Positions 1 through 64,000 of a stretch of 64,000 nt of DNA are shown here, piece after piece. The stretch lies in assembly GCF_001677475.2 (NCBI RefSeq), contig NZ_CP015229.1. One strand, written 5' to 3'. The notes under the pieces are model-generated. The model was not told the DNA's origin and did not search any database. It saw only the letters and a list, made by a program, of their open reading frames with translations. Source of the stretch: Escherichia coli (GTDB lineage: Bacteria; Pseudomonadota; Gammaproteobacteria; Enterobacterales; Enterobacteriaceae). A program made the translations under genes and the position numbers. How positions within the stretch are numbered: position 1 is the stretch's first letter; each line of letters begins with the position of its first letter.

Positions 1-10249: not shown

Positions 10250-10789
10250 TTACTGCATAACAGGTTGAATGTCGTGGATACGTACAAAGCCTAACTGATC
10301 CACAGAAATGCCCTTTAACTGTAACGGAATATCAACATCGCTGGGGGCGAGGACGCTGGCAGGGGCGTTAATCAATTGATTCTGCACATTGATTTCCTGA
10401 AAGTTGTCTATTGTTCCCTGAATTTGCCCATATTCAACAGTTCCGCTGAATGCGGGCAAGGGATCATTCGACTCGCCCTCAATACGTAGCGTCAGGGTGG
10501 TGCCATCTGTATCAGGCGTAATATTCACCAGCGACATACGTAAAGTACCGATCTGGCTTTCCAGTCTTGCTGGTGTTTTCGCTCCAGGCAGAAGGTAAAC
10601 CCCACTGCTGGATTTTGCATTCAGCCTGTTTTGCTGAGTGATTTTGACCGTTTCTTTATTGAGTTGCGTCATCTCCTGGTTCAGTGTGCTGACGCTGTGT
10701 TTCATCTGTCGCACTTCGCTTTGCTGCACACAGGCGCTAAGGCTGAACAAGCTTCCCAGCAGGAGCAGTCGAAAAACGTTAGTATTCAT
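10250..10789 (-). CDS. yajI: Lipoprotein YajI
   Basis: ORF trimmed to MNTNVFRLLLLGSLFSLSAC (lipobox LSAC); 179 aa. Confidence 0.9.
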   Translation of the reverse strand: MNTNVFRLLLLGSLFSLSACVQQSEVRQMKHSVSTLNQEMTQLNKETVKITQQNRLNAKSSSGVYLLPGAKTPARLESQIGTLRMSLVNITPDTDGTTLTLRIEGESNDPLPAFSGTVEYGQIQGTIDNFQEINVQNQLINAPASVLAPSDVDIPLQLKGISVDQLGFVRIHDIQPVMQ

Positions 10790-10903
10790 AGGTCGTCCCT
10801 TTCTCGTCGCAATTAGCCTAATGGTAGAGGGTAAAAGCAGCGAAAGCATCGATCCTTTATCTCAAAAGCGTTGCGCCTTTGTTGTATCGTCAGTTCAGGG
10901 TAA

Positions 10904-11389
<486 letters not shown>

Positions 11390-11392
11390 GCC

Positions 11393-12496
11393 GTGCAGGA
11401 CGAGTATTACATGGCGCGGGCGCTAAAGCTGGCGCAACGAGGACGTTTTACCACGCATCCCAACCCGAATGTCGGGTGCGTCATTGTCAAAGATGGCGAA
11501 ATTGTCGGTGAAGGTTACCATCACCGTGCTGGTGAACCACACGCCGAAGTACATGCGTTGCGTATGGCTGGAGAAAAAGCCAAAGGTGCGACTGCGTATG
11601 TGACACTCGAACCTTGCAGCCATCACGGCCGTACGCCGCCTTGCTGTGATGCATTAATTGCCGCAGGTGTGGCGCGCGTGGTTGCCTCGATGCAAGATCC
11701 TAACCCGCAGGTCGCTGGACGTGGACTTTACCGTCTGCAACAGGCTGGCATTGACGTCAGCCACGGGCTGATGATGAGTGAAGCCGAGCAATTGAATAAA
11801 GGCTTTCTCAAGCGGATGCGCACTGGCTTTCCTTATATCCAGTTAAAACTTGGCGCATCGCTTGATGGTCGCACGGCGATGGCGAGCGGTGAGAGCCAGT
11901 GGATCACTTCGCCTCAGGCGCGGCGCGATGTACAACGTCTGCGTGCGCAAAGTCATGCCATTTTAACCAGTAGCGCCACGGTGCTGGCGGACGATCCGGC
12001 CTTAACGGTGCGTTGGTCTGAACTGGATGAACAAACTCAGGCGCTCTATCCGCAACAAAATCTCCGCCAGCCGGTACGCATCGTCATTGACAGTCAGAAT
12101 CGCGTGACGCCGGAACACCGCATCGTGCAGCAGCCAGGCGAGACCTGGTTTGCCCGAACGCAGGATGACACCCGCGAGTGGCCGGAAACAGTGCGCACTT
12201 TGCTGATCCCGGAACATAATGGGCATCTGGATTTGGTTGTGCTGATGATGCAACTGGGCAAGCAACAAATTAATAGTGTGTGGGTAGAGGCGGGGCCAAC
12301 GCTCGCTGGCGCACTGCTACAGGCTGGTTTAGTCGATGAGCTGATTGTCTATATCGCACCTAAACTTTTAGGTAGCGACGCCCGTGGATTATGTACGCTG
12401 CCAGGGCTTGAGAAATTAGCTGACGCCCCCCAATTTAAATTCAAAGAGATACGTCATGTAGGCCCGGATGTTTGCCTGCATTTAGTGGGTGCATGA
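11393..12496 (+). CDS. ribD: Bifunctional riboflavin biosynthesis deaminase/reductase RibD
   Basis: 367-aa ORF, GTG start, [17 protein letters not shown]..., with the HAEVHAL...[11 protein letters not shown] deaminase motif. Confidence 0.95.
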
Positions 12497-12584
12497 TCTC
12501 CCGGCTCGAAAGGGAAGCAGCGCACGAAATATTATGCTAAAATCCGCCCCCCTGCGGGGCCATACTCGAACCCGAAGGAAAAAA

Positions 12585-13055
12585 ATGAACATTATTGAAG
12601 CTAACGTTGCTACCCCGGACGCTCGCGTCGCCATCACCATTGCGCGTTTCAACAACTTTATCAATGACAGCCTGCTGGAAGGTGCGATTGACGCACTGAA
12701 ACGTATTGGTCAGGTAAAAGATGAAAACATTACCGTTGTTTGGGTGCCAGGTGCCTATGAGCTGCCGCTGGCGGCGGGTGCACTGGCTAAAACCGGTAAA
12801 TACGATGCGGTGATCGCGCTGGGTACGGTTATTCGTGGTGGCACTGCCCACTTTGAATACGTCGCTGGAGGTGCAAGCAACGGCCTGGCGCATGTTGCCC
12901 AGGACAGCGAAATTCCGGTTGCTTTTGGGGTTCTGACCACTGAAAGCATTGAACAAGCGATCGAACGTGCTGGCACCAAAGCTGGCAACAAAGGTGCAGA
13001 AGCTGCACTGACCGCGCTTGAAATGATTAATGTATTGAAAGCCATCAAGGCCTGA
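12585..13055 (+). CDS. ribE: 6,7-dimethyl-8-ribityllumazine synthase
   Basis: ORF 12489..13055 trimmed to [18 protein letters not shown]...; 156 aa. Confidence 0.93.
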
Positions 13056-13074
13056 AATTAGTAAGGGGAAATCC

Positions 13075-13494
13075 GTGAAACCTGCTGCTCGTCGCCGCGC
13101 TCGTGAGTGTGCCGTCCAGGCGCTCTACTCCTGGCAGTTGTCCCAGAACGACATCGCTGATGTTGAATACCAGTTCCTGGCTGAACAGGATGTAAAAGAC
13201 GTTGACGTCCTGTACTTCCGTGAGCTGCTGGCCGGGGTGGCGACTAATACCGCATACCTCGACGGACTGATGAAGCCATACCTGTCCCGCCTGCTGGAAG
13301 AACTGGGACAGGTAGAAAAAGCAGTACTGCGCATTGCGCTGTACGAGCTGTCTAAACGTAGCGATGTGCCGTACAAAGTGGCCATTAACGAAGCGATCGA
13401 ACTGGCGAAATCGTTCGGCGCAGAAGACAGCCATAAGTTCGTCAATGGCGTACTGGATAAAGCAGCACCTGTGATTCGCCCTAACAAAAAGTGA
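13075..13494 (+). CDS. nusB: Transcription antitermination factor NusB
   Basis: 139-aa ORF, GTG start, [21 protein letters not shown]... Confidence 0.95.
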
Positions 13495-13508
13495 TATCCA
13501 GGCCGGCA

Positions 13509-13560
13509 GAGTAACGGAAAAACAGTTCCGCACTCGCCGGCCTTTTCTTTTTTACCTGCT
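13509..13560 (+). terminator. Putative terminator after nusB
   Basis: Nested hairpin aggccggc ... gccggcct followed by ttttctttttt. Confidence 0.5.
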
Positions 13561-13572
13561 GAGGCATAACGT

Positions 13573-14550
13573 ATGGCATGTGGCGAGTTCTCCCTGATTG
13601 CCCGTTATTTTGACCGTGTAAGAAGCTCTCGTCTTGATGTCGAACTTGGCATTGGCGACGATTGCGCACTTCTCAATATCCCCGAGAAACAGACCCTGGC
13701 GATCAGCACTGATACGCTGGTGGCGGGCAACCATTTCCTCCCTGATATCGATCCTGCGGATCTGGCATATAAAGCACTGGCGGTAAACCTAAGCGATCTG
13801 GCAGCGATGGGCGCCGATCCGGCCTGGCTGACGCTGGCATTAACCTTACCGGACGTAGACGAATCGTGGCTTGAGTCCTTCAGCGACAGTTTGTTTGATC
13901 TTCTCAATTATTACGATATGCAACTCATTGGCGGCGATACCACGCGTGGGCCATTATCAATGACGTTGGGTATCCACGGCTTTGTTCCGATGGGACGAGC
14001 CTTAACGCGCTCTGGGGCGAAACCGGGTGACTGGATCTATGTGACCGGTACACCGGGCGATAGCTCCGCCGGGCTGGCGATTTTGCAAAACCGTTTGCAG
14101 GTTGCCGATGTTAAAGATGCGGACTACTTGATCAAACGTCATCTCCGTCCATCGCCGCGTATTTTACAGGGGCAGGCACTGCGCGATCTGGCAAATTCAG
14201 CTATCGATCTCTCTGACGGTCTGATTTCCGATCTCGGGCATATCGTGAAAGCCAGCGACTGCGGCGCACGTATTGACCTGGCATTGCTGCCGTTTTCTGA
14301 TGCGCTTTCTCGCCATGTTGAACCGGAACAGGCGCTGCGCTGGGCGCTCTCTGGCGGTGAAGATTACGAGTTGTGTTTCACGGTGCCGGAACTGAACCGT
14401 GGCGCGCTGGATGTGGCTCTCGGACATCTGGGCGTACCGTTTACCTGTATCGGGCAAATGACCGCCGATATCGAAGGGCTTTGTTTTATTCGTGACGGCG
14501 AACCTGTCACGTTAGACTGGAAAGGATATGACCATTTTGCCACGCCATAA
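13573..14550 (+). CDS. thiL: Thiamine-monophosphate kinase
   Basis: 325-aa [19 protein letters not shown]... Confidence 0.95.
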
Positions 14551-15046
14551 AGATGTCGCGAAAAGTCGCCTGAAGATGAGTAATCCGTGGCATCTGCTTG
14601 CTGTCGGATTCGGAAGTGGATTAAGCCCAATCATTCCTGGCACGATGGGATCGCTGGCGGCGATTCCGTTCTGGTATCTGATGACCTTTTTGCCCTGGCA
14701 GCTCTATTCGCTGGTGGTGATGCTGGGGATCTGTATCGGTGTGTATCTTTGTCATCAAACGGCGAAAGACATGGGCGTGCACGATCACGGCAGCATTGTC
14801 TGGGACGAATTTATTGGTATGTGGATCACGCTCATGGCGCTGCCGACCAATGACTGGCCGTGGGTCGCCGCCGGGTTTGTGATTTTCCGTATCCTGGATA
14901 TGTGGAAACCGTGGCCGATCCGCTGGTTTGATCGCAATGTACATGGCGGCATGGGGATCATGATCGATGATATTGTCGCTGGGGTGATTTCTGCTGGAAT
15001 ACTCTATTTTATCGGCCATCACTGGCCGATGGGTATTCTGTCGTAG
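14528..15046 (+). CDS. pgpA: Phosphatidylglycerophosphatase A
   Basis: 172-aa ORF overlapping the thiL 3' end by 23 nt; [31 protein letters not shown]... Confidence 0.93.
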
Positions 15047-15123
15047 GCCGAATAAGGCGTTCACGCCGCATCCGGCGGTTGCGCACTGATGCCTGATACG
15101 ACGTGAACGCCTTATCAGGCCTG
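15047..15123. repeat. REP element pair between pgpA and yajO
   Basis: gccgaataaggcgttcacgccgcatccggc ... gcctgatacgacgtgaacgccttatcaggcc, inverted REP palindromes. Confidence 0.7.
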
Positions 15124-15128
15124 GATAT

Positions 15129-16103
15129 CTATTTAAATCCTACTATCGGATGGGATTTATACGGCGTTTCCAGTTCGGCAATCTGCTCTGGTTTTAGCGT
15201 GATATCCACCGCGTTCAGCAACTCATCAAGCTGTTCTTCCCGCGAAGTTCCGATAATCGGCGCGGCAATGCCCGGTTTGCTCAATAGCCACGCCAGCGCC
15301 ACTTGTGCTCGCGTAGCCCCCAATTCTTCACTCACGCCCGTTAATCGTTCTGCAATCTGCGCGTCATTTTCGTCGCTTTCGTTGTAGAGATTTTTTCCTA
15401 CTTCATCGGAAACTAATCGTGCGGTGGTTTCTCCCCACGGACGAGTCAGACGGCCCCGCGCCAGCGGGCTCCACGGAATCACCGCTACGCCTTCCTGATA
15501 ACACAGCGGCAGCATCTCGCGCTCTTCTTCACGATAAATCAGATTGTAGTGATCCTGCATACTGACAAACTGCGCCCAGCCGTGCTGTTTTTGTAGTTCC
15601 AGTGCTTGAGCAAACTGCGAAGCGTGCATGGATGACGCGCCGATATAACGCGCTTTCCCGGCTTTTACCACATCGTTCAGGGCTTCAAGCGTCTCTTCGA
15701 TCGGCGTGTTGTAATCCCAGCGATGGATTTGCAGGATATCGACATAATCCATACCGAGACGACGCAGGCTGTCGTCAATAGAGCGCAAAATTTGTGCGCG
15801 GGATAATCCTTCCGGCAAATCACCGACACGATGGAATACTTTGGTGGCAACGACCACGTCTTCACGACGGGCGAAATCCCGTAGTGCGCGACCGACGATC
15901 TCTTCGCTGCTGCCGTCAGAATAACTGTTGGCGGTATCAAAGAAATTTATGCCGCCTTCCAGCGCACGTTTGATGATTGGACGGCTGCTCTCTTCCGGCA
16001 GTGTCCATGCGTGATTACCGCGATCTGGCTCGCCAAAGGTCATACAGCCAAGGCAAAGTCGGGAAACGCGAAGGTCGGTTTTTCCTAAGGGGTTGTATTG
16101 CAT
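15129..16103 (-). CDS. yajO: Aldo-keto reductase YajO
   Basis: 324-aa ORF, MQYNPLGKTDLRVSRLCLGCMTFG... Confidence 0.93.
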   Translation of the reverse strand: MQYNPLGKTDLRVSRLCLGCMTFGEPDRGNHAWTLPEESSRPIIKRALEGGINFFDTANSYSDGSSEEIVGRALRDFARREDVVVATKVFHRVGDLPEGLSRAQILRSIDDSLRRLGMDYVDILQIHRWDYNTPIEETLEALNDVVKAGKARYIGASSMHASQFAQALELQKQHGWAQFVSMQDHYNLIYREEEREMLPLCYQEGVAVIPWSPLARGRLTRPWGETTARLVSDEVGKNLYNESDENDAQIAERLTGVSEELGATRAQVALAWLLSKPGIAAPIIGTSREEQLDELLNAVDITLKPEQIAELETPYKSHPIVGFK

Positions 16104-16157
16104 GCTGCCACTCCTGCCATGAATAATTTCTTAAGCATAGCAGGAGTGGAGTAGGGA

Positions 16158-18020
16158 TTATGCCAGCCAGGCCTTGATTTTGGCTTCCATACCGGCGGCA
16201 TCGAGGCCGAGTTCGGCGCGCATTTCTTCCTGCGTTCCTTGTGGAATAAAGAAGTCAGGCAGGCCAATGTTCAGCACGGGTACTGGTTTACGATGGGCCA
16301 TCAGCACTTCGTTCACGCCACTGCCCGCGCCGCCCATAATGGCGTTTTCTTCAACGGTGACCAGCGCCTCATGGCTGGCGGCCATTTCCAGAACTAACGC
16401 TTCATCAAGCGGTTTCACAAAACGCATATCGACCAGCGTAGCGTTCAGCGATTCAGCGACTTTCGCCGCTTCTGGCATCAGCGTACCAAAGTTAAGGATC
16501 GCCAGTTTCTCGCCACGACGCTGCACGATGCCTTTGCCAATCGGCAGTTTTTCCAGCGGCGTCAGCTCCACGCCGACGGCATTGCCGCGCGGATAGCGCA
16601 CCGCTGACGGCCCCTCGTTATAGTGATAGCCGGTATGGAGCATTTGGCGACATTCGTTTTCATCGCTCGGGGTCATAATGACCATTTCCGGAATGCAGCG
16701 CAGGTAAGAGAGATCAAACGCGCCCTGATGGGTTTGACCGTCAGCACCAACAATGCCCGCGCGGTCGATGGCGAACAGAACCGGTAGCTTTTGAATCGCC
16801 ATGTCATGCAGTACCTGATCATAGGCGCGTTGCAGGAAGGTGGAGTAGATCGCCACGATTGGTTTGTACCCCCCAATCGCCAGACCCGCAGCAAAGGTCA
16901 CTGCGTGTTGCTCGGCAATTGCCACGTCGAAGTAGCGATCCGGGAATTTACGAGAAAACTCAACCATACCGGAACCTTCACGCATCGCCGGAGTAATCGC
17001 CATCAGCTTGTTATCTTTCGCTGCCGTTTCGCACAACCAGTCGCCAAAGATTTTTGAATAGCTTGGTAAACCGCCGCTACTTTTCGGCAGACAACCGCTG
17101 GAGGGATCAAATTTAGGCACGGCGTGGAAGGTGATTGGGTCTTTTTCTGCCGGTTCATAACCACGACCTTTTTTGGTCATGATATGCAGAAACTGCGGGC
17201 CTTTCAGGTCGCGCATGTTCTTAAGCGTAGTGATTAGCCCCAGCACATCGTGACCGTCAACCGGGCCGATGTAGTTAAAGCCCAGCTCTTCAAACAACGT
17301 GCCAGGCACTACCATGCCTTTAATATGTTCTTCGGTACGTTTGAGCAGCTCTTTAATGGGTGGCACGCCAGAGAAAACTTTTTTCCCGCCTTCGCGCAGT
17401 GAAGAGTAAAGCTTACCGGAAAGCAGCTGCGCCAGATGGTTGTTGAGCGCGCCGACATTTTCGGAAATCGACATTTCATTGTCGTTAAGGACAACCAGCA
17501 TATCAGGACGGATATCACCCGCATGGTTCATTGCTTCAAACGCCATGCCAGCGGTAATCGCGCCATCGCCAATGACACAGACGGTGCGGCGATTTTTGCC
17601 TTCTTTCTCGGCAGCAACCGCAATACCAATTCCGGCACTGATGGAGGTTGATGAATGCCCGACGCTTAATACGTCATATTCGCTTTCGCCGCGCCACGGG
17701 AACGGATGCAGGCCGCCTTTCTGACGGATGGTGCCGATTTTGTCGCGGCGTCCGGTCAAAATTTTATGCGGATAAGCCTGATGCCCTACATCCCAAATCA
17801 ATTGGTCAAACGGGGTGTTGTAGACATAGTGCAGCGCCACGGTCAGTTCGACCGTGCCCAGCCCGGAGGCGAAGTGCCCGCTGGAACGGCTCACGCTGTC
17901 GAGTAAATAGCGGCGCAGTTCGTCGCAGAGTTTCGGTAAACTCTCTTTCGGCAACAGTCGTAACTCCTGGGTGGAGTCGACCAGTGCCAGGGTCGGGTAT
18001 TTGGCAATATCAAAACTCAT
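16158..18020 (-). CDS. dxs: 1-deoxy-D-xylulose-5-phosphate synthase
   Basis: 620-aa [39 protein letters not shown]..., with a thiamine-diphosphate binding motif. Confidence 0.96.
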
Positions 18021-18044
18021 CAGGGGCCTATTAATACTTATTGT

Positions 18045-18944
18045 TTATTTATTACGCTGGATGATGTAGTCCGCTAGCGCTTCCAGTGCCGAGGTATCGA
18101 GTGACTGTTCAGCCAGTTGTTTCAGCGACTGACGGGCATCGTCGATCAGATCCCGGGCTTTCTTCCGGGCTTGCTCAAGACCCAGAAGTGCAGGGTAGGT
18201 ACTTTTACCAAGTTGCTGATCGGCACCCTGGCGTTTTCCTAACGTTGCAGTATCTCCTACCACATCCAGGATGTCATCCTGAACCTGGAAGGCAAGGCCG
18301 ATGCTCTCTGCGTACTTGTCGAGTACTGGCAGAGCACGACGTCCTTTATCTCCGGCGCTTAATGCACCAAGGCGAACGGCGGCGCGAATCAATGCGCCGG
18401 TTTTATGACGATGAATACGCTCGAGTGCGTCCAGAGGTACGTGTTTGCCTTCCGCATCTAAATCTAATGCCTGACCACCGCACATTCCGGCAATACCGCT
18501 GGCGCTCGCCAGTTCAGAAATCATCGAAATTCTGTCGCGGTCCGACACTTCCGGCATATCGGCATCGCTTAAAATCGAGAACGCCAGCGTTTGTAAAGCG
18601 TCGCCAGCGAGAATCGCGTTTGCTTCGCCAAACTTCACATGGCAGGTTGGCAAACCGCGACGCAGATCGTCATCATCCATTGCCGGTAAATCATCATGAA
18701 TTAATGAGTAAGCGTGGATACACTCTACGGCGGCAGCGGGTGCGTCCAGCGTGTTTGTGCTAACGCCGAACATATGACCGGTGGCATAAACCAGGAAAGG
18801 TCGCAGGCGCTTACCACCTAATAATGCGCCATACTGCATGGTTTCGACCACGGGAGTGTTCTGAAAGGGCAGTGGGGCGATAAAACGGCTCAGCGCCTGG
18901 TTGGCCTGCTTAACGCAGGCTTCGAGTTGCTGCGGAAAGTCCAT
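18045..18944 (-). CDS. ispA: Farnesyl diphosphate synthase
   Basis: 299-aa [24 protein letters not shown]..., with DDLPAMDDDDLRRG and FQVQDDILD aspartate-rich motifs. Confidence 0.96.
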   Translation of the reverse strand: MDFPQQLEACVKQANQALSRFIAPLPFQNTPVVETMQYGALLGGKRLRPFLVYATGHMFGVSTNTLDAPAAAVECIHAYSLIHDDLPAMDDDDLRRGLPTCHVKFGEANAILAGDALQTLAFSILSDADMPEVSDRDRISMISELASASGIAGMCGGQALDLDAEGKHVPLDALERIHRHKTGALIRAAVRLGALSAGDKGRRALPVLDKYAESIGLAFQVQDDILDVVGDTATLGKRQGADQQLGKSTYPALLGLEQARKKARDLIDDARQSLKQLAEQSLDTSALEALADYIIQRNK

Positions 18945-19186
18945 TACTCATTGTCCGGTGTAAAAGGGGTTAGAGAGGCGTCTTCATTGTCAGACAGCAG
19001 AATTTGTACGCGCTGTTCGGCTTGTTGTAATTTGGCCTGCCCCTGACGTGCCAGCTGCACGCCGCGTTCGAACTCGTTCAGCGCCTCTTCCAGCGGCAGG
19101 TCGCCACTTTCCAGACGGGTTACAATCTGTTCCAGCTCGCTCAGCGCCTTTTCAAAGCTGGCGGGCGCCTCATTTTTCTTCGGCAT
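18944..19186 (-). CDS. xseB: Exodeoxyribonuclease VII small subunit
   Basis: 80-aa [39 protein letters not shown]...; stop overlaps the ispA start by 1 nt. Confidence 0.95.
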
Positions 19187-19391
19187 AATGAATGTCTGAC
19201 TCTCAATATTTTTCGCCCCGTCATGGTAACGGACTCAGGGCAAATAGCAAATAACGCGCAATGGTAAGGTGATGTGCGCAGCAAAGCGATGTTAGTGGTA
19301 TACTTCCGCGCCTGGATGCAGCCGCAGGTGTGGGCTGCTGTATTTTTCCCTATACAAGTCGCTTAAGGCTTGCCAACGAACCATTGCCGCC

Positions 19392-20840
19392 ATGAAGTTT
19401 ATCATTAAATTGTTCCCGGAAATCACCATCAAAAGCCAATCTGTGCGCTTGCGCTTTATAAAAATCCTTACCGGGAACATTCGTAACGTTTTAAAGCACT
19501 ATGATGAGACGCTCGCTGTCGTCCGCCACTGGGATAACATCGAAGTTCGCGCAAAAGATGAAAACCAGCGTCTGGCTATTCGCGACGCCCTGACCCGTAT
19601 TCCGGGTATCCACCATATTCTCGAAGTTGAAGACGTGCCGTTTACCGACATGCACGATATTTTCGAAAAAGCGTTGGTTCAGTATCGCGATCAGCTGGAA
19701 GGGAAAACCTTCTGCGTACGCGTGAAGCGCCGTGGCAAACATGATTTTAGCTCGATTGATGTGGAACGTTACGTCGGCGGCGGTTTAAATCAGCATATTG
19801 AATCCGCGCGCGTGAAGCTGACCAATCCGGAAGTGACTGTCCATCTGGAAGTGGAAGACGATCGTCTTCTGCTGATTAAAGGCCGTTACGAAGGTATTGG
19901 CGGTTTCCCGATTGGCACCCAGGAAGATGTGCTGTCGCTCATTTCTGGTGGTTTCGACTCCGGCGTTTCCAGTTATATGTTGATGCGTCGCGGCTGCCGC
20001 GTGCATTACTGCTTCTTTAACCTTGGCGGCGCGGCGCATGAAATTGGCGTGCGTCAGGTAGCGCATTATCTGTGGAACCGCTTTGGCAGCTCCCACCGCG
20101 TGCGTTTTGTCGCTATTAATTTCGAACCGGTCGTCGGGGAAATTCTCGAGAAAATCGACGACGGTCAGATGGGCGTAATCCTCAAACGTATGATGGTGCG
20201 TGCCGCGTCTAAAGTGGCTGAACGTTACGGCGTACAGGCGCTGGTCACTGGCGAAGCACTGGGCCAGGTGTCCAGCCAGACGCTGACCAACCTGCGCCTG
20301 ATTGATAACGTCTCCGACACGCTGATCCTGCGTCCGCTGATTTCTTACGACAAAGAGCACATCATCAACCTGGCTCGCCAGATTGGCACCGAAGACTTTG
20401 CTCGCACGATGCCGGAATATTGTGGCGTGATCTCCAAAAGCCCGACGGTGAAAGCGGTTAAATCGAAGATTGAAGCGGAAGAAGAGAAGTTCGACTTCAG
20501 CATTCTCGATAAAGTGGTTGAGGAAGCGAATAACGTTGATATCCGCGAAATCGCCCAGCAGACCGAGCAGGAAGTGGTGGAAGTGGAAACCGTCAATGGC
20601 TTCGGCCCGAACGACGTGATTCTCGATATCCGTTCTGTCGATGAACAGGAAGATAAGCCACTGAAAGTCGAAGGGATTGATGTGGTTTCTCTGCCGTTCT
20701 ATAAACTGAGCACCAAATTTGGCGATCTCGACCAGAACAAAACCTGGCTGCTGTGGTGTGAGCGCGGGGTGATGAGCCGTCTGCAGGCGCTCTATCTGCG
20801 CGAGCAGGGCTTTAACAATGTGAAGGTATATCGCCCGTAA
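19392..20840 (+). CDS. thiI: tRNA 4-thiouridine synthase / thiazole sulfur carrier ThiI
   Basis: 482-aa [25 protein letters not shown]..., with the [12 protein letters not shown]-loop. Confidence 0.96.
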
Positions 20841-20852
20841 TTTGTAGTTTTT

Positions 20853-20881
20853 ACGTCGCATCTGGTCAGATGCGACGTTTG
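20853..20881. terminator. Hairpin between convergent thiI and yajL (likely bidirectional terminator)
   Basis: Perfect 12-bp inverted repeat acgtcgcatctg / cagatgcgacgt followed by ttt. Confidence 0.6.
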
Positions 20882-20893
20882 CCGCATCCGACA

Positions 20894-22358
<1,465 letters not shown>

Positions 22359-22400
22359 TGTTCCTCCTCACCCGCAACCACTCCGGGTGTTCAATAAGGC

Positions 22401-22448
22401 TATCCCTTAATTGTGCATGCTGTTGCGACTATGCACAATTAAGGGATA
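22401..22448. promoter_or_regulatory. Perfect 18-bp inverted repeat in the panE/yajQ divergent intergenic region
   Basis: tatcccttaattgtgcat (22401-22418) and its exact reverse complement atgcacaattaagggata (22431-22448) around a 12-nt spacer. Confidence 0.5.
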
Positions 22449-22525
22449 CGTCCTGGTGCAGGACTGTTGGTTATTTAACTTTGCAGGTATTATGCTTCGC
22501 ATCAAAAATGAAGGGAGAGGAAAAG

Positions 22526-23017
22526 ATGCCATCTTTCGATATTGTCTCTGAAGTTGATCTTCAGGAAGCACGTAACGCGGTCGATAACGCGAGCCGCGAA
22601 GTGGAGTCCCGTTTTGACTTCCGTAATGTTGAAGCCTCATTTGAGCTGAACGACGCCAGCAAAACCATCAAAGTGTTGAGCGAGTCCGATTTCCAGGTCA
22701 ATCAGTTGCTGGATATTCTGCGTGCCAAGCTGCTGAAGCGCGGCATTGAAGGCAGTTCGCTGGATGTACCGGAAAATATCGTTCATAGCGGTAAAACCTG
22801 GTTTGTGGAAGCGAAACTGAAACAGGGCATTGAGAGCGCGACCCAGAAGAAAATCGTCAAGATGATCAAAGACAGCAAACTGAAAGTGCAGGCGCAAATT
22901 CAGGGTGATGAGATCCGCGTAACGGGTAAATCTCGTGATGATTTGCAGGCTGTCATGGCGATGGTACGTGGTGGCGATCTCGGTCAGCCGTTCCAGTTCA
23001 AAAACTTCCGCGATTAA
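22526..23017 (+). CDS. yajQ: Nucleotide-binding protein YajQ
   Basis: ORF 22358..23017 trimmed to [21 protein letters not shown]...; 163 aa; AGGGAGAGG Shine-Dalgarno region just upstream. Confidence 0.92.
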
Positions 23018-23053
23018 TCGCGACAATGTGCGTTTTGTTCATGTCAGATGCGG

Positions 23054-23138
23054 CATGAACGCCTGATTCGGCCTACAAAGGTTTATAACTCAGGAACTTT
23101 GTAGGCCTGGTAAGCGTAGCGCAGCAGGCAATTCGCCT
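23054..23138. repeat. REP element pair between yajQ and yajR
   Basis: gatgcggcatgaacgcctgattcggcctac and tgtaggcctggtaagcgtagcgcagcaggc, REP-like palindromes; coordinates approximate. Confidence 0.6.
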
Positions 23139-23144
23139 CGTTTT

Positions 23145-24509
23145 TTATGCCTGACGAATTGCCTGTTCAACCTCAAAGCGATTCGTCACTTTGCTGTCGA
23201 TTTTCACATAAGCTGAATGTTCTTCTTCTGCAATCAACACTTCTTTGACACCCGCGGTTTCCAGCAAACGCACTTTTAACGCCTCGTTTGCGGCAATGTC
23301 CGCCGGGATTTCAATGCGTAAGCTGCTGACATACGGCGGTTCTTTCATGGTACTGGCGACTGCCAGCCACACTGCGGCCAGCATTGCGCCAGCGAGAAAT
23401 ACGCCCTGACCGTCAAACATGCCGTCAATCCAGCCGCCCAGCGAACCGCCAATCGCCACGCCAAGAAACTGGCTGGTGGAGTAAACACCCATCGACGTAC
23501 CTTTGTAACCTGCTGGCGACTCTTTACTGATAAGTGAAGGCAGAAGGGCTTCCATCAAATTAAACGCCACAAAGAAAAGCTGCACGCCGACCACCAGTTG
23601 CCAGAACTGCGTTTGTGCGTTCCACAACACAATTTCCGCAACCACGATCAACCCGACGCAGAAGACAAAGACTTGCTTCATTTTGCGCTTAACTTCAGCG
23701 TAGATAATGAAAGGCACGACCGAGCCAAAGGCGATTAACATCGTTGCCAGGTAGACCTTCCAGTGTTCAGCCGCCGGAAATCCCGCATCAGCCAGTTGCC
23801 CTGGCAGGGCAACAAACGTCGACATCAGCAAAATATGCAGACACATAATGCCAAAGTTGAGTTTCAGCAGCCGCGGTTCCGCCAGCACTTTACTGAAACT
23901 GCCTTTCACCATCCCGGATTCACGATTAAGTACGTGAGTGCTACTGTTGGGCACAACCCAAATGGTCAACGCAATGCCGGTTGTTGCCAGAATAGCGATC
24001 ATCCAGAACAGCGCGTGCAGCCCAAGTTTGTGAGTGATGATCGGGCCAAGCACCATCGCAATGGCAAAGGTAATGCCAAAGCTCACGCCGATAAACGCCA
24101 TCGCTTTGGTGCGGTTTTGTTCGCGCGTGAGATCGGAAAGCAGCGCCATAACGGCAGCGGCAATCGCACCGGAGCCTTGTAGCGCCCGGCCCAGAATAAC
24201 TCCCCAAATGGAGTCAGAAAGCGCAGCGATAACGCTACCGGCGGCAAACACCGCCAGCCCACCGACAATTAATGGTTTGCGACCAATGCGGTCGGAAAGC
24301 AGACCAAACGGAATCTGAAAAACGGCCTGCGTCAGACCATAAATACCAATGGCAATACCGATTAATGCTTCGCTGGCACCTTGCAGAGCCATGCCGTACG
24401 TGGTCAGAACCGGCAGAACCATAAACATGCCCAGCATGCGCAACGAGAATACGGTCCCTAAACCCCAGGTCGCGCGCCTCTCACCTGGCGTCATTTTATA
24501 ATCGTTCAT
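23145..24509 (-). CDS. yajR: MFS transporter YajR
   Basis: ORF 23145..24707 trimmed to MNDYKMTPGERRATWGLGTVF...; 454 aa, multiple hydrophobic helices. Confidence 0.92.
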   Translation of the reverse strand: MNDYKMTPGERRATWGLGTVFSLRMLGMFMVLPVLTTYGMALQGASEALIGIAIGIYGLTQAVFQIPFGLLSDRIGRKPLIVGGLAVFAAGSVIAALSDSIWGVILGRALQGSGAIAAAVMALLSDLTREQNRTKAMAFIGVSFGITFAIAMVLGPIITHKLGLHALFWMIAILATTGIALTIWVVPNSSTHVLNRESGMVKGSFSKVLAEPRLLKLNFGIMCLHILLMSTFVALPGQLADAGFPAAEHWKVYLATMLIAFGSVVPFIIYAEVKRKMKQVFVFCVGLIVVAEIVLWNAQTQFWQLVVGVQLFFVAFNLMEALLPSLISKESPAGYKGTSMGVYSTSQFLGVAIGGSLGGWIDGMFDGQGVFLAGAMLAAVWLAVASTMKEPPYVSSLRIEIPADIAANEALKVRLLETAGVKEVLIAEEEHSAYVKIDSKVTNRFEVEQAIRQA

Positions 24510-24657
24510 TACCACCTCTGTTTTAAATTCGCGACTAGTGTAAAGCGGCAAACGAATGGGGTAAACATGCGGATTTTTTAGTAAATATTTCGAGAGGGAT
24601 ATGTTTCTAATGCTAAGAAAAAAGGTGCCGTAGCACCTTTTTAATAGAGAGATTGTG

Positions 24658-25548
24658 TTACCACACAGCAGCCAGCAGCGTATGCGAATCCGGCACCATA
24701 AAATCAACGGACATCATCACCGAGAGGGCAGTGATGGCGATGATAGAGAAGCCGAACAGCTTGCGCGCCCAGATTCTGTCATCAGCAACTTTATAACCGC
24801 GCAGAGCCATTCCTAACCACCAGACGCTCACCGCCGCGGCGACCACCAGATATTTATATCCAGCGTAACCGCCAAGAGAGAGCATCAGCGTGGCAACGGC
24901 AAAGGCGATGATATACAGCGTGATGTGATTCTTCGCCACCGAAATGCCTTTTACCACTGGTAATACCGGAATGTTTGCCGCCTGGTAATCCTTAAAGCGG
25001 AAAATGGCGATGGCATAGGAGTGAGGCATCTGCCACAGGCTGAAGATAGCCAGCAGGATCGCTGCGCCGCTATCGAACTCGCCGGTTACCGCACAGTAGC
25101 CGATCACCGGCGGCGCAGCGCCGGAAAGCGAACCAATCAACGTGCCGTAGACCGAGTGGCGTTTCATATACAGGCTATAGACGCCGACATAAACCACAAA
25201 GCCCATCACCCCCAGCCAGCAGGCCAGCGGATTCGCGCCAAACCACAGCAGCATAAAGCCAGCAATACCCAGCAAGGTGGCGTACACCAGCGAGACAGCA
25301 GGAGAGATCAGGCCTTTAACCAGCACCCGATTCTTCGTCCTTTCCATCTTTCTGTCGATATCCCTGTCGATGTAGTTGTTAAACACACAACCCGACGCCA
25401 CAACCAGTGACACCCCAACCAGCGTGTAGATAAACAGGGGATAATCAATGCTGCCCTTTGAGGCCAGCAGGAATCCCCCAATCACCGAGATCAGGTTGCC
25501 AAAGATGATGCCTGGTTTCGTTACTTGCAGGTATTGCTTAAACATCAT
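24658..25548 (-). CDS. cyoE: Heme O synthase (protoheme IX farnesyltransferase)
   Basis: ORF trimmed to [22 protein letters not shown]...; 296 aa. Confidence 0.93.
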
Positions 25549-25559
25549 AACCGCCGCTC

Positions 25560-28496
<2,937 letters not shown>

Positions 28497-28505
28497 TCAA
28501 CCCCT

Positions 28506-29453
<948 letters not shown>

Positions 29454-29912
29454 TTAACGACCTCAATTCCACGGGATCTGGTGGCGTTTAAAGTGTGTGG
29501 GCATTTTACGGGAAGGTTACATTACTGTAAACATGATTAAATTCATGTTACTTGGATTTGGCTGTCAGGTCACATATGTTGCAAAACATATCAGGTTGAT
29601 TTTAAGAAGCTGTTGCAAAAGGGCGTTATAACAAAAGGGGAGTGCAGAAGGAGTCTGTGCGGGCAATTGGTATAACCAATGCGAAATAAAACAATTATTT
29701 AACAAATAATTATCATTGGAGTGACAAATGGGTGATGAGAAAATAAAGACTCATTAGCTGAATCGTGTAAGAAAAATAGAATTTATAAATGGCATCAATA
29801 ATTTCCAAACGCTAAGCCGCACAAAAGAACAAATATTAATAAGCGATGCTGATGTTTATTTAGCCGTAATAATTACGGCTAGTGATTACTACAGCTAAAT
29901 AATATTTACAGA
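29454..29912. promoter_or_regulatory. cyoABCDE upstream regulatory region
   Basis: About 460 bp of AT-rich non-coding DNA 5' of cyoA; in K-12 this region carries the cyo promoter and global-regulator sites. Individual sites not resolved by eye. Confidence 0.45.
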
Positions 29913-31388
29913 TTACGTCAGATGCGTTTTTCGTAGCGCCAGATAATCCAGCAAACCACCAAGCACGACGCCAGAAAGGGCGACTAAAACCCCGACTTTC
30001 AGCAGAGCAGGCAGGAAAGAGAAGTGCGTCAAATCCAGCGCGTCCATCGTCAACAGCAGTAACCACACGGCCAACAGGCTGACGCCCGCCGCCAGTGTCC
30101 ACATGGCAAAGGCATAACCTGCCGGATATTCGGTACGGGAGATAAAGTTGTCATTTACTCGTGTATATTCAAGCGTCTGGCGGCAAACCAGCAGCAAAAT
30201 AAGCCCAGGTACGGCAGCGGCGACGGAGAATAGATAGAATGTCGACCAGCCGTGTGCTTCAACAAACCAACCCGCCACGGGGCCGACATAAACTCGCCCT
30301 ACAGCGGAAAGCGCTGAGAGCAGGGCAAATTGAGTAGCGGAAAATGACTTATTACACAGCGTCATTAACAGCGCGACAAAGGCTGATGTGCCCATCCCGC
30401 CACAGAGGTTTTCGAAAAAGACGGCTGCGCCCATGCTGTAGAGATGCTTATCAGTAATCGACAGCAGCCAGTAACCGGCGTTAGACGCACCTTGTAAAAT
30501 ACCGAAAATCAGCAGCGCCCGGAACAGTGACAGGCGCTGCATCAAAATCCCACCGTACAATGCGCCAACAATGGTCGCCAGTAAGCCAAGCGTTTTGTTA
30601 ACCACGCCTACTTCACCCGCATCAAACCCGACGCCACGAATCAAAAACGTGGTTGTCAGGCTCATGGCGAATGCGTCGCCCAGCTTATACAGCACGATAA
30701 GAAGCAAAATAAGCCAGGCATTATTGCGACCAAAGAAATCTCGCAGAGGTGCAACAACCGCTTGTTCCAGCGTTTTGGGCACTGGAATGGTGTCGGTTGG
30801 TTCTGGTGCAAGTAACGTCGCGATAATACAGGGGATCAACAGCGCCGCCATCAACCAGTACATGCCCTGCCAGCCCAGCCATTTATCTGCCAGCCACAGG
30901 GCTAAGCCGCCGGAAACCAGCATCCCTAAACGGTAACCCAGCACGCTGATTGCCGCGCCCGCACCACGTTCTTCTGCCGGGAGCACATCGGTTTTCCACG
31001 CATCGAAGACAATATCCTGGGAGGCAGAGCAAAAAGCGATCACCACCGCCAGCGCCGCCATCCAGCGGAGTTGGGTGCCTGGTTCGAGAAAACCCATCGC
31101 CGCAATGGCGACTAATAACAGGATTTGCGTGGCGAGCAGCCAACCGCGCCGCCGCCCAAAAAATGGGGGTGTGTAGCGGTCCATCAGCGGTGACCAGAGG
31201 AATTTAAAAACGTAAGCCTGGCCTACCAGAGAGAAGAAACCAATGGTTTTGAGATCGATATTCTCGACCGTCATCCAGGCCTGTAAGGTGCCGGATGTCA
31301 GGGCGAGCGGTAGCCCGGAAGCAAAACCCAGGATCAGCAATATGGCTGAACGCGGCTGTTGAAAAATACGTAAATATTGACTGGACAT
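29913..31388 (-). CDS. ampG: Muropeptide permease AmpG
   Basis: 491-aa ORF, MSSQYLRIFQQPRSAILLILGFASGLPLALTSGTLQAWM... Confidence 0.95.
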   Translation of the reverse strand: MSSQYLRIFQQPRSAILLILGFASGLPLALTSGTLQAWMTVENIDLKTIGFFSLVGQAYVFKFLWSPLMDRYTPPFFGRRRGWLLATQILLLVAIAAMGFLEPGTQLRWMAALAVVIAFCSASQDIVFDAWKTDVLPAEERGAGAAISVLGYRLGMLVSGGLALWLADKWLGWQGMYWLMAALLIPCIIATLLAPEPTDTIPVPKTLEQAVVAPLRDFFGRNNAWLILLLIVLYKLGDAFAMSLTTTFLIRGVGFDAGEVGVVNKTLGLLATIVGALYGGILMQRLSLFRALLIFGILQGASNAGYWLLSITDKHLYSMGAAVFFENLCGGMGTSAFVALLMTLCNKSFSATQFALLSALSAVGRVYVGPVAGWFVEAHGWSTFYLFSVAAAVPGLILLLVCRQTLEYTRVNDNFISRTEYPAGYAFAMWTLAAGVSLLAVWLLLLTMDALDLTHFSFLPALLKVGVLVALSGVVLGGLLDYLALRKTHLT

Positions 31389-31431
31389 GGGCGTCTACAG
31401 GCCCGGCTTGCACCGGGCCAGAGGGCAGAAA

Positions 31432-32010
31432 TTAACGCGCGTTCTGCTTGATGAATTCGTGAATGCTGGTGTCCTGAGACATATCAGCGATGGTATCGGT
31501 CAGCACACTGTTAACCGCATCGGCGATATTTTTGTTGGAGGCCTGGAACGCACCTTCAACGTTGTAGCTGGCACGATAGTTTTTGGTCATTTTGTTGCCA
31601 TTCTGCGCGGTAGCGATGATGGCGATATCCGCTTTGGTAGCGATGTTGTAGCGCACGTTGCCCTGGGACACGTCAGCATACAGTTGGCTAACGATGATTT
31701 GCAGATTAACTGGGCCATTCGGACCAACCATGTAACCACGCGCGGTCATCTGTTTTTCCAGTACTTCTTGCAGCAGGAAACGCAGATCGCGGGAGGCGGT
31801 CAGGGTAACGATTTGATTATCGCGGGTGACTTTTGCCAGCGCCTGATCGGTACGCTGATCGGCACCATTAATGCTTACGGTGACGCCCATCAGGCTCGGA
31901 TCCTGCTGTGGCAGTGTAATCGTCGGTGAAACTTCAATAGTTGTTGGCGGTTTTGCGCATCCTGCAAGCATAAACAGAGCAACTAACGGGAAGAGGATTT
32001 TTTTGAACAT
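31432..32010 (-). CDS. yajG: Lipoprotein YajG
   Basis: ORF 31432..32169 trimmed to MFKKILFPLVALFMLAGC (lipobox); 192 aa. Confidence 0.9.
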   Translation of the reverse strand: MFKKILFPLVALFMLAGCAKPPTTIEVSPTITLPQQDPSLMGVTVSINGADQRTDQALAKVTRDNQIVTLTASRDLRFLLQEVLEKQMTARGYMVGPNGPVNLQIIVSQLYADVSQGNVRYNIATKADIAIIATAQNGNKMTKNYRASYNVEGAFQASNKNIADAVNSVLTDTIADMSQDTSIHEFIKQNAR

Positions 32011-32314
32011 GTTCGGGCTCTCAGAGACTCTTAAGCGTGTTTGGTAAAAATTCCCGCCATCATAACATTGCCAACGGCGAGGGGAAGTGGGTAAGGCATG
32101 TAAATTCATCATGTTGACGAAATAATCGCCCCTGGTAAAAGAAACGCTGATGCGAGGCCGGTGTTTCAATCTTTAAATCAGTAAACTTCATACGCTTGAC
32201 GGAAAAACCAGGACGAAACCTAAATATTTGTTGTTAAGCTGCAATGGAAACGGTAAAAGCGGCTAGTATTTAAAGGGATGGATGACATCTCAGCGTTGTC
32301 GGAGGAGATATTTC

Positions 32315-32632
32315 ATGATGATACGTGAGCGGATAGAAGAAAAATTAAGGGCGGCGTTCCAACCCGTATTCCTCGAAGTAGTGGATGAAAGCTATCGTCA
32401 CAATGTCCCAGCCGGCTCTGAAAGCCATTTTAAAGTTGTGCTGGTCAGCGATCGTTTTACGGGTGAACGTTTTCTGAATCGTCATCGAATGATTTACAGT
32501 ACTTTAGCGGAGGAACTCTCTACTACCGTTCATGCGCTGGCTCTGCATACTTACACTATTAAGGAGTGGGAAGGGTTGCAGGACACCGTCTTTGCCTCTC
32601 CTCCCTGTCGTGGAGCAGGAAGCATCGCGTAA
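32315..32632 (+). CDS. bolA: Stress-response and morphogene regulator BolA
   Basis: ORF 32282..32632 trimmed to [17 protein letters not shown]...; 105 aa. Confidence 0.92.
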
Positions 32633-32966
32633 AAACGCATTTGCAACTGTCGGCGCTTTTCCAGTATGTTGCTAAAGATTTTATGAAAAACGGCCTGCGG
32701 GCCGTTTTGTTTTGTCTGGATTTTGCGCTTTTTGCCCAGCATTCAGACGAAAATTGCCCGGGAATTGTGAAAAAATACGCGACAGCGCGCAATAACCGTT
32801 CTCGACTCATAAAAGTGATGCCGCTATAATGCCGCGTCCTATTTGAATGCTTTCGGGATGATTCTGGTAACAGGGAATGTGATTGATTATAAGAACATCC
32901 CGGTTCCGCGAAGCCAACAACCTGTGCTTGCGGGGTAAGAGTTGACCGAGCACTGTGATTTTTTGA

Positions 32967-34274
<1,308 letters not shown>

Positions 34275-34307
34275 TTTACGCAGCATAACGCGCTAAATTC
34301 GCACAAA

Positions 34308-34340
34308 GGCCCGTCACCGCCAGGTGGTGGGCTTTTTTTT
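34308..34340 (+). terminator. Putative rho-independent terminator after tig
   Basis: GC-rich imperfect hairpin (ccgtcaccgccaggtggtggg) followed by a run of 8 T. Confidence 0.55.
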
Positions 34341-34411
34341 GTCATGAATTTTGCATGGAACCGTGCGAAAAGCCTCTTTCGGTGTTAGCGTAACAACAAA
34401 AGATTGTTATG

Positions 34412-34441
34412 CTTGAAATATGGTGATGCCGTACCCATAAC
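34412..34441 (+). promoter_or_regulatory. clpP heat-shock (sigma-32 type) promoter
   Basis: cttgaaa (34412-34418), 13-bp spacer, then tacccataa, matching the sigma-32 consensus CTTGAAA / CCCCATnT; about 80 bp upstream of clpP. Confidence 0.55.
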
Positions 34442-34519
34442 ACAGGGACTAGCTGATAATCCGTCCATAAGGTTACAATCGGTACAGCAGGTTTTTTCAA
34501 TTTTATCCAGGAGACGGAA

Positions 34520-35143
34520 ATGTCATACAGCGGCGAACGAGATAACTTTGCACCCCATATGGCGCTGGTGCCGATGGTCATTGAACAGACCTCACGAGGT
34601 GAGCGCTCTTTTGATATCTATTCTCGTCTACTTAAGGAACGCGTCATTTTTCTGACTGGCCAGGTTGAAGACCACATGGCTAACCTGATTGTGGCGCAGA
34701 TGCTGTTCCTGGAAGCAGAAAACCCAGAAAAAGATATCTATCTGTACATTAACTCCCCTGGCGGGGTGATTACTGCCGGGATGTCTATCTATGACACCAT
34801 GCAGTTTATCAAGCCTGATGTCAGCACCATCTGTATGGGCCAGGCGGCCTCGATGGGCGCTTTCTTGCTGACTGCAGGGGCAAAAGGTAAACGTTTTTGC
34901 CTGCCGAATTCGCGCGTGATGATTCACCAACCGTTGGGCGGCTACCAGGGCCAGGCGACCGATATCGAAATTCATGCCCGTGAAATTCTGAAAGTTAAAG
35001 GGCGCATGAATGAACTTATGGCGCTTCATACGGGTCAATCATTAGAACAGATTGAACGTGATACCGAGCGCGATCGCTTCCTTTCTGCCCCTGAAGCGGT
35101 GGAATACGGTCTGGTCGATTCGATTCTGACCCATCGTAATTGA
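34520..35143 (+). CDS. clpP: ATP-dependent Clp protease proteolytic subunit
   Basis: 207-aa [41 protein letters not shown]... Confidence 0.97.
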
Positions 35144-35268
35144 TGCCAGAGGCGCAACTGTGCCGCTATACTTATCCAGGGCGGCACAACGCTGTAAGCG
35201 GCTTGCGCCTGAGAATGGCATTTGCGTCGTCGTGTGCGGCACAAAGAACAAAGAAGAGGTTTTGACCC

Positions 35269-36543
35269 ATGACAGATAAACGCAAAGATGGCTCAGGCAA
35301 ATTGCTGTATTGCTCTTTTTGCGGCAAAAGCCAGCATGAAGTGCGCAAGCTGATTGCCGGTCCATCCGTGTATATCTGCGACGAATGTGTTGATTTATGT
35401 AACGACATCATTCGCGAAGAGATTAAAGAAGTTGCACCGCATCGTGAACGCAGTGCGCTACCGACGCCGCATGAAATTCGCAACCACCTGGACGATTACG
35501 TTATCGGTCAGGAACAGGCGAAAAAAGTGCTGGCGGTCGCGGTATATAACCATTACAAACGTCTGCGCAACGGCGATACCAGCAATGGCGTCGAGTTGGG
35601 CAAAAGTAACATTCTGCTGATCGGTCCGACCGGTTCCGGTAAAACGCTGCTGGCCGAAACGCTGGCGCGCCTGCTGGACGTCCCGTTCACCATGGCCGAC
35701 GCAACCACGCTGACCGAAGCCGGTTATGTGGGCGAAGACGTTGAAAACATCATTCAGAAGCTGTTGCAAAAGTGCGATTACGACGTACAGAAAGCGCAGC
35801 GCGGGATTGTCTACATCGATGAAATCGACAAGATTTCTCGTAAGTCAGATAACCCGTCTATTACCCGTGACGTTTCCGGTGAAGGCGTACAGCAGGCACT
35901 GTTGAAACTGATCGAAGGTACGGTAGCTGCTGTTCCGCCGCAAGGTGGGCGTAAACATCCGCAGCAGGAATTCTTGCAGGTTGATACCTCTAAGATCCTG
36001 TTTATCTGTGGCGGTGCGTTTGCCGGTCTGGATAAAGTGATTTCCCATCGTGTAGAAACCGGCTCCGGCATTGGTTTTGGCGCGACGGTAAAAGCGAAAT
36101 CCGACAAAGCAAGCGAAGGCGAGCTGCTGGCGCAGGTTGAACCGGAAGATCTGATCAAGTTTGGTCTGATCCCTGAGTTCATTGGTCGTCTACCGGTTGT
36201 CGCAACGTTGAATGAACTGAGCGAAGAAGCTCTGATTCAGATCCTCAAAGAGCCGAAAAACGCCCTGACCAAGCAGTATCAGGCGCTGTTTAATCTGGAA
36301 GGTGTGGATCTGGAATTCCGTGACGAGGCGCTGGATGCTATCGCTAAGAAAGCGATGGCGCGTAAAACCGGTGCCCGTGGCCTGCGTTCCATCGTAGAAG
36401 CCGCACTGCTCGATACCATGTACGATCTGCCGTCCATGGAAGACGTCGAAAAAGTGGTTATCGACGAATCGGTAATTGATGGTCAAAGCAAGCCGTTGCT
36501 GATTTATGGCAAGCCGGAAGCGCAACAGGCATCTGGTGAATAA
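35269..36543 (+). CDS. clpX: ATP-dependent Clp protease ATP-binding subunit ClpX
   Basis: 424-aa [28 protein letters not shown]... (zinc-binding domain), Walker A GPTGSGKT. Confidence 0.97.
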
Positions 36544-36620
36544 TTAACCATTCCCATACAATTAGTTAACCAAAAAGGGGGGATTTTATCTCCCCTTTAA
36601 TTTTTCCTCTATTCTCGGCG

Positions 36621-36650
36621 TTGAATGTGGGGGAAACATCCCCATATACT
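36621..36650 (+). promoter_or_regulatory. lon heat-shock (sigma-32 type) promoter
   Basis: ttgaat at 36621-36626, then ccccatatact at 36640-36650; resembles the sigma-32 consensus; about 80 bp upstream of the lon ATG. Confidence 0.55.
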
Positions 36651-36730
36651 GACGTACATGTTAATAGATGGCGTGAAGCACAGTCGTGTCATCTGATTAC
36701 CTGGCGGAAATTAAACTAAGAGAGAGCTCT

Positions 36731-39085
36731 ATGAATCCTGAGCGTTCTGAACGCATTGAAATCCCCGTATTGCCGCTGCGCGATGTGGTGGTTTATCCGC
36801 ACATGGTCATCCCCTTATTTGTCGGGCGGGAAAAATCTATCCGTTGTCTGGAAGCGGCGATGGACCATGATAAAAAAATTATGCTGGTCGCGCAGAAAGA
36901 AGCTTCAACGGATGAGCCGGGTGTAAACGATCTTTTCACCGTCGGGACCGTGGCCTCTATATTGCAGATGCTGAAACTGCCTGACGGCACCGTCAAAGTG
37001 CTGGTCGAGGGGTTACAGCGCGCGCGTATTTCTGCGCTCTCTGACAATGGCGAACACTTTTCTGCGAAGGCGGAGTATCTGGAGTCGCCGACCATTGATG
37101 AGCGGGAACAGGAAGTGCTGGTGCGTACTGCAATCAGCCAGTTCGAAGGCTACATCAAGCTGAACAAAAAAATCCCACCAGAAGTGCTGACGTCGCTGAA
37201 TAGCATCGACGATCCGGCGCGTCTGGCGGATACCATTGCTGCACATATGCCGCTGAAACTGGCTGACAAACAGTCCGTTCTGGAGATGTCCGACGTTAAC
37301 GAACGTCTGGAATATCTGATGGCAATGATGGAATCGGAAATCGATCTGCTGCAGGTTGAGAAACGCATTCGCAACCGTGTTAAAAAGCAGATGGAGAAAT
37401 CCCAGCGTGAGTACTATCTGAACGAGCAAATGAAAGCTATTCAGAAAGAACTCGGTGAAATGGACGACGCACCGGACGAAAACGAAGCCCTGAAGCGCAA
37501 AATCGACGCGGCGAAGATGCCGAAAGAGGCAAAAGAGAAAGCGGAAGCAGAGTTGCAGAAGCTGAAAATGATGTCTCCGATGTCGGCAGAAGCGACCGTA
37601 GTGCGTGGTTATATCGACTGGATGGTACAGGTGCCGTGGAATGCGCGTAGCAAGGTCAAAAAAGACCTGCGTCAGGCGCAGGAAATCCTTGATACCGACC
37701 ATTATGGTCTGGAGCGCGTGAAAGATCGTATCCTTGAGTATCTTGCGGTTCAAAGCCGTGTCAACAAAATCAAGGGACCGATCCTCTGTCTGGTAGGGCC
37801 GCCGGGGGTAGGTAAAACGTCCCTGGGTCAGTCCATTGCCAAAGCCACCGGGCGTAAATATGTCCGTATGGCGCTGGGCGGCGTGCGTGATGAAGCGGAA
37901 ATCCGTGGTCACCGCCGTACTTACATCGGTTCTATGCCGGGTAAACTGATCCAGAAAATGGCGAAAGTGGGCGTGAAAAACCCGCTGTTCCTGCTTGATG
38001 AGATCGACAAAATGTCTTCTGACATGCGTGGCGATCCGGCCTCCGCACTGCTTGAAGTGCTGGATCCAGAGCAGAACGTAGCGTTCAGCGACCACTACCT
38101 GGAAGTGGATTACGATCTCAGCGACGTGATGTTTGTCGCGACGTCGAACTCCATGAACATTCCGGCACCGCTGCTGGATCGTATGGAAGTGATTCGCCTC
38201 TCCGGTTATACCGAAGATGAAAAACTGAACATCGCCAAACGTCACCTGCTGCCGAAGCAGATTGAACGTAATGCACTGAAAAAAGGTGAGCTGACCGTCG
38301 ACGATAGCGCCATTATCGGCATTATTCGTTACTACACCCGTGAGGCGGGCGTGCGTGGTCTGGAGCGTGAAATCTCCAAACTGTGCCGCAAAGCGGTTAA
38401 GCAGTTGCTGCTCGATAAGTCATTAAAACATATCGAAATTAACGGCGATAACCTGCATGACTATCTCGGTGTTCAGCGTTTCGACTATGGACGCGCGGAT
38501 AACGAAAACCGTGTTGGTCAGGTAACTGGTCTGGCGTGGACGGAAGTGGGCGGTGACTTGCTGACCATTGAAACCGCGTGCGTTCCGGGTAAAGGCAAAC
38601 TGACCTATACCGGATCGCTTGGCGAAGTGATGCAGGAGTCCATTCAGGCGGCGTTAACGGTGGTTCGTGCGCGTGCGGAAAAACTGGGGATCAACCCTGA
38701 TTTTTACGAAAAACGCGACATCCACGTCCACGTACCGGAAGGTGCGACGCCGAAAGATGGTCCGAGTGCCGGTATTGCTATGTGCACCGCGCTGGTTTCT
38801 TGCCTGACCGGTAACCCGGTTCGTGCCGATGTGGCAATGACCGGTGAGATCACTCTGCGTGGTCAGGTACTGCCGATCGGTGGTTTGAAAGAAAAACTAC
38901 TGGCAGCGCATCGCGGCGGGATTAAAACAGTGCTAATTCCGTTCGAAAATAAACGCGATCTGGAAGAGATTCCTGACAACGTAATTGCCGATCTGGACAT
39001 TCATCCTGTGAAGCGCATTGAGGAAGTTCTGACTCTGGCGCTGCAAAATGAACCGTCTGGCATGCAGGTTGTGACTGCAAAATAG
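36731..39085 (+). CDS. lon: ATP-dependent protease Lon
   Basis: ORF 36686..39085 trimmed to [25 protein letters not shown]...; 784 aa; Walker [10 protein letters not shown], catalytic PKDGPSAG. Confidence 0.96.
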
Positions 39086-39116
39086 TGACCTCGCGCAAAA
39101 TGCACTAATAAAAACA

Positions 39117-39157
39117 GGGCTGGCAGGCTAATTCGGGCTTGCCAGCCTTTTTTTGTC
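39117..39157 (+). terminator. Rho-independent terminator after lon
   Basis: gggctggcaggc ... gcttgccagcc stem followed by ttttttt. Confidence 0.7.
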
Positions 39158-39293
39158 TCGCTAAGTTAGATGGCGGATCGGGCTTGCCCTTATTAAGGGG
39201 TGTTGTAAGGGGATGGCTGGCCTGATATAACTGCTGCGCGTTCGTACCTTGAAGGATTCAAGTGCGATATAAATTATAAAGAGGAAGAGAAGA

Positions 39294-39566
39294 GTGAATA
39301 AATCTCAATTGATCGACAAGATTGCTGCAGGGGCTGATATCTCTAAAGCTGCGGCTGGCCGTGCGTTAGATGCTATTATTGCTTCCGTAACTGAATCTCT
39401 GAAAGAAGGGGATGATGTAGCACTGGTAGGTTTTGGTACTTTTGCCGTTAAAGAGCGTGCTGCCCGTACTGGCCGCAACCCGCAGACCGGTAAAGAGATC
39501 ACCATCGCTGCCGCTAAAGTACCGAGCTTCCGTGCAGGTAAAGCACTGAAAGACGCGGTAAACTAA
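39294..39566 (+). CDS. hupB: DNA-binding protein HU-beta
   Basis: 90-aa ORF, GTG start, [32 protein letters not shown]... Confidence 0.96.
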
Positions 39567-39599
39567 GCGTTGTCCCCAGTGGGGATGTGACGAAGTTCA

Positions 39600-39630
39600 A
39601 GGGCGCATCTACTGATGTGCCTTTTTTATT
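39600..39630 (+). terminator. Rho-independent terminator after hupB
   Basis: gggcgcatctactgatgtgcc hairpin followed by ttttttatttg. Confidence 0.65.
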
Positions 39631-39757
39631 TGTATTCGGTGACTTTCTGCGTCTTGTGGGCTGACAATTGCCCCCGTTTCTTGTCACAATAGGCCTTTGC
39701 GCGCATCGATACGTTGCGTGAGGTACACAGTCATCTACAGCGGAGTGTTGTTACACC

Positions 39758-42203
<2,446 letters not shown>

Positions 42204-42244
42204 TGACCTCTGTACTTATAACAACAACGTAAGGTTCTCGCGCT

Positions 42245-42643
42245 ATGCAAACACAAATCAAAGTTCGTGGATATCATCTCGATGTTTACCAGCACGTTAA
42301 TAACGCCCGCTATCTGGAGTTTCTCGAAGAAGCCCGCTGGGATGGGTTGGAAAATAGCGACAGTTTTCAGTGGATGACGGCCCATAACATCGCCTTCGTC
42401 GTGGTCAATATCAATATTAACTATCGTCGCCCGGCGGTATTAAGCGACCTGTTAACCATTACCAGTCAGTTGCAGCAATTAAACGGTAAAAGCGGCATCT
42501 TAAGCCAGGTCATTACACTGGAGCCGGAAGGGCAGGTGGTAGCGGATGCGCTTATTACGTTTGTTTGTATTGATCTTAAAACGCAGAAAGCATTAGCTCT
42601 GGAAGGGGAATTGCGCGAAAAGCTCGAGCAGATGGTTAAGTAA
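42245..42643 (+). CDS. fadM: Long-chain acyl-CoA thioesterase III (FadM/YbaW)
   Basis: 132-aa ORF, MQTQIKVRGYHLDVYQHVNNARYLEFLEEARWDGL... (hot-dog fold thioesterase motif). Confidence 0.92.
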   Translation: MQTQIKVRGYHLDVYQHVNNARYLEFLEEARWDGLENSDSFQWMTAHNIAFVVVNININYRRPAVLSDLLTITSQLQQLNGKSGILSQVITLEPEGQVVADALITFVCIDLKTQKALALEGELREKLEQMVK

Positions 42644-42655
42644 ACGTTTTGTGGT

Positions 42656-42680
42656 GCCGGATGCTCAAGCCGCATCCGGC
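42656..42680. terminator. Hairpin between convergent fadM and queC (REP-like, probable bidirectional terminator)
   Basis: Perfect 9-bp inverted repeat gccggatgc / gcatccggc with a 7-nt loop. Confidence 0.5.
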
Positions 42681-42694
42681 GACACCCGGAATAA

Positions 42695-43390
42695 TTACCT
42701 CAACCCGGTTTTCTGCTTCATCGCTGCCATCACCGTCGGTTTATCGGCCAGATAATGATTCAAACCGTTGGCGCGTAAATTACACGCCGCACAATGACCG
42801 CAACCGTCGCCTTTAATGCCGTTATAGCAGGTCAACGTTTCGTTACGGACTAAATCTAGTTTGCCGTAATAATCTGCCAGCGCCCAGGTTTCCGCTTTAT
42901 CAATCCACATCAGCGGCGTTTCAAAACGAATATCTTTCGCCATGCCCAAACTGACGGCATGATTTAGTGCTTTCACAAACTCATCGCGGCAATCCGGATA
43001 ACCGGAGAAATCCGTTTCGCAGACGCCGGTAATTACGGCTTCTGCTTTTACCTGATACGCATATATTGCCGCCAGTGTCAGGAACAAAATATTACGCCCA
43101 GGGACAAACGTATTCGGGATGCCATCAGCTTCAGGTTCATAATCAGGCACCGGAATGCTGTCACGCGTCAGGCTGCTGACCGCCAGCTCGTTGAGCAGCG
43201 TTACATCAAGAACCTTATGCGCGCGTGCTCCCAGTTTCAGCGCCAGTTCGCGTGCCACGTCGATTTCTGCGCGATGTCGCTGACCGTAATCGAACGTCAC
43301 GCAATGGACTTCATCATATTGTTGTAATGCCTGCACCAGACAGGTGGTGGAATCCTGGCCTCCACTGAACACAACGACAGCACGTTTCAT
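42695..43390 (-). CDS. queC: 7-cyano-7-deazaguanine synthase
   Basis: 231-aa [24 protein letters not shown]... (PP-loop SGGxDS), C-terminal Cys cluster. Confidence 0.95.
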
Positions 43391-43454
43391 AGATAATCCT
43401 GCTTGAACAATAAAAGCGTTATGGTAACGCCTGCGATTAACCCGGACCAGCTAT

Positions 43455-45155
43455 TCATTGCGACGGCGCGGGAAGCCAGGCTTCGGTAAATTCAAACCAG
43501 CCTCGCGGTGTCAGTCGCACACCGTTCACGCCGGGAGGGGCGCTAATGCGATAGTGATAGTTGAATAGCGGCGTCAGCGTCGCGTCTGCCATTAACTGGC
43601 TAAAAACCGCTTTCAGGGCATTAAATCGGTTTTCCTCATCAGGCATTACTTGCACCGCGTCCAGTGTCGATTGCAAATGTGCATATGCTGGAGCGTCGAA
43701 AACATGTGGCCACAGTGGATCGCAACGCAGCCATTGCTCCAGGGTATATTCCGGTGCTTCGCCAATTAATCTGTCGCCCATCATGAGGTCTGCGTGTGCC
43801 AGTAGGGTCGTGTCGTCCCAGTTTTTTGCGTTATGAAAAATAATTGTAAGTTCACAGCCTTCCGCTGCCAGTGTCGCCTGTAGGCGTTCTGCCATGGTAT
43901 GAAGTTCTATCGGTAGGTGATAAACCAGCGTCAAGGTTTTCGGTAGTTTGACTTCATCCGGTACTTGCCATTGTGGAATAGTCCAGTCTGGCAGTAATGC
44001 ATGACTGGCGGTGATCAGGTTTTCTCCGACTTCTAACGTTTGTAATAAACCGGATTGATGAATAATGGAGATCACTTTTCGCGCCTGCCAGAGGGACAGT
44101 CGGGGACTTTTGCGCAACGTTAAATAGCAAAAACCTAAACTGATGCCACTACTGACCTGGCTGACCCGTTGCAGCTCCTCCGGTTTGCCGATGGTGATTT
44201 GCACGGGATGCCGACAACTGGTTCCCAAATCTTTTTCGAAAAGCGGCGGAGTTATCCAGTACTCAACCGCTTTAAGCAGCGGATGACGTAAATGGTAATA
44301 ATCATGGCTTTCCAGGCGCACCAGCTCCGCTGTGAATTGTGTTAAGCGAAAAGGACCCGTGCCGATCAGTGGGAATTGCGGATGCGCCAGATGGCTGCAA
44401 TAGCTCGCCAGCCGGTGCGCAAGCCAGTAATCAGGGCGATGTAAAAAGAAGGTCAGACACTGCGGATGGGTGACTTCAATACGCTTCACGCTAATAAATA
44501 ATTGATCCAGTGCTGGCAGTTGTAACAGCATCAATAATCGCTGGTGTAAGTGTGAGGCTTTTACTGCATCGCCGTTATGCCAGTGTAGGGTTGAACGAAG
44601 ATAAAAGTCCCAGCGTAACCCGTCAGTAGAGGTTTCCCAGTGATGCGCTAAATCGCCAATCGGGCGCTGGGTATTATTATCGAAGCGGGTCAGGCCGGAA
44701 AATATCTGTCCGGCGAGATGCTGCTCGGCACGGCCGGGCAAAAAGCCCGGTTGTAGCGGTTCGAGCGGGCGATAGTAGGGAATACGCAACGTGGGTGTAT
44801 CGTTTTGCCATTGTCCGCCCATAAACGGCTGTAACAGAGTGCGCAGCTCACCTGGGGCCAGTTGCGCCAGCTCCAGCACATCTTGCTGCTTTCCGGTTTC
44901 CAGTGCCTTTTCCATCATCGCATTGCGTAGCGATTCTGGCGTGACCAGAAAGCGTAATTGTCCGCGCTTTCCGCGTCCTGACTGCGCCTGCCACTCCAGC
45001 CATCCCGCCTCCTGTGCCTGACGCAACAGCGTACGAACATGGCGTTCGCTGCAAAAACAGCGTTCGGCCAGTTCGCTGACGGTGACGGTTTGCGGCTTTC
45101 CGGCGGAAGGTTGCCACAGACGTTGATACTGGTTAAGACGGTTGAGCAGTCGCAT
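43455..45155 (-). CDS. ybaE: Solute-binding-protein-like protein YbaE
   Basis: ORF 43455..45170 (571 aa); start placed at MRLLNRLNQYQRLWQ (566 aa) from memory of the K-12 protein; the upstream ATG at 45170 is an alternative. Confidence 0.85.
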   Translation of the reverse strand: MRLLNRLNQYQRLWQPSAGKPQTVTVSELAERCFCSERHVRTLLRQAQEAGWLEWQAQSGRGKRGQLRFLVTPESLRNAMMEKALETGKQQDVLELAQLAPGELRTLLQPFMGGQWQNDTPTLRIPYYRPLEPLQPGFLPGRAEQHLAGQIFSGLTRFDNNTQRPIGDLAHHWETSTDGLRWDFYLRSTLHWHNGDAVKASHLHQRLLMLLQLPALDQLFISVKRIEVTHPQCLTFFLHRPDYWLAHRLASYCSHLAHPQFPLIGTGPFRLTQFTAELVRLESHDYYHLRHPLLKAVEYWITPPLFEKDLGTSCRHPVQITIGKPEELQRVSQVSSGISLGFCYLTLRKSPRLSLWQARKVISIIHQSGLLQTLEVGENLITASHALLPDWTIPQWQVPDEVKLPKTLTLVYHLPIELHTMAERLQATLAAEGCELTIIFHNAKNWDDTTLLAHADLMMGDRLIGEAPEYTLEQWLRCDPLWPHVFDAPAYAHLQSTLDAVQVMPDEENRFNALKAVFSQLMADATLTPLFNYHYRISAPPGVNGVRLTPRGWFEFTEAWLPAPSQ

Positions 45156-45254
45156 ATAAACCCGGAACAATATTATTTAACTATTCACTATTACTTCCGT
45201 ATATATCAGGTGATACTCAATCACCATTAACCGTGTCACAGAGTGGAGAAAGAA

Positions 45255-46073
45255 ATGGCTCGTCTGGCAGCATTTGATATGGATGGCACTTTATTGATGC
45301 CTGACCATCATTTAGGTGAGAAAACCCTCTCTACTTTGGCGCGGCTGCGTGAACGCGACATTACCCTCACTTTTGCCACGGGGCGTCATGCGCTGGAGAT
45401 GCAGCATATTCTCGGGGCGCTATCGCTGGATGCATATTTGATTACCGGCAACGGAACGCGCGTGCATTCTCTGGAAGGTGAACTTTTACATCGTGATGAT
45501 TTACCTGCGGATGTCGCGGAGCTGGTGCTGTATCAGCAATGGGATACCCGAGCCAGCATGCATATCTTCAATGACGATGGTTGGTTTACCGGGAAAGAGA
45601 ACCCTGCGTTGTTGCAGGCATTTGTCTATAGCGGTTTTCGTTATCAGATAATCGATGTCAAAAAAATGCCACTCGATCGCGTCACCAAGATCTGCTTCTG
45701 TGGCGATCACGACGATCTTACACGCTTGCAGATCCAGCTACACGAAGCATTAGGCGAGCGTGCACATTTATGTTTTTCCGCCACGGATTGCCTCGAAGTG
45801 CTGCCGGTGGGCTGCAATAAAGGCGCTGCATTGACGGTGCTGACCCAACATTTAGGTTTATCGTTGCGCGATTGCATGGCCTTTGGTGATGCGATGAACG
45901 ATCGCGAAATGTTAGGCAGCGTCGGTAGCGGATTTATTATGGGCAATGCGATGCCGCAATTGCGCGCGGAGCTCCCGCATTTACCGGTGATTGGACATTG
46001 CCGAAATCAGGCTGTCTCTCACTATTTGACGCACTGGCTGGACTATCCACATCTACCTTATTCCCCCGAATAA
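45255..46073 (+). CDS. cof: HMP-PP phosphatase (HAD family) Cof
   Basis: ORF 45243..46073 trimmed to [21 protein letters not shown]... (HAD motif I DMDGT); 272 aa. Confidence 0.92.
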
Positions 46074-46225
46074 CGAGATCCCTTCCAGCACCGGGCAATT
46101 GCCCGGTTTTTTTTGCGTTGAATTTGTCATTTTGTGCCGTGGTGTTTAAACCGCACAGAATAAATTGTCGCGATTTCACCTTTAAAATAGAATTAAAAGA
46201 GAAAAAAATTCTCCGTGGAAGGGCT

Positions 46226-46684
46226 ATGTTAGATAAAATTGACCGTAAGCTGCTGGCCTTACTACAGCAGGATTGCACCCTCTCTTTGCAGGCACTGGCT
46301 GAAGCCGTTAATCTGACAACTACCCCCTGCTGGAAGCGTCTGAAACGGCTGGAGGACGACGGTATTCTTATCGGCAAAGTCGCCCTGCTGGATCCGGAAA
46401 AAATAGGCCTCGGCCTGACCGCCTTTGTGCTGATAAAAACGCAACATCACAGCAGCGAATGGTATTGCCGCTTTGTCACGGTGGTTACCGAAATGCCAGA
46501 AGTGCTGGGGTTCTGGCGCATGGCCGGTGAATACGATTATCTGATGCGCGTCCAGGTTGCCGACATGAAACGCTACGACGAGTTTTATAAGCGTCTGGTA
46601 AACAGCGTGCCGGGGCTGTCGGACGTCACTTCCAGCTTCGCGATGGAACAGATTAAATACACCACTTCTTTACCCATCGAATAA
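46226..46684 (+). CDS. decR: Lrp/AsnC family transcriptional regulator DecR (YbaO)
   Basis: ORF 45998..46684 trimmed to [48 protein letters not shown]...; 152 aa. Confidence 0.9.
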
Positions 46685-46713
46685 ATATCCAGAATCAGGT
46701 CAGGACACAACGC

Positions 46714-50260
<3,547 letters not shown>

Positions 50261-50440
50261 ATAGCGCAATATTTCATCGTTGGTGCAAAAATGTAACGCA
50301 CTGTGCACTGTCATAGTGCGTTTTCATTTTCAATCTTCTTAACTTCCTGCTCTCTTTCTCGTTTTTCATTTCTGGCACACCGCTTGCAATACCTTCTTCG
50401 TGTAGCAGAACCATTACCGAATTCTGACCGGAGGGGATCT

Positions 50441-50779
50441 ATGAAGCTGGTGACCGTGATAATCAAACCATTCAAGCTGGAAGACGTTCGTGAAGCGTTA
50501 TCTTCCATTGGTATTCAGGGCCTGACCGTCACCGAAGTGAAAGGTTTCGGGCGTCAGAAAGGACATGCCGAGCTGTACCGGGGGGCGGAATACAGCGTCA
50601 ATTTCCTGCCAAAAGTAAAAATTGATGTGGCGATTGCTGATGACCAACTCGATGAAGTGATCGATATCGTCAGTAAGGCGGCTTACACCGGAAAAATTGG
50701 CGACGGCAAAATCTTCGTCGCTGAATTGCAACGCGTCATTCGTATTCGTACCGGCGAAGCCGACGAAGCGGCGCTGTAA
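50441..50779 (+). CDS. glnK: Nitrogen regulatory protein PII-2 (GlnK)
   Basis: ORF 50303..50779 trimmed to MKLVTVIIKPFKLEDVREAL...; 112 aa. Confidence 0.95.
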   Translation: MKLVTVIIKPFKLEDVREALSSIGIQGLTVTEVKGFGRQKGHAELYRGAEYSVNFLPKVKIDVAIADDQLDEVIDIVSKAAYTGKIGDGKIFVAELQRVIRIRTGEADEAAL

Positions 50780-50808
50780 TCTCTGGCACACAGCAACAGG
50801 AACGAAAA

Positions 50809-52095
50809 ATGAAGATAGCGACGATAAAAACTGGGCTTGCTTCACTGGCGATGCTGCCGGGACTGGTAATGGCTGCACCTGCGGTGGCCGATAAAGCCGA
50901 CAATGCGTTTATGATGATTTGTACTGCGCTGGTGCTGTTTATGACTATTCCGGGGATTGCCCTGTTTTACGGTGGGTTGATTCGCGGCAAAAACGTGCTG
51001 TCGATGCTGACGCAGGTGACGGTGACGTTTGCACTGGTCTGTATTCTCTGGGTGGTTTACGGTTACTCGCTGGCGTTTGGTGAGGGAAACAACTTCTTCG
51101 GCAACATTAACTGGTTGATGCTGAAAAACATCGAACTGACGGCGGTGATGGGCAGCATTTATCAGTATATCCACGTAGCGTTTCAGGGATCGTTTGCCTG
51201 CATTACCGTAGGCTTGATAGTTGGAGCACTGGCGGAACGAATCCGCTTCTCAGCTGTGTTGATTTTCGTGGTTGTATGGCTGACGCTCTCCTACATTCCG
51301 ATTGCGCATATGGTCTGGGGCGGCGGTTTGCTGGCTTCTCACGGTGCACTGGATTTCGCGGGTGGCACGGTGGTGCACATTAACGCCGCAATCGCCGGCC
51401 TGGTGGGCGCGTATCTGATAGGCAAACGCGTGGGCTTCGGCAAAGAGGCGTTTAAACCGCACAACCTGCCGATGGTCTTCACCGGGACTGCCATTCTCTA
51501 TATCGGTTGGTTTGGCTTTAACGCCGGGTCAGCGGGCACGGCGAATGAAATCGCAGCACTGGCATTTGTGAATACTGTGGTCGCAACGGCGGCGGCAATT
51601 CTTGGCTGGATCTTCGGTGAATGGGCGCTGCGTGGTAAGCCTTCACTGCTGGGAGCGTGTTCAGGCGCGATTGCCGGTCTGGTCGGCGTGACGCCAGCGT
51701 GTGGCTACATTGGTGTTGGCGGCGCGTTGATTATCGGCGTGGTAGCTGGTCTGGCGGGCTTGTGGGGCGTTACCATGCTCAAACGCTTGCTGCGGGTGGA
51801 TGATCCCTGCGATGTCTTCGGTGTGCACGGCGTTTGTGGCATTGTCGGCTGTATCATGACCGGGATTTTTGCTGCCAGCTCGCTGGGCGGCGTGGGCTTC
51901 GCTGAAGGTGTGACGATGGGCCATCAGTTGCTGGTACAGCTGGAAAGCATCGCCATTACGATCGTCTGGTCCGGTGTGGTGGCATTTATTGGCTACAAAC
52001 TGGCGGATCTGACGGTTGGTCTGCGTGTGCCGGAAGAACAAGAGCGAGAAGGGCTGGACGTCAACAGCCACGGCGAGAATGCCTATAACGCGTAA
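50809..52095 (+). CDS. amtB: Ammonium transporter AmtB
   Basis: 428-aa ORF, MKIATIKTGLASLAMLPGLVMA (signal peptide), polytopic membrane protein. Confidence 0.96.
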   Translation: MKIATIKTGLASLAMLPGLVMAAPAVADKADNAFMMICTALVLFMTIPGIALFYGGLIRGKNVLSMLTQVTVTFALVCILWVVYGYSLAFGEGNNFFGNINWLMLKNIELTAVMGSIYQYIHVAFQGSFACITVGLIVGALAERIRFSAVLIFVVVWLTLSYIPIAHMVWGGGLLASHGALDFAGGTVVHINAAIAGLVGAYLIGKRVGFGKEAFKPHNLPMVFTGTAILYIGWFGFNAGSAGTANEIAALAFVNTVVATAAAILGWIFGEWALRGKPSLLGACSGAIAGLVGVTPACGYIGVGGALIIGVVAGLAGLWGVTMLKRLLRVDDPCDVFGVHGVCGIVGCIMTGIFAASSLGGVGFAEGVTMGHQLLVQLESIAITIVWSGVVAFIGYKLADLTVGLRVPEEQEREGLDVNSHGENAYNA

Positions 52096-52104
52096 CAAGC
52101 ACTG

Positions 52105-52145
52105 CAAAAAACAGCCGGACGGTTTTCACCTCCGGCTATTTTTTT
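52105..52145. terminator. Bidirectional terminator between convergent amtB and tesB
   Basis: A-run, stem agccgga / tccggct, then tatttttttaat. Confidence 0.65.
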
Positions 52146-53004
52146 AATTGTGATTACGCATTACCCCTTCCTGAACGGTCGAGGCAACCAGCACGCCGTC
52201 CTGAGTATAAAACTCACCGCGCACAAAGCCGCGTGCGCTGGACGCCGAGGTGCTCTCCACGCTATACAGCAGCCATTCATTCAAATTAAACGGGCGATGG
52301 AACCACATGGAATGGTCGATGGTCGCTATCTGAATTCCTGGTTCGAGAAAACCGATGCCGTGCGGCTGTAGAGCTACCGGCAGGAAGTTAAGATCAGAAG
52401 CGTAACCGAGCAGATACTGATGAACGCGCAGATCATCCGGCACGCTACCATTAGCGCGGATCCACACCTGACGATGCGGTTCTGCGACGTGCCCTTTCAG
52501 TGGGTTATGAAACTCCACCGGACGGACTTCAAGCGGACGATCGCAGATGAATTTATCTTTCAGCACTGGCGGCAGCAGGTGCGCCAGCGACTGGGCGATT
52601 TGCGTTTCCGAAGGCAGGCCATCAGGCGCTGGCGCGGACGGCATTGTTTTTTGATGTTCGAAACCCGCTTCTGGTGCCTGGAAAGAGGCAGTCATATAAA
52701 AAATCGGTTTGCCGTTTTGAATAGCAGCAACCCGGCGGGCGCTGAAGCTGTTACCGTCACGCAGCGTTTCGACATCATAAATAATCGGCTTCTTACTATC
52801 GCCTGGGCGAAGAAAGTAGCTGTGAAACGAATGTACCAGCCGCTCTTCAGGGACGGTCTCTTTTGCAGCATACAAGGCCTGACCCACGACCTGGCCGCCA
52901 AACACCTGGCGTAAACCTAAATCTTCACTCTGGCCGCGAAAGAGTCCTTCCTCAATTTTTTCCAGATTTAACAATGTCAGTAAATTTTTTAGCGCCTGAC
53001 TCAT
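52144..53004 (-). CDS. tesB: Acyl-CoA thioesterase II
   Basis: ORF 52144..53088 trimmed to [37 protein letters not shown]...; 286 aa. Confidence 0.94.
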
Positions 53005-53221
53005 ATAACTCTCCAGTAACAAAGCTGCCGCAGCAAGCCAAAGTGAGTTGAGTATAACGCAAATTTGCCACTGGTCCGATGGGTGCAATGGTCTGAATTA
53101 CGGGCTAATTACAGGCAGAAATGCGTGATGTGTGCCACACTTGTTGACGTTACTATTTTGTTAACCACTCTTCCGGCGAGGAAAGTTAGCCCGCTGGTGC
53201 ATTGATAATAAGGAGAAGTGA

Positions 53222-53794
53222 ATGAAACTCGTGCACATGGCCAGTGGTTTAGCGGTTGCGATTGCGGTGGCGGCTTGCGCAGATAAAAGCGCGGATATTC
53301 AGACGCCAGCACCGGCTGCAAATACGTCTATTTCAGCAACACAACAACCTGCTATCCAGCAACCGAATGTCTCCGGTACCGTCTGGATCCGTCAGAAAGT
53401 CGCACTGCCGCCTGATGCCGTGCTGACCGTGACACTTTCTGACGCGTCGTTAGCCGATGCACCGTCAAAAGTGCTGGCGCAGAAAGCGGTGCGTACCGAA
53501 GGCAAACAGTCACCATTCAGCTTTGTTCTGCCATTTAACCCGGCAGATGTTCAGCCGAACGCGCGTATTCTGTTGAGTGCGGCGATTACCGTTAATGACA
53601 AACTGGTATTTATTACCGATACCGTTCAGCCGGTGATCAACCAGGGCGGAACGAAAGCCGACCTGACATTGGTGCCGGTACAGCAAACCGCCGTGCCGGT
53701 TCAGGCCAGCGGTGGCGCAACGACTACCGTACCTTCAACTTCACCAACCCAGGTGAATCCGTCTTCGGCAGTTCCAGCTCCTACGCAATATTAA
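53222..53794 (+). CDS. ybaY: Lipoprotein YbaY
   Basis: 190-aa ORF, MKLVHMASGLAVAIAVAAC (lipobox). Confidence 0.92.
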   Translation: MKLVHMASGLAVAIAVAACADKSADIQTPAPAANTSISATQQPAIQQPNVSGTVWIRQKVALPPDAVLTVTLSDASLADAPSKVLAQKAVRTEGKQSPFSFVLPFNPADVQPNARILLSAAITVNDKLVFITDTVQPVINQGGTKADLTLVPVQQTAVPVQASGGATTTVPSTSPTQVNPSSAVPAPTQY

Positions 53795-53824
53795 GCGCAG
53801 TTAACCCTCTCCGCCCGGAGAGGG

Positions 53825-54214
53825 TTAGTAGTTCCAGCGATAACGCTGCAAGTCGATTTGCCCGCTTCCCGATACCATCACACCTTCTGCCAGTAATGCC
53901 TGTCGTTGACGCTGTAAATCCGGTCCGGTTAGCGAAATTGTGCCGTGGCGATTAACCACCCGGTGCCAGGGCAAGGAGCTGCCTTCAGGGAGACGCTTTA
54001 ACACACCGCCCACCTGGCGCGCGGCGCGGGGCGATCCTGCCAGTTTCGCCACATCACCGTAAGTGGTGACATAGCCTTCGGGAATAGCGGCGACGATTTG
54101 CCAGACGCGTTGGGGAAATGAATCTTCTTTTTCCATCTTTTCTTCCTGAGGTAATTTTTCAGCATAATCTGGAAAAACGCCCGAGTGAAGTCGCATTGCG
54201 CAAGAAACCAGCAT
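53825..54214 (-). CDS. atl: DNA base-flipping alkyltransferase-like protein Atl (YbaZ)
   Basis: ORF 53825..54235; start placed at MLVSCAMRLHSGVFPDY to give 129 aa (from memory); MGMT-like fold without the active-site Cys (PWHRVV). Confidence 0.85.
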   Translation of the reverse strand: MLVSCAMRLHSGVFPDYAEKLPQEEKMEKEDSFPQRVWQIVAAIPEGYVTTYGDVAKLAGSPRAARQVGGVLKRLPEGSSLPWHRVVNRHGTISLTGPDLQRQRQALLAEGVMVSGSGQIDLQRYRWNY

Positions 54215-54290
54215 CCGGCACGCAATGGGTTGCAATTAGCCGGGGCAGCAGTGATAATGCGCCTGCGCGTTGGTTCTCAACGCTCTCAAT

Positions 54291-54404
54291 GGGGGCTCTG
54301 TTGGTTCTCCCGCAACGCTACTCTGTTTACCAGGTCAGGTCCGGAAGGAAGCAGCCAAGGCAGATGACGCGTGTGCCGGGATGTAGCTGGCAGGGCCCCC
54401 ACCC
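54291..54404 (+). ncRNA. ffs: 4.5S RNA (signal recognition particle RNA)
   Basis: 114-nt sequence gggggctctgttggttctcccgcaacgctactctg...ggcagggcccccaccc recognised as the E. coli 4.5S RNA; 5' GGGGG pairs with the 3' CCCCC. Confidence 0.95.
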
Positions 54405-54514
54405 ATTTCTGCCTCCCCCCGTTTCGTCAAAAAATCCCAATATGGCTAAACTTTAACCACAACTGACGTCGCAAGAATTGTCTGGCTGCGCAGTACGCTT
54501 CGGAGGTATGTCTG

Positions 54515-54868
54515 ATGAAGTATGTTGATGGTTTTGTGGTTGCCGTTCCTGCCGATAAAAAGGATGCCTATCGGGAAATGGCTGCTAAGGCTGCGCCATT
54601 GTTTAAAGAGTTTGGCGCGCTTCGTATTGTCGAATGCTGGGCCAGCGATGTACCGGATGGCAAAGTGACCGATTTTCGTATGGCGGTGAAAGCGGAAGAA
54701 AATGAAGAGGTTGTCTTTAGCTGGATTGAATACCCTTCAAAAGAGGTCCGCGACGCAGCTAATCAAAAGATGATGTCGGACCCACGGATGAAAGAGTTCG
54801 GCGAGTCCATGCCGTTTGACGGCAAGCGAATGATCTATGGCGGATTCGAGTCAATCATCGACGAATAG
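54515..54868 (+). CDS. ybaA: DUF1428 family protein YbaA
   Basis: 117-aa ORF, MKYVDGFVVAVPADKKDAYREMAAKAAPLFKEFGAL... Confidence 0.92.
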   Translation: MKYVDGFVVAVPADKKDAYREMAAKAAPLFKEFGALRIVECWASDVPDGKVTDFRMAVKAEENEEVVFSWIEYPSKEVRDAANQKMMSDPRMKEFGESMPFDGKRMIYGGFESIIDE

Positions 54869-54909
54869 GTAGCGTGACGGGCTGTGCGGCGTGCCGTCAG
54901 CCCTACAAT

Positions 54910-56460
54910 TCACAAATGTTGCTCGGCCCAGCGTAAGAAATCTTCTTTCGGTAATGCCTTGCTGTAGAGCCAGCCCTGACCGTAGTGCACGCCATGCTGG
55001 CGTAACCACTCTTCTTGTTTACTGGTTTCGATTCCCTCCGCTACCATTTTCAGTTTCAGTGTTTTTGCCATTTCGATGATATGCGGCGTGACATTTTTAT
55101 ATTCCAGCGCATCAACGAAAGATTTATCGATCTTCAGAATGTCGACATCCAGATCCTGTAAATAACTTAAACTTGAATACCCCGTACCAAAATCATCAAG
55201 ATAAATTTCATGGCCCGCCTCCCGGTAGCGAGAAATTATCGGGGCGCTGGTTTTCGGATCGGCAAACTCGCGTTCAGTGAGTTCAAGCGCGATCTGTCTG
55301 GGATTAACCTGATAGTGATTGATCATTTCACGCAGCAATTGCGGGATTTTTTCCGAGGTGAGCACGGTGGATTCAAGATTGATCGAAATATGCTGCCGTG
55401 GATGCTGACGCAGCCAGTCGCCCATATCTTCAAAGACGCTTCTTATAATCAGTAGCGTCAATGGCTCAGAAAGGCCCGTTTGCTGTGCCAGCGGAATAAA
55501 ACTATCTGGTGACAACCAACTACCGTCTGTCTGCGGCCAGCGCGCCAGTGCCTCAGCACCGACAATTTTGCCATTGGCTAAGGAGACAATCGGCTGATAG
55601 TGTACGCAAATATCACGATTTTCGATAGCATCCTGCAGCCGATGATGCGGTGACTGGATACGGCGCAAAATACGCAGCACAAACATCGCTGCCAGCAGGC
55701 CAATCACCAACCCGAGCGGTAACCAAATAAAGACTTGCCGATGCCAGCCTTTCTGCAACATTTTCGTTGAAGCCCAGGTGATGATCGAAATATTCATTTC
55801 CGGGAAGGGCAGGATATCGTAAATGATTCCATTATTTTCGATATGCTCACCGGGTGTTTTTTGTAGTCTGGTAATAATTCCCTGAGCAATTTCATCGCTG
55901 CTGGTTATGACAACGTTATGGGCATTGCCAATAATGGCGGCATCAATTTGCCATGAGCTATAGGGAATGACATCAATAAAGGAAGCGGGGTCGATCATGA
56001 CGACATAATGTGCCGTTCCCATGGCAACCATGTAACGGATAATGCCTAAATCGTTATGCGATGTTAACCAGACACGATAACCATCTTTCGAAATTTTACC
56101 TGGCTCGGGGAAGGTATCGGGCGGGCTTTCATGCTCCAGAGACGAACACTGGGGAACGTTGTTATCGATATAAACCACTTCCTGAATATAGCGATAACTG
56201 TAAGATACCCGACGCATTTCCATGAGATGGGCTTCGCTACAGGCAGCGCCTTGCCATCTTTCCAGCTCTTGCAGCGCATCTTTCCCTTGTGTCGCCACCT
56301 TATTGGCCCGAATAGCGACGCGGGAGGAATAGGTATTTAGCTCTTCAATAAATGATGTTTCTACTTGCTGATGGGCCAGCCAGATGCTTAAGCCGACAGG
56401 CAGCAATACTGAAAGAATCAGTACTCCCGAAATCAGGCTGACCAGATGTCGTGTTCTCAC
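54910..56460 (-). CDS. pdeB: c-di-GMP phosphodiesterase PdeB (YlaB), CSS-EAL membrane protein
   Basis: ORF 54910..56466; a GTG start at 56460 gives (M)RTRHLVSLISGVL..., 516 aa, as I recall for K-12; EAL domain motifs present. Confidence 0.88.
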   Translation of the reverse strand: MRTRHLVSLISGVLILSVLLPVGLSIWLAHQQVETSFIEELNTYSSRVAIRANKVATQGKDALQELERWQGAACSEAHLMEMRRVSYSYRYIQEVVYIDNNVPQCSSLEHESPPDTFPEPGKISKDGYRVWLTSHNDLGIIRYMVAMGTAHYVVMIDPASFIDVIPYSSWQIDAAIIGNAHNVVITSSDEIAQGIITRLQKTPGEHIENNGIIYDILPFPEMNISIITWASTKMLQKGWHRQVFIWLPLGLVIGLLAAMFVLRILRRIQSPHHRLQDAIENRDICVHYQPIVSLANGKIVGAEALARWPQTDGSWLSPDSFIPLAQQTGLSEPLTLLIIRSVFEDMGDWLRQHPRQHISINLESTVLTSEKIPQLLREMINHYQVNPRQIALELTEREFADPKTSAPIISRYREAGHEIYLDDFGTGYSSLSYLQDLDVDILKIDKSFVDALEYKNVTPHIIEMAKTLKLKMVAEGIETSKQEEWLRQHGVHYGQGWLYSKALPKEDFLRWAEQHL

Positions 56461-56623
56461 CAGCATATCCTTATTAACACAGTGTAGGGAAAGTATATCT
56501 GATTGTGGAAAAAGGCTGGCAGGAGATAAGGAGGTAGCGCTGGTATTTCATGAAGCGATGGGTGGAAACGATCGTTGTCATTTGACCAGGCGTAGAGCTT
56601 TACGCCTGGTATGTAACCCTAAC

Positions 56624-57094
56624 TTAAGATGTTGATTCGGCGCGAGCGAGGGTAAAAATATCGTAAAAAGACAGTTCACCTTTACGGACGATCATTTTTT
56701 GCAGTTGTTCTTTATGAACATCCGCGACACGCGGAGAGTTCAAGATGGCTTCAACCAGCGCGGCAGGTACAAAGCGCGTGTTGTACCATTCGCCGTTATA
56801 GCAAACGCGGAAATCCAGCACGTCGATATCTTCATAGCGGTAGCGTGGGTAGACATCGAAAAAGAAGAAACCATTAAGCAGGATAAATAATACAACCAGT
56901 AGCCAGACAGAGCCTGAAAGCGTTTCGGACTGCAACATCACCGCCAGGGTGGCAAAAAAAGCAACGTACATACCGATAAACAGCCCCGGATGTTTACGGA
57001 TAAAACTGATACTAAAGCGGGGTTTGTTGTCGCGTTTTTCGCGGGTATTCAGAGACTCAATCGTTTCGGTCAGCAGGCGTTGTATTTCGGTCAT
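56624..57094 (-). CDS. ylaC: Inner-membrane protein YlaC
   Basis: ORF 56624..57133 trimmed to [22 protein letters not shown]...; 156 aa, two hydrophobic helices. Confidence 0.88.
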
Positions 57095-57209
57095 CGTTTG
57101 CCTTCGTGGTATCTGCAACTTTCCAGGGAACACCCTATTTTAACGTGGGAACAGTAGAGGGAAAGTAACAGATTTACCACAATTTTGCATAACAGTTGCG
57201 AAAAACAGG

Positions 57210-57761
57210 TTACAATTTTTTAATGATTCTGGCTGGATTACCGCCCACGACAACATTGTCCGGGACATCTTTTGTGACAACTGCACCTGAGGCTACCACG
57301 ACGTTATCACCAATGGTCACACCAGGGTTAATGACCGCGCGTCCGCCAATCCAGACGTTATTACCGAGGGTGACGGGTTTCCCCAGTTCAACACCGCTAT
57401 TACGTGCTACAGGGTCGATGGGATGTGTTGCCGTGTAGATATGAACACCTGGCGCTAACATACAGTTATCACCGATGCGAATAGGGCAGACATCAAGCAT
57501 CACGCAATCGAAGTTGGCGAAAAAATTATTGCCGAGAAAAATGTTATAGCCATAGTCACAACGAAACGTTGGCTCAATATAAGCCTCTGTCACCTGACCG
57601 AATAATTCAGCGAGAATTTGCTGGCGTAATGTGTGCTCTTCCGCCAGGGAATGATTGTATCGGTGAATAAGCTGACGAGCGCGCAGGCGATCGCGAGATA
57701 ACGTCTCATCTGCCGAGCGATATAACTCACCAGCAATCATCTTTTCTTTTTCTGTGCTCAT
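57210..57761 (-). CDS. maa: Maltose O-acetyltransferase
   Basis: 183-aa [24 protein letters not shown]..., hexapeptide-repeat acyltransferase. Confidence 0.95.

Positions 57762-64000: not shown

Follow-up and report, generated by a model that had tools for sequence, protein, structure and literature searches.

In this study, we analyzed the spacer between the divergent genes panE and yajQ within a 64,000-nt stretch of Escherichia coli DNA (hereafter the window) and found that the 18-bp perfect inverted repeat located there probably has two uses, one as DNA, in the form of mirror-image promoters, and one as RNA, in the form of an RNase III hairpin in a long yajQ transcript. At the DNA level, the repeat would be the core of two fully overlapping mirror-image sigma-70 promoters, where RNA polymerase could sit on the same ~45 bp either way round and initiate either yajQ P2 at 22446 on the plus strand or panE-yajL at 22403 on the minus strand. 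At the RNA level, the hairpin would exist solely in the long yajQ transcript that starts at 22259 and reads through the palindrome; RNase III would cut its 18-bp stem, and the cut would remove the leader that is antisense to panE and leave a stabler yajQ mRNA. Published experiments have established the dependence on RNase III, cleavage in vitro, a changed yajQ half-life and three 5'-triphosphate start sites. The main role, that of an RNase III site in the yajQ leader, is already published, and the element itself is not new. What our analysis adds is the resolution of a strand ambiguity, the mirror-image promoter elements and starts in the arms, and the confinement of the perfect form to Escherichia among the genomes sampled.

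The 18-bp repeat is real, non-random and far above chance. Its arms are complementary at 18 of 18 positions and enclose 12 nt (Table 1), just as the original prediction described them, and the distances it gave (about 45 bp to panE and about 80 bp to yajQ) are close to the measured 42 nt to the ATG of panE (minus strand, 21447-22358, start at 22358) and 77 nt to the ATG of yajQ (plus strand, 22526-23017), in a spacer of 167 nt. No perfect inverted repeat in the window is longer; the runner-up, TGAAATGCCGGAT-acaag-ATCCGGCATTTCA at 9032-9062, has arms of 13 bp, which was also the maximum arm length in 60 Markov-simulated windows. The fold energy of the hairpin alone is about -27 kcal/mol on either strand (quoted as -26.9 kcal/mol), and folds in contexts of 150-160 nt gave z-scores of -3.7 and -3.9. 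The stem comprises 18 perfect pairs, or 21 if it is extended with one bulged C, and thus has the approximately two helical turns (~20-22 bp) of an RNase III substrate. A scan against Rfam 15 returned chance-level matches only (E = 3 and 9.3), none of them reaching the gathering score. Window positions equal those of MG1655 (NC_000913.3) minus 422157, and U00096.2 positions equal those of NC_000913.3 minus 776, a relation checked with the yajQ coordinates of Kim et al. (2012) and the current annotation.

Table 1. Features of the panE-yajQ spacer and its surroundings, in window positions.
Feature	Position	Strand	Source or remark
Left arm of the inverted repeat, TATCCCTTAATTGTGCAT	22401..22418	.	
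Spacer of the repeat, gctgttgcgact, 12 nt; RNA hairpin loop, also part of the 17-bp spacers of both promoters	22419..22430	.	
Right arm of the inverted repeat, ATGCACAATTAAGGGATA	22431..22448	.	
Distal yajQ promoter -10, TACAAT, within the panE coding sequence	22247..22252	+	Kim et al. 2012, Table S1; scan
Distal yajQ start, inside panE	22259	+	Cappable-seq score 35.9; Kim et al. 2012, 29 reads
yajQ leader from the distal start, 267 nt	22259..22525	+	Start 443640 in two data sets
yajQ P2 -35-like, TTGTGC	22411..22416	+	Relaxed sigma-70 scan
yajQ P2 -10-like, CACAAT	22434..22439	+	Relaxed scan; mapped start 7 nt downstream
yajQ P2 start (A), 3 nt inside the outer end of the right arm	22446	+	Cappable-seq, U00096.2 443827, score 43.2
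yajQ P1 (proximal) -10, TATTAT, conserved across Enterobacteriaceae	22488..22493	+	Alignment
yajQ P1 start	22501	+	Cappable-seq 443882, score 63.7; SMRT-Cappable-seq 444657 forward
panE-yajL -35-like, TTGTGC	22433..22438	-	Relaxed scan
panE-yajL -10-like, CACAAT	22410..22415	-	Relaxed scan
panE-yajL operon start	22403	-	SMRT-Cappable-seq, b0425|b0424 at 444560 reverse
Strongest RNase III-dependent read depletion (MG1655 444573), left arm	22416	probably +	PMC5371410
Small hairpin, GTCCTG-gtg-CAGGAC	22450..22464	+	1 nt past the large hairpin; +5 to +19 of the P2 transcript
Small hairpin in the panE leader, CACCCG, 9 nt, CGGGTG	22369..22389	-	Alignment; just upstream of the Shine-Dalgarno

All three start sites near the repeat are already contained in public tables. 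On the plus strand, from which the Cappable-seq starts used here were taken, SMRT-Cappable-seq also gives b0426 at 444602 forward, 1 below the equivalent of 22446, a coordinate that looks 0-based, and directed 5' RACE located the P1 start at -25 with the -10 element GGTATTAT. On the minus strand, 444560 reverse is the only start that SMRT-Cappable-seq gives for panE-yajL and rests on this one data set, whose reverse-strand frame was validated on the yajR start (445911 + 776 = 446687) and the MG1655 annotation. Reflected about the dyad, 22403 falls exactly on 22446; the two starts are 43 bp apart, and both are set 3 nt in from the outer end of their arm.

The arms also hold the elements expected upstream of these starts. 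Both strands read TTGTGC, 17 bp, CACAAT, with the -10 of each promoter coinciding with the -35 of the other. On both strands the arrangement has A2 and T6 in the -10, TTG in the -35 and a spacer within 16-18 bp, the features used to test for sigma-70 promoters; the consensus match is weak (3/6 plus 4/6, that is 7/12) and falls short of a stricter promoter scan. The 5'-triphosphate starts at 22446 on the plus strand and 22403 on the minus strand each lie exactly 7 nt past CACAAT. The relaxed consensus scan, which was run prior to inspection of the minus-strand start data, predicted starts at 22259, 22446 and 22500 on the plus strand and at 22403 on the minus strand; its first three plus-strand predictions match the three major Cappable-seq starts in the scanned interval, and for the minus strand it yielded just two candidates in the spacer ahead of panE, the mirror promoter among them. 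Symmetric processing on both strands could in principle also give mirror-image 5' ends, but both start-mapping methods select 5'-triphosphate ends, the enrichment score of 3.9 is like that of the RACE-confirmed P1 (4.05), and no upstream minus-strand promoter was predicted in the scan or mapped by SMRT-Cappable-seq. We infer, with good support, that the arms are the promoter elements of the two mirror starts. Mirror-image promoter elements and mirror-image starts at this site were not found stated in the searchable literature.

The RNA side of the element was reported by Gordon, Cameron and Pfleger (mBio 2017, PMC5371410), who listed an RNase III site at 444573 as 'Intergenic (panE-yajQ)'. Their coordinates refer to NC_000913.3, because 444573 falls in the panE-yajQ spacer in that version only. 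At this position, 96 reads were counted in the rnc mutant against 2-3 in the wild type (their Table 1), a 30-50 fold read loss; in-vitro transcripts of both strands were cut by RNase III, with the cuts mapped by 5' RACE, and none of the new RNase III sites of that study showed a perfect consensus match (PMC5371410). The half-life of yajQ was ~6 min in the wild type and ~3 min in the rnc mutant, that is, cleavage made the yajQ mRNA stabler, and panE stability was unaltered in the mutant, yajQ being the only one of the two to change (PMC5371410). The RNA-seq data were unstranded, and the strand cut in vivo was therefore not assignable in that study (PMC5371410).

The mapped starts supply the strand. 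The hairpin stem is transcribed in vivo as one plus-strand RNA, from the start at 22259 recorded in two published data sets, and the 267-nt distal leader is the sole mapped transcript with the whole hairpin; SMRT-Cappable-seq mapped no minus-strand transcript spanning it. The panE-yajL mRNA and the yajQ P1 and P2 mRNAs lack the hairpin, which is thus absent from most mRNA of both panE and yajQ. Since the hairpin is carried only by the distal yajQ-strand RNA, the strand question of the 2017 study is resolved, and the RNase III substrate in vivo would be plus-strand RNA only. It also follows that panE stability is unaffected in the rnc mutant because panE mRNA starts inside an arm and comes without the hairpin. 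The distal start is missing from the full-length SMRT list, as is expected if the distal RNA is cut. The distal leader runs antisense to both the panE leader and the initial 100 nt of panE itself, and the overlap of the distal yajQ transcript (from 22259) with panE mRNA (from 22403) amounts to 145 nt. The original prediction had offered a structured 5' leader as one of its options, and this option is borne out by the presence of the hairpin in the long yajQ leader and its cleavage by RNase III (PMC5371410). The same prediction named no regulator for the site; a trans-acting factor has in fact been assigned to it, although this factor is a ribonuclease and not a transcription factor.

Just downstream, the small hairpin at 22450-22464 could be the protective 5' stem-loop that Gordon et al. 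postulated (PMC5371410). It is followed by TGTTGGTTAT, and hairpin and tail together (22450-22474, plus strand) look terminator-like in the scan; MG1655, which has C at 22468, carries fewer T in this tail. An anti-Shine-Dalgarno function was considered as well, in which CCCTT of the left arm could pair with the yajQ ribosome-binding site AAGGGAGAGG. We dropped it: the pairing is unused in the minimum-energy fold of the long leader, the left arm is missing from the P1 and P2 mRNAs, and RNase III strips it from the long form.

Comparison across Enterobacterales demonstrated that panE and yajQ stay neighbouring and divergent throughout the order, while the perfect repeat was seen in E. coli and E. 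albertii alone. In a set of 80 YajQ loci taken from named genomes, E. albertii was the one species with an inverted repeat of at least 8 bp at this position. A homologous segment of 49 nt occupies the same place in six sequences, namely four named Citrobacter genomes of the C. freundii group and two similar contigs, and is absent from Salmonella, Enterobacter, Leclercia, Lelliottia, Kluyvera, Kosakonia and others. Escherichia (167 nt) and the C. freundii group (174 nt) have longer spacers than Salmonella (125 nt) and most other genera sampled (121-144 nt). In genera without the segment, the panE promoter and yajQ P1 adjoin back to back, their -35 regions overlapping, and the ancestral panE -10 element (AGTATAGCG; TATACT or TATAAT) is present in other genera and destroyed in E. 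coli, where it now reads GGTGCAGGA and forms the small hairpin at 22450-22464. Citrobacter retains the ancestral panE -10 (TATACT) upstream of the segment, and judging from this arrangement its imperfect hairpin probably sits in the panE leader. We infer that the segment is a lineage-specific insertion that took over from the ancestral panE promoter in Escherichia. The distal yajQ -10 TACAAT is likewise restricted to E. coli and E. albertii, with TGCAAT or TGCAGT in most other genera; the difference is synonymous in panE, changing a cysteine codon from TGC to TGT on the panE strand. In one enterobacterial contig (310-445), a putative ERIC/IRU-like element of ~130 nt lies inside the conserved AGTATAGCG motif, and a second contig has it in part. 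This insertion lies a few bases from the Escherichia/Citrobacter palindrome site, in a spacer of 302 nt, and small palindromic insertions seem to favour this junction.

Pairing is retained to different degrees on the two strands. The Citrobacter-type segment can form 12-14 of the 18 pairs as plus-strand RNA and 15-16 of the 18 as minus-strand RNA, the latter being better because most mismatches are C.A on the plus strand and G.U on the minus strand; over all sequences, 75.4% of the cells are paired on the plus strand and 87.3% on the minus strand. Relative to Citrobacter, 4-5 of the 18 positions are different in each arm of the E. coli repeat, and still the two arms show perfect Watson-Crick complementarity. 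Either selection acted on the pairing, or template switching copied one arm onto the other, repeatedly or recently. Four pairs change on both sides (plus strand), a value reached by 21 of 500 shuffles, and in this sample of 7 distinct, closely related sequences the covariation is a suggestive but weak sign of RNA structure. The spacers of E. coli and E. albertii are identical at all 48 hairpin positions and differ at 5 of the remaining 119, a contrast that is not significant (P = 0.13), whereas the divergence at third codon positions is 29% for panE and 13% for yajQ. As judged from these alignments, the whole spacer is constrained and the hairpin not demonstrably more so.

Within E. coli, the repeat is present once in 5424 of 5426 complete genomes, and the 58-nt stretch around the hairpin is at least 99% identical in 5351 complete genomes. 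The repeat count returned two places per genome, which are the two strands of one palindrome, and with one locus per genome a dispersed repeat (REP/BIME, ERIC or MITE) was rejected. The hairpin is the same in MG1655 and the window; compared with MG1655 (NC_000913.3), the window spacer has two differences, at 22468 and 22485, both outside the hairpin. With T at 22468, the -35 region of P1 reads TTGGTT in place of TCGGTT and matches a -35 element better; the window allele is present in at least half of the sampled E. coli genomes. In the clinical isolate 13TMH22 (NZ_CP019256.1, 476726-477012), an IS1203 element of the IS3 family is inserted in the left arm; the match to the window begins at 22407, the outer part of the palindrome is lost, and the element parts panE from its mapped promoter.

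Several other explanations of the repeat were weighed against the dual use. It is unlikely that the element matters only as an RNase III hairpin, with the starts at 22403 and 22446 being incidental weak initiation or processing ends. Cleavage is the only function that has been tested directly, the promoter match of 7/12 is poor, and a promoter needs arms of only ~7 bp, so that the full 18-bp perfect pairing is unexplained by promoter function and suits a double-stranded RNA substrate better. However, the 5'-triphosphate-selective signal at 22446 is substantial (score 43 versus 64 for P1), panE-yajL has no start in the data other than 444560, the loss of the ancestral -10 means that panE in E. 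coli needs another promoter, and the scan holds no better-scoring minus-strand candidate. That the perfect symmetry is a mutational by-product, arising from a palindromic insertion or a quasi-palindrome corrected by template switching, with promoter and cleavage both unselected, appears quite improbable. The segment is indeed lineage-specific, as the lengthened spacers of Escherichia and the C. freundii group indicate, an ERIC-like element was inserted at the same spot in other taxa, and the 18 Watson-Crick pairs include no G.U, as DNA-templated conversion would give, when selection on RNA would allow wobble; the preservation of complementarity despite the divergence of both arms from Citrobacter points the same way. 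Against it, the hairpin is invariant between E. coli and E. albertii at a time when third codon positions have diverged by 13-29%, it is nearly invariant in 5424 E. coli genomes, and the palindrome now provides the only mapped panE start; an origin by insertion or conversion is moreover compatible with a present function. A more elaborate history that includes such an origin is possible but doubtful as a whole: a palindrome inserted where the panE promoter meets the leader may now act as a self-symmetric promoter cassette that, in Escherichia, replaced a decayed ancestral panE promoter, added a second yajQ promoter and couples panE-yajL with yajQ through mutually exclusive polymerase binding, with RNase III separating the antisense leader from the yajQ mRNA and the symmetry being kept by hairpin-templated conversion or by joint selection on DNA and RNA.

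A role as the operator of a dimeric transcription factor, NtrC or another protein, acting on panE and/or yajQ is very improbable. The perfect dyad overlaps both promoters, an in-vitro NtrC gSELEX peak (41% intensity; U00096.2 443846, window 22465) lies ~40 bp from the hairpin centre, and NtrC-like half-sites occur at 22411-17 (TTGTGCA), 22432-38 (TGCACAA) and 22454-60 (TGGTGCA). These three are wrongly spaced for one dimer, however, and the 17-bp NtrC box TGCACCAnnnTGGTGCA is absent from 22359-22525 even with up to 3 mismatches. The original prediction, which raised a dimeric operator, had itself named poor conservation of the arms outside close relatives as evidence against it and suggested the check across Enterobacteriaceae; this check, when run, showed degenerate arms in the C. 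freundii group and none in Salmonella, Enterobacter or the other genera sampled, although panE and yajQ stay adjacent and divergent there, and the arms are thus unconserved beyond Escherichia. The searchable literature held no ChIP report and no other regulator for the spacer, the NtrC gSELEX study being the sole paper besides Gordon et al. found to mention it. A weak in-vitro interaction with NtrC is possible, and a dedicated operator is not supported. An intrinsic terminator or attenuator, for example one that halts the distal yajQ transcript ahead of yajQ, is scarcely credible. The hairpin is strong, and the small GC-rich hairpin with its T-rich tail follows directly and is flagged by the terminator scan; nevertheless, the 18-bp stem is AT-rich, unflagged by that scan and without a U-tract right after it, the tail beginning CGTCC, and both flanking genes point away from the repeat, in agreement with the original prediction, which had argued against a terminator. 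In addition, reads cross the site in the rnc mutant, and the dependence of yajQ stability on cleavage means that the transcript runs into yajQ.

The two proposed uses of the repeat recall several known systems. As in the RNase III leader hairpins of pnp, rnc and adhE, and of ahpC, pflB and yajQ itself (PMC5371410), a long near-perfect stem lies in a 5' UTR, and RNase III-dependent read depletion in vivo, in-vitro cleavage and a half-life change were observed for the site (PMC5371410). Unlike in these leaders, cleavage at panE-yajQ stabilises the downstream mRNA instead of destabilising it, only a minority isoform, from the distal promoter, has the hairpin, and the same DNA is also a promoter. 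The overlapping divergent, symmetric promoters described by Warman and Grainger resemble the repeat in that DNA symmetry lets polymerase bind both ways and gives divergent transcripts, and here too the two binding events at the palindrome should exclude each other. Members of that class share one -10 and start 7-25 bp apart, most often 18 bp, whereas the palindrome has starts 43 bp apart and separate -10 elements and therefore falls outside the class. The distal yajQ RNA, antisense to the 5' end of panE, is also reminiscent of excludon-type overlapping divergent transcripts, a class reported by Lybecker et al. (2014), and RNase III acts in this region. The difference is that each single panE-yajQ transcript was cleaved alone in vitro, so that an intermolecular duplex is not required. 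Finally, a palindromic, lineage-specific spacer segment at a place where other taxa carry an ERIC-like insertion is similar to ERIC/IRU and REP/BIME insertions, but the panE-yajQ palindrome is single-copy in E. coli. It has no apparent resemblance to the ERIC or REP consensus.

If the dual use is true, a single compact sequence would act in DNA as a promoter for both directions and in RNA as a site of processing, and an inserted palindrome would here have replaced a promoter. Such a result would have annotation value and modest general interest, and would open no long-standing question.

Other structured elements lie close to the repeat. The small hairpin in the panE leader is conserved across Enterobacteriaceae, with CACCTG, 9 nt, CAGGTG in most genera, a compensatory change from T:A to C:G in E. 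coli and E. albertii, and a G.U pair (minus strand) in Enterobacter cloacae; on the evidence of this alignment it may be a translational or stability element. Between the convergent genes yajQ and yajR, at 23040-23165, there is a REP-like sequence, gatgcggcatgaacgcctgattcggcctac, and the interval contains two 11-bp perfect inverted repeats, at 23070-23107 and 23125-23165. The REP-like sequence is probably the REP40a that one paper assigns to yajQ.

Follow-up and report, generated by a model that had tools for sequence, protein, structure and literature searches.

An islet between malZ and acpH in Escherichia coli is not tied to a tRNA gene and lies 52 kb from the 4.5S RNA gene ffs

Islands that occupy tRNA or tmRNA genes and carry a P4-type tyrosine integrase are well known, an example being the LEE at selC or pheU. 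We analysed a stretch of 64,000 nucleotides of Escherichia coli DNA (the window) in which the junction between malZ and acpH carries an insert, and asked how this insert compares with such islands and which RNA genes lie around it. Like tRNA-associated islands, the malZ/acpH islet has a low GC content and is present in some strains and absent from others. Unlike them, it measures only 1.66 kb and holds one gene, where theirs extend over tens of kilobases, and of the three hallmarks that we looked for (an adjacent tRNA gene, att repeats and an integrase) it has none. Islets of a similar kind are found in O157 Sakai: espY3 (ECs_0472) at pgpA/yajO and the pair ECs_0461/0462 at secF/yajD are small and strain-specific and leave the core genes intact, as at malZ/acpH, and no tRNA is annotated close to either of them. 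The pgpA/yajO site is also a convergent junction, again like malZ/acpH. Neither of these sites carries an islet in the window; only repeats of the REP type are found there, which at pgpA/yajO form a REP pair.

On the RNA side, the processing of 4.5S RNA and its function in the signal recognition particle (SRP) are established, and the 4.5S precursor is known to have a short 5' leader that is cut off by RNase P. The REP/BIME and ERIC/IRU elements of enterobacteria are dispersed repeats found in mRNAs and not dedicated RNA genes. Against this background our main reading of the window, to which we assign a probability of about 90% as a whole, is that its ffs is the canonical gene, that tRNA genes are absent, that the malZ/acpH islet is non-mobile and not targeted to a tRNA, and that sraA, a REP pair and an ERIC element are present as well.

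Between the 3' end of malZ and acrR (~423.85-486.16 kb in K-12 MG1655), the window and K-12 are collinear and share 97-98.5% identity, and the best match in a complete genome over 25 kb reaches 99.0%. Only three structural differences from K-12 were seen, at 486-2154, 2731-2855 and 15047-15077. The islet itself is an AT-rich segment of 1.66 kb (486-2148, + strand) bounded by the stop codons of two convergent genes, malZ (483-485) and acpH (2149-2151). Its left flank is the 3' end of malZ (1-485, + strand, 96.9% identical to K-12 malZ), and its right flank is acpH (2149-2730, - strand), which encodes 193 aa (MNFLAHLH...RKAL, then stop) and is 95.7% identical to its K-12 counterpart. In K-12 the two stops are 4 bp apart. 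The non-homologous segment spans 1669 bp in the window versus 10 bp in K-12, and the 10 bp that are replaced include the last sense codon and the stop of acpH, which are recoded synonymously. From left to right the islet consists of a 185-bp non-coding arm, an ORF of 485 aa and a 20-bp arm, with a GC content of 30-40% versus 51% for the window. Its position between the two stops disrupts no gene or promoter. A hairpin at 519-564 in the left arm was considered as a possible RNA element and dismissed, its stability not being significantly above that of shuffles (z = -1.4) and the arm not being a repeat.

The earlier note had stated that no tRNA gene lies near this insert, and several searches bear this out. 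ARAGORN reported 0 tRNA or tmRNA genes in the whole 64-kb window, and Rfam at E<=1 over the same stretch gave no tRNA, tmRNA or further stable RNA. With laxer filters and E<=10, positions 1-3200 also yielded no match to tRNA, tmRNA or other stable RNA. The T-arm motif (GGTTCGAATCC, <=2 mismatches) occurs 15 times in the window versus 17.9 times expected by chance; there is no match within 3.6 kb of the insert, and the nearest one is at 5814. The Rfam, T-arm and repeat searches were all negative for a tRNA or tmRNA gene or fragment within a few hundred bp of 486-2148, the interval in which the earlier note had placed its own counter-test. The window is therefore without a tRNA or tmRNA gene or a recognisable fragment of one, fragments shorter than ~30 nt that lack the T-arm motif being what such tests could miss. 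To the left of the insert the window holds only 485 bp, and the gap was covered through relatives alone. From ECamp083, a relative with the same insert, we took 20 kb on each side (43 kb in total), and neither the annotation nor ARAGORN places a tRNA or tmRNA in these 43 kb; the sole Rfam match at that locus is STnc490, beside the strain's IS200 transposase gene. In O157 Sakai and K-12, no RNA gene is annotated from rdgC/proY to cyoB.

Next to the missing tRNA stands the missing machinery. The islet contains a single ORF and no integrase, transposase or excisionase, judging by Pfam, NCBIfam, PHROG and PADLOC families, none of which was found in it. A repeat search detected no direct or inverted repeats bracketing 486-2148, neither terminal inverted repeats nor a target-site duplication. 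Among 5426 complete E. coli genomes, 1126 have the islet, each in one copy and always on the chromosome. Its left arm is likewise single-copy and occurs in exactly the same 1126 of 5426 genomes that carry the ORF. Since the arm is confined to insert-bearing genomes, it is not a dispersed repeat; by the same token it contains no tRNA-derived stretch that would match the tRNA genes of every genome, the detectable length of such a stretch being estimated from the E-value limit at ~30 nt or more. These results agree with the conclusion of the earlier note that the insert is not a tRNA-targeted integrative element. The step by which it got there is logically thin, as the absence of a tRNA alone leaves other kinds of site-specific integration possible; it is the lack of an integrase and of att repeats that settles the question. 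As for the other elements found in the window, sraA, the REP repeats and the ERIC element include no known integration target, and none of them abuts the insert.

How, then, did the islet arise? That it is a degraded tRNA-targeted or integrase-mediated island, whose tRNA or att site and integrase have eroded, can be regarded as effectively refuted. Apart from low GC, what speaks for this idea is the general expectation that islands are often found at tRNA genes, whereas tRNA and tmRNA genes are absent for at least 20 kb on each side in the relative and throughout the window, the insert holds no integrase fragment and is not bracketed by repeats, and its size is a mere 1.66 kb. In addition, the flanking core genes are intact, and the spacing of 4 bp between their stops in K-12 implies that a tRNA gene was never present there. 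It is also very improbable that the islet is cargo left behind by a transposon or IS, a phage or a plasmid. An AT-rich, single-gene, strain-variable segment with IS200/IS605 copies close by in related strains could suggest such an origin, but the islet is devoid of terminal inverted repeats, target-site duplication and transposase, and no genome has its left arm at another place. It has no match among 50,697 phage records, and the two 'plasmid' records that do match it are ~4.9 Mb long, i.e. chromosome-sized, leaving none on true plasmids.

A different kind of alternative reverses the direction of change: the islet would date back to the ancestor of E. coli, and the 4-bp junction without it, seen in K-12 and in ~79% of genomes, would be a deletion scar. 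The junctions are the same at all four occupied sites that were compared, the ORF is found in lineages as diverse as O157:H7, ETEC, urinary isolates and Shigella dysenteriae, and no insertion machinery is visible, all of which this explanation would accommodate. We nevertheless consider it unlikely, because a GC content of 36.6% versus 51% for the window marks the islet DNA as compositionally foreign, and because a precise loss that left both stops intact 4 bp apart would need to be the majority state. The synonymous divergence points the same way. Between the window and EDL933, dS is 0.034 in the ORF (only ~10 synonymous differences) and 0.17 in the adjacent acpH, a better fit to recent spread than to ancient vertical descent. 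We favour a non-mobile, single-gene, AT-rich islet that would have entered once, probably by non-site-specific recombination, into the 4-bp gap between the convergent stops. The window, EDL933, 3CM and ETEC1738 do not differ at either junction, which points to a single ancestral event. The present polymorphism, with the islet in some genomes and not in others, may have developed later by homologous recombination of the flanking core genes, and spread or loss by this route is supported by the dS of the ORF being lower than that of acpH.

To characterize the content of the islet, we examined its ORF (671-2128, + strand), an orphan of 485 aa known as ECs_0454 in O157 Sakai and WP_000155946.1 in EDL933. 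E. coli entries with exactly this protein sequence exist (e.g. ANO87618.1). It is called 'hypothetical protein' in EDL933, in Sakai and in all of the at least 120 homologues among those listed, and the named matches among those listed belong to Escherichia/Shigella or 'MULTISPECIES Enterobacteriaceae', at 89-97% identity. The ORF has a GC content of 36.6% and a GC3 of 34%; the corresponding background is 54% for acpH and 51% for the window. An exhaustive HMMER search of 1.84 billion cluster representatives returned nothing beyond its own cluster, fragments of that cluster and one marginal PKD-like match. No family of Pfam, NCBIfam, PHROG or PADLOC was found above threshold, and no solved structure matched. 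Several candidate relationships were set aside. The match to P0154 (E = 5.6e-6) aligns residues ~102-158 with repeated PKD-type domains at 23-31% identity and is too weak to be used. The sub-threshold Pfam matches (Cas_CT1975 at 19 bits vs 26; DUF3700; QRICH1), and with them the matches to PADLOC Cas7e (E = 0.022), to PHROGs (E = 0.006) and to PDB sequences (E > 0.6), were regarded as noise from Lys/Glu-rich repeats. An AlphaFold2 model built on a 13-sequence family alignment was unusable (mean pLDDT 35, pTM 0.23), and the ORF shows no kinship with EspY3 (E = 0.54). A literature search on ECs0454 found nothing, and the matches for Z0502 were unrelated.

Within the ORF, a 12-nt (4-codon) tandem repeat at 1503-1598 (+ strand; 5 copies, spacing 12) encodes a Lys/Glu/Ala-rich stretch. 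Homologues range from 462 to 493 aa in steps of 4, and the tandem repeat is the likely source of this in-frame length polymorphism. Across five alleles, dN/dS runs from 0.24 to 1.6 and is mostly ~0.8, compared with acpH values of 0.02-0.06; none of the five has lost its reading frame, at an amino-acid divergence of up to ~10%. The ORF evolves near-neutrally (dN/dS ~0.8), and yet about one in five E. coli genomes keep it intact. Such a pattern is compatible with an orphan that is young or under weak constraint, or else with an interaction protein that evolves rapidly. If typical of AT-rich DNA, the gene would be silenced by H-NS. The more specific proposal that ECs_0454 is a functional, fast-evolving factor of host or phage interaction, for example a secreted effector, is in our estimate unlikely to be right. 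Two side observations touch on this subject: as we read the sequence, the N-terminus of the ORF is rich in Ser, Thr and Asn, which is compatible with a secreted effector, and the T3SS effector-like espY3 of O157 Sakai sits at the next convergent junction, pgpA/yajO.

At the other end of the window, the mature 4.5S (SRP) RNA is encoded by ffs at 54291-54404 (+ strand, 114 nt), identified by its identity to K-12, by Rfam, by its fold and by synteny. The coordinates given in the earlier note are exact, and so is its statement that ffs lies more than 50 kb from the insert, the distance to the right edge of the insert being 52,143 bp. The window copy is identical to K-12 ffs (b0455) at 114 of 114 positions, and Rfam model RF00169 matches 54299-54395 with 68.1 bits (gathering 40, E = 5.5e-13, model positions 1-97 of 97). 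In the MFE structure predicted for the RNA, one extended hairpin carries a GGAA tetraloop (-57 kcal/mol, z = -3.15) and is closed by ...GUCCGGAAGGAAGC... The gene order ybaZ-ffs-ybaA is kept in K-12, and SRP_RNA is annotated in a relative. The locus thus has the covariance score, the domain IV hairpin, with its GGAA tetraloop between internal loops, and the orthology with synteny of the 4.5S RNA class (RF00169). In sequence, synteny, GGAA hairpin and upstream promoter-like site it is like K-12 ffs, and no difference from it was detected; it is the same gene, and 54291-54404 is the canonical E. coli ffs.

The surroundings of ffs are simple. The region 54236-54514 corresponds approximately to the ybaZ(atl)-ybaA intergenic region, running from just 3' of the -35 hexamer of ffs, with its last base immediately preceding the ybaA ATG at 54515. 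A sigma-70-like motif, TTGCAA-17 nt-GATAAT, lies upstream of ffs at 54230-54258 (+ strand) and is the only such site in 54000-54700, where shuffled sequences gave a mean of 0.4. This promoter-like site would put the start of transcription roughly 25 nt 5' of the mature 4.5S end, and the ~25-nt leader so predicted would match the short one that RNase P is known to remove from the 4.5S precursor. In the ffs-ybaA spacer (54405-54514, + strand), which comprises the 3' flank of ffs and the region upstream of ybaA, Rfam at E<=1 found no additional RNA element, and a convincing terminator-like site was not found either. On our main reading, ffs would be transcribed from its own sigma-70-type promoter (54230-54258), and the precursor would be trimmed to the 114-nt 4.5S RNA with its one long hairpin. 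The region of the GGAA tetraloop (domain IV) would bind Ffh to form the SRP, which would pass inner-membrane proteins still being synthesized on to FtsY and the Sec translocon. For the window copy, we infer Ffh binding and co-translational targeting from its identity to the characterised K-12 RNA.

The earlier note had also called ffs the only RNA gene in the window, and this claim does not hold as worded. Two further matches exceed their Rfam gathering scores, sraA with 106.7 bits and the naRNA4 match of a REP pair with 63.7 bits. The Rfam run that the earlier note proposed as a check thus upheld one half of its expectation, the absence of tRNA and tmRNA genes, and overturned the other, the absence of other ncRNA, by reporting sraA and naRNA4. 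In its weaker form, which is limited to stable RNA genes, the claim holds, and it agrees with the RefSeq annotation of MG1655 and with PGAP.

The stronger of the two matches is the small RNA gene sraA (SraA/psrA/t15; RF02029) at 36564-36659 on the - strand, in the clpX-lon spacer and antisense to the region upstream of lon. The match covers the full length of the model (1-95), and its score is nearly twice the gathering value of 56. The clpX-lon spacer that contains it is identical to K-12 at 213 of 213 positions. Compared with the SraA of RF02029, the window copy is alike in its full-length match and in its position and strand between clpX and lon, and it does not differ in sequence. A published table places SraA, as an sRNA derived from E. 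coli, between clpX and lon (PMC3384567). A G+C-rich bidirectional hairpin at 36574-36598 serves both strands: on the + strand it is terminator-like for clpX, and on the - strand it forms the 3' hairpin of sraA. A second EcoCyc sRNA, 'nc1', is given between eyeA and sraA (PMC12306157); it is not in the RefSeq annotation of the corresponding stretch and has no Rfam match.

The status of sraA as a gene is debatable, and a strict count could leave ffs as the only RNA gene, with sraA being antisense or read-through transcription that ends at the clpX terminator and with the REP and ERIC elements being repeats. RefSeq MG1655 and PGAP do list ffs alone in this stretch, sraA not being included. No sigma-70-like promoter for sraA was found on the - strand upstream of 36659, and its 3' hairpin is shared with the clpX terminator. 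SraA overexpression gave no phenotype (PMC4606813). The naRNA4 match, for its part, is palindromic and scores on both strands, and recent work disputes that naRNA4 acts in the nucleoid (bioRxiv 10.64898/2026.03.23.713779). What speaks against the strict count is the full-length match to a curated Rfam family and a locus that is 100% identical to K-12, and SraA is moreover among the sRNAs annotated in EcoCyc (PMC12306157, Table 1) and, in the K-12 literature, was reported as detected by RNA-seq under all growth conditions in a 2025 study (PMC12266141). On balance we regard the strict count as possible but rather doubtful, and we keep sraA in the inventory of the window.

The second match, RF02564 (naRNA4), falls on a REP pair, a BIME-type palindromic repeat at 15046-15121 that lies directly 3' of the pgpA stop, between the convergent genes pgpA and yajO. 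It scores 63.7 bits on the - strand and 59.1 bits on the + strand, the latter just below the gathering score of 59.5, and these scores on both strands at the same coordinates reveal its palindromic nature. The match therefore reflects the REP palindromes and not orthology to REP325, and we count 15046-15121 as a repeat rather than a gene. The pgpA-yajO spacer is ~31 bp longer than in K-12. REPs have been described as terminator or stabiliser elements of 3'UTRs (bioRxiv 10.64898/2026.03.23.713779). Sub-threshold REP-like matches were also seen at 8927-9009 (ES036, 29.6 bits; naRNA4, 34.7 bits).

Finally, the acpH-queA spacer carries an ERIC/IRU repeat of 128 bp at 2731-2858, recognised by its primer motifs and its fold. 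What we take to be the ERIC1R and ERIC2 primer sequences match 20/22 positions at 2795-2816 (+ strand) and 20/22 at 2772-2793 (- strand), respectively; the two motifs lie back to back, with a chance expectation of 0. For the 128 nt, the predicted fold is a long imperfect hairpin that takes in the whole element (z = -3.7). This agrees with the ERIC class, imperfect palindromes of ~127 bp whose conserved central inverted repeat holds the two primer sites. A weak match to the Vibrio-type antisense RNA V_AS5 at 2734-2858 (35 bits vs 96) is explained by the ERIC element and was discarded. The repeat is 583 bp from the insert and so, like the REP pair, does not abut the islet; it is missing from K-12 and O157, and the spacer is 218 bp long in the window versus 92 bp in K-12. 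Its state varies independently of the insert. The window has both, with the 218-bp spacer; SSGNw1 has the ERIC element in a spacer of the same 218 bp and no insert; EDL933 and 3CM have the insert and no ERIC element (spacer 92 bp in each); and ETEC1738 has the insert together with a longer ERIC element (spacer 295 bp).

Altogether, ffs was called correctly and tRNA genes are indeed absent, both far beyond chance. The claim of exclusivity is to be narrowed: within the window, ffs stands alone as a classical stable RNA gene. All of the RNA-related content was already known, and ffs is among the best-known genes of E. coli. The RNA inventory of the window is nonetheless corrected by the addition of sraA, the REP pair and the ERIC element. 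What goes beyond textbook knowledge is the cargo of the islet, which concerns the island and not the RNA finding. For the malZ/acpH insert, the route through a tRNA gene and an integrase is struck off, a clean negative outcome. Attention thereby moves to small, non-mobile islets at convergent junctions that would be exchanged by homologous recombination of their flanks, of which the espY3 site in the same region offers a second example.

The open reading frame of the malZ/acpH islet (671-2128, plus strand), which belongs to the family of O157 Sakai ECs_0454, is an orphan confined to Escherichia/Shigella. Its dN/dS is ~0.8, yet the reading frame is intact in every allele compared (n=5), and its synonymous divergence is ~5-fold below that of neighbouring acpH. 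AlphaFold gave no usable model of the island protein (pLDDT 35). Among strains the protein varies in length from 462 to 493 aa, always in frame, and this polymorphism probably stems from a 12-nt tandem repeat within the gene (1503-1598) that encodes a Lys/Glu/Ala-rich stretch.

At the right edge of the islet, the final sense codon and stop of acpH (2149-2154) read CTC-TGA in the window versus TTA-TAA in K-12, a synonymous difference, and lie within the segment that was replaced along with the islet. The left arm carries an inverted repeat (519-564; 20-nt arms, 80% complementary) that starts 34 nt past the malZ stop and may be a terminator-type hairpin for malZ; the stability of this fold is not significant (z = -1.4). 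On the far side of acpH, the acpH-queA spacer measures 92, 218 or 295 bp depending on the strain and here contains an ERIC/IRU repeat (2731-2858) that K-12 and O157 lack at this site. Comparison of strains showed that presence of the repeat is not coupled to presence of the islet. The repeat also accounts for a weak Rfam match to 'V_AS5' at this spacer.

The secF-yajD spacer yields REP-like Rfam matches below threshold at 8927-9009 (ES036, 29.6 bits; naRNA4, 34.7 bits), and the same site in O157 Sakai (24258-24774 of comparison locus L009) bears a pair of genes, ECs_0461 and ECs_0462, annotated as 'transcriptional regulator' and 'plasmid stabilization system protein', respectively. The clpX-lon spacer harbors a gene for the sraA sRNA (36564-36659, minus strand), which is antisense to the lon upstream region and shares a terminator hairpin (36574-36598) with clpX; it has no entry in the RefSeq or PGAP annotation despite an Rfam score of 106.7 bits.

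Finally, the convergent pgpA/yajO junction is a second single-gene islet site, again without a nearby tRNA. In the window it contains only a REP pair (15046-15121); in O157 Sakai it is occupied by the T3SS effector-like gene espY3 (L009 31539-33110), and in the islet-bearing relative ECamp083 the annotation places a pentapeptide-repeat protein gene there (36968-38539 of comparison locus L007), the two being equally long at 1572 bp each. Since yajO itself (15078-16117) is only 91.8% identical to K-12, whereas identity elsewhere in the window is 97-98.5%, sequence comparison suggests that it is an imported divergent allele adjoining this variable junction.
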